Of a stretch of 64,000 nucleotides of DNA, positions 1 through 64,000 are shown piece by piece (position 1 is the first letter of the stretch; each line of letters opens with the position of its first letter). The position numbers were made by a program, and so were the translations under genes. Under the pieces are notes generated by a model. It saw only the letters and a program-made list of their open reading frames with translations, searched no databases and was not told the DNA's origin. The DNA lies in contig CAWEXO010000014.1 in NCBI GenBank assembly GCA_963813025.1, positions 1-64,000 on the forward strand. Reading direction: 5' to 3'. This DNA comes from an uncultured Verrucomicrobiae bacterium. Lineage in GTDB: Bacteria > Verrucomicrobiota > Verrucomicrobiia > Chthoniobacterales > JAFAMB01.

Positions 1-355
1 GTGCCTTTCCCGGTTGCGCCATGAGCGACCGCGTCCCCGCCCTCAGAGCGAGCGATCTCCACCATTCGTTTCGCGATCAAGGGTCGGGCAATATGGACGA
101 GGTAATATTGATGTTCATAAAGCGCCGAGGCTTGGAACATCGGAAAAATGAAATCGCGCGCAAATTCCTCGCGAAGATCGTCGACGTAACATTTGCTGGC
201 TCCGGTTTCAGCGCTTTCTTTTCCAAACCAACCAGTTCCTCTTCCTGGCCGATATCAGCGCAAAAAGCGATCACCTCAGGCGAGTAGGTACTTTTGAGCC
301 AACTCAGGATCACCGAGGTATCCAAACCACCCGAGTACGCGACGACGATCTTCAT
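1..355 (-). CDS. argG: Argininosuccinate synthase, 5' part (frameshifted, runs off window start)
   Basis: [15 protein letters not shown]-terminal motif; another frame downstream reads [15 protein letters not shown]...VAHGATGKG; indels near 100 and 200. Confidence 0.92.
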
Positions 356-478
356 TGGCGAAGCAATAATGCCGGGAGATAGAAGCAGTCAATGCAACAG
401 GGACTAGGTGCAGTGATCAGGTGGATTTGAGCGGCGGGAGCGGTGGGAGCGGGTTCAGCGGCGGGAGGTAGCTGGTCA

Positions 479-643
479 GCTCTCACAGCGCGCGCGTCGT
501 GGTGTCGCAAGCTGCACCGGCTCGCGCGCGCGGTAATCATTTTCGATGAGGTGCAAGCCTCCGGTTCACCGCTTGCGCCATGTGTGGCTGTCATGAAGGC
601 GCTAGTGCAAGTTCGATGGACGCTGGTGCTCTGCACCGCCACA
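479..643 (+). pseudogene. cas3: Isolated fragment of CRISPR-associated helicase Cas3 (type I-C-like), helicase motifs II-III
   Basis: Translation ARASWCRKLHRLARAVIIFDEVQ...LAPCVAVMKALV...TLVLCTAT matches the RKLHxxxxsVIIxDExQ...VLCTAT signature. Confidence 0.75.
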
Positions 644-660
644 GTGCGCGGATCAGGACT

Positions 661-1150
661 CTATTTGCTGCTCGGGGTGGTGGTCGGGGACGGTGTCGCG
701 GCCGGTTCTGGGGTTATGTTCGAGGTCAGCGTTGGGATCTTCCAATCATCGCCCTCACGAATCACTGACCAGTATCCCTTGATTTGTTTGGATCCGTTCC
801 TTGCCCTGGATAGCCGTACTCCATTCTCCGGTCGCCCACAGCATTTGCTTTGCCAGCCGTGCTTATGTTATGAGGGGAATCCTGATCGACTGTGATGACA
901 TGGTCGCTGAAAAGTACGGTTCTGAAACAGGTCTGCATACCACTTCTCGATGGTCTGCCGACCATTAACTGGCCCTCTGTCCGTTACATAGATCGCGTCC
1001 TCCGTGAAGAGCGCGGCGGCGGCAGCGGCATCGTTTTTGTTCATTGCATCGGCATGTTTCGCAATGACCGCGATAAGCTGATGGCGTAGTTGTGGATCGG
1101 GCGTGTTTGTTTGTTGGGCAAATATCGACAAAGCAAAGCGAGTCCCAATC
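661..1150 (-). pseudogene. NTF2/SnoaL-like (DUF4440-type) protein, multiply frameshifted
   Basis: AMNKNDAAAAAALFTEDAIYVTDRGPVNGRQTIEKWY, continuing in shifted frames as WATGEWS...KGYWSVIREGDDWKI...TPEPAATPSPTTTPSSK*. Confidence 0.75.
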
Positions 1151-1269
1151 CTACTCAGGCGCGGATGAGGCTTTTCACAAGCTATCATTCTACTTTTTGG
1201 GAATCGACTCATTGTCGTACGTCGCGAGCAAGATGTCCTGACAGTTCGCTGCGGCAACGAATGTCTCCA

Positions 1270-1826
1270 TTGTACGCATCTGTCTCGTTTTCGCGTCCCT
1301 TTTGGATCACAGTTGGCCTCGTATTTTCTTTCCGCCAGAATGGCACCACGGTAACTGTGGTCCCTCCATTGTTCCTGAGATTTCGGCATTTGGACCTAAT
1401 CGATACGCACCCGGCCCTTGTCGCTGCCTATGTTACCGTCGATATGCCTTTCGCAATCTGGATGATAAAAATCTTTTCAATGAAATTCCCGCCGAACTCG
1501 ATGAGGCCGCATTGCTGGACGGATGTTCACGGTTTCATGCTTTCATACGCATAATACTGCCCCTTGCCGGGCCCGGGCTGACCGCGACTGCAACCATTTC
1601 TTTCATATTCTCCTGGAACGAGTTCCTTCCAGGCGCTCTTCTTTCTCACGAATTCCATGCTCGAACGTTACCGGTGGCCGCTTCAGCTCTGATGACGGAT
1701 CGCATGGTGCTCTGGGGAGAACTATGTGCCACGTCGATAATAATTTATCTTCCTGTAATGCTCTTTGCGTTGCTTGTTCGTAACTATCTGGTTAAGGGGC
1801 TTACCTTAGGAGCGGTAAACCAATGA
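1270..1826 (+). pseudogene. Carbohydrate ABC transporter permease (MalG-type), 5'-truncated and frameshifted
   Basis: EAA loop EIPAELDEAALLDGCS and FSWNEF motif; frameshift near 1470. Confidence 0.85.
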
Positions 1827-2303
1827 TGCAGCATCAAGAGCCAGGTTTTCGGGACAAGCAAATCGCATCTTTTGGTCCACTCGCTCTTTAGAGGTGCTCG
1901 AGGGTACTCGGATTCAGAAGTCGTTCGTTTGTGGAACGAAACTGGATTTCCAATCGGTCAGCATCATCCAAATAGAGCGTGAGCCCAGGCCGTGAGTGAC
2001 AAGCCTGCCGTTCAACCAGTGCAGTGCTATTTCTAGCATTTCTCGCTGCCGCCCAAGCTTTTGGGAACGATGTCTTTAATCTGACGATTGGTCATGGAGG
2101 GCAACCGGGTCAGGACATCGTGTAGGTAACGGCAGGGTTCGACCCCGTGACGTTGACAGCTTTCAAGGTCGAATCGTTAAGCGGGAATGGTCACGAAGGG
2201 CGAGGATAACATCCAAATCCGACTGATTATCTAAAAGCGAGTTCCCGCCCTGCGGGCGCATTTTCTGATTAAATTCGGGCTTAAGACCGAGCCGCTTTGA
2301 GCC

Positions 2304-5300
2304 TTGGCATCTCAAGAAACACAGGTTAGGACAATGTGGATGCGCAGCTTTGATGACCCCGTTTCGGCGCGGCCGGAGGTGCAACTGTTGTCGAACGGCA
2401 GGTATCATACTGTCGTCACTACTTTCGGGGGTGGCTATAGTCGTAAGGCCGATTTGGCCGTGACCCGTTGGCGCGAAGATGCAACGCGCGATTGTTGGGG
2501 AACATTTATTTACCTCCGCGATATCTCGACGGGCGAATATTGGTCCGCTGCTCATCAACCCACGTTGCGCGTCAGCGAGCAAAACCAAGTGATCTTTACC
2601 GCAGCAACGGCCGAGTTTCGGCGCCGTCAAAGCGGCTTGGACTCGGTGCTGCAGATCTGGGTTTCGCCGGTAGACGATGCGGAAGTGCGCCACGTAATTC
2701 TGACGAATCATTCCAATATCCAGCGGTCGATCGAACTAACCAGCTACGCAGAAGTGGTTCTGACAAGTTTCGGAGCAGACTGGGCGCACCCGGTTTTCAG
2801 CAACCTTTTTGTGCAAACAGAATTTGCGCTGTCCTATCCAGCGATACTGGCGAGTCGACGGCCGCGGTCGGAAGCAGAAGCACGCTCCTGGTTGTTTCAC
2901 GGGATGACCGGAGGAGAGAACCACGCTCAAGCTGAAATCTCCTACGAAACGGATCGCGCCAGGTTTATTGGCCGGGGACGGACACCAATCAATCCAGCCG
3001 CCCTCCAGACGGGAACGCCATTGTCTAATACCGTCGGTTCCGTGCTCGATCCCATCGTGTCGCTCCGGCGCACGTTCGAGCTGGCTCCGAATCAAACGAT
3101 CGCAGTGAGTTTCGTTCTAGGTGTAACCGACAGCCGAGGCGGCGCTCTGGCGCTTGCCGAAAAGTATGGAGAGCGCGCAACGATCGACCAAAGTCTGGAA
3201 CTCGCCCGATCCAACGCGTCTTTTGGTGAATCGGGGGCGACTGACTGGGATTTGTATTCGCGCCTAGCCGGTGCGTTGATCTATATCGATCCTGCCTTAC
3301 GGGCGACTCGCGACGTGCTGCTCCGGAACCAGCGCGGGCAAACCGCTCTTTGGGCCTACGGTATTTCCGGCGACTTTCCGATAGTTTTCTTGCAGGTCGG
3401 TGATCCATCCAGAGTAGACATCGTTCGAGATCTGGTCCGAGCCCACCGGTACTGGCAAATCCACGGCTTAAAGGCGGATCTAATTCTCTTGATCGACGGT
3501 GACGCAGCTATTTCGAGTGACTTGCACGATCAAGTTACACGTTTGATCACTGCCGAACAGCGGGCGGAGGCGCTGGAAAAACCGGGTGGCATCTTCGTGT
3601 GCGCCAGGGAGCGAGTTTCCGACGAGGATCTGGTCTTGTTCGAGTCGTGCGCCCGCATCGTCTTGACGAACGCGAATGGCACTGTGGCTGAACAATTGGC
3701 TCGAGCCGAAAGCTCTTCTGAAAATGTCCCCATTCCTCCAATCCAGTCGATTCGCCCCGCGTTGCCGGAAAAGGATCAGGATGTCACGTCAAGTGAGCTG
3801 GTTTTTCACAACGGGTTAGGCGGGTTCACCGCGGACGGCCAGGAATATGTCCTCACGCTGCGACCTGGCCAGACCACTCCTGCTCCCTGGGTCAATGTCA
3901 TCGCTAATCCCGGTTTCGGGACGGTGATCTCCGAAAGTGGGAGTGGCTACACCTGGGCAGAAAATTCGCACGAGTTTCGACTGACGCCCTGGAACAATGA
4001 TCCGGTCACCGACACCGGTGGCGAGGCCCTTTATATTCGAGATGATGAGAGCGGACAGTTTTGGTCGCCCACGCCTCTACCGGTACCGGGTACAAGCTCC
4101 TATGTCATTCGGCACGGGTTCGGTTACTCGGTTTTCGAACACGTTGAGGACGGGATTGCTTCTGAATTTACGGTTTACGTAGCGCTGACTGCGCCGATAA
4201 AGTTCATGGTTCTTAAATTGCGGAATGTCTCGGGCCGCTCACGCCGAATGTCTGTTTTCGGCTTTTGGGAATGGGTCCTCGGCGATCTGCGGCAGAAAAG
4301 TTTGCTGCACGTTCAGACGGCACCGGACAGCGGTGCCTTGCTCGCGCGGAATTTCTATAATAGCGATTTTTCCGGGTGGATTGCCTTCGTTGATGTCGAT
4401 GATCCCACCCACAGTTTAAGCGGTGACCGACGGGAATTCCTGGGCCAAAATAGTAGCCTATCAGCACCGGCGGCGCTAATGCGAGAGCGGCTTTCTAATC
4501 GAACGGGTGCCGGGTTGGACCCGTGCGGAGCGCTGCAGGTCAGCTTTGTTTTAGCACACCAGCAAGAGAGGCAAATCCCGTTCCGGTTGGGAGCAGGGCG
4601 TGGCCAATCGGAGGTGGAGGATCTGATTACTCGTTTCCGCGGTCCCGAGTCGGCCAGGTCTGAGCTCGACCAAGTAGTAAAATATTGGCAACAGACCCTG
4701 GGCGCGGTGCAGCTGGAGACACCGGATCGCTCGGTGGACTTCATGGTCAACGGTTGGCTGCCGTACCAGATCCTGAGCGCTCGCCTTTGGGGCCGCACCG
4801 GTTTCTATCAATCGGGAGGGGCGTTTGGATTCAGGGATCAGCTGCAGGATGTCATGGCGCTGGTGCATGCCGAGCCCGGTTTGGTTCGCGAACATCTGCT
4901 ACGCGCAGCGGCTTTCCAATTCCGGGAAGGCGATGTGGAGCATTGGTGGCACCCGCCTTCCGGACGCGGGGTGCGGACCCGTACTTCGGACGATTATCTT
5001 TGGTTGCCCTACGTCACCTGCCGTTATGTAACCTGTGTGGGTGATCATGCCGTTCTGAATGAACGGATCTCATTCCTTGAAGGCCGGCTGTTGCAGCCGG
5101 AGGAAGAATCGTATTACGATCTGCCGAAATGTTCGGAGGAGTCCGCGACGCTCTACGAGCATTGTGTTCGCGCGATCGAACACGGACTGCGATTCGGGGT
5201 ACACGGACTGCCCCTCATGGGTAGCTGTGACTGGAACGACGGCATGAACCTGGTCGGAATCGGTGGACGTGGCGAGAGCGTCTGGCTAGCCCTTTTCATG

Positions 5301-6200
5301 TGCGACGTGCTCACCCGTTTCGCGGACGTCGCTCAAAGCCGCGAGGACACCGTTTTCGCCGAACGTTGCCGAGTGCAAGCGAGACAATTGCAGGAGCAGA
5401 TTGAACAGCACGGTTGGGACGGTCAATGGTACCGGCGCGCCTATTTTGATAACGGTGAGCCGCTTGGCTCACATCTGAACTCCGAGTGCCAGATCGATTC
5501 TTTACCGCAAAGTTGGTCGGCGATCAGCGGGGCCGGCGACCCGGAGCGGGTTCGCGAGGCCATGGAATCGGTCAACGCGCGTCTCGTGCGGCGAGAAGCC
5601 AAGCTCATTCAATTGTTGGATCCCCCCTTCGATCAAGCGCCGCTCAATCCAGGTTACATCAAAGGCTATGTTCCGGGTGTCCGCGAAAACGGTGGCCAAT
5701 ACACGCACGCCGCCGTCTGGACCACCATGGCGTTTGCGCTTCTGGGGGCGCATGAGCGAGCCTGGGAACTCGTCTCTCTGCTAAATCCCATCCAACACGC
5801 AACGACTCCTGGCCAGGTCGCAACCTACAAAGTAGAACCATATGTCATCGCCGCCGATGTTTACTGGGTGCCGCCGCATACCGGTCGTGGCGGCTGGACT
5901 TGGTACACCGGCTCGGCTGGTTGGATGTACCGGCTACTAATCGAAACGCTGCTCGGCCTGAACCTGGAAGGTAATCGCTTGCGTTTACAACCGCGGGTTC
6001 CATCTAATTGGACAGGCTATAAAATCCGCTACCGATATCAACAATCGACCTATGAGATCGCTCTGGCCCCATCGGACGATCCGCAGCCAGGTCTGGGTGA
6101 GCTGGTGCTCGACGGAGAAAGACAAACCGATTTAACATTTCCGTTGGTTAACGACGGGCACCTCCATCAAGTTGAAGTTACGTTACCGATTTTACGGTAA
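2304..6200 (+). CDS. GH94 glycoside phosphorylase resembling the C-terminal region of cyclic beta-1,2-glucan synthase (NdvB/Cgs)
   Basis: 1298 aa; LLSNGRY, HPVFSNLFVQTE, PAPWVNVIAN, YQSGGAFGFRDQLQD, DWNDGMN, RENGGQYTHAA, WTWYTGSAGW. Confidence 0.92.
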   Translation: MASQETQVRTMWMRSFDDPVSARPEVQLLSNGRYHTVVTTFGGGYSRKADLAVTRWREDATRDCWGTFIYLRDISTGEYWSAAHQPTLRVSEQNQVIFTAATAEFRRRQSGLDSVLQIWVSPVDDAEVRHVILTNHSNIQRSIELTSYAEVVLTSFGADWAHPVFSNLFVQTEFALSYPAILASRRPRSEAEARSWLFHGMTGGENHAQAEISYETDRARFIGRGRTPINPAALQTGTPLSNTVGSVLDPIVSLRRTFELAPNQTIAVSFVLGVTDSRGGALALAEKYGERATIDQSLELARSNASFGESGATDWDLYSRLAGALIYIDPALRATRDVLLRNQRGQTALWAYGISGDFPIVFLQVGDPSRVDIVRDLVRAHRYWQIHGLKADLILLIDGDAAISSDLHDQVTRLITAEQRAEALEKPGGIFVCARERVSDEDLVLFESCARIVLTNANGTVAEQLARAESSSENVPIPPIQSIRPALPEKDQDVTSSELVFHNGLGGFTADGQEYVLTLRPGQTTPAPWVNVIANPGFGTVISESGSGYTWAENSHEFRLTPWNNDPVTDTGGEALYIRDDESGQFWSPTPLPVPGTSSYVIRHGFGYSVFEHVEDGIASEFTVYVALTAPIKFMVLKLRNVSGRSRRMSVFGFWEWVLGDLRQKSLLHVQTAPDSGALLARNFYNSDFSGWIAFVDVDDPTHSLSGDRREFLGQNSSLSAPAALMRERLSNRTGAGLDPCGALQVSFVLAHQQERQIPFRLGAGRGQSEVEDLITRFRGPESARSELDQVVKYWQQTLGAVQLETPDRSVDFMVNGWLPYQILSARLWGRTGFYQSGGAFGFRDQLQDVMALVHAEPGLVREHLLRAAAFQFREGDVEHWWHPPSGRGVRTRTSDDYLWLPYVTCRYVTCVGDHAVLNERISFLEGRLLQPEEESYYDLPKCSEESATLYEHCVRAIEHGLRFGVHGLPLMGSCDWNDGMNLVGIGGRGESVWLALFMCDVLTRFADVAQSREDTVFAERCRVQARQLQEQIEQHGWDGQWYRRAYFDNGEPLGSHLNSECQIDSLPQSWSAISGAGDPERVREAMESVNARLVRREAKLIQLLDPPFDQAPLNPGYIKGYVPGVRENGGQYTHAAVWTTMAFALLGAHERAWELVSLLNPIQHATTPGQVATYKVEPYVIAADVYWVPPHTGRGGWTWYTGSAGWMYRLLIETLLGLNLEGNRLRLQPRVPSNWTGYKIRYRYQQSTYEIALAPSDDPQPGLGELVLDGERQTDLTFPLVNDGHLHQVEVTLPILR

Positions 6201-6266
6201 ATTGCTGCAATTATCTTTCTTGAGGACGGCAACCGGGTCGGTGGGGACGGGGGTGAGGACTAACCT

Positions 6267-6386
6267 CAAGCGGCTTCCTACCAGTGGAAAGTAAATTTGT
6301 TGGAATGGAAGTGCAGGAAGCGCGGCGCTTACGCGCTGGAAGACGAGAACGGGCGACTGGAACGGGTGGTAGCTGACCAAATTTTC
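6267..6386 (+). mobile_element. Degenerate IS3-family (IS407-like) orfA fragment
   Basis: With two 1-nt slips reads [33 protein letters not shown], typical of IS3 OrfA. Confidence 0.65.
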
Positions 6387-6509
6387 TCACGAGTTTTCCA
6401 CGGTCGTGATTGCATCCGCTCCGCAGCCTGACCGTTTTTGCACGCTTTCCAGACCTCTTCGCACGCTTGCCTTGCGCGCCGGGACGGGATCGGCGGCAGG
6501 CTTCGCAAG

Positions 6510-7476
6510 GGGACCGCGTAGCAGGCGACCCGCCGGCCCGAGCCAAGCGTGGTCAGCACGGGATGGGCTTGGTGGCAAATATCCATCGCCAGCGGACAGC
6601 GCGGGTGGAAGCGGCACCCTGATGGCGGCGCGGCCAGACTCGGCGGAGTTCCCGACAGCGCCTTCTTCGGTGTAAGGTCGCCGATCCGCGACAAGCTGGC
6701 GACCAGATGCTGGGTGTAGGATGCATTGGATCGTGAAGGATGTCGCGGGTAGGACCTTCCTCGAGCAATCGTCCAGCATACATTATGCCCAGCCGGTTGG
6801 AGATATTGGCGTGGACCGTCAGATCATGTGTCACGAAGATCATCGAAGAGCCGATCTCGCGCTTCGTTTCGAGGATCAGCGCCAACACATCCTTCCGGAC
6901 CACGACGTCGAGCGCCGTTGTCGGCTCGTCGGCGATGATGAATTCAGGGCGGCACACGGTGGCAAGCACGATGGCGACACGCTGGCGCATGCCGCCCGAA
7001 AGCTCGTGGGGAAAAGCGGAAAGCACCGACGGCGAAAGGTGAAGGCGTTCGAGATGCTGGTTCACGACGTCGAAGAATCCCAAGCGGGCGAGTCCCATGT
7101 GCGGAAAGGCAAAGTCCTTGAACGATTCGCGGACGCGCCGGACAGGGTTGAGCACGTTCATCGAGCCCTGGAGAATGCAGGAGAGGTGCTTCCAGCGGAT
7201 GCCGGCTAGCGCCCTTTCGTCGAGGTCGTAAAGGTCGCGATCGAGGAAGCTGTACTTGATGGAGCCTCCGAGAACGCGGAGCGGCGGACGGATAGCGGCG
7301 GCAATGGTTCTGATGAAGGTCGACTTGCCGCAACTCGACTCGCCGGCGATCCCGTAGATCTCCTTCTTCAAAACCGACAGCGTTGTGTCGTCGACGGCGC
7401 GCACCTCGCGCTCGATGCCGAAATAGCTCATCATATAATAGGCGCGGAGACCCCGGACTGACAGCGCGACATCCAT
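6510..7476 (-). CDS. Oligopeptide/oligosaccharide ABC transporter ATP-binding subunit (OppD/DppD type), frameshifted near 6710
   Basis: Walker [30 protein letters not shown]-terminal GCRFHPRCP...RVACY; 3' end approximate. Confidence 0.88.
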
Positions 7477-7480
7477 CAGC

Positions 7481-7772
7481 TCAGACTCCCATGCGGGCAA
7501 GCCGGCTGCGCGATCGATGAATTCGTTCATCGAGACCGAAAGCAGGAACCGTCCGATGAAGGTCATGATCACCGTTGCCACCGGGGCCAGCACCCCCACC
7601 AGATTCCCGCCACCATGGCCGTGTGCTGGTTTGCCCAATAAATCATCGTCCGGATGGTTGGTGTCTCGATATTGGTAAGTCCAATGACCGACAGCGTTAC
7701 CTCCAGCCCAATAGACCAATTAATGTTGTTCATCGTCGTCGAGAAGACGATTGGTAAAACGTAGGGCAAATG
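7481..7772 (-). pseudogene. C-terminal fragment of an OppC-type ABC permease
   Basis: [10 protein letters not shown]...[12 protein letters not shown]...MIYWA...GIWW, directly upstream of the ATPase; 5' part absent. Confidence 0.7.
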
Positions 7773-8068
7773 CCCGGATCGGCGCCGTCGTGAACCTGAA
7801 AGGTCGAAGATTATTATCCTTCGGGGAAACGGTTTTTGCTCCGCACCGGTATCACGAATTTTCTGGAAAATGACGGCACTCTTGAAGCCGCTCAACGCAT
7901 CGCCGGCCATGCAGACAGCCGGACCACGAAACTCTATGACCGCCGCGGTCAGAAGGTGCTCCTGGAGGATATGGAGAGGATTCGGTATTGAAAATGCGTG
8001 TTAGGATTTCGGCGGTGACAGCTTACAGCTAACCCTGTGACGAAGCCAACCCGCGACGATCGAGCTAT

Positions 8069-8556
8069 ATGACACAGGAAGACCCGGATCTAACCTTAGT
8101 TCAGGCGCTGAAAGTCGGCGAGGATCAGGCGCTAAACGCATTGATGGATCGGCACCGGGAGGGGGTTATTTCGTTTCGTGTTGCGTCATGTACACAACGA
8201 AGCTGATGCGCTGGAACTGGCCATGGAGACTTTTGTTCGGGCTTACTTCAACATCGAAAAATTTCGGGCCGGCGGCCAAGTTCGCAACGTGGTTGTACCA
8301 TATCGCATTGAATCTCTGCCGCGATCACTTGAAAAGCCGAGCTTACCAGGATTCCTTCCAGACGGTATCCTTTTACGCTCCTACCGAGGAAGGTGGCGAC
8401 CCAAGTCTGCTTCTGGCGACGGAGGGCAGGCCGGACCAAAAAACTGACCGGCTCGAAGAATTAATCGCTCTGGAAAAGGCTATCGGTGAACTGCCCGAAG
8501 AGCTCAAAAACGCATTCATCTTAACAACTTTGGAAGACCGACAGCACGTCGAAACC
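8069..8556 (+). pseudogene. ECF sigma-70 factor, frameshifted and truncated in region 4
   Basis: Frames join to DLTLVQAL..G..ALNALMDRH..LFRFVLR...ADALELAMETFVRAY...KFATWLYHIALNLCRD...LEKAIGELPEELKNAFIL. Confidence 0.8.
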
Positions 8557-8952
8557 GTCGCAATCTGCATTTATTCGCAGCTCCGCAGTTTCTCGTCTTC
8601 GGAGGTGGCAGCAATGATTGAAGGCCTGGTTCGCCACGACACCGAGATGCGAGTCGAGAAAAACTTCGTGGATTCGCACGGGCAGTCCGAAGTGGCGTTG
8701 GCCTTCCGTCATCTGCTGGGGACGGTTCGCCTAATGCCGCGGCTCAAACCTATCAAGTATGAACGCCTCTATTTGCCCGCTAAAGGGATGGTTGGAGAAT
8801 TCCCAAACCTGACCGGTGTGCTTACTCGCCCTATCCGCGGGGATCTCATCACCCAGCAGTACGACGAGATGGTGAAGGCCGCGGTGGCCCTCAAAGATGG
8901 CACGGCGACGGCGGAGGCTATCTTAAGGCGATTCAACTCCTACAATGGGTAG
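8557..8952 (+). mobile_element. Tn3-family transposase internal (DDE domain) fragment
   Basis: CIYSQLRSFSSSEVAAMIEGLVRHDTEM...VDSHGQSEVALAF...LMPRLK...QQYDEMVK. Confidence 0.85.
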
Positions 8953-9333
8953 TGTCGCTTTTTTGTGTGTGGGGTCGATTTCTTTCAGTAATAACTTGAC
9001 TCGTTGCCCCGATCCCGGAACGAACAACAAACTGGCGCCCAGACTTATCCATAATCGCCCCGGACCGGCGGGTTGCGAGAATGCCTGGTACAGGTGCGCT
9101 ACGTCGCAGCAGCACGCCGGCCCGGAAAAAGGCGATTGTGGGTAAGTCGCGAGTTGAGGCCACTCGACTCCAGCGCCTATCGTTTGTCTTTCTGGCTTTG
9201 GCAATGATTGGCTTCACGTTTTTCAGATTTCCACGGCAAAGAATCTTTGACCAAATCGAATAGCAAACTGGGTGGCCGCCAGTTTCCAAGTGACCGGGGC
9301 ATTCTTCCACTTTTTGGTAATGTCGCGCAGGTG

Positions 9334-9415
9334 GTAATGGCTTCGGGAAGGCCCTTTAGGCCGTCGATCACTGCCACCAGGATATCCTTTAGCCCACGAT
9401 GGTTAAGTTCGTTGC
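9334..9415 (-). mobile_element. IS256-family transposase fragment
   Basis: NELNHRGLKDILVAVIDGLKGLPEAIT matches the IS256 RG..D.LIAV.DGLKG..EAI motif. Confidence 0.75.
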
Positions 9416-9549
9416 GTGACCTATTACAATTTCACCAGCAACCAATTTTCGGGTTTTCATGGCATCGTCATTCCCGGCACACTTCACGACTCTCCCTACG
9501 TTCTGGATGGTCTGATAGAGAATCAAACCTCTCTCGAACCGAAGCTGCT
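9416..9549 (+). mobile_element. Second, different Tn3-family transposase fragment
   Basis: Manual translation VTYYNFTSNQFSGFHGIVIPGTLHDSPYVLDGLIENQTSLEP; not in the ORF track. Confidence 0.75.
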
Positions 9550-9878
9550 GGGGTGCCAGCAGCAACCGTGTGAAAATTTACTATAGCGTATTCTATGCAA
9601 TGTTGACCGGCCAGTTAGCTCCGGTCAGCGGGTTTTCAGCCCACGTCATTACTTGAAAGGGGTTGTAAGCCCAAACCGCCGAAAATTCCGTCGAGCTGGG
9701 TTTCAGGCTTTTATAGGCTGGTGCAATCCTCGCTTGTTGATGTAGTATTCAGCGCGATGTGATTCGTATAGCCTAGCCTAGTACTTTAGAGAAACGGCGC
9801 CCGGATCAGGCGCTGTCTTTGTGAGACAAACGAATCAAATGACCTTCGTAGTTCCAGAAAGCTAACAGCGGAAAGTAG

Positions 9879-10903
<1,025 letters not shown>

Positions 10904-10945
10904 TCCCGATCCTCAAAATCAGATTCAGAAGACTAAGGTAATCAC

Positions 10946-12333
10946 GTGGCGATGGACAACAAAAACCCTTCTTCCAGAGTCTCAGAGGCCGAACAGGTAA
11001 AAGTAACCCCCCATGATCTTCGTCTTGCAGCCTGGACTTGTTCGCTGGGCAGTGCGCTGGAGTACTATGATTTCGCACTCTACAGCCTTGCCTCGGCTCT
11101 TATTTTTGCGCCGCTGTTTTTCCCTCAGCAGGCGCACGGTCTTGCCCAGATTGAAAGTTTTGGTACCTACTTTATCGGCTTTGCTATACGCCCAGTGGGC
11201 GGCATCATCTTTGGCGCGCTCGGTGATCGGCTCGGCCGAAAGTTCGTGCTGGTGGCCACCGTCGTTTTAATGGGGCTCGCCAGCACCCTGATTGGTGCGC
11301 TACCCCCCTATTCCAGTGTGGGTTACTGGGCTCCGCTCATGCTTATTATTCTGCGCCTGCTGCAGGGCTTGGGAGCTGGTGCCGAGCAGGCCGGGGCGGC
11401 AGTGATGATGACGGAGTATGCACCCCGGGAAAGGCGCGGCTACTTTGCTGCGCTGCCCTTCCTCGGCATCCAGTTGGGTACCGTTCTTGCCTCTCTGGTT
11501 TACTTTATCTCTGCTGGGGGTTAAGGACATCCATCAGACCTGGCTTTGGCGTGTCCATTCCTACTCAGTCTCGTCATTGTTGCTGTCGCGATTTACATGC
11601 GCTTGAACCTTAAGGAATCTCCGACATTCGCCAAGCTGGAAGCCCGTCACCAGACGGCTAAGAACCCGCTGGCCAACCTGCTGAAGAACTCGAGGAAAAC
11701 CGTCGGTCTGGGTATCGGCCTGCGACTAGCCGAAAATGGCGGCTCCTCGATCTATCAGGCTTTAGCGATTAGCTACGTCGTCGGTGTGGTGGGCGTCCCA
11801 GGTTCGGTAGGCTCGCTTTGTCTCATTTTTGCTCCCCTTCTCGGTGCCCTGGTAGTGCCGCTATCGGGTATCCTCACCGACCGTTATGGACGAGTCATTG
11901 TTTATCGCGAGTTCGCGATCTTCCAGTTGCTTATTGCTTTTCCGGTGTGGTGGGTGCTGAGCCTTGGTAACGTCGTTGCCATTATATTGTTATCTCCATC
12001 GCGCTGGCTGTCGGCACGTGGGGCATGTTCGGAGCGCAGGGGGCGCTTTTGCCAGAGTTGTTCGGCGCCAATCACCGTTACATAGGAGTGTCGGTGGCAC
12101 GTGAAGTATCGGCCGTCATTTCCGGTGGCATCGCTCCCCTTGTTGGTTCAGGCATCATTGCTTGGGTGATAAGTCTAAACGGTGGCAATAAAGATGCGGG
12201 GATCTGGGCCTGGATTCCGATTGCAGCCTATTTGGCGCTCCTGACTTTGGGCACGATAGCCACGACCTTTTTCACACCCGAACCCAGAGGCCGCGACCTC
12301 GATGATCTGCGTGATGCAATAGCCGTGAAATAG
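10946..12333 (+). CDS. MFS transporter, metabolite:H+ symporter family, split by frameshifts
   Basis: EYYDFALY, RPVGGIIFGALGDRLGRK, LRLLQGLGAGAE, ESPTF, LPELF; pieces 10946-11524, 11546-12085, 12025-12333. Confidence 0.9.
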
Positions 12334-12377
12334 TTTACGGAAGGAAAAGGTAATCTTGGATCGTTTCCGAGAATACT

Positions 12378-13311
12378 ATGAACTCTCTCGACGTCGTGAC
12401 AATCGGAGAAGCGATGGCGATGTTTGTCGCCAAAGGTGTAGGCGACCTAAGCCAGGTTCATGATTTCACCAGGCGCGCGGCAGGCGCCGAACTCAATGTT
12501 GCAATCGGTTTAGCCCGGTTGGGATTCAGGGTTGGTTGGGTAAGCCGCGTAGGCTCAGATTCGTTTGGCCGTTTTATTTTTGATGTGCTGGACCGCGACC
12601 GTGTCGATCGTCAACGCGTGATTGTTGACCCCGCTTTTCCGACTGGGTTTCAGCTTAAGTCGCGGGGTATCGGGAACCAGGATCCACTCGTGGAATATTT
12701 CCGACGAGGATCAACAGCGAGCCATTTGTCCGTAGCCGATTTTGACCCCGAGTTTCCTATCGGCAAGGCACCTCCATGTGACCGGTGTTGCTCCTGCCCT
12801 GTCCAAAACGAGTCTAGAATTAGCACACCATGCGATTGATCAGATGCGAGCAGCCGGTAAGTCTATCTCGTTTGACCCGAATCTCCGTCCTGTGTTGTGG
12901 CCATCGAAGCAAACAATGATCGATCAGTTAAATGCACTCGCGGCCAAGAGCGACTGGGTTTTGCCCGGCATCGAAGAGGGGAGAGTGCTCACCGGAAGGA
13001 GTGACCCAAACGGTATTGCGGACTTCTACCTGGAGCGAGGTACAGCTTTAGTTGTGATAAAGCGGGGTGAAAAGGGCTCGTTTATCAAAACCCGGGAAAA
13101 GGAGGCGATTATTCCTGCCATAAAAGTGCCTGCTGTTGTGGATACAGTAGGTGCGGGAGACGGATTTGCAGTCGGTTTGGTCAGCGCACTATTGGAAGGT
13201 CTTCCGGCAGATCAAGCCGCTGGGCGTGGCAACCAGATTGCCGCCCTTGTGATACAACAGATAGGCGATTCCGAAGGCCTGCCAACGCGAGAGCAGATTC
13301 TTAAGCAATAG
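12378..13311 (+). CDS. PfkB-family sugar acid kinase (2-ketogluconate kinase KguK-like), frameshift near 12755
   Basis: AGAELNVAIGLARLG, SFDPNLRP, DTVGAGDGF. Confidence 0.88.
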
Positions 13312-13312
13312 G

Positions 13313-14311
13313 GTGATGAGAAAGCAAATCGTTGTCTACAAGAAGCTGCCCGAGAGCGAATTAGCGAAACTCCAGCGGTTCTTCGACATTACACAATTTG
13401 ATTTGATCGATAACGACAATAGAAACTCGTTTCTTGAAGCGATCAAACATGCGCACGGTCTGCTTGGCGCGAGCGTCAAATTCACCGAAGAAATGTTAAC
13501 CGGCGCGGATCGCTTGGAGGCGATCTCAACAATCTCGGTTGGCTACGACAACTTTGATGTTCCATGGCTCACGGAGCGCGGAATCATTCTAACTAACACG
13601 CCGGATGTTCTGACAGAGACGGTCGCGGACACAATCTTTGCCCTGATGCTGGCTTCGGCGCGCCGGTTGATTGAGCTCGTTGAATTTGTGAAGGCGGGTC
13701 ATTGGAGACACAGCATCGATGAAATGCTTTATGGCGTCGATGTGCACTCCAAGACACTGGGCATTCTCGGGATGGGTAGGATCGGCCCCGCCGTCGCTCG
13801 TCGTGCGCGACTCGGCTTCAATATGGAGGTTCTCTATTACAACCGGAGTAGAAATCCGGAAGTCGAAGACCAATTTAACGCCAAGTTTTGTACTTTCGAC
13901 GATGTTTTGGGCGCTGCCGATTTCCTTTGTGTTGTCCTGCCATTAACAAAAGAGACCGAGAAAATGATCGGAGCGCGCGAATTTGCCAAGATGAAGCAGG
14001 GAGCGATTGTTATCAATGGCTCCAGAGGACGTATCGTCGACCAGGCCGCGTTAATTCAATCTTTGCAAACCGGCCATCTTGGCGCGGCTGGTTTGGATGT
14101 TTTCGAGAAAGAGCCGCTACCTGCTGACTCGCCATTGTTGAAAATGGCGAATGTGGTAGCTCTTCCCCATGTTGGCTCTGCAACCCATGAAACGCGACTG
14201 AATATGGTCTGCTGCGCTGTTGAAAACCTCATCGATGTTCTCAACAGCGGTTCTTCGAAGCATGCGGTGAATCCTCAAGCCTTGGAACACCGCGCTCCTG
14301 CCCAATCATGA
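13313..14311 (+). CDS. ghrB: 2-hydroxyacid dehydrogenase, 2-ketogluconate/glyoxylate reductase (GhrB/KguD-like)
   Basis: SVGYDNFD, NTPDVLTETVAD, GMGRIG, SRGRIVD, LDVFEKEP, PHVGSAT. Confidence 0.85.
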   Translation: MMRKQIVVYKKLPESELAKLQRFFDITQFDLIDNDNRNSFLEAIKHAHGLLGASVKFTEEMLTGADRLEAISTISVGYDNFDVPWLTERGIILTNTPDVLTETVADTIFALMLASARRLIELVEFVKAGHWRHSIDEMLYGVDVHSKTLGILGMGRIGPAVARRARLGFNMEVLYYNRSRNPEVEDQFNAKFCTFDDVLGAADFLCVVLPLTKETEKMIGAREFAKMKQGAIVINGSRGRIVDQAALIQSLQTGHLGAAGLDVFEKEPLPADSPLLKMANVVALPHVGSATHETRLNMVCCAVENLIDVLNSGSSKHAVNPQALEHRAPAQS

Positions 14312-14925
14312 AACTGCACGAGAATTCATTCTGCTTTTCGCTCTTGGCATTGTCGTGGTTAGTAGGAGACACTTTGGCTCTCGCTGCCGACCTGATCGTT
14401 TCAGCCAATGATGCGAAATATGTTCGAGTCCTAGGGCGAGACACTTATCCGGATGGAACCGGACCGGATACATTGACTGTTTTGGATGCGTCCCAGTTTC
14501 CACCGGCGGTAAAGGCGACGGTAGAAGTCGAGCACACCATCATCGGGCCGCCTCAAGCAGTCGCGATTACTCCGGATGGCAAGCTGGCGATCGTGGGTGC
14601 TCCTACTCGATACGACTATGCCGCAAAGAAGGTCATTTTCGACACCTTCTTGCAGGTGATTGATCTCGAAGCAACGCCGCCAAAATTGATCGATAAGATT
14701 GAACTTGGACAGCATTCTCAAGGACTGAGTCTGGACGTCGACGCCGGCAGGGGTTACCAACAGTCAGGAGCGGGTGACGACCGGGGTTTCGCCCTACTCG
14801 GTCGACGTTTCTAGTGATGGCAGATGGGCGGTTGTGAGTAATGTTGGGCTGCCCGGCATGCCCGGAAATGTAGGACGCCTTTTCGGCGACGCCGACAGCG
14901 TCACACTGATTGATGTCTCTAAACG
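14308..14925 (+). pseudogene. Secreted YncE-like beta-propeller protein, internally deleted and truncated
   Basis: Signal peptide; PQAVAITPDGKLAIV and PYSVDVSSDGRWAVV blade repeats in two frames. Confidence 0.65.
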
Positions 14926-15413
14926 TAAGCGTCAGAGCAACTACATGGTTGACTAACTGGGAGCGCGATTTCCGCTCAGTTGCGCTTATTTGGCATACCC
15001 TCGACTATAGACCAACTGGAGGGGCTCTAGCTAAGTCCTCCTGAAAATGGATAAGAGCGTCAGTTAATCCCATTTTCGACTTCGTCCGAGCTGTCTAACG
15101 GCTCGAACAGGTGGACGTCGTACTTTAAGCAATGCAGATCGGTAAACGCGGCGAGAGTGACGTCGCCTCGGTCCGGAGAGTGGTCGGTCCCGTAGCCAGA
15201 GCGGCACTTGCGCGCGTAGCTCGTCCAGCCGCCGTTACCATCGCCAGTTCCACTCGCCGGGACCTTATCGAGGTACAGACGTTGCGGGGCGACTGGGTAA
15301 ACATCTTCCGGCGTGACGCTAAAGAAAAAAACGATTATAATAAAGACCAATGCGGAAACGATGGAATCGTTTTTCCCTTCTATACTCTTAAATCAAACTC
15401 GGAGAATTGTTAA

Positions 15414-15776
15414 ATGAACCCCCAAGTAAAAAAGACTTTCGATCACCCCGACGAAACCCGCCCGATTAAGAAGGGTAAGGTGGAAGTCCTTAATATGGGT
15501 CCCGGCCTGCCGGTAATGCGGGTCTCTTTCGAGCCGGGCTGGAAATGGTCGGAGTGCGTAAAACCGGTAGCCGGTACCGAGAGCTGCCAGGTACCCCATC
15601 TCGTGTACGTCGTTTCGGGCCGGATCGTGATACGAATGGATGACGGGCAGGAAATCGAATACGGCCCCGGCGACGTCGGGCTGATCCCGCCCGGACACGA
15701 TGCCTGGGTGGTAGGCAACGACCCCTACGTCAATATCGACTATCAGGGCGGCGCGCTCTACGCGAAACCGGCCTAA
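15414..15776 (+). CDS. Cupin-domain protein
   Basis: FEPGWKWSECVKP, CQVPH.VYVVSGR, IPPGHDAWVVG. Confidence 0.88.
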   Translation: MNPQVKKTFDHPDETRPIKKGKVEVLNMGPGLPVMRVSFEPGWKWSECVKPVAGTESCQVPHLVYVVSGRIVIRMDDGQEIEYGPGDVGLIPPGHDAWVVGNDPYVNIDYQGGALYAKPA

Positions 15777-16181
15777 AAATAAATGATCCTAAAGCTCCCG
15801 AGCGTCGGCGAGCGCGTCGTCGTACAGGGTTAGATCGAGTTCGATGATGAGTTCCGGTTCGCCTTCACCGACGTCGTAGTGCGGCGGCTTCGCCGGAACG
15901 GGGTACAGCCTCGCCTCGGCGAAAGCCCTAAAGCGCTCGTCTTCATCGCACTAGCTTTAAGCTACGGTTCTTCGGGTCCGGGGATTGCGAGCCCGGTGGT
16001 GGGCTGTAGCCTCCGCCGGAGCGCTTCAACGGGCGTCTGACCAACCACATGGAGGGGCGGGGACCAGGAATTTCGTATCCGTCACGCCAACACCACGTTG
16101 GCCAAATTGAGCAACCGGGATCTTGAGTCGCTGACCGCAACCTGTCGTGGTAACCTGGCCGGTCTGTCTGGTGACGCGCCC

Positions 16182-17129
16182 CTACCACTTCTGCTCGCCG
16201 GCTGCGACGATCACGCTGATGATGACCAGGCCAGTCACCACATAGCGAATCCCTGCGCTAACCCCGAAGGTGTTGAGCATCGTGAGCAGGAGCACAAGGA
16301 AGAGCGCTGCGCCCCACAACCCCGCCACGTTGGCTTTACCCCCGGTAACTGACGTTCCTCCGATCACCACGCACGCAATTGAAGCCAACAGATATTCATC
16401 GCCAATTTCCAGCGACGACCCGCGGAAGTAGCCTGCCAACAGCGCCCCACAGATCCCGCCTAACGAACCGCTGAGAACATACGTAATAAACCGAACCCGC
16501 TCTACCGCGATCCCGGCGAGCCAGGCAGCGCGTGGATTTTGCCCGATAGCAAGGACCGAGCGTCCGTAAATGGTCCTGTGCAAGACGATGCCGATCACAA
16601 CGGTAAAAATCGCCGTGCCAATGGCCAGCAAAGGAACACCAGCGACTTGCGTCGTTGTGAACTCGGCGAAGCCGGGTGGCGGCTTGATCTGCAGTCCTCG
16701 GCCGTAGCTGATACCCACGGATTGAATGATGAAACTGGCCGAAAGAGTGGCGATAATGGGCGGTATTCGCAAGAGCCAGATCAGCATGTAATTGACGCTG
16801 CCAATAGCAAAGCCCGAGCCGAGAGCAGCAAGCAAACCAACCGCGATCAGCGAGTCGGACCCAGCCATCACTTTCATCGCAACGGCGCTCGCTAAGCCGA
16901 TGTTGGCAGGTAGGGATAGATCGATGTTGCCGGGCCCGAGCGTGATAACAAACATCTGGGCAACGCCGGTGATAACACAAAATACCGACAGGGACAGGGC
17001 GGCGGTTAACATGCCGCCGGCACCGTACCCGTGCGTAAAAGCGATAGCGGTCGACCAGACCAAGAGCGCTCCGATGTAGGACCAGATCCACGACTTGGCG
17101 AAAAGGTTCAGATGGCCAGTAATTCTCAT
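16182..17129 (-). CDS. Monosaccharide ABC transporter permease
   Basis: IDLS, GRSVLAIGQNPRAA..AG, IACVVIGG. Confidence 0.92.
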   Translation of the reverse strand: MRITGHLNLFAKSWIWSYIGALLVWSTAIAFTHGYGAGGMLTAALSLSVFCVITGVAQMFVITLGPGNIDLSLPANIGLASAVAMKVMAGSDSLIAVGLLAALGSGFAIGSVNYMLIWLLRIPPIIATLSASFIIQSVGISYGRGLQIKPPPGFAEFTTTQVAGVPLLAIGTAIFTVVIGIVLHRTIYGRSVLAIGQNPRAAWLAGIAVERVRFITYVLSGSLGGICGALLAGYFRGSSLEIGDEYLLASIACVVIGGTSVTGGKANVAGLWGAALFLVLLLTMLNTFGVSAGIRYVVTGLVIISVIVAAGEQKW

Positions 17130-18112
17130 GATGCCCTTCGGCCAGTCCGGTTGATAATGGCGCGGGCAACCAGAACAATGATGAGGATCGCTCCCTCCGC
17201 ACCCACCTGCCAGTCGGGCGAAATCCGCATAAAATTCAGAAGGGAACCTGCAAGAGTCAACGTAAGCGCACCGATTACTGCGCCGATCGGCGAAACTCGC
17301 CCGCCAACGAATTCTCCACCGCCAAGAATAACTCCCGCGATTGACAACAGAGTGTAACCCTTACCGATGTTGGCATCTGCCGATCCGGTCAATCCGATGA
17401 GCGCCAGCCCAGCGAGAACGCCGAAAATACCGGCAAACATAAACATGACTATTTTAGTTTTAAGCAGCGACCATCCCGCTCGGCCAATCGCTTTGGGGTT
17501 GCCACCGGATCCGCGCAAAATTGCGCCATACGAGGTTCTCATCAATCCGATATGAACAACGACCCCCAAGACGACGGCGGCGATGATCGGAAAAGGAATA
17601 TAGGGCGAGTTAAGATTCACCAGATTGTGCAGCCAATCGGGCGCCTTTCCACCCGGCTTAGGCAGGATCAAAATCGCCAAACCTTGCCAGACAAAAAGCA
17701 TGCCTAGAGTCACGACAATGGAGGGAACGTTGCGCAAATAAATGATACCACCCATCAATGCGTAAACGCCTACACCACCGAGAAGAACGAGGCCTCCCAG
17801 AACGGGTGCATTGTGCAGCCACGTCGCCGCAACGCAACCGACAAAACTCACGAAATTGCCAACCGACAGATCGAGATCATTCACCGTGATCACGAACATC
17901 TGGGCGATGGTAGCGAGGGCCACCGGGATCGCCAAATTCAACATCAGGTTAAGGCCGAAATAGCTGACCGCCCGTGGGTTAAGCCAAGCAATACCTAGCA
18001 GTACGAGTGCCAGCGACGCGCCCGGCAATACTGCTCGCAGCAACTGGTGCGGGGTCCGGAAATGCGCTCGAGAGTGTTTTCGAGAGACCCTCGCCGCCGA
18101 GACCGAAGCCAT
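17126..18112 (-). CDS. Monosaccharide ABC transporter permease
   Basis: DLDLSVG, IAGVILGG; hydrophobic; overlaps next gene by ATGA. Confidence 0.92.
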   Translation of the reverse strand: MASVSAARVSRKHSRAHFRTPHQLLRAVLPGASLALVLLGIAWLNPRAVSYFGLNLMLNLAIPVALATIAQMFVITVNDLDLSVGNFVSFVGCVAATWLHNAPVLGGLVLLGGVGVYALMGGIIYLRNVPSIVVTLGMLFVWQGLAILILPKPGGKAPDWLHNLVNLNSPYIPFPIIAAVVLGVVVHIGLMRTSYGAILRGSGGNPKAIGRAGWSLLKTKIVMFMFAGIFGVLAGLALIGLTGSADANIGKGYTLLSIAGVILGGGEFVGGRVSPIGAVIGALTLTLAGSLLNFMRISPDWQVGAEGAILIIVLVARAIINRTGRRAS

Positions 18113-18113
18113 G

Positions 18114-19586
18114 TCACGCAGTCTCCTGGAAAGAGGAATGGATCACTCTTTCTTCACTCAGCTCACCACGGTCCAGGGCGGCAACAATGCGTCCGCCGCG
18201 GAACACATACACGTGATCGCAATTCTCCAGTTCTTCCATCTCGGTCGTATACCACAGGAATGTGCGCCCGGCAGCGGCCTCCGTTCGGATGAGGGTATAC
18301 ACCTCAACCTTTGTACTCACATCGACGCCGCGCATAGGATCGTCCATCAACACGATCTTCGCTTCGCTACCCAGGGCGCGCGCGAAAAGAGCCTTCTGCT
18401 GATTCCCGCCGGAGAGCGAAAGGATGTTGTTACGCAAATCCGGTGTAAGAATTTTAATCCTCTCCTGCCAGCGTTTGGCCAAGCGATCCTCGAGGCGACG
18501 CGAAATCAGAACACCGCTTCGTAGCGAGCGAATCGACCGAACGCCAATATTTACGGCGATTGACCAGAGGGGGAATATGCCATCGGTTTGCCGGTCACCA
18601 GCAATCACCGCTACCTGCCCTTTTACGGTGACACCCGGGCGACGGAGCGTGGAGGCACGGAAGATGGACAACAGCAGCTCAGTCTGACCGTGCCCGGAAA
18701 GGCCGGCCAAGCCGACGACCTCTCCCTGATGAGCAACAAATTCGATGCCTTCTTTCTGCGCTGGCGGTCGTGCGCGAACAAGGAGAGGAGTTGTACCGCG
18801 TTCGGTCGTCCTTTCTTCTGGAGAACGCATTCTGCTGGCCTCCGTCCCTCCCATTGCGGTCACTAATTTGTCTCGATCAAAATGATCGGCCTGGTCGGCG
18901 GCGACCACCATGCCGTCGCGCATCACCACAATTCGATCGGAGTATGTGAGGATCTCGCCTAATAAATGCGAAATCAGGATACAGCTGGCCCCGGTCGCGA
19001 CAACTTGCCGCACGTGGGAAAGGAGTTGTCCGGCGATATGTTGATCTAGAGCCGATGTTGGCTCATCAAGAATGACGAGATTGAGTGGATCGTGCATCAC
19101 CGTGAAGGCGCGTGCGACCTCGATCATCTGGCGTTTGTCAATCGGAAGGTCCCCCACAATAGTGTCCGGAGAAATCCCATGGCCGGGAAAGATCTTGTCG
19201 AGCTCGCTTCTGATCAGCTCGGCCGCCTGCTTGCGCCAACCCCAACCGCCGATATTCGGATGAACGACCCGCGCATTCTCCGCAACTGTGAGATTAGGAC
19301 ACAGAGACAATTCTTGGAAAACGCAACGGATGCCCAGCTTTTGGGCCAGGACGACCGCATAATTTTGCTGCGTTTGATTACCGACAACGATTCGGCCCCG
19401 ATCCGGACTCAGGGTTCCAGCCAGAATCTGCATCAGAGTTGATTTGCCTGCACCGTTGTGGCCAACCAACCCGACGCATTCCCCAGCGCCAACGGCAAAT
19501 TCGACCCCCGAAAGCGCGCGGACGGCGCCGAAATGTTTTTCGACACCGTCCAATCTGACGATATCCGCGGATGTTCCGAACGTCAC
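18114..19586 (-). CDS. Monosaccharide ABC transporter ATP-binding protein (two NBDs)
   Basis: [22 protein letters not shown]. Confidence 0.93.
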
Positions 19587-20611
19587 TTCTTCATGTTGGC
19601 CTCGATTGCCTTCTTGGCATCTTCCAACGTGTATTCGTGACTGGCAACGCCGCCAACCGGAATATTCGGTAGCGCGGCTTCAAAGTCATCCTGGTTGAAT
19701 TGAAGATAGGGCACTACGAGGTCGTGCGGAATGTCTTTGTGACCATCGAGAATTTGCTGGGCGACCCAGAAGGCCAGCGTCGAAATCCCGGGGGCAATAG
19801 AGGCCGACCAGGTCACGTAGCCGCTCTTGTCCTTCTGTTCCTTCCACCAGGCGAGTTCATCCTGGCGATTTCCCATGATGATAATCGGCTCCTTCCTGCC
19901 GGCGGCGACGAACGCCTGGGCGCAACCATAGCCGTCACCACCTTGATCAACAACCCCGACGATTTCCCGAAGAGAGGGAAGAACTGTCGCAACGGCTTTC
20001 TGCGCCGTTGGCTGGTCCCAATCGCCTTCAACGCTGTTAGCGATCTTGAAGGCGGGATACTTTGCTACTCCAGCGGCAATCCCGGAATGGATCGCATCGT
20101 CGATCGACGTTCCAGCGAGGCCGCGAATCTCAAGAAGATTACCGCCGTTTGGCAGCCATTTAGCCAGATGTTCGACTTCCTGCTCACCATAGTCTTTGAA
20201 ATCAACCACCACACGCCAAGCGCTGGGTTCCGTGACGATCCCGTCAAATGATACGACAACAATCCCGGCATCGATGGCCTTTTTGATCGCCCCATTCAAT
20301 GCATCTGGAGAAGAGGCATTGATGACGATCGCGTTATAACCTTGAAGGATCAGGTTCTGGATTTGCGCAGCTTGCGTTGGAACTTCCTTGTCCGCGGTTG
20401 TGAACACGTCGGCGGCGGCGACAATCCCGTCCGCGACTGCCTTCTTCGTGACGATGTCATAACTCTTTAACATGGCTTGCCGCCAAGAATTGCCTGCATA
20501 GTTGTTGGAAAACGCGATGCGCATGTTCTTCGTGTCTGCGTGAGCCACGCTAATTAAGGCGAAACCCGCCAAGGCGGCCAGGAGGGCCTTGCCGCAACTA
20601 TTTTTCTTCAT
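19583..20611 (-). CDS. Monosaccharide ABC transporter substrate-binding protein
   Basis: Signal peptide after [27 protein letters not shown]; start chosen at 20611. Confidence 0.9.
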
Positions 20612-20920
20612 GCCATGAACTCCAGTCGATACTAGAAACATTTTGTTAGTGCCGCCTGCTGAAGCACCCCCTATTTCGTCGATTGAACTTCCCCGCAGAG
20701 AGCGAGCGAAAAGCAACTCGCCCAGACTCTAGACGAGAGCCAGTTTTTGCAATTGGGGGGAGTCATCCCACGAGCAAGCGCCTCGAGCGGTACGGTGAGC
20801 ACAGAGTACACGGAAAGAGCATTTGAGATCAACCCTTTTTGCGAAGAGCTCACCCATATTTTCGAGCGCACAGAGAGAAATCCGGCACTCGCCAAGAAGA
20901 TGTGGGTCTACCCGGCGATT

Positions 20921-21068
20921 TCGGGCATAAGCTAGCCGGGTGTTCCGATTGCGGATGGTGGCAGTGAAAAAGTCGATGTAGGCCTCAGTAGCATGAGCGC
21001 CGGCGGCAGCAACGAGCTCAGGAACCGAAGCACAAAGCCGCGAGCGTCTGGCGCCGTTTAGCCGTCAT
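20921..21068 (-). pseudogene. N-terminal scrap of a tyrosine recombinase/integrase
   Basis: Manual translation VPELVAAAGAHATEAYIDFFTATIRNRNTRLAYAR; not in the ORF track. Confidence 0.65.
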
Positions 21069-21148
21069 AGCGCGCAGCCGTGTTAAAAAAGCCGCGCCAA
21101 CGAGTAATCTTACCGCTCTTAACGGTTAAGACATGGACCCATTCCGTT

Positions 21149-21442
21149 TCATACAACTTTTGAGTATCTACGGCGGTTGCTTTTCCCAGCCCAACACTGT
21201 GACGTTCTCGCCAGCCTCGATGAACTCCCGCGGCTCAAAGGCATGGATGTCGTCTGCTTGCGGAAGGACTTCAAAAATTTGGCCACCTGCTCGGGGGTTC
21301 GCCGCCGCCCAGAATAAGGCAAAGCCGCTGGAGCAACGCACTCCCAATCGACTTCGTCAGCGATCAATTTCACAAGGCTCGGAATATCACGCCGACCGAA
21401 AGCTGCGTAGGCTTGTTGAACAACATCAAGCGCTGCACCCAT
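21149..21442 (-). pseudogene. SnoaL-like/NTF2-family protein, frameshifted or truncated
   Basis: VVQQAYAAFGRRDIP...DEVDW...PYSG; shifted frame FEPREFIEAGENVTVLG. Confidence 0.7.
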
Positions 21443-21603
21443 GGCTAATGCTCCTTTTTAAGATTTATTGAAGGTTGGATGGTCGAGACCCGTCTAGAAT
21501 ACGCCATCGTGTGTTCTTTTAAAGGTCGAAATGAGGTCGCCAATGCAGGATCGTGAAACTGCTCGTACGAACCCACCTAGTGCAAGCGGAGGCTTTTTAG
21601 TTA

Positions 21604-21987
21604 CTACGCTGACTGAAGCTCCGCGGCCTCGAGAATGGGCCTTATTTCAAAGGTGTGACCGTAGTCCAGCAAGGGGTCCCCTTTGGCGATCTCTACCGCT
21701 TCCTCAAGACTGGGTGCTTGAATGAACCAGTAGCCTGCGATCCCTTCCTTAGATTCGGTAAACGGGCCGTCCGTTACAGCTTTTCTGCCAGAAAGAATCT
21801 TGCCTCCAGGCGCAAGCTGACGCCCGCTTCTTATCTTTCCCTGATCGATCATTCGTTCGAACCAGGCGTGGAATTGTTTCATGGCATTCTGTATATCTTC
21901 CGGTGAGAGACTTTCACCAAACCTGGCGCCTCGGCAGATCACTAGATATTCTGCAGTAGTGGTTTGTGTGCTCATAGGCTTATTCAT
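21604..21987 (-). CDS. YciI-family (DGPF-motif) protein
   Basis: VTDGPFTESKEGIAGYWFIQAPSLEEAVEIAK. Confidence 0.88.
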   Translation of the reverse strand: MNKPMSTQTTTAEYLVICRGARFGESLSPEDIQNAMKQFHAWFERMIDQGKIRSGRQLAPGGKILSGRKAVTDGPFTESKEGIAGYWFIQAPSLEEAVEIAKGDPLLDYGHTFEIRPILEAAELQSA

Positions 21988-22210
21988 GGTTGCGGGTTCT
22001 CTTTCTTCCAATTACATGACGTACGAAACGGAGTAATCAGGACACTTGCAAGCACCGCCGTTGGTGGCATTATTGGAGGGCTGCGCCATACGCGAAAGCT
22101 GCCCCGCCGATTACTCGCATCGACTAATGAAATCTGGGCCGCTCTCTGTTTTACCTCTGTCATGCTGGGCTTGTCCTGGTCGTTACTCGAGCCTTTTCGG
22201 CATGATTTAA

Positions 22211-23219
22211 TACATTGGACCCAGGAGCGGGGAAAACCAGCCGATTCTTCCGCGCGACCTTTTGTCGGAGTTTTGTAGGGATTCTGTTATATACGGCAGC
22301 AGGCGACCGATTGGCAAGACTGCTGTGCGGCCGCTGATCGTTGTAGAAGGAGAAGTAGCGACCGATACTCCGCCAGGCCTCGGTGACGGAGTCGTACTCA
22401 CGCAAATAGACCTCCTCGTAACAGTCCATTAAGGCGAAAAGATAAACAAAGCCTTCGGCTAACCCGATGTAAGTGATGTCGCTACACCAGACCTGATTGC
22501 GGTGCTCGATGAGCAGGCCTTTGAGCAGATAGGGAAAACGCAGGTGTGCGCCGCCGTTGGAGCTCAGGCGAGGCCTGGGATAAACGGCTTCCAGTCCCAT
22601 GAGGCGCATCAAGCGGCGGGTTCGCTTGTGGTTGACGGACCAACCCTGGTCGTGCAACGCAAGGGTCATCCGGCGTACCCCGTAAAAGGGCCAGCGGGTA
22701 TAGATAGAGTCGGTCCAGGGCGCTCATCAGCACCAGATTAGCGCTACTCTCTTCCTGCGCTTGGTAATACCAGCTGCTGCGGGCCACCCCGAGCAAGGGC
22801 GCATTGCTGCACGAGGCTCATTTTGGCGGCTGGACCGATCAGCTGCCGCCGCTGCTGGAGCGTAAAGCCCCGTAGTTTTTTTTAAGCCACTCCAGTTCCA
22901 TTTTGAGCCGTCCAATCTGCTCGAACAATTCGCTCTCCTGACGTCTGAATTCCTGGTCGCCCACCCGAATCTCCCCGTCGAAAAACCCGCTCAGGCTTTC
23001 GACCGCTTGGCGTTTCCACGCCGAAACTTGCGTCGGGTGCACGCCGTATTCAGAGGCGATCTCGTTGAGGGTCCGACGTTCTTGAATGGCCTCCAGGGCC
23101 ACTTGTGCCTTTAGGGTCGCGCTATGCTGTCGGCGGCGCCTCACGCCAGCTTTCTTGCCCTTCATCTCCAGGTCTTTTTTCTATCTTAGCGACCTGTCCA
23201 GATTTTGGGGAGCAATTCA
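22211..23219 (-). mobile_element. IS3-family element with orfA (22839-23165) and internally deleted orfB
   Basis: OrfA HTH KAQVALEA...YGVHPTQVSAWK; slippery A8 run at orfA end; OrfB NQVWCSDITYI joined directly to YEEVYL; left end TGAATTGCTCCCC at 23219; other end approximate. Confidence 0.88.
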
Positions 23220-23250
23220 CTAATCACTAATCGCTAATTGTTAACTGCTA
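23217..23250 (+). repeat. Degenerate 7-mer tandem repeat (TCACTAA-like x5)
   Basis: tcactaa tcactaa tcgctaa ttgttaa ctgcta between the IS3 end and the lhr stop. Confidence 0.6.
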
Positions 23251-26200
23251 TGCGTAGTACGGCCGGAGAACGGGGGGCAACTTGCCGACCCGCAGCGCAC
23301 GTCCGATCATGTTGTCCCGCCCAAGGGTCTCGCCTCCCAACGGGACCAAATGGCCTGCCTTCAGCGCAGCAACAGGCACACCGTCGCGGAGAAGGATCCG
23401 ATGCGCATTGATCGCCGCGATACGCAATCCGGGTGTGAGAATCCCCGCGAGATTCAATGGATCGGCGGCACTGATTGCTATCAGGTCCCCGGTGAGCGGC
23501 TTTTTGCGGATCGAGCGCAGTAGTCCGACGGCTTCCGGCAAAGCAAACTGTTCGCCGCTAAGGCCGTTGACAAAATAGCCGCCACGAATCTCGCCCTGAG
23601 CCTCCAGCCGCCGATACGCCCGGCTGAGTTCGAACCAGGAAACGCTGAGAGACTCTCTTTCCATCACCCGCCGAAACACGACGCCATAACGCCGCAGCAG
23701 TACCCGCGCAAACGCCTCAAGCGCGTCTTCGCGTTGACCTGCTTCAGCCGGTCTGATCGGGCGCAACAAAGACCAGCGCCCGGCAAACTCTACCACTAGT
23801 AATTGCTTTATGGTGCCTTCGACGTTCGCCCAACGAAAATGGCGCGCGTTTCTCCTCGGGTATCAGCAACGCGCGTAGGCCTTCAAAGCTGTCGGCTGTC
23901 ACCTGGCCTTGAGCCACCAACTCAGCTAAAGCTCGCTCAAGACGTGAAGGCAACAAACCGGTCTGTTTCACCAGTTCGCCGAAAAAAAGCGCACCTCCGC
24001 ACGACAATATCTCGAGAGTGTGCTGGGTATCCGGCGAGAAGCCGGACGGCTTAGATTGAGCCGAGAGAGCGCACCAATGGGCAAGATGCTCTCGGGTAAA
24101 CAACGACATCGGGCTCGACCGGACTGGTAATACCGATCGGCCGTTTGAATTTTGCGGTAAAGTTAGTCGTCCCCATCCAATGCGTCCGGTGAAACAGAGT
24201 TGGTCCAGCCAGGCTGGCGTATAGTTTTTGATGCGAAGCGCCAAAACTTCCGGTTCCCAGGCGCCGGCAGGCATCTCGTAGCCGTCGAATAATTCCAGGA
24301 CAGCTCGGACACCGTCGACCCCTTCGACCTGATGCTCTTCGCCAGCCCGCTGCCAGACTAACAGGAACCGCTGGAACTCGGCAATCGATACCGGCTGAAT
24401 TTCCGCGCGCAACCGATTGATGGTCAGTCGATGAATGCGCGCCAGGAGCCGCCGATCACACCATTCCGTTTCCTGAGCACTCGGATGAAACTTCCCACGC
24501 AAGACAAATCCTTCCGCTTCGAGAGCGAGAAGTGCGCCTTCGATTTCCTGCGGGGATAGCTGAAAGAATTTCGTCAGCATACTGGCTGTGATCGGTCCCG
24601 TAACTTCCATCCGCCCCCGCACCAACTCGCGTACAGCATCGGCACGCGGCCAATGCCGTTCCCGTTCCGTTTCCGGTGCGATCAATGCAGGCGTGACTTC
24701 GCATCCCGGGTAGACTGCATGCAACATCGGCAAACGTTCAGCCGCCACCAAGAAAGCATGCGGCGTCGCCAGCCTTCCAACCCGTCCTTCGGACTTCAGC
24801 GAATCGAGCCAGAGCGAGACATTGTTTCCCTCCGCCAACTGCTGCACCTCTTCCTCATCGATGGCCCCCATCAACAACAATATCTCGTGGAGCTCATCGG
24901 CACTCGTGGGACATGGCCAAGCTTCGGCGCAAACCTTCTGAATAGCCGCTGCATCGAGAATTCCTAAATCGGTAGCTGACGACTCATTGGCTCGCCGAGT
25001 ATAGACGGCTTGTGTCCGGCGCTCTTCCAGCGGCGCGTTATCCAGAAAGGCATAAGGCTTGGCATTAAGGATTTCATGGGCAAACGGCGATGGCTCCGGT
25101 AGATCGCGTGCGATACATTCTATCGCACCACTCTCAATCCGATTAAGCACATCAATCAGCCCGTCGATGTCCATCGCCTCAGTCAAACAGTCGTTGATGG
25201 TCTGTTGCACCAGGGGATTGTCCGGAATTTCTCGATCGCCGGTGATGTTCTCCAGGCAGGCAAGTTGGTCGGGAAAAATTGCGGCCAATAGGTTTTCCGA
25301 TTCCATGCGTTGCAGCGGAGCGGGGACCTTATGGCCCCCCCGCTGGCGCGGCAGAGCGAGAGCACGGATTGCGTTCCATCGCCACCGAATTCCAAACATC
25401 GGTGCATCAAGCAGCGCCTGAATTAAGAGATCGCGTACGGTCCTGCTGTTCAAATAATGGAAGACGTCATCGAGTGGAAATGAGTGCTGGGTTCCGAGTG
25501 AGAGCACAATCGCATCGTCGGTGGCGGCAGCTTGTAATTCAAAATTGAACGACCGGCAGAACCGTTTACGCAAGGCTAGTCCCCAAGCTCGATTCATACG
25601 AATGCCGAATGGAGAATGAATAACCAACTGCATCCCGCCGGACTCGTCAAAGAAACGCTCCAGTACGAGCTTCCGTTGTGATGGAATGACGCCCAAGGCC
25701 CGGAACGTATCGCTGAAATAATCAGCGAGTTGAGCCGCCCCAGATTCAGAAAGACCAGTTTTCAACATCAACCATTCCGCGAGATCGTGCCCGGAATCGG
25801 TCTGCGTCGGCTCACTTCCATTCCTCTTGTTTCGCTCAAGCACGTTTGCGATCCGCTGCTCGGCATCGAACCGCAAACGTGAAACAGATCGCGATAATTC
25901 AGCGGTGCGGCCCGGCGCTTCGCCCAACCAGAACGGAATGCCCGGAGGTTGGCCGTGCGCATCTTCGACCCGCACCGTACCTGAGTTGATTCCTAAGATT
26001 CGCCATGACGTGTTGCCGAGCTGAAAAATATCGCCCGCCATACTTTCCACCGCAAAATCCTCGTTGACCGTGCCAACGAAAGTTTCACTCGGTTCCACCA
26101 CAACCCGGTAATCCGCATTGTCCGCAATAGCGCCTCCGGAAGTCAGCGCCAGAAGCCTCGCTCCACGACGGGCGCGAACCCGGTGGTTCACAGCATCATG

Positions 26201-27622
26201 ATGGATCAGCGAGGAGCGTCGTCCACGTCGAGTGCTGAACCCTTCCGCCAACATCCGTAAGACATCGTCAAACTCTTTCCGTGTCAGGTTTCGGTAGGGA
26301 TAGGCAGACCGCATCAGTTCGAAAAGCTGTTCTTCCTCCCAATCCTCGGAAGTTGCGCAGGCAACCATCTGCTGCGCCAGCAGATCGAGGGGTTTCTGCG
26401 GCATCTCCAGGGCATCCAGTTCCTGATTCCGGATACTGCGAAGGGTAGCGACCCCTTCAACCAACTCATCCCGGCTCAATGGAAATAGCCGGCCCTTGGG
26501 CAATCCGCCGCGCCGATGTTCCGCCCGTCCTACCCGCTGCAGAAAAGTCGCGATCGACCGAGTTGACCCTAACTGGCAGACCAGATCGATCGACCCGATG
26601 TCAATGCCTAGCTCCAAGGAAGCTGTAGCCACCAACGCTTTCAGTTCGCCTCGTTTCAACCGTTGCTCGGCCTCCAACCGGAGCTTGGCCGACAAGCTGC
26701 CATGATGCGAAGTGACTTTATCCGTGCCCAGTCGTTCGCAAAGATGATGAGACACCCGTTCAGCCAGCCGACGAGTGTTAACGAACACCAGCGTCGTCTG
26801 GTGTGCGGCAATGAGATCGGCAAGCCGTCCATAGACTTCTGCCCAAACTTCATTCGACATCACCGCTTCTAACCGAGAGCCGGGTAATTCGATCGCGAGA
26901 TCAAGTTTGCGCATGTGACCGCAATCAATAATCGTGCATTGCGCGTTTCCCGCAGTATCCAGGTTCCGTGTACCAACCAGAAAACGCGCGACTTCCTCCA
27001 TCGGTTTTTGGGTGGCGGATAATCCAATGCGTTGCAATGGACCGTCCGTCAGCGCAGCCAGCCGCTCCATGCTGAGCGCCAGATGCGATCCGCGCCGATT
27101 ACTCACGACGGCGTGAATTTCATCGATGATCAGTGTCCGGACCGTGGCCAACAGTTTTCGGCCAGACAACGAAGTAAGGAGCAGGTAAAACGACTCGGGC
27201 GTGGTGACCAGAATGTGTGGCGGCTTTCGAGTCATCGCCTGTCGTTTGGCGGCCGGGGTATCACCAGTCCTCACTTCGGCCCGAACATCCACGTCACGAC
27301 CGTAGCTATCTCTCAATGCAGCACGAATACCGGCTAAAGGTTGTTCCAGGTTCTTATGAATGTCGTTGCTGAGGGCTTTGAGTGGCGACACATAAACCAC
27401 ACGGGTTTCATCCGGAAGGTTCCCCTCCAGTCCATCCCGAAACAATTGGTCAAGCGCAGCAAGAAAAGCAGCCAACGTCTTGCCTGAACCCGTAGGCGCA
27501 GCCACCAGAGCATGTACTCCGGACTGAATCGCGGGCCAGCCGAATCGCTGCGGCTCGGTCGGGATCCCGAATGTTCGTTCGAACCATTGCTCCACTGCAG
27601 GATGGAATCGGAATGACGGCAT
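23248..27622 (-). CDS. lhr: Lhr-family ATP-dependent helicase (long form), one frameshift near 23790
   Basis: [46 protein letters not shown]-terminal [10 protein letters not shown]...GEIRGGYFV...GEQFALP...SAADPLNL. Confidence 0.92.
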
Positions 27623-27857
27623 TGAGGCTGCAATCTAGCTCAATAATCACCGGGTCGGCAAAGGGGAGCACCTTCCGGGCGCTCGCTTCCAATTCGGAGG
27701 GATGGGGAGCTTAGTCGCGAAGGCATGGTTGTGGCTCATTGACTGGCACTAATCACTTTGACCACTCCGAATCGTTTTCGCTGGTCGGTTCCTTGAATCA
27801 AGCCAGTCCTGCCGCTAAGCTGGCTTGTTCACCGCCTGCAGAAAAAGGATCCCTCCA

Positions 27858-29621
27858 TCAGCCGGAATAGATTTCTTCTCCTTGATGTAATCGCAAGGCG
27901 ACGGCAACTGACTGGCTGGAACTACGGCGCGTCGGGCAATGGGCAGCCAGATGTCGAGCCGCCGCGGTATAAAGTAGTTCGCGCTCGATGCCCCCCGACC
28001 GCCACAGCTGTGCCTGCGCGACCGCGGCCTCGATCACTTGCAACTGGTGGAAGTCGAGATCCTCCCGAACGGCAGCGAAGGTCAGCGTATCCACCAGATC
28101 CGGCTCCGGATGCCCTAAGCGTAAATAGCGGACTATCAGACTCGGAACTTCGGACCAGGCTTTTCGCTGGTCAAGCGAAGAGAGGATCCCTTCTCGCAGC
28201 GGACCCGGCGAGGTCGGGAGCTTCTCCAGAGGCGTTTCACCGGGAAGTTGAGCGCGAGGAATGTTGAGGAAACGATCCACGTAGATTGACATCGCGGCAT
28301 GGTACATGCCCCGAAGAACGTTCACATCTGCTCCACCCCGAGCCAGTACATGGTAAAGCGCGTTACAAAATGAAAAGGTGTGTATGGGCTCGAACCAATC
28401 ATCGATATCATTCGACTCGGGGAAACACGCCAACCGCCAAGCCGCCGCCAAGGTAATGTGCCGGGTAATTTCAACTGGCGGCACACCGTCGGTTATGGCC
28501 GCGGCGATCGCGCTGAGGATCGCGCAAGGATCCTCAGCGAGCAGTTCCCGGTAAAAATCCGGGCGGCAGGAGCCTTCCGGCCGCACTGCCACCGGGTGGT
28601 TCCGAAGATCTTCCTCGGCTTCTCGGATCAATTGGATCAGATCCCTTGGCGCTCGCCAAGCGCCGTGTTCCTCTTCGGATTGCGACTGGGTTAGATACTC
28701 CACGATGAGCGGGAAGATCTCGGCGGCGTGCTCCCAACCGATGAGATCCAGGAGTTCAAAGGCCTTGTTCGAAAGATCGAGGGCATGACCTCCGTCAGCA
28801 TATACGCGCTCCTGTAGTGATCCGAAGATCAGCCGGTTCAAGGCTTCGCGAGTCAGACCGGAATCGAGCGCCGACAACAAAGTTCGCTCAGCGCCATCAT
28901 CGTGCCGAACTTTGGCCCAGTGAAACATCCACCGGTTGAGCCGTTCTTCGTCGAATCTCTCTCCGCGGAGGCCACCGGCGGAATGCCGGACGGGCTGACC
29001 ATCGCAGTTCGCTGCTACTCCTCGGGCCGCTAAACTCAAGGCGTAGACGAGCGTGGTCTCGCCCAACCAGGGACTCAGTCGAGCTAGGGCGGTCAAGGTG
29101 GTCATGCCGTCTTTCCACACCCGGTGATTGTGCGCGCCGAATTTAGCGATTTCCCGGACGATGCGGTCCGTCGGCTCGCCGCGAGCCAGGAGGGCGACAA
29201 TATTCTTTGCTTGCACCAGCCCGATACTCTGCTCCATCCCACGTCGTAAACGCGCAAAATAGAAGGAGGAGTCAGCCTGCTGTCTTGGCCGCCGGGAAAC
29301 CCAGATATCATCGCCATGAACACAGACGTCAAACGCCGGCGCGTCGTCGGCCCATAAATCGAAAGTGCACCCGCTGCGCAGGTCGAATCGCGCATGGTGC
29401 CAGTGACACGTGAGGATGCCCTCCTGGAGGCTCCCTTTGCTTAAGGGGAAGCCCATGTGGGGGCAACGGTTGTCGAGCGCAAACACTTTCCCATCATGCG
29501 AGCAAAGCAGCAGCGGGCGATCGTCACCTCGCACCGTCATCATTCGCTTTTCTTGTAATTCGGCGAGCGACGCGGCGCGGAAAACTTCAGCGGGATTAGG
29601 TGGAATGTTTCCGGGGCTCAT
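27858..29621 (-). CDS. Rieske 2Fe-2S domain protein with a large helical C-terminal region of unknown function
   Basis: NRCPHMGFPL...TCHWHHARFD; start approximate. Confidence 0.85.
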   Translation of the reverse strand: MSPGNIPPNPAEVFRAASLAELQEKRMMTVRGDDRPLLLCSHDGKVFALDNRCPHMGFPLSKGSLQEGILTCHWHHARFDLRSGCTFDLWADDAPAFDVCVHGDDIWVSRRPRQQADSSFYFARLRRGMEQSIGLVQAKNIVALLARGEPTDRIVREIAKFGAHNHRVWKDGMTTLTALARLSPWLGETTLVYALSLAARGVAANCDGQPVRHSAGGLRGERFDEERLNRWMFHWAKVRHDDGAERTLLSALDSGLTREALNRLIFGSLQERVYADGGHALDLSNKAFELLDLIGWEHAAEIFPLIVEYLTQSQSEEEHGAWRAPRDLIQLIREAEEDLRNHPVAVRPEGSCRPDFYRELLAEDPCAILSAIAAAITDGVPPVEITRHITLAAAWRLACFPESNDIDDWFEPIHTFSFCNALYHVLARGGADVNVLRGMYHAAMSIYVDRFLNIPRAQLPGETPLEKLPTSPGPLREGILSSLDQRKAWSEVPSLIVRYLRLGHPEPDLVDTLTFAAVREDLDFHQLQVIEAAVAQAQLWRSGGIERELLYTAAARHLAAHCPTRRSSSQSVAVALRLHQGEEIYSG

Positions 29622-29764
29622 AACAAACAGAGAGCACCTCACAAGACCAGAGCCCCAAAGGTGCTCTTTGTAAAGCGGCGTGGTTTGAGACGCGCCCCGG
29701 CGCTTCTTCATCGAGGACCACGCCAACCGTTGAAAGCGGGAATCAGAACGTCTTTCGGCGTAAC

Positions 29765-29929
29765 CTACTGTACGGACCGAGGTGGCACATTCGAAAAGAG
29801 TGGACCGAGTCCTTCCGCCATCGTCGGGTGGGCGAGAACGGCGTCTCGGAGCCTCCAATATGGCAAGCTTGCCTGCACCGCTGCCATTAACTCGCCCGCC
29901 TCGGAGCCAATCATCGTGAAGCCGAGAAC
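29765..29929 (-). pseudogene. C-terminal dimerisation-domain scrap of a pyridine nucleotide-disulphide oxidoreductase
   Basis: VLGFTMIGSEAGELMAAVQ...LRDAVLAHPTMAEGL. Confidence 0.75.
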
Positions 29930-30342
29930 GTGCTCGGGTCGATTCTCACGGTGCAGGAGGCGATAAAGCGGTTCGGCGCGGAGGGCGGGAGCGTCATTAA
30001 TCTCAGCTCTATCGTCGGCTCGCATCCGGTGGCGGGAGCCCTGCTTTACGCCTCACGAAGTGGGCCATCGAAGCGCTGACCAAGGGGTTGGCGCTCGAAC
30101 TGGCGCCGCGCAAGATCCGTGTCAACGCCATCGCGCCGGGTCATACCGAAACCGAAGGAAATATCACCGCCGGGACCTTTGACGACGGCGCCGGCGCCGT
30201 CCTGGCCGGGAAGACACCGCTCGGCCGGCTAGGTCGCGTAACTGATATTGCGCCGCTGGCGGTGTTCCTGGCATCGGACGAATCAGCCTGGATCACTGGA
30301 GAGGTCATTCGAGCCGTAGGCGGCCTCGTTGTGGCGACCTGA
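29927..30342 (+). pseudogene. C-terminal half of an SDR oxidoreductase
   Basis: NVLGSIL...GSVINLSS...YAS.K.A...LALELAPRKIRVNAIAPG...WITGE; Rossmann N-terminus absent. Confidence 0.85.
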
Positions 30343-30413
30343 TTATTCTTATCCCGCTCTCTCGATCTCGGAATGTACTCGCTCGATGCCACTTGGAAGG
30401 GTTTAATGCGCGG

Positions 30414-30623
30414 ATGAGTGACCACATCTACAAAAAGATCGAACTGGTCGGTTCCTCTCCAAACGGCATCGAAGATGCAGTGAACAACGCGATCAGTCGA
30501 GCTGGCAAAACAATCCGCAATATGAGGTGGTTTGAAGTCGCCGAGGTACGCGGCCACCTCGAGAATAGCAAGGTTGCGAACTGGCAGGTGACAGTGAAGG
30601 TGGGGTTCACATTGGATAGCTGA
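30414..30623 (+). CDS. Dodecin (flavin-binding protein)
   Basis: [15 protein letters not shown]...WFEV...[11 protein letters not shown]. Confidence 0.93.
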
Positions 30624-30645
30624 TAAGATTGAATTGGATGAGAGA

Positions 30646-30692
30646 AACACCGACCGCCCGACGTTCGGCAACCCTTCGGGGGCGGCGGTGTT
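30646..30692. terminator. GC-rich hairpin between convergent genes
   Basis: aacaccgaccgccc...gggcggcggtgtt; no long U-tract. Confidence 0.4.
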
Positions 30693-30868
30693 CTGCGTTC
30701 CTCGCTTGTCCTCCAGGCGACTTGGAAAGTAAGCTACGATGAAATTGTGAACGCGGTTTTTGCTGCCAGTTGAGGATTCTTTGTGAAACCGAAGCTTGCC
30801 GCCTTCCCTAAATGTTTCATGGACGAACCCTGTGTCCATCACACGATGACCTTGGTTCGACAGCCTGG

Positions 30869-31885
30869 TTATACGTCTCTGTCGATGTCAGCTCGGCGCT
30901 GAGTCTCCTCTCTGAGATCTTCCCCTCCTGGTTCATTTCGCACTTGCATGTCGCCCGCAGAACCTTTGTCTACCTTAACGTCTTCCCGTCGAACGGTATC
31001 ACTGACGTTCTGCTGTTCCGTTTTTTCAGTTTTTCGGACCCGAACGCCGCCGGTCACCCGAGTCTCCTTTTCCACAACGGCTTCTTCTCGGCTCAACGGC
31101 ACCCGAATTTCGTCTTCCTGAAAGCTTGATGGCGCTCCTGCTTTTACCTCAGAAGCAGGAATGCGCTCAATGACGGCATCTTCGCGCTTGAGTTCCACCG
31201 GAACATTGACCTGTTCGGTTTCGACCACTTTTCGCACGCGAACCTCACCGGCCGCAATGTCTCGCTTCCCTACTTTCAATTGTTCTTCAGTGAGCGGCAC
31301 TTCTTCTGTGGTCGTTTCGCGGCCAGGCGATCGAGCGGCACCCGCACCGAGATCCTCAGTGGCAAGGTTGCCCTCGGTTCGAAGAGGGGTCTTGGTAAGC
31401 GGCTCCCGCTCAAGCGGCACTCCCGGTGTGGCACCGCCTTCGATCTCGCCCCGCCAACCACCGGTTTCAGCGCCTCTGGATTCAATATAGTCGCGAAAGC
31501 GTTTCAGATCGCCTTCCACGCGCCCTGATGGAATGCCGAGCGCATCGCCGGCCTTCTCAAGCATGCCTTCAGGTTCGTAATCCATCGTCAGCGTTACTCG
31601 TGTTCGTCCTGCATCCAATTCTTCGAAAATGACTTCTCCTGAATTGGGAGCACCTGAAATACTTTGCCAGGAAATCCGCCGGTCAGGAATCTGATCGACA
31701 ATTTCTGCTTCCCAGGACTTTTCTTTGCCGCCAACCTGCGCTCTCCAGAAAAGGTGTTTGTCTCCTTCCTGGCGCACCTCCTGGACGCCCTCCATAAAGT
31801 GAGGGAAGTCCTCGAATTGTGTCCACTGATTGTAAACCGCTCTGACCGGTGCATTGACTTCGATTGTATGAGTCGTAGATCCCAT
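30869..31885 (-). CDS. SRPBCC (cyclase/dehydrase) domain fused to YsnF/AvaK (DUF2382) domain
   Basis: VYNQWTQFEDFPHFMEGV...GDLKRFRDYIE, then EEQLKVGKR...EVRVRKVVETE...VRRED. Confidence 0.85.
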   Translation of the reverse strand: MGSTTHTIEVNAPVRAVYNQWTQFEDFPHFMEGVQEVRQEGDKHLFWRAQVGGKEKSWEAEIVDQIPDRRISWQSISGAPNSGEVIFEELDAGRTRVTLTMDYEPEGMLEKAGDALGIPSGRVEGDLKRFRDYIESRGAETGGWRGEIEGGATPGVPLEREPLTKTPLRTEGNLATEDLGAGAARSPGRETTTEEVPLTEEQLKVGKRDIAAGEVRVRKVVETEQVNVPVELKREDAVIERIPASEVKAGAPSSFQEDEIRVPLSREEAVVEKETRVTGGVRVRKTEKTEQQNVSDTVRREDVKVDKGSAGDMQVRNEPGGEDLREETQRRADIDRDV

Positions 31886-32241
31886 TTTGTTATTCCTTCT
31901 AAAGGTCAAGCAGTTCGCGTTGCGAATCGAAACCGGACGTCTCCACGAAATGGGGACCATTGATGCTACCTGCTTTTTAAGCCGTGGCATACATCCTCTT
32001 CGGCTTCCAATAGCGATTGCAACCTAACCGATCCTCTCTTCTTGCCGAATCAAAGGAAGCCGGCTCAGCTAGGGTTCGCCCGGCAAAACCTTTTTGGGCG
32101 CGCCTCAGCTCAGAATTGGGGACCGTTTGCTTCCCAGGAAAACTTCGGCGACAATTTAGAAGGCGGATATCTCCCTTTTTAGAAGCCTCATCAGAGCAAG
32201 GATCTGAAGGGAAAACGCAATCACAAATCACCGGAAAGCCT

Positions 32242-33087
32242 ATGAGCCAGAACCTGAACCTGCTCCGGCAAAACTATTGCCGGCCTGCCATCGCCACTAG
32301 CAAGGAAATCCCTTACCTCTTTCCCTTGGAGAAAGAGTGCGAGCAGGGGAAAGCCCTCCTCGCGAAAGCACCAAAAAAGTTCCTTCACCTGCAGAAGTTC
32401 GATCCATACGGTCTTCAACAGACCTATCGAGACGAAACTACCGGCGCGGAGTTACCGGTCTTCGCGGTCTTCAACCTCGAAGGCGACCACCGATCCGCTT
32501 TCGAAATCACCACAGACTCCGTTCCCGAAATCGCTGGGTCCGGCAGCCTTCCCGCCTACATCCCATTTCATAGAACCCAAGCGTTCGTAAGAAAGATCAA
32601 TGAAGGGCGGATGAAGGCCGAACGGCCAATGGCTCGAATCTCTCTGGTCCTGGGTAGCTTCCCTGCATTGGCTTATCTCTTCTCCCACGTCGCGGTATTG
32701 GCCAGCCCCAGAGCACCGTTCATTTTTGCGGGCGGATGGGCCCTTGGCGCGTTCCTCGCGTACCTGCTGAGTCTGTGGGTGCTCGATTGGCTTTACCCCT
32801 GGAAGAAATTGGTGATCACGGCAGAATTTAACGGTATCCTTCCGAAAGAAGTCCGGGAAAAAGCACGCGTGGCCAGAGATCGCTTCGACAACCTATACCT
32901 CATCGTCGATCAGCAACACCGTTGGAAAAGTGCATTCTTGACCGATCCAAGACCGCGCGCCTTAGACCCGCTTTTGATCGGCGAGCTCAAGCACGGCCAG
33001 CGGCATCAATTTTTCCTGATCGACCAATTCGATCTCACCGAAGCAGAGCAGTACCTCGCTGACGAATTTGCTACTAAGCCGGCTTGA
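32242..33087 (+). CDS. Hypothetical membrane protein (two central hydrophobic segments)
   Basis: Intact 281-aa ORF from ATG 32242; hydrophobic hairpin. Confidence 0.65.
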   Translation: MSQNLNLLRQNYCRPAIATSKEIPYLFPLEKECEQGKALLAKAPKKFLHLQKFDPYGLQQTYRDETTGAELPVFAVFNLEGDHRSAFEITTDSVPEIAGSGSLPAYIPFHRTQAFVRKINEGRMKAERPMARISLVLGSFPALAYLFSHVAVLASPRAPFIFAGGWALGAFLAYLLSLWVLDWLYPWKKLVITAEFNGILPKEVREKARVARDRFDNLYLIVDQQHRWKSAFLTDPRPRALDPLLIGELKHGQRHQFFLIDQFDLTEAEQYLADEFATKPA

Positions 33088-34145
33088 GCTTTTGCCCGTC
33101 GACGGCACTACGATCGGGAATCCGGCGCTAGAAATTGCGAGGCGTGACTGGGGTCACGTACTTGATGACCTCGCAGAGAATGTAAGGCGGACGCATCGGT
33201 CGTGGCGGTCTCGCTCTTAGTGGCCTCGACCACGATGGTCACTCATCTCACCTAAAGTCTGCAGCGAATCGACCCGTTGCGTTGACCAGATATTTCGGCA
33301 AGGCAGATATCTACTTTAGCGAGCATTTTGGCTCGGAGTGGAACCATCCAACTTGCTACACCTGCCCACTGGATCGCAGGAACCGGTGAGTTCGCTCTGC
33401 AGTGGTCGGTCTAGCGATTTTGCGATGATAGATCCAGGTTTTCAGGGTGACAAGCGGTACACCGAGCTGATCCGCCAAATTTGATGAGTGCAGGTGTGGT
33501 GCGCTCGACAGTTGAGCAGCTGGCGGACCAAGTTCGCGAACTCGGTTCGCCATTCGGTTTGCGTGTCTTCGATTTTTCAACGCCTTACTCCTTAGCCCGA
33601 AGACCATTCAAAACCATATGGGAAGTATTCTCCGAACTGAAAGCGGAGACTCGTACCGGTGCTGCAGAGGCCATTGAGATGCTAAAAAGAGCGGAAGTCG
33701 CGCCTCAATGAGTATTCTTACCGAAAGTGGATTTGTATGTTTTGATCTCCCCCATCGGAGCGAATTACACAAGGCTGATGGCCCGTGATGATGAGTTTGG
33801 TCCTCGTATCACCGTCGGCAACGGATAGAACTTGCCTTGGAGATTGGGGCTCGCGCCGTCGCAAGCTCATCTCTATTCGACAAGCCAAAGGGCGCCGTCA
33901 GGATCAACGATGTCAGCGGCGCGATAACAGATGGGCCAGCACGAAGCCTGGGGTACAGCTACGTCCTCTGGAGTTACAGATTCTCCGCCAGTGCATCGAG
34001 AGAACCTGTGTGCCGAGCAAATATATACAAGAACGCTTCGGTCTACTGCATTTAAGAGGAGGAGCATATGTCGATGGGGTACTTCCCTTTCCGCGACTAC
34101 TGTGCTAAGAGAAAGCTGCAGGTAAAAGTAGACCGGTAGGAAATT

Positions 34146-34493
34146 ATGGCTTTGACACTAACGTTAACTACAGAGGCGCTCACAACTGTAGACGATGCGG
34201 CTGGGAACTGGCAATTTGAGGGTGGAAGGGTGCTGGACAACCAGAAGCAGGTTGGTAATTACGCGAGCACCAAACGCTTTGTGTTCAAAGGGACCGACGC
34301 TCAGAATACTGCAATGTTGACCCTTACTATCTTCTTTCTCGGCCAGCAGCCAGCCGAGAACATTACTCTTCAAGGTGACCACGACTTCAACGCTGGAAGC
34401 GAGATTGGCAGCGTTAGTGCTGCGTCGGCCGGGTTCGCTTCGTACATTGGCAAGCACTTCTCGCGAGTTGGCGACACGCTCAGAATCCGGTGA
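34146..34493 (+). CDS. Hypothetical small beta-rich protein
   Basis: 115 aa with AGGA RBS upstream; protein-like composition. Confidence 0.7.
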   Translation: MALTLTLTTEALTTVDDAAGNWQFEGGRVLDNQKQVGNYASTKRFVFKGTDAQNTAMLTLTIFFLGQQPAENITLQGDHDFNAGSEIGSVSAASAGFASYIGKHFSRVGDTLRIR

Positions 34494-34709
34494 AAGAAGA
34501 TTCGCCTGAAAAATATCTGTCGATAGGCTTCTCAGTCAGGAGTTCCGACCAAATGCCCATTCCAAACTAAGGAAGTGGTGTTCTCCGAAGAACGGCGCCA
34601 GCGGTTCGAACGGGGCTTTGATGGAGGCGGGGTCAATCAACCCACCAGGCTAGTACGTCCGCAGATCGATTCCTACCCAATAATCGAGATTTGAGTTTTG
34701 GTTCAGGCC

Positions 34710-35594
34710 CTAAGTGCCGGGACGATGAGGCGGATTGCGCCTTTCCCCGATGGTCGCGTATTCGGCAAGCAGGCTGTTCACGAATACCTGAGTCAGGTAG
34801 TGCTCCCGCACACAGTTCTCGAGCGTCGCTGTTACTTGGCTGAGCTGTGCCGGCAGCAACGGAGGGCCACCGTCCTTGATGATCTGCTGGAGAAACTCCA
34901 CGACCTGGGTGCAGGTCTGTTGCTCATGTGATGGAGGTGGCGGGGCTTTGTAGAAGGCCAGAGCGATTACGGAAACACCCTTGCCGACTGTGAGAACGTT
35001 CCCCACATCCGGGCCTGGCGGTAGTAAGATCCGCCACTGGTCGAAGATCGCGCCTGACGATGTAGGAGAGATGGCGGTGATCGCCTCCTGGCTGTTGGTC
35101 GTGTCCACATAGCCCAGGTTATTGCCTGAAGTAGTCAATGCGCCCCCGGCATCGGGCGCGACCGATACGAAAATATCATTGAAAAGACTGCCTGTGGTCT
35201 CGTCGAACGAGTCGATCGTTGCGCCCGAGCCACCAGGAGGCCCGCCGCTACCCACACCAGGTGGCGGGACATACAAAACGAGGACATTGATAGGGGACGA
35301 CGCGACCGTGACGTATGGCGGTGGGTTGGCGCTGTCGAAAGAAACCTGAGCGCCACTCGGTGTTCCGCCCGAGACGTTCACGAAGGCGAAGTTGTAAGTC
35401 ACGCCGTCGACTAACTGGGTCGATGGCAGCGGCACACCGATTTGGAACTGATCGCCGGTTTGCAATGTGCCGCCGGACTTTTGTGAGATCGGTTCAAAGC
35501 CGCCTGGGCCTCCAGGCGTCCTTACCGGCCGCCGCTCGTGTGGGCCGCCTGCGCCAAAGTAGACGTAACTGTACGTCAGAGCTACTTGTGCCAT
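34710..35594 (-). CDS. Hypothetical Gly/Pro-rich beta-strand protein with a helical tail
   Basis: Long intact ORF; start uncertain (35594 or 35702). Confidence 0.6.
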   Translation of the reverse strand: MAQVALTYSYVYFGAGGPHERRPVRTPGGPGGFEPISQKSGGTLQTGDQFQIGVPLPSTQLVDGVTYNFAFVNVSGGTPSGAQVSFDSANPPPYVTVASSPINVLVLYVPPPGVGSGGPPGGSGATIDSFDETTGSLFNDIFVSVAPDAGGALTTSGNNLGYVDTTNSQEAITAISPTSSGAIFDQWRILLPPGPDVGNVLTVGKGVSVIALAFYKAPPPPSHEQQTCTQVVEFLQQIIKDGGPPLLPAQLSQVTATLENCVREHYLTQVFVNSLLAEYATIGERRNPPHRPGT

Positions 35595-35729
35595 GGCATT
35601 ATCGTGGTCCGCCCAACCTGGAATGCAAAAAAATTCGCGTACGATTAGGTCGAGCGGCATCGCGACCAGGGGCAATTTTCCCGTTTTCTTAAGAAACGCC
35701 ACGCAATTGAGCCTATCATCAGTTTACGG

Positions 35730-36782
35730 ATGGACTTCATTGTGGTCGGAATTGGTCGTTGGGGCAGAGAGTGGGCTGAACTCTTGCAGGCTCACCCGCT
35801 CGCCTCGGTGGCGTCGACCGTCGACGTCAGCGAAGCAGCCGCCAAATGGTCACAGGAAACTCTTGGAATTCCTTGCTTTCCGAGCCTAAGGGAAGCTATC
35901 GAAAAAGCGCCGGCGGATGCTGTGTTAGTGGTCACCAATCCTGGCCAGCACAAGCCGGTCGTTCTGGAAGCGCTTCGCTACGGAAAACATGTGTTGGTTG
36001 AGAAGCCGATGGTAACTTCGATTGAGGAAGCCGACGAGATTGCGGCTGCGGCCGAACGTTCAACCGGTAAGGTCATGACTGCTCAAGGTTACCGATTCCT
36101 ACACTCTGCTGGTTTCATTCGCGAACAGCTGGCTGCTGGCGTTATTGGCGAACTGAAGGGCGTCAAGGTCCGGTTCCGGCGCCACGTACCTGATCTCATT
36201 GCCAATCCCGAACATCCAATCTTTGCTCTACCACATTCCATCCTTCTCGATATGTCGGTCCATCATTTTGATCTCCTCCGTTACATGACTCAGCTGGAGG
36301 CTATCAGTGTGGTAGCGATGGAGCATGACACTCCGGATAACGCATTTAAGCATCCTTCCAACGCGATCTGTTTCGTTCGGCTGCGACAAGACGTTCCTGT
36401 CGTATGGGACGGAGACTGGTGCGCTCGTGGACCTGTGACTTCATGGGAAGGCGAGTGGCAGTTCATCGGCAATAGAGCACGCCTGTTTTGGGAAGGGAAT
36501 ATAGATGGAAAAAACCTGACTTCGGTCCAGTTGGAGGTGCCAGGAGAAAAACCACAGAAACTCCTGGCACACGAGCCGATTTGGGAGCGACGCCTTCCCG
36601 TCTTGGAACACTTTATTAAGAGCATTAAGCGGGGCAAACAACCGGAACCTGGTGTTCTTGATAACCGAAAGACACTTGCCATCGTGTTTGGCAGTCTGGA
36701 GTCGTTGGTTACGAAGGCCGAGGTCCGGCTGGAAGATAGTGCTCCCGCACACAGCTCTTTCCGGCCGGAACTTCTGAAGTGA
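35730..36782 (+). CDS. Gfo/Idh/MocA-family oxidoreductase
   Basis: VVGIGRWG, GKHVLVEKPM, LLDMSVHHFD. Confidence 0.9.
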   Translation: MDFIVVGIGRWGREWAELLQAHPLASVASTVDVSEAAAKWSQETLGIPCFPSLREAIEKAPADAVLVVTNPGQHKPVVLEALRYGKHVLVEKPMVTSIEEADEIAAAAERSTGKVMTAQGYRFLHSAGFIREQLAAGVIGELKGVKVRFRRHVPDLIANPEHPIFALPHSILLDMSVHHFDLLRYMTQLEAISVVAMEHDTPDNAFKHPSNAICFVRLRQDVPVVWDGDWCARGPVTSWEGEWQFIGNRARLFWEGNIDGKNLTSVQLEVPGEKPQKLLAHEPIWERRLPVLEHFIKSIKRGKQPEPGVLDNRKTLAIVFGSLESLVTKAEVRLEDSAPAHSSFRPELLK

Positions 36783-36984
36783 ACCTGGATTCTCCGAAAA
36801 GCCTTGGTTGACGCTGTATGGTGGTCTGCAGGCGATCAAGCGTACGTCGTGCCCCCTTGTTAACTTGCCAGAGAAAAGACCCTGGTTCCGGCGCCAAGGA
36901 ATTAGGTCCGCAGTGATGAAGCGGTGCCATTGGGTTGAACCTATGAGCCTGTGCTGGTTTGCCCAAATCAAGTTCACCGAATGG

Positions 36985-37222
36985 ACTCCTAAGAAACTGG
37001 ATAAGGCCGGTCAAATAAAGTTAGCTCTTCCTCGCCAAACAGCCCCAATGAGAACTGGATGGTTTCTTGCCGCAACAAGAACCGCAGCGGTTCTGGCGAA
37101 CTCCTAAGAAACTGGATAAGGCCGGTCTAATAAAGTTAGCCTTCCAAGAGCCAAACAGCCCCCAATCGAGAACTCGGATGGTTTCTTGCCGCAACAAGAA
37201 CCCGCAGCGGTTCTGGCGAACT
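36985..37222 (-). repeat. Two tandem 115/120-bp non-autonomous IS110 mini-elements
   Basis: ACTCCTAAGAAACT at 36985, 37100, 37220; each unit also carries a ~41-nt copy of the IS110 left-end sequence (38874-38914). Confidence 0.85.
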
Positions 37223-37223
37223 C

Positions 37224-38615
37224 CTAAGAAACTAAATCCGTGGCTGGGTCTAGAGGCGTGAGTTGGAGTCCGAATTCTTTGGCTCGTCGGCTGAGATTGT
37301 GAAGTAGGCGGTCTTTGTATTTTTTCTCGTAGTAGAGTTGCCCTTGCTCGACATAGGCAGCTCCGAACTTGAGCATGCGATAGAACAAGCGTGCCAGTTT
37401 ATGAGCTCCGGCGTTGATGGCGGTGGGTGCCCCCAATCGGGCTTTGATGCGGCGGATAAAAGCGCCGATGGCCGTCTTACTTTGCATGGCTCCTTGGGCC
37501 GCCAGCCGGAACATGGCCGCCGCGCGATTCTTGGTTTTTCTGGGGCTGGAACTGAGCAGTTTGCCGCCACTGATGCGATTGTCCGGACAGAGTTTAAGCC
37601 AGGAGCAAAAGTGTTTTTCGCTTTTCCAACAGTTCATGTCTAAACCCGTTTCCGAAATGATGACTTCCACCGCCAAGGTGCTCAAGCCAGGCAACTGACT
37701 CAGATCGACACCACAAACGCTGGCCAGATGCGCTCGGCGCTGCAGGGCTAGGCGAACTTGGGCCGACCGTGCTTTGGCCGCCCCGCTTTGCTCGAGGGCT
37801 TGCTCCAAATCTAGTTTAGTGTCGAATTGCTCAAGTTGTTGCTCAATCTTGCTTTCGCAGGCGGTGATCTTGAGCTGGTAGGTGTCATAGAGTTCCAGGG
37901 CCGTTTGCAAGGCGAAGAGATGCTCGGCTCGGTAATCTCCCTGTAAGGCTTTGACGATCTGATCAGTGGATGCTTTCACTTGGGGGTGTTTCATCTGGGC
38001 AAGCTTGAGCGGATTGCGTTCTCCGGCCAAAATCGCCCGAATCATCGCCATGCCACTATAACCGGTGATGTCGCTCAACACGCGGTGCACTTGGATATTC
38101 ATTTCGGTTAAGGCCTTCTGCATGCGTAACACATGGCTGCTGCAGTCCTTAACCAAGGTGTCGCGCAGGCGCAGGAAGCTGCGCAAGACGCAGACCTCGT
38201 CCTTGGGTCGGAACGAGCCGTTTAAAAGACCAAAGGTGTGGAGTTGTTGAAGCCATTGGCAGTCCGAGACGTCGCTTTTGCGTCCAGGCAGATTCTTGAC
38301 ATGAGCTGCGTTGACCAATTTTACCTCCAACCCTCTCTGCTCCAGAATCTGGAACACCGGTATCCAATAAACCCCCGTTGATTCCATCACTACGGTCTCA
38401 ATGTGGTGTTCGCTCAGCCAGTCAGCCATCCGCTGCAGATCGCTCGTAAAAGGGCCAAACTTGCGCACCGTTTCTGAGCCGCGGTCTTCGGGAATGGCCA
38501 CCAGGTGAAAATTCGCCCCGATATCGATTCCTGCGGCCTTGAGATTGATCCGTTCCAGAACACTCCGGTGAGTTTTTGATTTGTTCTTTCGCTTGGTCGT
38601 GGTTTTCTTTGCCAT
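37224..38615 (-). CDS. IS110-family (DEDD/bridge) recombinase
   Basis: GIDIG, MESTGVYW, KSDVSD RuvC-like motifs; C-terminal WLKLCPDNRISGG with conserved Ser; intact 463 aa. Confidence 0.95.
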   Translation of the reverse strand: MAKKTTTKRKNKSKTHRSVLERINLKAAGIDIGANFHLVAIPEDRGSETVRKFGPFTSDLQRMADWLSEHHIETVVMESTGVYWIPVFQILEQRGLEVKLVNAAHVKNLPGRKSDVSDCQWLQQLHTFGLLNGSFRPKDEVCVLRSFLRLRDTLVKDCSSHVLRMQKALTEMNIQVHRVLSDITGYSGMAMIRAILAGERNPLKLAQMKHPQVKASTDQIVKALQGDYRAEHLFALQTALELYDTYQLKITACESKIEQQLEQFDTKLDLEQALEQSGAAKARSAQVRLALQRRAHLASVCGVDLSQLPGLSTLAVEVIISETGLDMNCWKSEKHFCSWLKLCPDNRISGGKLLSSSPRKTKNRAAAMFRLAAQGAMQSKTAIGAFIRRIKARLGAPTAINAGAHKLARLFYRMLKFGAAYVEQGQLYYEKKYKDRLLHNLSRRAKEFGLQLTPLDPATDLVS

Positions 38616-38644
38616 ACCTCTCTTGGGTTAGATGTTGTTCTTGC

Positions 38645-38870
38645 TTTCACACTGCAGCGCATCGGCCCGAGTTGGTAGATAGAGAGAAATCTCCTAAACA
38701 GGATAGCTCCAGATCGGCAAACAACCCGATCTGGAGCTTCGCTAATGCAACAACCAAAACGCTCGGAACCAAACTAGCTATCGGGCATAAAGCTCCAATG
38801 CCACACCGGTCTTAACTGCCGACCCACTGCTGCCTACTTTCTACGTCGAGATGCCCAAGGCAATCAATCC
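38645..38870 (-). ncRNA. Putative bridge RNA in the IS110 5' non-coding region
   Basis: About 300-nt leader with a perfect 13-bp hairpin (38705-38738) and TTAGGAG / AACT segments matching the donor junction; boundaries inferred. Confidence 0.6.
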
Positions 38871-39372
38871 AGTGTTTCTTGCCGCAAAAAGAACGCGCAG
38901 AGTTCTGGGGAACTAAGCCTGTAGCGACGGCCAGTTGCGGTCTGCGCGTCTTCCTGCGGCGGCGAGGGGACGAAAAAGGCAATGGAGGTCGTTTCACGGT
39001 AATACTCGTTCTGTCGCAATCCGCTTGGTTCGAACTCAAGCACTAGCCGCCTAATCGGAACTGCTCACCTGGTCTGGAAGCGCGTCAAATAGGCAAATCA
39101 TAGAGGAGGTTCAGACCAGAACTATACCAAGCCGTGGAGATGGTTCTCCGGGGCGGAAAGACAGTCAGGGAAGTGGCTGAAAATCTTGGGGCAAGCCAAT
39201 ATTCGAGCGGCTATTATCAATGGGTGGAGCGGCGGGACAAGCCCGAAGGCCGGGTGCAGGTTCGAGCTCTGTTATTCTCTGACCCAAATTCCAAAGTTAC
39301 GCGGTAATTGAATTGGCTCAACCCCCAACTGCCGAAGCCGTTCGCCGCCGTGCCACCCATGGAGGATGAGAG

Positions 39373-39462
39373 ACTGCTGGCTGCCTGGTGTGGTCGTAGC
39401 TGACGGCGTCGCGGTGCCGGTTCGGGGGTTATGTTCCAGGTCAGCATCCGAATTTTCCAAAT
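39373..39462 (-). pseudogene. C-terminal scrap of a paralog of the DUF4440 gene at 661-1150
   Basis: WKIRMLTWNITPEPA.ATPSATTTPGS versus WKIPTLTSNITPEPAATPSPTTTPSS; clear DNA similarity. Confidence 0.7.
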
Positions 39463-40442
39463 ATCGCCCTCATGAACGTTATCCTTACGAAGGCGGCCGT
39501 AACAATATTCTCAACGATGGTCGACAATATAAGCTTGCAGCGATCGAATTTGGCGAGCTCGGAAGTTACGCGGACGCCGATAAAGGCGAGCTCAATAACA
39601 CGATTCAGTTATTGAAAAACACAGAACGGCCATTGCTGGTCGTATACATCCATGGATGGCTCAATAACGCCACATCGGGCGACCTCGGCAAGTTTAAAGG
39701 GTTCCTAAGTTCGGCTGTCCCAATCCAGACAAGTGAAAATCCATCACTATAATGTGGTTGGCGTCTATTTTGCCTGGCCTGGTAAAACTCTCGCAATTCC
39801 TTACCTCCAATATTTGACCTTCTGGAACCGGAAGCAAGCAGCGAAACGGATCGCCAGCAATGGCGATTGTCTGGATGCCATCGAGCAGCTTTCCCAAACG
39901 GCTCGACTCCACCAAAACAACTATGTTTTCTTAATTAGGTCATTCATTCGGGGGGCTGATTCTGGAACGAACCGTGGAACACACTATGCGCGCGTGGCAG
40001 GGCCAGAAAGTGAGGCCACCATGGGATCTGGCTCTGACAACGACCGTTTTCGGGTGATTCGGACGCTTTCGACTACAACCTGGAGAACAATCCAGTAGGC
40101 GGAATTTTCTTCACGAGCGCTCCCAAGGATTCCGAGACTGCTGCGGAAGCAGGGAAACAATCGCGGCCAGCAGTGGCCGCTCCAAAAACTCAGCTGCAAG
40201 CTTGGCAAATTCAATTTGTACGAGATCACGACAAATTTATCGGTGTTCACGTGCCGTTTTGGATCGTCCGCGTTCCATCCGATATTATCGACAATCACGG
40301 CGGTATCTGGAGCGACAATAATATGGCACTGATGGCCGCGATCTTCCGCATGCACCGGCCAATACTGCCAAACAACGTTATCGCTCCAGCCAAATCCTAT
40401 GTTCTACCATCGCGGGTCGAGCTGAAGCAGAAACCACATTGA
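39463..40442 (+). pseudogene. Alpha/beta-hydrolase (esterase-like), frameshifted and partly deleted
   Basis: LVVYIHGWLNNA, VVGVYFAWPG, shifted-frame GHSFGGLILE nucleophile elbow near 39940, IIDNHGGIW. Confidence 0.7.
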
Positions 40443-40487
40443 CGGGTTTTCAACTGGCCGCGGGCGCCGCAGACGCGGTGGGGGACA

Positions 40488-42574
40488 TCATCGGTCCGGT
40501 GGGGATACGGTAATGTAACCGTTGGAATCCTTCCCGCCCACGCCATGAACCCAAGCGCGGAGGCTATATTTGGAGGCGGGATTAACCGTGGAAATCTTCA
40601 AGCGAAACTCGTTGTTGTCATACCCCGGACCCGCCGGGGCGAGATGCTCGTCGACGGCCACGGGTTTTCCGTTCTCCAGCATTGCGATCTTCTCCACCAT
40701 TATGGCATTTCCGCTTTGGTAGTTGAAATGTATCTTCCAGCCTCCTGGCACGACCTGCCAGTGACCAGCTTCCGGCAACGGACCAGTGACAACCCAGCCG
40801 GTTATGGGCCACTCGATCGAGGAAGTGCCCGATTCGAGATTCGCCGGGCCCCAACGGAAGGGTAGACCGTCGGGCGTCCTCCCATAATAGTCCAGGTCCA
40901 TGGCGTTCAGACGCTCGAAGTCGTAGCCCAGACGCCTTTGAAAATCTCCAAAATCCCGAGCTTCCTGCGGCGTCCAAGCGACCTCCGCAACGGCACAGGC
41001 GCGAGGCAACAGTTGGTATTGGATCTTGAGCCAGTCCTCCACGTTTTCAGTCCACACATTTCCCTGTATTCCCAGCACCAGCTTTGTCTCTTCTGGAGTC
41101 GCTGCGCGCCCGGGATCGGCGAAAAACCATAGACAGCTTCGAGCGAATTCAACCCTTCGGCTGCGACCGGCTGAGGAACAATCTTGATGTCCGTCTGGTA
41201 GAGATCCAAGAAGAGATGTTCCAGAGGGGTCAGAACGACTGCATTACCATTCTTGAAAGCGGGCTGAGCATACTGGAAGTTGTGCCATACCATTACTGCA
41301 GCGGTGTGGGACAGGCTGCCGCCCATAATATCGTCCCAACCAATCAACTTGCGTCCCTTGCTGTTCAAAAATTGTTCGATGCGATTGATGAACCAGCTCT
41401 CGAGTTGGGCCGTAGTAGTGAACTTGTGCTCTTTCATGAGCTGCTGCGCAAAAGGCGAGGTCTGCCATTGATCAGGAGGCACCTCGTCGCCCCCGATATG
41501 AATGTACTCGGAGGGAAAGAGCTCAATTACTTCCTGCAAAATGTTTTCGAGGAACGTGAACGTCTCCTCTTTTGGCGCATAACAATAGGGATGAACGCCC
41601 CAAGATGTTGCCACCTCGGGATGGTAGTTCGGAATATCAGTGTTTCCGTACTGGGGATAGGAGGCAAGGGCGGCCGCCGCGTGGCCGGGCATCTCTATCT
41701 CCGGAACGATCGTGATAAACCGATCGGCCGCATAGGCGACAATTTCGCGAATATCTTCCTGCGTGAAATACCCACTGTACGGTATGCCATCGCTTAGGCT
41801 CGGATTCCCGAGCACCGGGGAGTGAGCCCGCTGGGAGCCGATTTGGGTCAAAAGCGGGTATTGCTTTATCTCGATGCGCCATCCCTGGTCTTCAGTCAAA
41901 TGCCAGTGCAAGACGTTCAATTTATGGCTCGCCATAAAGTCGAGAATCTGTAGCACCACCTTTTTTCCAGTGAAGTGGCGTCCCTCCTCCAAGAGTAAAC
42001 CCCGCCAGGCAAAACGAGGTTGATCCTGGACGTGCGCGCTCGGGATGGACCAGCAGCAGTTGCGCACTGGTTGTTTCGAGTAGATCGCCGGCGGCAACAT
42101 CTGCATCAGGGTCTGAATCGCATGGAATTGCCCGGCCTCCCCGTTGGAGCGCATCACAATTTTCGTCGGCGTAACATCCAGATCGTATCCTTCAGGTCCG
42201 AGATTGGCCAGAGACGGATCTTTCCGGATCACGATTATGTTCCCGCCCGAGGGCGCGGCGAAATCGAAACCCGTCGCTGGCGAGAGGCCCTGCTTAAGGC
42301 GGCGTGCCGTCTTCTGGCTCGCGGCGTCTGCATCGAAGGCGGTTTCGGGTCCGAGCAGGAATGCGCCTGAACCTTCTGTGAAGGTAACCGGTTTTGGCAC
42401 GAGGTCAGGCATGGTAGCCCAGCCCTGACCAGGCAAGAAAAGAGTGACCCAGATCAGCGGAGGAAGACAGTGAACGAGTCTATTTTGCAACCGATCGACG
42501 ATCTTATCAATGGCGGGTAAGCGCCGGATTATTGGATCACTCCGCAATGTGATCGCTTCTGTTATCGTTTTCAT
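40488..42574 (-). CDS. GH20 beta-N-acetylhexosaminidase with a C-terminal accessory domain, frameshift near 41100
   Basis: DQPRFAWRG, HWHLTEDQGWR, PEIEMPGH, HIGGDE, GIQGNVWTE, PRACAVAEVAW. Confidence 0.9.
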
Positions 42575-42999
42575 GGGGGAGGTATGTTTTACAGGATTTG
42601 GATGAGAGAGCCCGCTGGTCTTAGACGTGGGATAGATCGGACAATCTGACGGGTTTCTATTCGCTATGTATTTCAGTGTGGCATTTAATAAAGCCTCATC
42701 AAAACACATTCCGCCAGCCTTTTGATAGTTGCGTCAATCCCTCCAGTTCAAGATGGGACAAGAAAAAAGTTCGACAGGCCCTTTAAGCCGGACGTGCCGC
42801 GCAGCTTGTTCAAATCAGGATTGACTGCAGCAACGAAGCTTATTAGCCTCAGTCGGTCAGTAAACAAACGAAGCGGTCGAAACGAATTCCAGGCCTACTC
42901 CCCCCTTTAGTACGTCGCAGGTGCTTTAAACAAATCCCTCTATCCCCCTTCAAAGAAAGCCAGCATCGGATCGAAGTCTTTTTGGAAAGAAGAAAAGCA

Positions 43000-43962
43000 A
43001 TGCTTAAAAAAGTAAGCCTCTCCCTGTTTATTCTCGGCGCGATAGTGTCGGGTGCGAACGTTGGCTCCGCCCAGGGCGCGAGACCGATCTACGCTTGGAT
43101 TTCGCACGGATCACCGACCGATCCGGTCTGGACTCTGTTCTTGCAAGGTGCGGAGCAATGGGCCAAAGACAGCGGCAACGACGTTCACACGTCGTTTCAC
43201 AGTGGCGATGTTCCGTCGCAACAGGAAGCCGTCCGCGCAGCCATCTCCGCTCATGCCAGAGGGATCGTTACCAGCACGCCTGATCCGGGCAGTCTGACGC
43301 AGGTGATCTCCGAGGCACATGCCGCCAAAATTCCGGTGATCATCATGAATACCGACGATAAGGCAAGCGGTCGCGACGCTTACGTCGGCGGGGATAACGT
43401 GGCGGCTGGCCATCGCTTGGCTCAATATCTGGTCGACCATGGCTTCGTAAAAAAAGGCGATTTCGTCTGGACGCCGGTTGAAGTCCCCGGTGCAACTTAT
43501 CAGACCCTACAAACCAAGGGTTACGACGCAGTATTCAAACCACTCGGTGTAACCTCAGAGATAACCGAATGTAAACTCGATCAAGCTGAGGTAATCACTC
43601 GCATGTCGGACTACCTGACAGCCAATCGCAGCAAAATTAAAGCGATATACTGCATCGGTGACTTGGTAAGTGGAAGCATCAAGCGTGTGTTCGATCAGGT
43701 TGGAGTCAAGCCCGGCGAGATTCCAGTGGTCGGATGGGGTAATTCGATCGATACAGCCCAGGAGGTTTTGGATGGTTATGTCAACGCGGCGATGTGGCAA
43801 GATCCACAGGCAACCAGCTATATGGCCCTTTCGATGGCGTCAATGGCAGCCAGTGGCATTCCACCGGGGTTCGATATCACCGTTGGTACTCTGTACGAAA
43901 AGGACAAGGCCCCAATTTACCTGAAAATCATGCAGGGTGCCCCCGCCAAGGGAAATAAGTAA
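43000..43962 (+). CDS. Monosaccharide ABC transporter substrate-binding protein (no partners in window)
   Basis: Signal peptide; DPVW, IPVIIMN, YVGGDNVAAG, WQDP. Confidence 0.88.
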   Translation: MLKKVSLSLFILGAIVSGANVGSAQGARPIYAWISHGSPTDPVWTLFLQGAEQWAKDSGNDVHTSFHSGDVPSQQEAVRAAISAHARGIVTSTPDPGSLTQVISEAHAAKIPVIIMNTDDKASGRDAYVGGDNVAAGHRLAQYLVDHGFVKKGDFVWTPVEVPGATYQTLQTKGYDAVFKPLGVTSEITECKLDQAEVITRMSDYLTANRSKIKAIYCIGDLVSGSIKRVFDQVGVKPGEIPVVGWGNSIDTAQEVLDGYVNAAMWQDPQATSYMALSMASMAASGIPPGFDITVGTLYEKDKAPIYLKIMQGAPAKGNK

Positions 43963-44051
43963 CCGGGCGTTGTTTCGAGGTAATGATTTATGGCCGCTGT
44001 GCGGCTTGGAGTGTGCAAGGCGGCGACACGAAACGTGGCTGGTCGGGCGCA

Positions 44052-44385
44052 CTAATGCGCCGTCTCATATATAACGATGACGTCGCCGCAGGTCAGTTGG
44101 CTGTTTTTCAAGGCGCGGTCCGAGCCGGACTGGCAGTAGAAGCGTCCATATCTGGATTCATACGGATCGAGGTCCGAGCCGGACTGGCGAAAGCAACGCC
44201 GAAAAACAGCCGACTGGCCGCGGCCCAAAGGGTTGCGTTGAAAATGGGCCGGCGGCGGGGTTGCTCCTCGGTCACGTATCGCTTCAGATATGCTCCCTCC
44301 TACTGCCAGTCCGGCTCGGACCGCCTTGCCGGCGGCCCATTTTGAACGCAACGACATCATCGGTAAATATGAGACGGTGCACTAG
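44052..44385 (+). mobile_element. MITE copy 1 with CTAG-bounded terminal inverted repeats
   Basis: CTAATGCGCCGTCTCATAT...ATATGAGACGGTGCACTAG; colinear with the inverted copy at 51862-52145. Confidence 0.85.
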
Positions 44386-45511
44386 TACTTAGTTGCTTTA
44401 GTTCTTTATATTTATGAAAAATTATGATTTGTTGGATGGATGGCAACGGGTCGCATCAAACTTTCTGTGGAAAACCGCAAGCTCTTGGAGGGTTGGAGTC
44501 GAGCGCAACGGGTCGAACACCGGCTCAAGGTCAGGAGTCAGATTATCTTGAAGGCGGCAGCGGGCTTGAGTGGACGTGCGATTGCCAAGAGCCTGCGCAT
44601 TCCCGAGGTGACGGTGAGTAAATGGCGGCGGCGCTTTGTGCGCCAAGGCCTGGCTGGCTTGGAAGACGCGCCACGCAGTGGAAAGCCGGCCAAGTATGAT
44701 CAAATGACGGTCAAGCGGGTCTTGGCGCTGCTGGATGAAGATCCACCGGCGGGCTACGGGCGCTGGAATGGGCGACTGCTGGCGCAGAGTCTGGCCGATG
44801 TTTCCTCCGATCAAGTCTGGCGCATTTTGCGCCAACAAGGCATTGAATTGGAACGGCGCCGCAGCTGGTGCATTTCCACCGATCCGGAGTTTGTGCGCAA
44901 GGCCGCTGACATTGTCGGTCTTTATCTCAATCCGCCCCAGAATGCGCTCATCTTGGCCATTGATGAAAAACCAGCCATTCAAGCCCTGGAAAGAGCCCAA
45001 GGTTGGATTCGCTTGCCCAATGGCAGGGCGCTGACGGGTTTTAGCCACGAGTACAAGCGCCATGGCACCTCCACTCTCTTTGCCGCCCTCAACATTGCCA
45101 GCGGCCAAGTGCAGGCTGGTCATTACCGGCGCCAGCGCCGACGGGAATTCCTGGAGTTTATGAACCAGGTAGTTGCCGGAAATCTCGACAAAGAAATTCA
45201 TGTGGTCTTAGACAACCTTGCGACCCATAAGCCAAAGCAAGATCGCTGGTTGAAGGCTCACCCCAATGTGCATTTTCATTTCACTCCAACCCACGCTTCT
45301 TGGCTCAACCAGATTGAGATCTGGTTTAGTATCTTGAGCCGCCAAGCCCTCCAGGGGGCAAACTTCACCAGCGTGGCAGAGCTGCGCAACGCCATCGACA
45401 CCTTCATCAAGAACTACAATAACAATGCGGCTCCCTTCGAATGGACCAAATCCCAGGTACATCAGGGGAAAGTCGCCATACATATAACTAACTTACGCAA
45501 TTAGGCACTAG
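44382..45511 (+). mobile_element. IS630-family element
   Basis: TIRs CTAGTACTTAGTTGC / GCAATTAGGCACTAG around the transposase. Confidence 0.9.
44440..45504 (+). CDS. IS630-family transposase
   Basis: HTH, DEKPAIQA, YKRHGT, DNLATH, SWLNQIE. Confidence 0.95.
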   Translation: MATGRIKLSVENRKLLEGWSRAQRVEHRLKVRSQIILKAAAGLSGRAIAKSLRIPEVTVSKWRRRFVRQGLAGLEDAPRSGKPAKYDQMTVKRVLALLDEDPPAGYGRWNGRLLAQSLADVSSDQVWRILRQQGIELERRRSWCISTDPEFVRKAADIVGLYLNPPQNALILAIDEKPAIQALERAQGWIRLPNGRALTGFSHEYKRHGTSTLFAALNIASGQVQAGHYRRQRRREFLEFMNQVVAGNLDKEIHVVLDNLATHKPKQDRWLKAHPNVHFHFTPTHASWLNQIEIWFSILSRQALQGANFTSVAELRNAIDTFIKNYNNNAAPFEWTKSQVHQGKVAIHITNLRN

Positions 45512-47389
45512 CCCTTAAGGAAGCGTGATTTAACCGCATGAGGGGACAAAAAAGCTCGAAATGTGCTTCGATGCTTGGTTTGCTGGGAAGTGCAAAGCTA
45601 ACCAGACCAAGGAAGAAAGGCATTTCGAGTGAGTAGAAGTTATCCGAAGATCCTGCGTAATCGCAAGCGCCGAATCGAACGTCGTTTGGATCCTGAGCGG
45701 CGATGGAGTGAACAGCCGACACCGATGCTGAGTGCCAGCAACATCCATTTTGAGATGGCTGAACGTAACCGGGCGGTAAACTACGGCGGTATTGGCGCGA
45801 TCCATCTAATGGGGCAGCGGCTAGGATTAGCCGAGGAGATCGATGGGCGGGTGCAGCTTCTCAAGCGGCATTTGCCCTATCACGAAAGCGATCATGTGTT
45901 GAACCTGGCCTACAATGCACTGTTGGATGGCCAACGGCTGGAAGATATCGAGTTGCGGCGCAACGATGAAGCTTTCCTGGAGGGTCTGGGCGCCCAACGT
46001 ATCCCTGATCCGACTACCAGCGGAGATTTTACCCGGCGCTTTGACCAAGGCTCGATTCTGGATTTGCTGGAAGCCATCAACACGACTCGGCAGCGGGTGT
46101 GGAAAAAGCAGCCTCGGGCTTTTCTTGCCCAAGCCTTTCTTGATATCGATGGCACAATGGCTCCGACTTTAGGGGAGTGCAAAGGCGGGGTAGGGCTTTC
46201 CTACAAAGGGATCTGGGGTTATGCGCCCTTGATTGTCTCGTTGGCAAACACCCGAGAAGTGCTTTATCTGGTTAATCGGCCGGGCAACGTCGTCAGCCAT
46301 GAAGGATGTGTGCCATGGATTGAGCGGGCCATCGAGTTGGTGCGCCCCCATGCCGGTGAGATCACGCTGCGCGGGGACAGCGATTTTACGCTCAGCGCCG
46401 AGTTAGATCGCTGGGATAGCCAAGGGATCAAATTTCTCTTTGGCATGGATGCTCATCAGAAAGTAGTGCAACTGGCCGAAGCCTTGCCGGAAGCAGGCTG
46501 GCAGCCGCTGGAACGCTTGGCTCGCTATGAAATTGCCACTGAGCCGCGACGTAAGCCCCTTCGGGTCAAGGAGGCAATTGTGCGGTTTAAGGGGTACTTG
46601 AACAAAAAGTTGGTGGGCGAAAGCGTGGCCGAGTTTAATTATCAGCCACTCAAATGCGGACGCAGCTATCGGCTGGTGGTGGTGCGCAAAAACATCAGCC
46701 TCCAGAAAGGGGAAACGGTGCTCTTGGAAGAGATTAGATACTTCTTCTATCTCACCAACCACACCAATTATCGGGCCCAAGAGATCGTGGCGCTGGCCAA
46801 CCAGCGTTGTGACCAGGAGAATGTGATCGAGCAACTCAAAAATGGGGTTAACGCCATGCGCATGCCGGTAGACGATCTCCTCAGTAATTGGGCTTACATG
46901 GTCATCAGTGCCCTGGCCTGGAATCTCAAATCCTGGTATGGACTGCTTATGCCCAATCGGCAAAGGGGGCTGGAGCTAGTCCAGATGGAGTTCCGGCGCT
47001 TCCTGCATGCCATTGTGTTGTTGCCGGCACAGATCGTGCGCAGCGGTCGGAGGATCATTTATCGGATCATGGGTTACAACAGTTGGCTAAAAGACTTCTT
47101 CGCTGCCTGGGAAAATCTTCGGCGGATGGCACCTGCCTGAAGCAGGCCTATTGACGATACTCTAGGCGGAACGCTCAAATTTCCAAGGCAGAGCTATGCC
47201 CTGGCGAGGCATGTATCGGCGCCCAAAATCGCACTAACTCCAAAAACTTTCATTGTTTTGGCCTGAGAAAAGCAAACCTGGGCCTTCGGTCGCCAGAACC
47301 AACCGGATTTGCACCATTTTCTAAGAATTTGCCTGGCCGAACGGGAAGTTCGTCGCGTCGCATTCGGAACTCGCTTATTTTGAGACTAG
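45508..47389 (+). mobile_element. IS1380-family element flanked by CTAG direct repeats
   Basis: Imperfect TIRs (AAGCG core) with CTAG at 45508 and 47386. Confidence 0.75.
45629..47140 (+). CDS. IS1380-family transposase
   Basis: IPDPTT, LDIDGT, GYAPL, RPGN, LRGDSDF, RCDQENVIEQLK. Confidence 0.9.
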   Translation: MSRSYPKILRNRKRRIERRLDPERRWSEQPTPMLSASNIHFEMAERNRAVNYGGIGAIHLMGQRLGLAEEIDGRVQLLKRHLPYHESDHVLNLAYNALLDGQRLEDIELRRNDEAFLEGLGAQRIPDPTTSGDFTRRFDQGSILDLLEAINTTRQRVWKKQPRAFLAQAFLDIDGTMAPTLGECKGGVGLSYKGIWGYAPLIVSLANTREVLYLVNRPGNVVSHEGCVPWIERAIELVRPHAGEITLRGDSDFTLSAELDRWDSQGIKFLFGMDAHQKVVQLAEALPEAGWQPLERLARYEIATEPRRKPLRVKEAIVRFKGYLNKKLVGESVAEFNYQPLKCGRSYRLVVVRKNISLQKGETVLLEEIRYFFYLTNHTNYRAQEIVALANQRCDQENVIEQLKNGVNAMRMPVDDLLSNWAYMVISALAWNLKSWYGLLMPNRQRGLELVQMEFRRFLHAIVLLPAQIVRSGRRIIYRIMGYNSWLKDFFAAWENLRRMAPA

Positions 47390-47508
47390 AACTAGACGAG
47401 CGTCGAGTTCCGAGTTTTTGCCGGCAGATTCTCGGGCACCGCGGTTTTGAGAACAATTAGCGCGCATTGGCAGACGAATCGGCCTGAACGGCCGAAAAGG
47501 AGGATCAA

Positions 47509-48198
47509 GTGTCAAATGGAACCTTGTGGAAACAATTTCCGGCTGGGCGGCTTCTTGCCGACGTATCTTTGTGGTCAGCGAATCTCGGTCGACTCGCTGA
47601 GGAGATCTTACGAATGGAGGATTATGCGGACATGTTTCATATCGACGTGGCAGACTCCCAGTTCACGCCGGGACTGCTTTTTTTCCCAGACCTGGTTGCA
47701 GCTCTTCGTCCTCTGACTACGAAGCCCTTTCACGTACATCTCATGGTTGCCGATCCGAGTGCTTTGGCTCCGGAATTTGTCAGAGCCGGCGCAGACCTCG
47801 TTAGCGTTCACGTCGAAATTGGCTCGTCAGTGGAATCCGCCTTAGCACAACTTCATGATCTCGGTGTGCACGCCGGCATCGCGATTCAACTGGAGACGCC
47901 GGTTGAGGTGATAGTACCTTTCCTCGAACAAGTCGATTTGGTCCTTGTGATGGGCACCCCCATAGGTATCAAGGGCTGTTCGCTTGACAAAAGAGTTCCG
48001 GGAAAGATCTCCGCGCTCAAACGCTTATTAAGTCAATGCGGACGAGCCGCGGACACTAGACTATCGGCAGACGGAGGCATCCGGATAGAGACGGTCCCGG
48101 ACTTGCGGGTTGCCGGAGTGGACGTGATCACCCCAGGTTCCCTGTTCTTCGGAAGCCCCGATATCCGCCATACGGTCGAATGGCTTTATGGACTATAG
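47509..48198 (+). CDS. Ribulose-phosphate 3-epimerase family protein (AlsE-like)
   Basis: FHIDVAD, HVHLMV, SVHVE, ADGGI. Confidence 0.88.
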   Translation: MSNGTLWKQFPAGRLLADVSLWSANLGRLAEEILRMEDYADMFHIDVADSQFTPGLLFFPDLVAALRPLTTKPFHVHLMVADPSALAPEFVRAGADLVSVHVEIGSSVESALAQLHDLGVHAGIAIQLETPVEVIVPFLEQVDLVLVMGTPIGIKGCSLDKRVPGKISALKRLLSQCGRAADTRLSADGGIRIETVPDLRVAGVDVITPGSLFFGSPDIRHTVEWLYGL

Positions 48199-48222
48199 CG
48201 CGAGCAAAGCGAAGACACGTTT

Positions 48223-48750
48223 ATGTTGGTAGCGATGGCCGGATTACCAGGTACGGGAAAAACAACAGTAGCTAAACGACTTCAGGCCGAAACAGGCGGT
48301 GTGCTTTTGTCGAAGGATGAAATCCGAGCTGCATTGTTCCCAGCGGAATTTGTCGATTACACCCGCGCTCAAGATGATCTCTGCGTAGATATTATCCTGC
48401 GAGTTGCGGCATATATCCTGGCCTCGAAGAAGGATGGGATCGTTATCGTGGACGGCCGCACCTTTTCCAGAAGCGGTGATATAAAGGCGCTATTTGAGGC
48501 GGCTGAGCAGATCGGTACGCCATTGAGAATTATCGAATGTGTGTGTGCTGAGGCAACCGCTCTAGAAAGAATTGACCAGGCGTCCGGAAAACATCCAGCC
48601 GCAAACCGTGATCGGGATCTGTATAAGTCTCTCAAAGATTCAGCTGAGGAAATCTCAGCCCCAAAATGGGTCGTTGACACTGGCCGGCAATCACCTGAGG
48701 AGGCTATGCGCGGCGTTTTAGGCTATTTGGGGATCCGATCGTTCAATTGA
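48223..48750 (+). CDS. P-loop small-molecule kinase (AAA_33-like)
   Basis: GLPGTGKT, IVDGRTF. Confidence 0.82.
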   Translation: MLVAMAGLPGTGKTTVAKRLQAETGGVLLSKDEIRAALFPAEFVDYTRAQDDLCVDIILRVAAYILASKKDGIVIVDGRTFSRSGDIKALFEAAEQIGTPLRIIECVCAEATALERIDQASGKHPAANRDRDLYKSLKDSAEEISAPKWVVDTGRQSPEEAMRGVLGYLGIRSFN

Positions 48751-48754
48751 GCCC

Positions 48755-49462
48755 GTGAAATCGGTCGCACACGTGATGCCCGAGCACCTCCGAGGATACC
48801 GCAGGAGGACTAATTCGAATTCCGCTGTCGTACTCGATATGGGCGGAACGAAGGTGCGGTGTTTGGGGATAAAGAAAGGAACGGTGATCAAAAAAGTGCG
48901 AATTGTCTCAACCCAAATGCTTCGCGAGCGCGACGCAGTGTCACGGCTTGCAGAGATAATCACTGCCTACGCGAGAGAAGCACAATTAGAGAAATTCGAC
49001 GTAGTCGCCGGTTTGCCGGCGAGCTTGGATCGAAAGCATGACCAGATTCTGAAGATTAACAATGTTCCCAATCTTGCTGGCGTGCGGCTGCGTACGGAGC
49101 TGGCGCGGTATTTTGGCGGACGAATTATCCTCGAGCATGACATCATGCTTCAGTTGATGGGAGAGCTGTACGCTGGCGCAGCGGTTGGTTTCGGTCGCGT
49201 TTTCGGAGTGTATTTCGGTACGGGAATAGGCGCAGGTTGTCTTCTTCAGGGACAGCCGTTCCGCCGGGCAGCTACCGGACTTGAAATCGGTCACATTCCA
49301 GTGCGATGCGAAGGCAAGCTTTGCGTTTGTGGCAGGGAGGATTGCTTCGAAGCCTACGCAGGAGGCAAAGTACTCCTCGATTGGGCAGAAACCTTCGCTC
49401 GATTGTGCGCCACAGATTACCTGAAGTCCGATACGCCCAAGATGTCCGGTGTCACGGCGTGA
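48755..49462 (+). pseudogene. ROK-family sugar kinase (allose kinase-like), C-terminally truncated
   Basis: DMGGT, GTGIGAG, EIGH, CVCGREDCFE; homology ends near 49395 where a repeat begins. Confidence 0.8.
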
Positions 49463-49808
49463 AAGTGGCACAGGCCTGTCAGGGTCTGTCGGACTTTGGA
49501 AATCTGTAATAGGCCACCAAGGGATTGGTCACGCGAGCGCTAGAGATCGTCTCAGAATGCCGCACTATCCTGCGCCGGTAGGGCGAAAATTTATTTGAGC
49601 CGGACGCTTGGGTGAGCCACCCGCTCCAGATGGCTCCGCCTTCGCCAAGGCTATGGCGGACACGTCAAAACAAGTTCTCGCTAAGGCTCAAATAAATTTT
49701 CGCCCTACCGGCGCAGGAGCAAAGACGCCTCGGGACATCCCTCGAATCTCCCTTCCGAACCATAGCTCGATTGCGCGCGCCACAGATTACCCAAAGTCCG
49801 ACACGCCC
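49397..49808. repeat. Compound repeat region: ~42-nt direct repeat, inverted arm, and a perfect 34-bp inverted repeat
   Basis: 49397-49438 similar to 49765-49808; inverted arm 49482-49507; 49568-49601 equals reverse complement of 49685-49718. Confidence 0.85.
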
Positions 49809-50086
49809 TTCCAGCCTGTCAGTGGAGTCTGCGCGGATGCTTTGGTTTCGGCTACGCCGCGCTGTAATCTTGGCCACCTGTTGTTCAAAATCTTCGATTT
49901 CCGATGTGGTTGCTGCCGCGCTGTGGCCCTTTCGGTTAGCCGATGCACAAGTGGCGCGGCCAGTCCAAGCGAGGAGCCCGATATAGTGCTAAGATCACCT
50001 GTCCGCATTTTCGAACACAGACCAGTCGGAGGAAAAATGAGGCAGGAAGAAGTCAAGGATGCGTCATTTGCTAAGCCACGCCGTCT

Positions 50087-51865
50087 ATGAGTTGCCTTGA
50101 CCAGGTAGTGTCCGCGGTTCGGTCCTACCGGGACAACGTCGCTGAGCAGGTTGTCAGGGCCCGGAGCGACCCGGAATTCGCAGCTGAAATAAACCGGCGC
50201 TGGGCGGAAGCCAAGTCTCGGGTGCACGAGTCGGTGACTCCAACTGGTCTTCGGCTGCCCAGCCGCGCATTGCCCGATCTGGACGAGCCCGGCGAGATTG
50301 CGCGCTATCTGAGCAGAGAAGGCCTGCCCGGTGAGTTCCCGTTTCTGGCCGCCGCCTACCCGGAGCAGTATCTCGAGCCGGTGTCGAGCGGATCGGAAAA
50401 CGGTGTCCCCGCCCGGACATCCGGGGAGGAGCCGACCCGCCTTTTCGCCGGGCTCGGCCTGGCGGAAGATACCAACGAACGGTTTCATTATCTTTCGCGG
50501 AATCAACGCAGCAAACGGTTAAGCACGGCGTTTGACGGGCCAACTTTGTATGGCGTCGGCTCTGGCGCGGACGGAGTTTTCGGAAAAATCGGCGAGGGCG
50601 GTGTGGCAATCGACACCGTGGAGGATATGGAACGGCTGTATGCCGGGTTCGAACTGAACCAGCCGAATGTTTCTGTTTCGATGACCATCTCGGGACCGGC
50701 GCCAATTATCCTGGCAATGTATATCGCCGCGGCCAAGCGCCGTTTCGGCCAGGATGTTGAGCGCAATCTGCGCGGGACTATCCAGGCAGATGTGCTGAAG
50801 GAAGTCCAGGCCCAGAACGAGTTAATCTTCCCGATCGAGCCCTCCCTGCGATTCCTGGCCGATATGGTCCAATATTGCGCTACCCGGATGCCGCGTTTTT
50901 ACCCCATTTCCATCAGCGGATATCATATCGCGGAGGCGGGCGCCACGCCCGTCCAGCAGGCGGCCTACACCCTGTCGAACGGATTTGCTTACGTGGAATT
51001 TTTTCGGAATCGCGGGATGGAGATAAATGTCTTCGGCCCGCGTCTTTCCTTTTTCCTCGATTGCGGCTTGGACGTGGAATACGTCGCGCTCGCCCGAGTC
51101 TGCCGAAAGATCTGGGCGATTGGTATGCGCGACGTCTTCCGGGCTGACCGGCGGGCGCAGATCTTGAAGCTCCATACGCAAACGAGCGGACGATCGCTGA
51201 TTGCGGCTGATTGGAAAAACAATCTGACGCGAACCGCGATCGAGCTGGTTCTGGCTTATCTGAACGCGACGAACTCCTGCCATAGCAACTCCGCGGACGA
51301 ACCCTTTACTACTCCCAGTGAGGAATATGCGCGCTACGCCGCGCACGCCCAGGGAATTTTGTTGGAAGAGAGTGGATTGTTCAAACATATGATGGGAACG
51401 CTGGCTGGTTCGCCCGGTATGCGGATAGTCGGTGATGCCGTCGAGGATGCCATTCTGGAGGAGTTCGCTCAAATCGAACAGCAGGGCGGAGTCATCGGAG
51501 CTGTCGAAAGGCGGTATCAACGAAGTCAGATTCAGGCGGCCGGGCACCTACTGGAACAGCAGATCAACGATGGCCGTCGACCGGTAGTCGGTTTGAACCG
51601 TTACGCGGATGACGGCGCGCATTGGCCGGATCTCCAGATGGTTCGGACCAGTAAGGAGAGTAAGCAGCGTCAGCTCAATCGCCTGCATGATTTTGAGCGC
51701 CGCCATGCCGGGCACTCAGGCCGCGCGTTGGACCAGCTATCCGCAGTGGTCGAACACGGCGGCAATGTTTTTACCGAGCTCATCGAGACCGTCGAGCATT
51801 GCTCATTGGGCCAAATAACCGAACGCCTAAGTGAAACTGTGGGAAAATTCCGGCCCATGATCTAG
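50087..51865 (+). CDS. Acyl-CoA mutase large (substrate-binding) subunit, IcmF-like, lacking B12-binding and MeaB domains
   Basis: PGEFPF, PTRLFAG, RLSTAFD, RGTIQAD.LKE, ISISGYHIAEAGA, QTSGRSL, CSLGQI. Confidence 0.88.
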   Translation: MSCLDQVVSAVRSYRDNVAEQVVRARSDPEFAAEINRRWAEAKSRVHESVTPTGLRLPSRALPDLDEPGEIARYLSREGLPGEFPFLAAAYPEQYLEPVSSGSENGVPARTSGEEPTRLFAGLGLAEDTNERFHYLSRNQRSKRLSTAFDGPTLYGVGSGADGVFGKIGEGGVAIDTVEDMERLYAGFELNQPNVSVSMTISGPAPIILAMYIAAAKRRFGQDVERNLRGTIQADVLKEVQAQNELIFPIEPSLRFLADMVQYCATRMPRFYPISISGYHIAEAGATPVQQAAYTLSNGFAYVEFFRNRGMEINVFGPRLSFFLDCGLDVEYVALARVCRKIWAIGMRDVFRADRRAQILKLHTQTSGRSLIAADWKNNLTRTAIELVLAYLNATNSCHSNSADEPFTTPSEEYARYAAHAQGILLEESGLFKHMMGTLAGSPGMRIVGDAVEDAILEEFAQIEQQGGVIGAVERRYQRSQIQAAGHLLEQQINDGRRPVVGLNRYADDGAHWPDLQMVRTSKESKQRQLNRLHDFERRHAGHSGRALDQLSAVVEHGGNVFTELIETVEHCSLGQITERLSETVGKFRPMI

Positions 51866-52145
51866 TGCACCGTCTCATATATATACCGATGATGTCGTTG
51901 CGTTCAAAATGGGCCGTCGGCTAGGCGCGAGGAGGGGGGGCATATCTGAAGCGATACGTGACCGAGGAGCAACGCCGCCGCCGGCCCGTTTTCAACGCAA
52001 CCCTTTGGGCCGCGGCCAGTTGGCTGTTTTTCGGCGTTGCTCGCTCGATCCGTATGAATCCAGATATGAACGCTTCGCTCGCGCCTTGAAAAACAGCCAA
52101 CTGACCTGCGGCGACATCATCGTTATATATGAGACGGTGCACTAG
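51862..52145 (-). mobile_element. MITE copy 2 (inverted relative to copy 1)
   Basis: TIRs CTAGTGCACCGTCTCATATATA at both ends. Confidence 0.88.
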
Positions 52146-53206
52146 TGCGGCGTAGCGTTTAAACCTGATACGGGATTGATACGACGCTCTGCTGATCGGT
52201 AGGTCCACTTAAAGGGTTTGGCCTTCATGTTATAGCGTCGGATATAGGTCATGAGTTTTTTAGCCAAGTCTTTGACCGAACGGAAGATTCCGCGGGCGAT
52301 GACGTCGCGTTGGATCTTGGAAAACCAGATCTCGACTTGGTTAAGCCATGAAGAATAGGTCGGTGTAAAATGGATCCGCACGTGGCGATGACGATCGATA
52401 AACTGCCAGACTCTGGAGGTGCGATGTGCCGAGAGATTATCTGCGATAATGTGGATCTGCTGGCCCTCGGGAAAGCTGGCGACGATCTGTTCAAGAAAAG
52501 CAACAAACTCGGCACTGGTGTGACGAGGCACAGTTTGGCCCAGCACCTGGCCGGTTTTGGTGTTGAGCGCTGCGTAGAGCGAAAGCGTGCCGTGACGGTA
52601 GTACTCAAAACCGTGCCGCTCGGCTCTTCCGGGCGAGAGCGGCAACACTGGATCGAGCCGGTCCAGCGCTTGGATGGCGCTCTTTTCGTCGACGCAGAAA
52701 ACTGCGGCATTGACCGGAGGCTTCAGATACAAACCAATGATATCAGCAGCCTTGGTTTCAAAATCCGGGTCGTCGCTGGCCATGTAGCGGCGCAGGCGGT
52801 GCGGCTGCAGTCCGGCTTTGGCCAGAACACGGGCGACTCGGGTATGGTTGGTGCCAAGTTCGGCCGCCAACTTCCGAGTACTCCAGTGCGTCGAGCCATC
52901 CGTGGGTTTATGTCGGGCCGCGGCCAAAATCTGAGCTTCGAGCTTGGCGCTCTGTTGGCTGGCTACCTTGCCACGATGACGACTGAAAAGACCTGCCAAA
53001 CGTTCCTCCATAAAGCGCTTCAGCCAAAGTCGCACGGTGTTGATGCTGCATCCCAGTTGCCGACTTACCGCCCATTGCGATCTGCCGCTAGCAATCAAGA
53101 GGACAATCTTGGCTCGCTGCGCCTCCTCTGCTCGCCCGCTACGGGATCGGACCCGCTGCCTAAGTCGTCGACGTTCTGGCGGAGAAAGAACCAATCGTTT
53201 TAACAC
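52142..53206 (-). CDS. IS630-family transposase
   Basis: THWSTRKLA, DEKSAIQA, YYRHGT, DNLSAH, SWLNQVE. Confidence 0.95.
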   Translation of the reverse strand: MLKRLVLSPPERRRLRQRVRSRSGRAEEAQRAKIVLLIASGRSQWAVSRQLGCSINTVRLWLKRFMEERLAGLFSRHRGKVASQQSAKLEAQILAAARHKPTDGSTHWSTRKLAAELGTNHTRVARVLAKAGLQPHRLRRYMASDDPDFETKAADIIGLYLKPPVNAAVFCVDEKSAIQALDRLDPVLPLSPGRAERHGFEYYRHGTLSLYAALNTKTGQVLGQTVPRHTSAEFVAFLEQIVASFPEGQQIHIIADNLSAHRTSRVWQFIDRHRHVRIHFTPTYSSWLNQVEIWFSKIQRDVIARGIFRSVKDLAKKLMTYIRRYNMKAKPFKWTYRSAERRINPVSGLNATPH

Positions 53207-53258
53207 TCCTTTTTGCTAGCAGATCATCATATCAGAAGTCAATGCTACAATGCACTAG
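52142..53258 (-). mobile_element. IS630-family element (distinct from the first)
   Basis: TIRs CTAGTGCGGCGTAGCG / TGCTACAATGCACTAG. Confidence 0.9.
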
Positions 53259-53305
53259 CCTGCACATCGCTCACAAATCTTAGAGATTTGTGAGCGATGC
53301 AGGCT
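53257..53305. repeat. Near-perfect palindrome abutting the IS630 end
   Basis: CATCGCTCACAAATCT-TAG-AGATTTGTGAGCGATG extended by AGCCTGCA/TGCAGGCT. Confidence 0.85.
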
Positions 53306-53481
53306 CTGGCGAAATTCGACGGCTACGCCGGAGAATTCTGCTGTACGTTTTGGTTCTAACATAGAACTCCACATGCAGCTACGCCTCGGATCCTGGGCTT
53401 CCGTGTCCCGTAGATAATACGAATCAAATTCTGAGATCGGTTTTCCTGAGCACGAGGAGGCTTGTCACAAAAGGGACCGAA

Positions 53482-54645
53482 TTAGGCAGGCCAGTTAGTT
53501 CGACCCCAGGCGCATAAGTTTGTGAAACCATCGCCGCTTGCGAACACGTTATCGTCGCGAGTAGAAAAGGGAAATTTGTACTCTGTTTCCTCACCGCTGA
53601 CCACACCGACGATCCGCGGGTCAGTTCCGTTGTTCCACCACGCGTACATGGGCCCCCCAGAATTGCCATGGTTCAGATCACAGTTCTCCGTCTCGAGTTC
53701 CTCCCCGCCGTTATCGTCACCGTCAGTATCATTGATGGTAAAGCCTTGTTGGAACGCCGGCTCCTGCGCGTTGTCGATGTCGCCTGGGTAACCGATATTG
53801 CTCCAGACCGGTAGGTTGTTCCAGTCACTTGAATAGCCGTTGTAACCAAAGTAGCCGAGCGACGTCCCCAGAGGTTCGTACAGGCGCAGTATCGCCCAGT
53901 CATACCCAGTAACGTTGCCGTTCACGTTGTACCCACGCGCGTCAGACACGTACGACTCGACTCCTGCACCGAAGAGAGAGGTTCCGTTAAAGTACGCGGG
54001 CACAAACTGCATCCACCAGCCTGGCTGGCCTCAGGGCACCATGTGACCAGCCGTTATCACAAGTCGATCGCCGATGAGTGAACCCGTACCACTAAATCCC
54101 TGGCTATTGAAAATGCGGCCGACGAGTCCTAACGGCCACGCAGAATTGTCGAACGCGTGACGGGCATTGTCGTAAACCCACAAAGGCCGCACGCGCCTTC
54201 CATCAAACCGGCGTAACCATTGCTGCTCAGGTCGCCGAACTTGCGGTGTGGGAAGTGTGTCAATCCAGTCCGGACGATGCGAGGTGAAAGAGACGGGCTC
54301 GTTGACTTCGCCAAGGAACTTGGTCGCAGGATGGCGCTCCAGGGTAAGGCCCGGACGCGCACCTCGGAGCTCATCATTGACCGGCACTTCGATCCGCCAC
54401 ATATGCCGACCCGTGTGCTCTACGGAATCGACGCGTACTCTCGGTTTCTCCTTTGTCTCTGTTTCCGAGTAAAGAATCCGCGTCCGGGCCATCGCGCGAA
54501 GCGCCGTCGGGATGTTGCCAGTTCCGAGCGCCATTCGCCGTCTATGAATTGACGCTAATGGAGTCGGTGCTGAGCGATCGCCAATGAATCGGTGAGACGC
54601 CATCTGAACTTCCTGCTTTTCTTTCCGTTTTGGTCTTCTAGCCAT
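53482..54645 (-). pseudogene. Trypsin-like (V8/glutamyl endopeptidase-type) serine protease with one in-frame TGA at 54031-54033
   Basis: ITAGHMVP*GQPGWWMQF reads through in frame; triad TAGH, YDWAIL, GNSGGP. Confidence 0.85.
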
Positions 54646-55233
54646 AGAAAAAAACTATTCCCACTCGGTGGTTAAATCTATTACCCGTTCGTACTACTCT
54701 TTGGTTAATAGCGGCTCGGGAGTCAAATCTTGAGGTTGACATTGCTCGAGCCATCGCAAGTCTCGAGCACCCAAGATTGGTAAATCTTGTTCGAAAGTTT
54801 CAAGAGTTAGTAACTTGGTCGTGATATTAGAAACCCGTTTTCCCATGAGAACTTATTCATCGTAGCGACGGTCGCGCTATGCCTTTTCGGCTCAAGGGTG
54901 GCGGCCGTTCTGGCCGCTCCTCCTCCACCCACCAACGTGATGAAGGACCACGTTGGCATTGTTATCAGGATCGATGAAAATCGCCGGACAGCAGCAGAGT
55001 AGAATAGGTCGGCTGCTTTGGATAAGAGACCAGGAAGCGAAGGACAAGGAGATCAAGACTCCGCAGGGGAACCTGGTGAGGGGATGCACTGATGGGCAAA
55101 AACCGACACGCGATGCTTTAACTAACACACGACACCGGCTTTGAGGACATTTGTTCCGTGGACGCTATCAATTATGCCCAGGAACAAGCCAAAGAGCGTA
55201 TTCAGGTTTGATTACGAAAGTACCAGTTGAAAG

Positions 55234-56415
55234 TCAACCAATCATCTCGCGATAAAGCCGTTCGTATTGCGCTAGGACGACCTTCCACTCAAAGTCGGCC
55301 GCTCGGATCGCGGATAGAGTCGAATAGTGCCGGCGAAGAGGTTCATCGAGAAAGAACCTTCGCATGGCCGAAGCGAGCTCCGACGCCTTACCCGGAGGTA
55401 CCAGCAAAGCGTCCCGACCGAATCGAACCATTTCCCGACAGCCCGGCACGTCACTTGCGATGATCGGTAAACCGGCGGCCATAGCTTCAAGCAGCGCCGT
55501 GCTGAATCCTTCGAAGACCGAGGGAATAACAAAAGCATCCGCCGTCAAATAGAGATCGATTAAAGCGTCTTGCGGGAAGGTGAGAGTGTTTCCGATGAAA
55601 CCGATCTCTCTGGTCTGCAGATCGTCACCGAGTTCAGGTGAAGCGAGCTTAAGTCCTTCCGTATCGCGTCCAACGATCAGCCACTGCGACGGAAGTCCTT
55701 CACGTTTGAGTTCATGGGCGGCCGCTAACAGCGTCGGATAGTCTTTTTGAGGTGAATTTCGACCGACGGAAAGAAAAAGAAAGGCTTCGGGACGCAGCCC
55801 TAGCGTCCGACGAACGGTTAGGCGGTCAATTGGCCGGCGAAATCGTGAAAGATCAACCGCGTTCGGAATCAAATCGATGCGATCCGGGGAGACACCGAGC
55901 GCGCGGTATTCGCGGGAAATCGATTCGGAAAGTGAAACGAGCCGAGCCGCTCGCGGTAAATACTGCCGAGTTAGCCGGTCGACGAGGGGATTTAGGCGGA
56001 CGCCAACCTGGTTCTCCGAATTCGTGAGAACATCGTCGCCCGCGCAACGGACAAGGTATGGAACGGTTTGCCGCTCATTCTGCCAATGGATCAGGGAAAC
56101 CCCGGTCGGCCAGGTCATCACTCCGTGCCACAGATCGAAGCGATGCCGCGCCTGGAGACGCGACAAGAAAAAGTCCGAAAGTCGAAACGTTAGAGAGACT
56201 GACCGCTTAAAATAGCTCCAGAGGTTTGTTGGGAAAGGGACGAGGCCGTATGGGAAGCAAATACCAATGTCACGAAGCTTTCGAACGTTCTTGCGAGGAA
56301 CGATCAACGTGACCTGGTGCCCGGCCAATGTCAGCCGCGAAGCCAGATTGTGGTGAAATATCTCTGCCCCGGATGCCTTGGGAAGAAACGATGGGGTGAA
56401 CACCGCGATTTTCAT
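55234..56415 (-). CDS. GT4 glycosyltransferase
   Basis: IPNAVD, PSVFEGFSTALLEAMAAG. Confidence 0.92.
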   Translation of the reverse strand: MKIAVFTPSFLPKASGAEIFHHNLASRLTLAGHQVTLIVPRKNVRKLRDIGICFPYGLVPFPTNLWSYFKRSVSLTFRLSDFFLSRLQARHRFDLWHGVMTWPTGVSLIHWQNERQTVPYLVRCAGDDVLTNSENQVGVRLNPLVDRLTRQYLPRAARLVSLSESISREYRALGVSPDRIDLIPNAVDLSRFRRPIDRLTVRRTLGLRPEAFLFLSVGRNSPQKDYPTLLAAAHELKREGLPSQWLIVGRDTEGLKLASPELGDDLQTREIGFIGNTLTFPQDALIDLYLTADAFVIPSVFEGFSTALLEAMAAGLPIIASDVPGCREMVRFGRDALLVPPGKASELASAMRRFFLDEPLRRHYSTLSAIRAADFEWKVVLAQYERLYREMIG

Positions 56416-57533
56416 CGCCTTCTCCGAACGCGTCGAGCAGCTAGGAATCGGTAAAACTCCGCCAGCTTGTCGGCTGTCTCCACCGCGTCAGGCACCAAAC
56501 GGTGACTTTGCGCCGCTCTCAGTGCGGATCGAAAATCGGCGCTTTGGATTGCCCTTCGGACCAGCGCTCTATACTCCTCACGATTGTTTTGATCGAACAG
56601 ACCCGGGTGGCTTTCGCCGAGGGCGTGAGTGTTGCCTTCGATCCGGCTGGCCAGGATCGGTACGTCGCAAGAAATCGCCTGGAGCACAGCCAGGGATTGC
56701 CCCTCCCAGTGGGAGGGTAGAACGAAAAGGTCGAGCGCCTGAATCCAGGACGAGACTGGGCGTTGATTGCCGGCAAATTGGATTTTTGCGCCGAGTCCGA
56801 GGGCGTTGACCCGCTCCTCGAGTTCGACCCGATCGGGTCCCTCTCCGACCAGGACGACCCGGAGTTCGGGATGCGAAGCCATAAGGCTGGACGCGACATC
56901 GATCGTGGCCTCATGGTTCTTGACCTTCCGGAGAGAAGCGATTGAACCAACCAGGAAGACGTCGCTCGGCAAGCCAAGCCGTTGCCGAACGGCTAATTTA
57001 TCCTTCGCCGGCGAAAACTCGATTCGATCAATTCCGTTTGGAATCACAGCGATTCGGTCCGGCGGAACGCCAAACGAATGGGCGAAGTCATCCCGAATCT
57101 TCTCAGACAACGTGACCAGGCCGCTGGCTTTTCGAACCAGGATCCAAGTCGTCAGCCACCGATGGAACGTCTGGCGTTCGATCGTCTTATGCTGTTGCAT
57201 GACGGATAGCGCACCGGCCAACCGAGCCGCAGGCACGGAACACGTGTGAGCGTGGTAGGTGTGAGAATGAACGACATCGATCCGGTTCTGCTTCAACCAC
57301 GCAGCAAAACGCCAGCTGCCCCGCGGACTCCACCGTTTCGATCGCGCCGCGGGAATGACGGCTACCCGCTGGTCCCGGTCGCGCAGTTCTTCTCCGAGCA
57401 CTCCAAGTTCGCGCAAACAAACGAATTGCGGCTCGATGCCTTTTTTAGCCAAGTGTGGGGCCAGCGCGATCGTCAGGTCTTCCGCTCCACCGACCGGCAT
57501 CGCGATAAAAACGAAAGCGACCTTCAGTTGCAC
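56412..57533 (-). CDS. GT4 glycosyltransferase
   Basis: GGAE, IPNGID, PSHWEGQSLAVLQA. Confidence 0.92.
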   Translation of the reverse strand: MQLKVAFVFIAMPVGGAEDLTIALAPHLAKKGIEPQFVCLRELGVLGEELRDRDQRVAVIPAARSKRWSPRGSWRFAAWLKQNRIDVVHSHTYHAHTCSVPAARLAGALSVMQQHKTIERQTFHRWLTTWILVRKASGLVTLSEKIRDDFAHSFGVPPDRIAVIPNGIDRIEFSPAKDKLAVRQRLGLPSDVFLVGSIASLRKVKNHEATIDVASSLMASHPELRVVLVGEGPDRVELEERVNALGLGAKIQFAGNQRPVSSWIQALDLFVLPSHWEGQSLAVLQAISCDVPILASRIEGNTHALGESHPGLFDQNNREEYRALVRRAIQSADFRSALRAAQSHRLVPDAVETADKLAEFYRFLAARRVRRRR

Positions 57534-57536
57534 AGT

Positions 57537-58751
57537 TTAACCCCGTTTCCCGACTGGCCGATGCGCATGCCGCGAGTCAGAGACCCGGTCCATGGCTAGC
57601 CGGTAGGCGGCCAGGATTCGCCGCCGGAAATGATCCCAGGTGAAATGCTGAACAACCCTTTCGCGCCCGGTGGCGCCATAGAGGCGAACCAAGTCGGGAC
57701 GGTCGTACAGGAAACGAAGCGCGCGCACCAGGGCGTCGACGTCGTTGGGTGGGATAATCAGTCCGTTGAGACCGTCGACGACGACGTCACCGGCTTCCCG
57801 GGTGGTTATCTGCGCAAGTCCGCAAGCCGCCGCCTCGTAGGTGGTCTTCGCGCTCCCTTCCAGGCTGGAGGGCAACACATAGACCGAACCCGCACGATAA
57901 ACATTTTCGACATCGCCGGTAAATCCGAGCACCTTTACGTTGGCCGGTGACTCTCTCAGGTAGGGCTTGATTTCTTCGTGGGGATGGCCGGCCAGCCAAA
58001 GCTCTGCGTTAGGCAGCTCCAGCTTTTTCCAAGCCTCCAGTAGCGTATGCACTCCTTTCCGCTTGATCAGCGCACCGACGAAAACTGCTCGAAAAACGGG
58101 AGGAGGAGGACCGGGCTGAAACCGATCGGTGTCGGCTCCCTGTGGCATGCTGTAAAGCTTTTCATTGGAAAATCCGAGCGCCCGAAAAGAGTCGGCGGCT
58201 TTTTCCGACTCGACCAGCAGCAAGTCGGCCAAATCGTACTCCTCCAACGTATCCTGCCGGGGAATCAGGATACGGTTTAGCCAGCGTTGGGGGATCGGCG
58301 CATTCTCCAGAGCGATCTCCTGCTCCGTTTTTGGAGGAAGGATCTTTCCCTTCTGACGATGCCAAGTGGGAATCTCAAGCAGTGACGGTATTCCAAGTAA
58401 CTTGGCGACGCGTAAGCCTTCCAAGGCGTCCCCTTCCCAAGCGTGGAAAAGGTCGAAACGACCGGTTTTGAGCTGCTGCGCAGACACCCGGCTGACTGCT
58501 CGCTTTTTTGCCGCGTAGTAATATTTGCGTTCAAAGTTTGAGAGAAGCCGGATCGGATGAAAGCGGAGCGTTTTCATCTTTCGCCGGTCGATGTCCGGAG
58601 ATCGAACGCCGTACGAAATGGCTTTTCCTAAATAAGGCTGGATTCCTCGAATCGTTTCCAGCGCTACCAGGTCAAGGCCGATCCCGCCAATGCGGGCCGA
58701 GGTCGCGTACAACACGCTTTTGGGCAGTCTTACATCAGACATTCGCAGCAA
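57537..58751 (-). CDS. GT4 glycosyltransferase
   Basis: FVGALIKRKG, PSSLEGSAKTTYEAAACG. Confidence 0.92.
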   Translation of the reverse strand: MLRMSDVRLPKSVLYATSARIGGIGLDLVALETIRGIQPYLGKAISYGVRSPDIDRRKMKTLRFHPIRLLSNFERKYYYAAKKRAVSRVSAQQLKTGRFDLFHAWEGDALEGLRVAKLLGIPSLLEIPTWHRQKGKILPPKTEQEIALENAPIPQRWLNRILIPRQDTLEEYDLADLLLVESEKAADSFRALGFSNEKLYSMPQGADTDRFQPGPPPPVFRAVFVGALIKRKGVHTLLEAWKKLELPNAELWLAGHPHEEIKPYLRESPANVKVLGFTGDVENVYRAGSVYVLPSSLEGSAKTTYEAAACGLAQITTREAGDVVVDGLNGLIIPPNDVDALVRALRFLYDRPDLVRLYGATGRERVVQHFTWDHFRRRILAAYRLAMDRVSDSRHAHRPVGKRG

Positions 58752-58859
58752 AGTTAACGAAGGCGATCCAACGTAATCAAGCAGAGTTGGGATCGGCTTG
58801 GAAACAGGTCTGAATTGGCGCGGGCGTCTGGTGCTCTCAGGATTTATGACCGAGGCAGG

Positions 58860-59888
58860 TTAGGCTGCCTGCCGCATGGCGGCGCGCCGGGTGCGATAGA
58901 AGTCAACGATAACCGCCGCCACAATCACGCCGCCGGTGACGAGACGTTTGACAGGCTCCTGAGCACCCAGTTGGGCGAGACCGTTTTCCAAGACCGCAAT
59001 CACTAACACTCCAAAAAATGAGTTAATCACCGAGCCGCGGCCGCCCATGAGACTAGTTCCACCGATGACCACCGCCGCGATCGCTTCCAACTCAAAACCG
59101 CTGCCCGCATTTGGATCGGCTGAAGCCAGCCGGGAACAGAGCGCAATCGAGCCGAGACCAGCCAAGGCGCCGCTGATGCTGAAGACGATTATTTTGATGG
59201 GGCGCGGATCGATCCCCGATAAACGCAGCGCTTCCTCGTTTGTCCCCAGCGCGATGAGATAACGCCCAAACACCGTCCCAGTGAGAATCAACTGCGCCAG
59301 AATCACTCCAAAGATCGCGACCCAAAAGGGCAGGGAAAGGCCGAGAAAACCAAGGTCATTGACCTGCTCGATCTGCGAACCGATGTACTGGGTTTGCGAA
59401 TTGGTCACCAGGTAAGCCGCGCCTCGACCCGCTTCGAGAGCGCCGAGCGTGACAATAAAAGAGGGCAGCTGAAAGCGAACAACCAGACTGCCGTTGATCA
59501 TTCCGCAGACTGCACCGGCGGCAACGCAGAGCAATGCCGCGAAAAATAAGGGCAAGTGCCATTGCACCAAAGCGACACCCAGAATGCCCCCGCAAAGGGC
59601 AAGGACGGAGCCCACCGACAGATCAATTCCGGCAATAATCAAGACAAACGTCATTCCAATGGCGACCAGCGCGGCGGCCGGAACTTGATTCAGAATGGTG
59701 GAGAACGTGACAGCCGAAAAAAAGTGCTGGGTGGTGACACTAAAGAGCGCGATCAGGAGAATAAGCACAACCACCAGCCCGAGGCTGTTCTCGGCAATTT
59801 CTTGCCACTGGCTTTTTCGCCGTAGCGCGCCGCGCACATCGCGGGCGACGCTTGCGGCGGTTGTTGAGGACTGAAGGTCATCCGCCAT
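58860..59888 (-). CDS. rbsC: Ribose-type ABC transporter permease
   Basis: GIDLSVGS, GTNEEALRLSGI, AIAAVVIGGTSLMGGRG. Confidence 0.88.
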   Translation of the reverse strand: MADDLQSSTTAASVARDVRGALRRKSQWQEIAENSLGLVVVLILLIALFSVTTQHFFSAVTFSTILNQVPAAALVAIGMTFVLIIAGIDLSVGSVLALCGGILGVALVQWHLPLFFAALLCVAAGAVCGMINGSLVVRFQLPSFIVTLGALEAGRGAAYLVTNSQTQYIGSQIEQVNDLGFLGLSLPFWVAIFGVILAQLILTGTVFGRYLIALGTNEEALRLSGIDPRPIKIIVFSISGALAGLGSIALCSRLASADPNAGSGFELEAIAAVVIGGTSLMGGRGSVINSFFGVLVIAVLENGLAQLGAQEPVKRLVTGGVIVAAVIVDFYRTRRAAMRQAA

Positions 59889-60197
59889 GGTTGATTTCCT
59901 GGGGTCGAATATTCAGTTCCGTAGGCCTGCATCGCTCATCCGGGCCGGGTCCTGAGCCATGCAGGCAATGGCAGGAGAATTGTCCCGGCTGCGCCGGAAA
60001 GCTCTGCTGCCATGCCGGATTTATTGCCATGATGAGCACATCTCTAAAGATGCGCAAGAGTTCCCCGGTATTCCGAGGCCACCAGCAGCCTTTTTGTGGG
60101 GACTTATTCCTTATCACCTTTCCATTGCATGGTTCGGATAACAGCGGTGCCGAGGTCCGGGATACCGACGAGGCCGTCGGCGCTACGCTCAGTCCGC

Positions 60198-61712
60198 TCA
60201 AGCCGCCGCCTTACCCGACCCAAGCTCGCTGAAAGCGGCCGCCATAATCTTGTCCTCCGACCACTCTTCCCGGCGAAACGTTTTCGTAAGTTTTCCTGCC
60301 GACAGCACGGCGATACGGTCGCAGATCGTCAGCAGTTCTTTCAAATCCGAAGAAATCACAATGATACCTTTGCCTGCCGCGGCCAGGCTGTTCAGCAACC
60401 GGTAGATCTCAAATTTCGATCCGACATCGATTCCGCGGGTTGGCTCATCGCAGATGAGCACTTTACAATCACGATAGAGCCAGCGGGCGAGCAGGACCTT
60501 CTGCTGATTACCGCCGCTCATACTGACGGCCGTTTGCTCAATGCTGCTCACTTTGATGGCGAGCCGGCGGACCCACTCTTTGGCGGTCGCAGCTTCTTTT
60601 TCCCGATCAAGCCAGCCGGCGAATCGGCGCAATTCTGTGCGCAGATTCGCGAGGGTAATATTCATGCGAGCCGGTTTCGGGAGAAGCAGCCCTTGAGTTT
60701 TCCGATCTTCGGTGAGCAGACCGATACCGAGGCGCACGGCATCCGAGGGACGGTCGATCTTTACCGGCACGCTGCTTTCCCCGAGATAAATTTGCCCGGC
60801 GGCTCTGGGGTCAGCGCCAAAGATCGCGCGCACCGTTTCCGTGCGACCGGCCCCCATCAAGCCGGCAAACCCGAGGATTTCGCCTTCGGCAAGATCGAAG
60901 CTGGCCTCGCGCACCATCGGAGGAGCGCGCAATCCGACGACTCGCAATGCGCGCTTTCCGGCGATTCGCTCAGGCCGAGAGCTGGCCTCCAGGTTACGAC
61001 CGACCATCAGCCGGATAACCTCGTCGACCTGGTACTCGCCGCGGTTCAAGGTCGCAACCAGCTCTCCGTCGCGCAGGACCGAAACTCGATCGGCAATGGC
61101 CTCGATCTCTTCGAGGTGATGCGAGATAAAAATAATGCCCACATTCTCCGCCTGGAATTGTCGAATCCGTTCGAAGAGCCGCTCGGCGTCAACCGCGGTG
61201 AGCGCGGCAGTTGGCTCATCAAGAATGAGAACGCGGCAGCGGCGAGAGATTCCCGCCGCGATTTCGACCAGCTGTTTTTGGCCAATCCCTAATCGAGATA
61301 TCAGAATCCCGGGCGGCAGCTTTTCCATCCCCACGGTAGCGAGCGCTCCGGTCGCCGCCTTGTCAAGTGCCGACTTTTTGATCCAGCCCGCCCGATTTGG
61401 CAATTCCTCGAGAAAGAGATTTTCTGCGATTGTGAGGTTCTCGATGAGGTTCAGCTCCTGGAGAACGATCCGGATCCCGCTCGCTTCGGCGTCTTTTCGG
61501 GTCGCGGGCGCATAGGGATCGCCTTCCAGCAACATGCGTCCGGAATCCGGTTGCCGTATGCCGGCGATAATCTGGCAGAGCGTGCTCTTTCCGGCGCCGT
61601 TCTCCCCAACCAAGGCATGCACCTCGCCCGCGGAAAGGGTGAAGTCGACCTCGCGTAAAACGGGTTCGGCGTACGCCTTGGAAAGTTTCTCGGTCTGGAG
61701 AAGAAAAGCCAT
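60198..61712 (-). CDS. rbsA: Ribose-type ABC transporter ATP-binding protein
   Basis: GENGAGKS, LDEPTAAL, TEDRK, SGGNQQK, DEPTRGID. Confidence 0.9.
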   Translation of the reverse strand: MAFLLQTEKLSKAYAEPVLREVDFTLSAGEVHALVGENGAGKSTLCQIIAGIRQPDSGRMLLEGDPYAPATRKDAEASGIRIVLQELNLIENLTIAENLFLEELPNRAGWIKKSALDKAATGALATVGMEKLPPGILISRLGIGQKQLVEIAAGISRRCRVLILDEPTAALTAVDAERLFERIRQFQAENVGIIFISHHLEEIEAIADRVSVLRDGELVATLNRGEYQVDEVIRLMVGRNLEASSRPERIAGKRALRVVGLRAPPMVREASFDLAEGEILGFAGLMGAGRTETVRAIFGADPRAAGQIYLGESSVPVKIDRPSDAVRLGIGLLTEDRKTQGLLLPKPARMNITLANLRTELRRFAGWLDREKEAATAKEWVRRLAIKVSSIEQTAVSMSGGNQQKVLLARWLYRDCKVLICDEPTRGIDVGSKFEIYRLLNSLAAAGKGIIVISSDLKELLTICDRIAVLSAGKLTKTFRREEWSEDKIMAAAFSELGSGKAAA

Positions 61713-61818
61713 GCCATCCCGCTCTATCGGGGCGAGCGCACAGGCTTGCGAGCAACGATCCTCCCGGGGCGACGCGGTCGATCCGGCTTCTGTTTCAAAG
61801 GGGCGGCGGCAGAGTTGT

Positions 61819-62781
61819 TCAAGGTTTAGTTGTTGCGCCCAAGGTGGCTGCCGTAATCAGGTCGACTGGGGTCTCCTTGTCGGGAAGATCGGCGTTCTTG
61901 TTTTTGAGACCTTCGAGAGCGTACTGGATCCCAAAGACGGCCAACTTATCGGCGTGCTGGTCGGCGGTCGCCACTACTTCTCCTTGTTTAATCAGTTGCT
62001 GGACGGCCGAGATGTTATCGAATCCGACAACTTTAACCGACTGTAGTTTCCCAGCTGATTTCAGCGCCGACACCGCCCCAAGAGCCATATTATCGTTGGC
62101 CGCCATCAACGCGTTCAGATCGGGATGCTGCGTAATGATGCCCGACGTCACCTGGTTGGCTTTGTCTGTCTCCCACTGGGCGGATTGCGAGCTAACCAGG
62201 TCGAGCTTGGCTTCCTTGATGGCGTCCTCGAACCCGAGCTTTCGCTGGATACCGTTGAACGCTCCCGGAATCCCCTCGAGGATCGCCACTTTGCTCCCCG
62301 GTTGGAGCTGCTTAGCGAGATACTCGCCCACCATTCTGGAGCCCTTCCGGTTATCCGGCCCGACAAAGGGGAATCTCACCTTTTGATCGGCCATGGTCGC
62401 GGCATCAAACTTGTTATCGATATTGATCACCAGAATGCCGGCATCGTGCGCCTTTTTGCACGCCGGTATCAGGCTTTTCGAGTCAGCCGGTGCGATAACA
62501 ATCGCGTCGACACGTTCGGCAACCATTTGTTCGACAAGATCGATCTGCTTCGCGACGTCGGTCTCGTTCTTGATGCCATTGGAGATGAGATCAAACTCAC
62601 TGGAATTCTGGCTCTGATAGTCACGAGCCCCTTTTTCCATTGTCTGAAAAAACTCGTTGGCCAGCGACTTCATAATCAGGGCGATGCGCGGTTTTTTCGC
62701 GGACTGTGCGAGACCATTGGACGTAAAGGCGAAAGCAGCCAGCAGAATGCTGGGGATGAGAAGGCAGCGACGGAGGTTCAT
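61819..62781 (-). CDS. rbsB: Ribose-type ABC transporter substrate-binding protein
   Basis: Signal peptide from MNLRR; MKSLANEFF, AANDNMALGA, VVGFD. Confidence 0.85.
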   Translation of the reverse strand: MNLRRCLLIPSILLAAFAFTSNGLAQSAKKPRIALIMKSLANEFFQTMEKGARDYQSQNSSEFDLISNGIKNETDVAKQIDLVEQMVAERVDAIVIAPADSKSLIPACKKAHDAGILVINIDNKFDAATMADQKVRFPFVGPDNRKGSRMVGEYLAKQLQPGSKVAILEGIPGAFNGIQRKLGFEDAIKEAKLDLVSSQSAQWETDKANQVTSGIITQHPDLNALMAANDNMALGAVSALKSAGKLQSVKVVGFDNISAVQQLIKQGEVVATADQHADKLAVFGIQYALEGLKNKNADLPDKETPVDLITAATLGATTKP

Positions 62782-62914
62782 GAGCGTGAATGGGAGGGTA
62801 ATTGGTGGTTGGGGAATGGGGACGGGGAGAGGCAGAGGTTTACAAACTTTAAAATGCGCCCTCGCGATTGGCTTTGTCAATGGGTGAATTCCGGCGGGAG
62901 AGCCAGTGGCATTC

Positions 62915-62978
62915 GCAGTGCCAGTGCTAGTGCTAGTGCTAGTGTCAGTTGTCAGTTGTCAGTTGTCATCGGTCATCG
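62915..62978 (+). repeat. Short tandem repeats: hexamer (CTAGTG-like x5) then heptamer (TCAGTTG-like x5)
   Basis: gcagtg ccagtg ctagtg ctagtg ctagtg tcagttg tcagttg tcagttg tcatcgg tcatcg. Confidence 0.8.
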
Positions 62979-63074
62979 CCCCGACGGAGAGTTGTTCGCT
63001 GTTGCTTAACTTGAGCTCACGAGCGATTTTAATTCTCGACCCCCATTTAAGTAACCCTCATTCAAGGAAGCATC

Positions 63075-64000
63075 ATGAGATCTCCCCTGTTGGCGCTCCT
63101 CGGTAGCGCTTTATTGTCGTTCACTTCCGGCGTCCTTCCCGGCAACGCCGCCCCGCAGAAAATTATCATCGATACTGATTTCAATACGATTGGAGACGAT
63201 GGGCAGGTATTAGTCATGGCGGCTCAGCTCCAGACCGCAGGTGCGCTCGACATTCTCGGACTGACCATCCCGACCGGCAATCAATGGCGTGACCAGGAAG
63301 TGTCGGACGCCCTCAAAGCCGTCGAGCGGCTTGGCATTGAGCACAAAGTGCGAGTGCATCCCGGCACGCAGTATCCGCTTCTGCACGACTACAAATCCTA
63401 TCTCTACGAAAAAGCAATCTTCGCGGGGACTGATTACGTTGGGGCATATGCGAGCCCGCCTCCGACACCGGCGCAGATTGTGCCGCCACCCGATGGCTTT
63501 GCCACGCATACCAAACCTTCAAATGTGAATGCAATCGACTTCATCATTCGGACGATTCACAGATATCCTCACGAAGTGACCTTGCTCACTATCGGGCCGC
63601 TCACGAACGTTGCCATTGCCATCCGCGAAGACCCGAGCATCGTGCCTTTGATAAAGAGAATCGTTTTCATGGGCGGGCAAATTGATGTAGAAGGCAACGC
63701 GTTCAACGATGTCGGTGAGTTCAACTGGTGGATGGATCCGGAGGCCGTGCAGGTGGTTCTCCGAGCGGACGTACCTCAGTTTATCGTGCCTCTGGACTGC
63801 ACCAACACCGTTCCGCTCACCAAAGCCGTCTATGATAGGATCGCGAACACTCCGCACCCGACGATCATTACCGAACTTTACAAACAGAATTTCGCTCCGT
63901 TTTTCGGGTCCGGACCGGCGCCTTTTGTGCCATACATTTATGACACGATCGCTTTGACGTATGCCTATGATCCTAGTTTCGCTACCGAGTCTCAGAATCG
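63075..64000 (+). CDS. Nucleoside hydrolase (IU-NH family) with signal peptide, runs off window end
   Basis: Manual translation MRSPLLALLG...QKIIIDTDFNTIGDDG...IGPLTNVA...MGG...EFNWWMDPEA...PLD; absent from the ORF track because there is no stop. Confidence 0.9.
   Translation, partial: MRSPLLALLGSALLSFTSGVLPGNAAPQKIIIDTDFNTIGDDGQVLVMAAQLQTAGALDILGLTIPTGNQWRDQEVSDALKAVERLGIEHKVRVHPGTQYPLLHDYKSYLYEKAIFAGTDYVGAYASPPPTPAQIVPPPDGFATHTKPSNVNAIDFIIRTIHRYPHEVTLLTIGPLTNVAIAIREDPSIVPLIKRIVFMGGQIDVEGNAFNDVGEFNWWMDPEAVQVVLRADVPQFIVPLDCTNTVPLTKAVYDRIANTPHPTIITELYKQNFAPFFGSGPAPFVPYIYDTIALTYAYDPSFATESQN

What the first reader, a model, noticed from the sequence alone, without database searches (positions are those of the whole stretch)
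36985..38914. IS110 bridge recombinase trailed by a tandem array of mini-donor elements built from its own two ends
Seen: on the minus strand the recombinase ends GTTTCTTAGGAG. Two units follow (120 and 115 bp), each starting with a diverged ~41-nt copy of the element's left end (TTCGCCAGAACCGCTGCG(G)GTTCTTGTTGCGGCAAGAAAC vs TTCCCCAGAACTCTGCGCGTTCTTTTTGCGGCAAGAAAC at 38874-38914). Each unit ends with the right end AGTTTCTTAGGAG. All four junctions share an AG(T) core, and the ~60-nt unit interior is not an obvious copy of the transposase or leader. Known: IS110 elements excise as circles, lack canonical TIRs and use an RNA to recognise the RE-LE donor junction. Inference: these are non-autonomous, RNA-guided passengers accumulating head-to-tail at one site. 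Each internal junction recreates a donor site, giving a potentially expandable, excisable cassette array. I know of no description of this exact arrangement, but cannot search.
Basis: partly seen in the sequence, partly recalled or inferred. Interest (0 to 1): 0.85.

Follow-up and report, generated by a model that had tools for sequence, protein, structure and literature searches.

The report
Gene-less mini-elements stacked behind IS110
The two short repeats behind this RNA-guided jumping gene are copies of a tiny gene-less passenger element that most likely borrows the jumping gene's enzyme and guide RNA to move; the same layout has been described in Pseudomonas putida, so this is a new example of a known kind.

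Summary
The two units are altered copies of a 122-bp non-coding element with five copies at three loci in this genome. The other three are identical, stand alone after the same TA(G/A)CTAG target as the 13 IS110 copies, and two of them split a mobA-like gene. Homologous minis occur in four more genomes of the family. The leader's target and donor guides covary with insertion sites and element ends across 42 related leaders, and in genome G052, whose guides differ, most minis follow the changed guides. Mobilisation in trans by the bridge recombinase is therefore very likely, though not shown by experiment. The arrangement is not new: ISPpu9 with MITEPpu9 (ssr9) has the same 41-nt/14-nt ends, AG core, orphan copies and tandem pairs behind the transposase (PMC8450116, PMC12288879), and this scan noted a similar array elsewhere (e1-2430423). 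Corrections: the core is AG, the proposed empty site carries 8 extra bases, and no cargo function is evident. The more surprising by-product lies in relatives: 12 of 42 target guides spell the right end of sister IS110 elements.

The parts
37221..38914 (-). Complete IS110-group element from the left core AG (38913-38914) to the right end; one of 13 copies in the genome
   Evidence: 12 copies at 98.7% identity or more (two interrupted) and one variant at 87.8%; the window copy differs from the consensus of 10 close copies by 3 substitutions and no indel
37224..38615 (-). IS110 DEDD recombinase, 463 aa; likely catalytic residues D31, E78, D115, D118 and S349
   Evidence: PF01548 E 6e-20 and PF02371 E 5e-7; NF033542 247 bits against cut-off 140; weak match to IS621, 8wt6; motif positions, roles inferred from IS621 (PMC11208158)
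38874..38912 (-). Left end ('A box'), ending in the subterminal repeat AAGAAAC
   Evidence: shared by all IS copies and minis; AAGAAAC or a close variant lies 30-40 nt after the core across the clade
38774..38780 (-). Left target guide TAGCTAG of the predicted bridge RNA, followed by TT (38772-38773), which equals the first two bases of the element
   Evidence: position; matches the left-flank consensus of 15 sites; covaries with the left flank across 30 distinct leaders
38705..38738 (-). 13-bp perfect hairpin between the target and donor guides
38691..38697 (-). Left donor guide TTAGGAG of the predicted bridge RNA
   Evidence: equals the element's own last 7 nt in 33 of 35 distinct leaders; position
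38670..38673 (-). Candidate right donor guide AACT (complement of AGTT); assigned by eye
   Evidence: position; not tested by covariation
37221..37233 (-). Right end ('B box') AGTTTCTTAGGAG, overlapping the stop codon; with unit 1 it forms a full donor junction
37101..37220 (-). Mini-element copy 1 (120 bp): the 122-bp form with a C-to-G change at base 4 and two single-base deletions
36986..37100 (-). Mini-element copy 2 (115 bp): same C-to-G change, 7 deleted bases in 5 events and 2 more substitutions
38915..38922 (-). 8 extra bases at the left junction relative to homologous empty sites (placement approximate); origin unexplained
   Evidence: alignment with L178, L179, L182 and L185
36778..36987 (+). 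Decayed C-terminal fragment of an ATP-dependent DNA ligase gene, the interrupted host sequence; homology continues on the far side of the IS to about 39000
   Evidence: PF04679 E 0.0052, below the curated cut-off; DNA alignments across the joined flanks

Best explanation
The units are copies of a 122-bp non-autonomous element of the MITEPpu9 type. It keeps only the ends of the resident IS110, so the recombinase loaded with the IS's own bridge RNA treats it as donor DNA: it is copied or cut out as a small circle whose junction (TTAGGAG|TT) is read by the donor guides, and inserted at TA(G/A)CTAG read by the target guide, leaving AG on both sides. Shown by sequence: independent insertion at the IS's target, gene disruption, and guide-site covariation. 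Inferred: circles, RNA expression and mobilisation in trans. Stacks form because junctions stay usable. Most likely history here: a mini inserted at TCGCTAG in a ligase remnant and was duplicated in place (about 0.6, from the shared C-to-G change). The IS joined either by re-using the left junction, which keeps the whole left target (about 0.4), or it was there first and a mini entered its right end by a donor-side half match (about 0.35), or IS and mini arrived as one composite circle (about 0.2). The stack is selfish DNA, not a cargo cassette system.
For: Five copies at three loci; the three outside the window are identical and follow TTAGCTAG or CTAGCTAG. Removing the 244-bp dimer at C14:104508-104751 restores one open frame whose first half is MobA-like, PF12804 E 3e-19. 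Left flanks of 15 sites carry 1.65 bits at six positions; right flanks at most 0.54 bits. Donor guide equals the right end in 33 of 35 distinct leaders (shuffled mean 6.4, maximum 16 of 10000 shuffles); target guide matches the left flank at 122 of 150 positions (shuffled mean 59.5, maximum 81). In G052 the leaders read TTAGGAG / TTAAGAG; of its 13 minis listed, 5 end in TTAAGAG and follow TTAGGAG, 5 end in TTAGGAG or TTAGGAA and follow TAGCTAG-like sites, none ends in TTAGGAG after TTAGGAG, and 3 fit neither class. Homologous 114-126-bp minis in G052, G049, G051 and G044. The C13 mini lies between CTAGCTAG and the left end of another IS110 lineage (87.5% over 48 nt to L144), as left-junction re-use predicts. 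Precedent with experiments: ssr9-only circles need the ISPpu9 transposase (PMC12288879); half-match insertion by IS621 (bioRxiv 2026.08.31.748434); tandem repeats as by-products in 3 of 96 colonies (bioRxiv 2025.10.25.684509).
Against: No circle, transcript or mobilisation was observed. No listed contig bridges the array in the one run that holds this stretch. The changes in the two units are mostly deletions, which looks like long-read consensus error as much as decay, so the age order (unit 2, unit 1, IS) is weak evidence. The inferred original target TCGCTAG matches the guide at 6 of 7, and the present left junction is disturbed by 8 unexplained bases. The right target guide was not identified. 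G049, G051 and G044 hold minis but no close recombinase (best 44-56% identity; assemblies 65-93% complete). Related leaders are not independent, and the search patterns were tuned by eye.
Confidence: 0.88

Rival explanations
1. The stack in this window, or at least the differences of its units from the 122-bp form, is an assembly or consensus artefact, for example from a population in which this site carries different numbers of units.
For: Unit changes are dominated by deletions (7 deletion events against 3 distinct substitutions); the flanks show several indels against homologs; another IS copy, C14:486487, has 22 differences, mostly indels; the one contig of run X1 laid on unit 1 shows two extra T, as in the 122-bp form, though it may come from another locus.
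Against: The adjacent 1.7-kb IS has no indel; the other tandem pair (C14:104508-104751) is letter-perfect, so tandem structure alone does not cause errors; both window units share a private C-to-G change; mixed stacks occur in G052. About 0.07 that the stack itself is false, about 0.35 that the unit differences are errors.
Confidence: 0.07
2. The units are a local, immobile duplication of the IS ends, or a fixed extended right end.
For: The two window units share a private change, which points to duplication in place; tandem non-coding repeats next to IS110 genes are common (468 events in bioRxiv 2026.08.14.744561).
Against: 12 of 13 IS copies lack the unit; 3 of 5 units lie at loci with no IS copy and follow the target motif; the interior does not derive from this IS; the unit's left end is closer to the 88% variant (92.5% against 87.5% over 40 nt).
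Confidence: 0.02
3. The mini is kept because it regulates the IS, as a small RNA like Ssr9 or as a decoy that soaks up recombinase. This could hold in addition to mobility.
For: Ssr9 is such an RNA in the closest known system (PMC8450116); the interior is recognisably conserved across two genera.
Against: No sigma-70-like promoter in the units (a crude scan); folding no better than shuffles (z from -0.78 to 0.64); no conserved structure in the interior; no similarity to the leader on either strand.
Confidence: 0.15
4. The minis are moved by a different IS110 lineage rather than by the adjacent recombinase.
For: Remnant left ends of a second lineage exist in this genome (C13:343106, C13:653600, C14:344800), and its relative in G051 has the same target guide TAGCTAG (L144). 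Earlier scan notes mention other IS110 families in this genome (not checked).
Against: The G051 relative's donor-guide position reads TGGAGAG-like rather than TTAGGAG (read by eye); tblastn finds no other related recombinase here at E 1e-3; the mini's ends match the resident guides exactly. The assembly is only 80% complete.
Confidence: 0.05

Closest known systems
MITEPpu9 (ssr9 module) of ISPpu9, IS110 group, Pseudomonas putida KT2440, KBS0802 and NCTC13186 (PMC8450116, passages; PMC12288879, introduction, results, discussion and part of the supplement)
   Same: Gene-less module bounded by the IS's own 41-nt left box and 14-nt right box, AG core shared at internal junctions, found directly behind the transposase, as orphans at the same target, and in tandem pairs both behind tnp and alone.
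   Different: Unrelated box sequences by eye; target is a short TA(G/A)CTAG motif, not a REP; only 1 of 13 IS copies carries the module (5 of 7 in KT2440); no sign of a small RNA or of similarity to the leader; family spread over at least two genera, whereas ssr9 was found in three near-clonal strains. Protein similarity to the ISPpu9 transposase was not tested.
IS621 bridge RNA system (PMC11208160, PMC11208158, PMC13626964; passages)
   Same: DEDD plus Tnp recombinase, long non-coding left end with target and donor guides, dinucleotide core, donor can be moved with bridge RNA supplied in trans.
   Different: 463 aa against about 326 aa, AG instead of CT core, 7-nt left guides as detected here, almost no right-target conservation, a 7-bp subterminal repeat, no hybrid promoter by consensus scan, and two guide-adjacent bases that match the element's own left end, which is not the handshake pairing described for IS621.
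Expanded IS110 loci with tandem non-coding repeat units (bioRxiv 10.64898/2026.08.14.744561; abstract, sections 5, 8, 10 and passages; figures and supplements not seen)
   Same: Tandem non-coding units next to the transposase (468 events) and re-insertion into occupied loci.
   Different: Their unit boundaries mostly match the left donor only, with complete donor pairs essentially absent; here every internal junction is a complete donor and the unit also moves on its own. They state that insertion does not regenerate a target; here the left junction keeps nearly all the target information.

Membership tests
IS110 family, IS110 group (the autonomous element) | DEDD RuvC-like domain plus Tnp domain with catalytic serine | tested here: met
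IS110 family, IS110 group (the autonomous element) | Long non-coding left end, short right end, no terminal inverted repeats, shared dinucleotide core | tested here: met
   297-nt left end, right end overlapping the stop codon, AG core at 14 of 15 sites
IS110 family, IS110 group (the autonomous element) | Bridge RNA with left target and left donor guides that covary with target and donor | tested here: met
   (sequence covariation only)
IS110 family, IS110 group (the autonomous element) | Right target and right donor guides | tested here: inconclusive
   AACT is a candidate right donor guide by eye; no consistent right target guide; right flanks at most 0.54 bits
IS110 family, IS110 group (the autonomous element) | Expressed bridge RNA and circular intermediate | not testable with these tools
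   only contigs of DNA runs were available
MITEPpu9-type non-autonomous IS110 module | Short gene-less element bounded by both ends of the cognate IS, sharing the core at junctions | tested here: met
MITEPpu9-type non-autonomous IS110 module | Orphan copies at the cognate IS's target, plus copies behind tnp and in tandem | tested here: met
MITEPpu9-type non-autonomous IS110 module | Module-only circles that depend on the transposase | not testable with these tools
   needs outward PCR or raw reads
MITEPpu9 itself (ssr9) | Encodes a small RNA complementary to the IS's antisense RNA | tested here: inconclusive
   no promoter match, fold or leader similarity; no RNA data
MITEPpu9 itself (ssr9) | Sequence homology of the end boxes to those of ISPpu9 | tested here: not met
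   boxes in Table S2 of PMC12288879 compared by eye: same lengths, AG core and inverted subterminal motif, different sequence
Classical MITE (terminal inverted repeats, target duplication) | Terminal inverted repeats | tested here: not met
   no terminal repeat; only a 7-bp subterminal repeat
Integron-like or CRISPR-like cassette array | Variable cargo or spacers between conserved recombination or repeat units | tested here: not met
   all five units in this genome are copies of one sequence

The most novel reading that the evidence does not exclude
In this AG-core IS110 clade, target guides have been reprogrammed several times independently to spell the 7-nt right end of sister elements, while the element's own donor guide differs by one or two bases so that it does not target itself. 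These lineages are RNA-guided parasites of their own family; gene-less minis serve them as landing pads and evolve to follow the new guides, which builds mixed stacks of full and mini elements. 12 of 42 distinct leaders have such a guide, needing 7 changes on a quick tree, at least 6 forced by strong branches. In addition, two bases after the target guide match the element's own first two bases in 28 of 30 leaders, so the left junction would stay a 9-nt match and a re-usable site. The window's own element is not end-targeting. Seven searches found no paper describing end-targeting among IS110 relatives; the library lacks most subscription papers and ISfinder notes.
Probability: 0.5. Interest if true: 0.65.

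Novelty: new member of a known kind. Interest (0 to 1): 0.42.

Why it matters
The flagged arrangement is a second, unrelated-looking family of a design so far described mainly from one P. putida lineage, which suggests that such passengers arise repeatedly (a separate one of about 108 bp appears in a cyanobacterial relative). The minis define natural minimal donors: 57-59-bp versions in G052 and G022 are little more than the two end boxes. G052 gives a natural guide-swap experiment that supports RNA-guided mobilisation in trans without bench work. If the end-targeting lineages hold up, they give a tractable system for asking how bridge recombinases tell donor from target when the two differ by one base, which bears on off-target and re-insertion behaviour of bridge editors.

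Tried and rejected
Rfam scan of 36500-39500: two chance-level matches only. Tandem Repeats Finder did not report the array. Folding of single units and of ten aligned minis gave no significant or covarying structure; the one pair with changes on both sides involves the donor-guide base and is not taken as structure. Promoter scan: 1 site against 1.2 expected, inside the CDS, none at the two donor junctions. Sequencing runs: no RNA holder listed; run X1 may be the source sample, is shallow, and no listed contig bridges the array; X2 and X3 gave only short partial matches. The metagenome scan for the 18-nt donor junction gave 8 hits, all without recombinase or end boxes. A search for left-end copies downstream of the recombinase in the fetched relatives found no further IS-plus-mini arrangement among those with enough flank; that test is insensitive, and it missed the stack in G052 because tandem copies broke its coordinate logic. 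An end-targeting guide in the window's own genome was sought and not found (0 matches at up to 1 mismatch; 1 of 301 genomes matched, G052), so it does not explain this stack unless it lies in the unassembled fifth. Two readings of the right target guide (GGTT, or GAGCG before the U run) each fit some flanks and failed on others; left unassigned. I first took the two bases after the target guide for the handshake guide; the published handshake bases lie next to the right guides and pair 5' of the core, so that label was dropped. The careful tree did not finish; the quick tree is used. No ISPpu9 protein was available for comparison; the plasmid search showed generic IS110 labels in the 60 of 304 records listed, and the one Pseudomonas record opened was uninformative.
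Full report
1. The observation. On the minus strand a 463-aa ORF (37224-38615) is an IS110 recombinase: PF01548 and PF02371, NF033542 above its cut-off. It ends in AGTTTCTTAGGAG, and two units of 120 and 115 bp follow, each made of a 40-nt copy of the left end, an interior and the 13-nt right end. This is far beyond chance: unit 1 against unit 2 gives E 4e-38, and all 18 exact copies of GTTTCTTAGGAG in the genome are ends of IS copies or minis.

2. The unit is a separate mobile element. The genome holds 13 copies of the IS (12 at 98.7% or more, two of them interrupted, and one variant at 87.8%) and 5 copies of the unit at three loci. Only the window copy of the IS is followed by units. The other units are an identical tandem pair at C14:104508-104751 and a single copy at C13:343107-343228, all 122 bp and identical. 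They follow TTAGCTAG and CTAGCTAG, the motif that precedes the IS copies. Across 15 sites, six left positions carry 1.65 bits and no right position exceeds 0.54 bits; the core is AG. Removing the pair, with one AG left, restores one open frame whose first half is MobA-like (the second half alone has no significant Pfam match). In the window the host sequence is a decayed ligase fragment (PF04679 E 0.0052, below cut-off). A homolog in G010 reads GGCCGTCGC-TAG-TCCATT, so the original target was probably TCGCTAG, and the window carries 8 extra bases at the left junction.

3. The unit is a family. Of 42 other genomes of the family, 8 have a match. Reading those loci: minis of 114-126 bp occur in G052, G049, G051 and G044 and align over their whole length; minis of 57-59 bp, little more than the two end boxes, occur in G052 and G022; G055 and G050 have complete ISs only; G007 has a weak end-like match only. 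The one genome of the same genus has no match. Named relatives of the recombinase at 79-88% identity are from Verrucomicrobiae, and more distant ones (44-58%) from cyanobacteria and other phyla.

4. The guides. The leader contains TAGCTAG (38774-38780) and TTAGGAG (38691-38697) in a scaffold conserved across the clade. Patterns tuned by eye found guide-bearing leaders in 58 of 81 loci, 42 of them distinct. The donor guide equals the element's last 7 nt in 33 of 35 leaders with a readable right end (shuffled mean 6.4, maximum 16). The target guide matches the left flank at 122 of 150 variable positions in 30 leaders, 13 exactly (shuffled mean 59.5 positions, maximum 81) (the core AG was chosen using the two following bases). 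With the core chosen by the guide instead, those two bases equal the element's first two bases in 28 of 30 (shuffled mean 6.5, maximum 16). Related leaders are not independent, so these controls overstate significance. The right guides were not established.

5. A natural guide swap. The three leaders in G052 read TTAGGAG (target) and TTAAGAG (donor). Of 13 minis listed there, 5 end in TTAAGAG and follow TTAGGAG, as the resident guides predict; 5 end in TTAGGAG or TTAGGAA and follow TAGCTAG-like sites, as the ancestral guides predict, although no such IS is in that 72%-complete assembly; 2 end in TTAAGAG and follow another TTAAGAG end, like the window's stack; and 1 ends in TTAAGAG after an ancestral site, in a four-member stack (57-bp mini, IS, IS, 120-bp mini) where the single TTAGGAG end sits one element further right than expected. 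A further broken locus on C20 was left out of this count. Minis tracking both guides is the strongest sequence evidence that they are moved by the RNA-guided recombinase.

6. How the stack formed (inferred). Units 1 and 2 share a C-to-G change absent from the other three copies, which points to duplication in place; tandem repeats are a known by-product of IS110 excision (3 of 96 colonies; bioRxiv 2025.10.25.684509, passages). For the IS-mini joint there are three routes. Left-junction re-use: the left target survives insertion, the right flank is barely constrained, and the guide matches two more bases into the element; the C13 mini indeed lies between CTAGCTAG and the left end of another IS110 lineage, and divergence falls from unit 2 (8 events) to unit 1 (3) to the IS (3 substitutions in 1.7 kb). 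Donor-side insertion: IS621 inserts at left-donor-only and full-donor sites at low frequency (bioRxiv 2026.08.31.748434, abstract and section 8), and the donor loop alone can drive both reactions in vitro (PMC13626964, passages). Composite circle: shown for ISPpu9. The data do not separate these. The deletion-rich differences may be consensus errors: the one X1 contig laid on unit 1 has the two extra bases of the 122-bp form, but its locus of origin is unknown and nothing listed bridges the array.

7. What the interior does. It has no similarity to the IS or its leader, no stable or conserved fold and no promoter consensus. It is best read as filler of unknown origin between the ends. Its conservation across two genera leaves room for a function that these scans cannot see.

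8. Comparison with what is known. PMC8450116 (passages) describes 41-nt A and 14-nt B boxes joined by AG around ssr9, with tandem ssr9 copies behind tnp in KBS0802 and NCTC13186 and orphan tandem copies. PMC12288879 (parts 1 and 3-7 of 9, supplement part 1 of 3 and passages) shows transposase-dependent circles of tnp alone, tnp plus ssr9 and ssr9 alone, and names the module MITEPpu9. This is the same arrangement as in the window. The lead to ISPpu9 was recalled and then checked in these calls. bioRxiv 2026.08.14.744561 (abstract, sections 5, 8, 10, passages) counts 468 tandem non-coding expansions beside IS110 genes. PMC11208160 and PMC11208158 (passages) give the guide model. The finding works like MITEPpu9 and meets its anatomical definition; it is not MITEPpu9 itself. 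An earlier scan note on other DNA reached the same comparison (e1-2430423; not checked).

9. The by-product. In 12 of 42 distinct leaders the target guide equals one of the 11 right-end or donor-guide heptamers seen in the clade, and the element's own donor guide differs. On a quick, midpoint-rooted tree of 42 recombinases the label needs 7 changes, at least 6 forced by strong branches. Eight of the 12 had a left flank called, and all eight follow a right-end-like box. What lies further left: the end of another recombinase gene in L051 and L091, a possible remnant in L053 (E 0.21), a mini of about 108 bp in L049 (read by eye), and only the box in L045, L056 and L061. Against: L091 follows its own donor end rather than its guide, L051 and one L027 copy differ from the guide by one base, L099 follows its guide heptamer with no box, and L052, L057 and L088 have no flank. 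Searches found no description. Targeting of other transposon ends by IS110-family members, such as IS4321 in Tn21 repeats, is recalled and comes from no call; earlier scan notes report related cases (not checked).

10. Verdict. Real, mobile and very probably RNA-guided in trans, but a new member of a known kind: interest 0.42. The end-targeting lineages among relatives are the part worth a dedicated study.

Noticed in passing
L045, L049, L051, L052, L053, L056, L057, L061, L088, L091, L099, L027; G052 (L120, L194): IS110 relatives whose target guide spells the right end of sister elements while their own donor guide differs; 12 of 42 distinct leaders, several origins on the tree.
   Followed up: partly
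window 38772-38773 and 30 related leaders: The two bases after the left target guide equal the element's own first two bases in 28 of 30 leaders; this is not the handshake pairing described for IS621.
   Followed up: partly
L120:5200-8800 (G052:C42): Four-member stack (57-bp mini, IS, IS, 120-bp mini) in which the TTAGGAG and TTAAGAG ends look swapped, as if strand exchange fell left of the one differing base.
   Followed up: partly
L194 / L136 (G052:C20:117300-117600): A mini and a broken IS joined head to head at the palindrome inside the left-end box.
   Followed up: no
L049:1060-1169: A separate cyanobacterial mini of about 108 bp with the same architecture, inserted at GTGCAAGATATGAG and followed by an end-targeting IS.
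   Followed up: partly
L036, L038-L042, L044, L047, L050, L058, L090 left flanks: Cyanobacterial relatives insert after a conserved (G/C)TGCAAGAT..AG sequence, longer than the 7-nt guide, probably a dispersed repeat.
   Followed up: no
L031, L032: Repeated modules of an IS110 relative with about 270 bp of identical extra DNA between copies on one contig.
   Followed up: no
G000 C13:343106, C13:653590-653630, C14:344762-344804; L144; L026: Left-end remnants of a second IS110 lineage with the same target guide; the palindromic target CTAGCTAG lets elements insert at its left junction in either orientation (same orientation in G000, opposite in G051 and L026).
   Followed up: partly
G000 C14:332938, C13:324362; L123, L167: Four insertions in two genomes are followed by the same small hairpin repeat (CCA(A/G)GGGCTT...CCTTGATATCC), and others lie in AGTGCT-type short tandem repeats similar to window 62917-62968.
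   Followed up: no
window 38915-38922 and about 36937-36944: Two 8-bp insertions relative to ligase homologs flank the stack; the left one resembles native sequence about 35 bp right of the stack. Unexplained.
   Followed up: partly
window 44440-45504 and 45629-47140: Two more transposases: DDE_3 with HTH domains (IS630-like) and DDE_Tnp_1_4 (IS1380-like); family names recalled from the Pfam matches.
   Followed up: no
window 39366-40098 and 40488-42709: Two genes appear split by frameshifts, one a glycosyl hydrolase family 20 gene; pseudogenes or assembly errors.
   Followed up: no
L001:4655-5534 (G000:C14): The mobA-like gene is interrupted by the mini dimer, which may affect molybdenum-cofactor enzymes in this organism.
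   Followed up: partly
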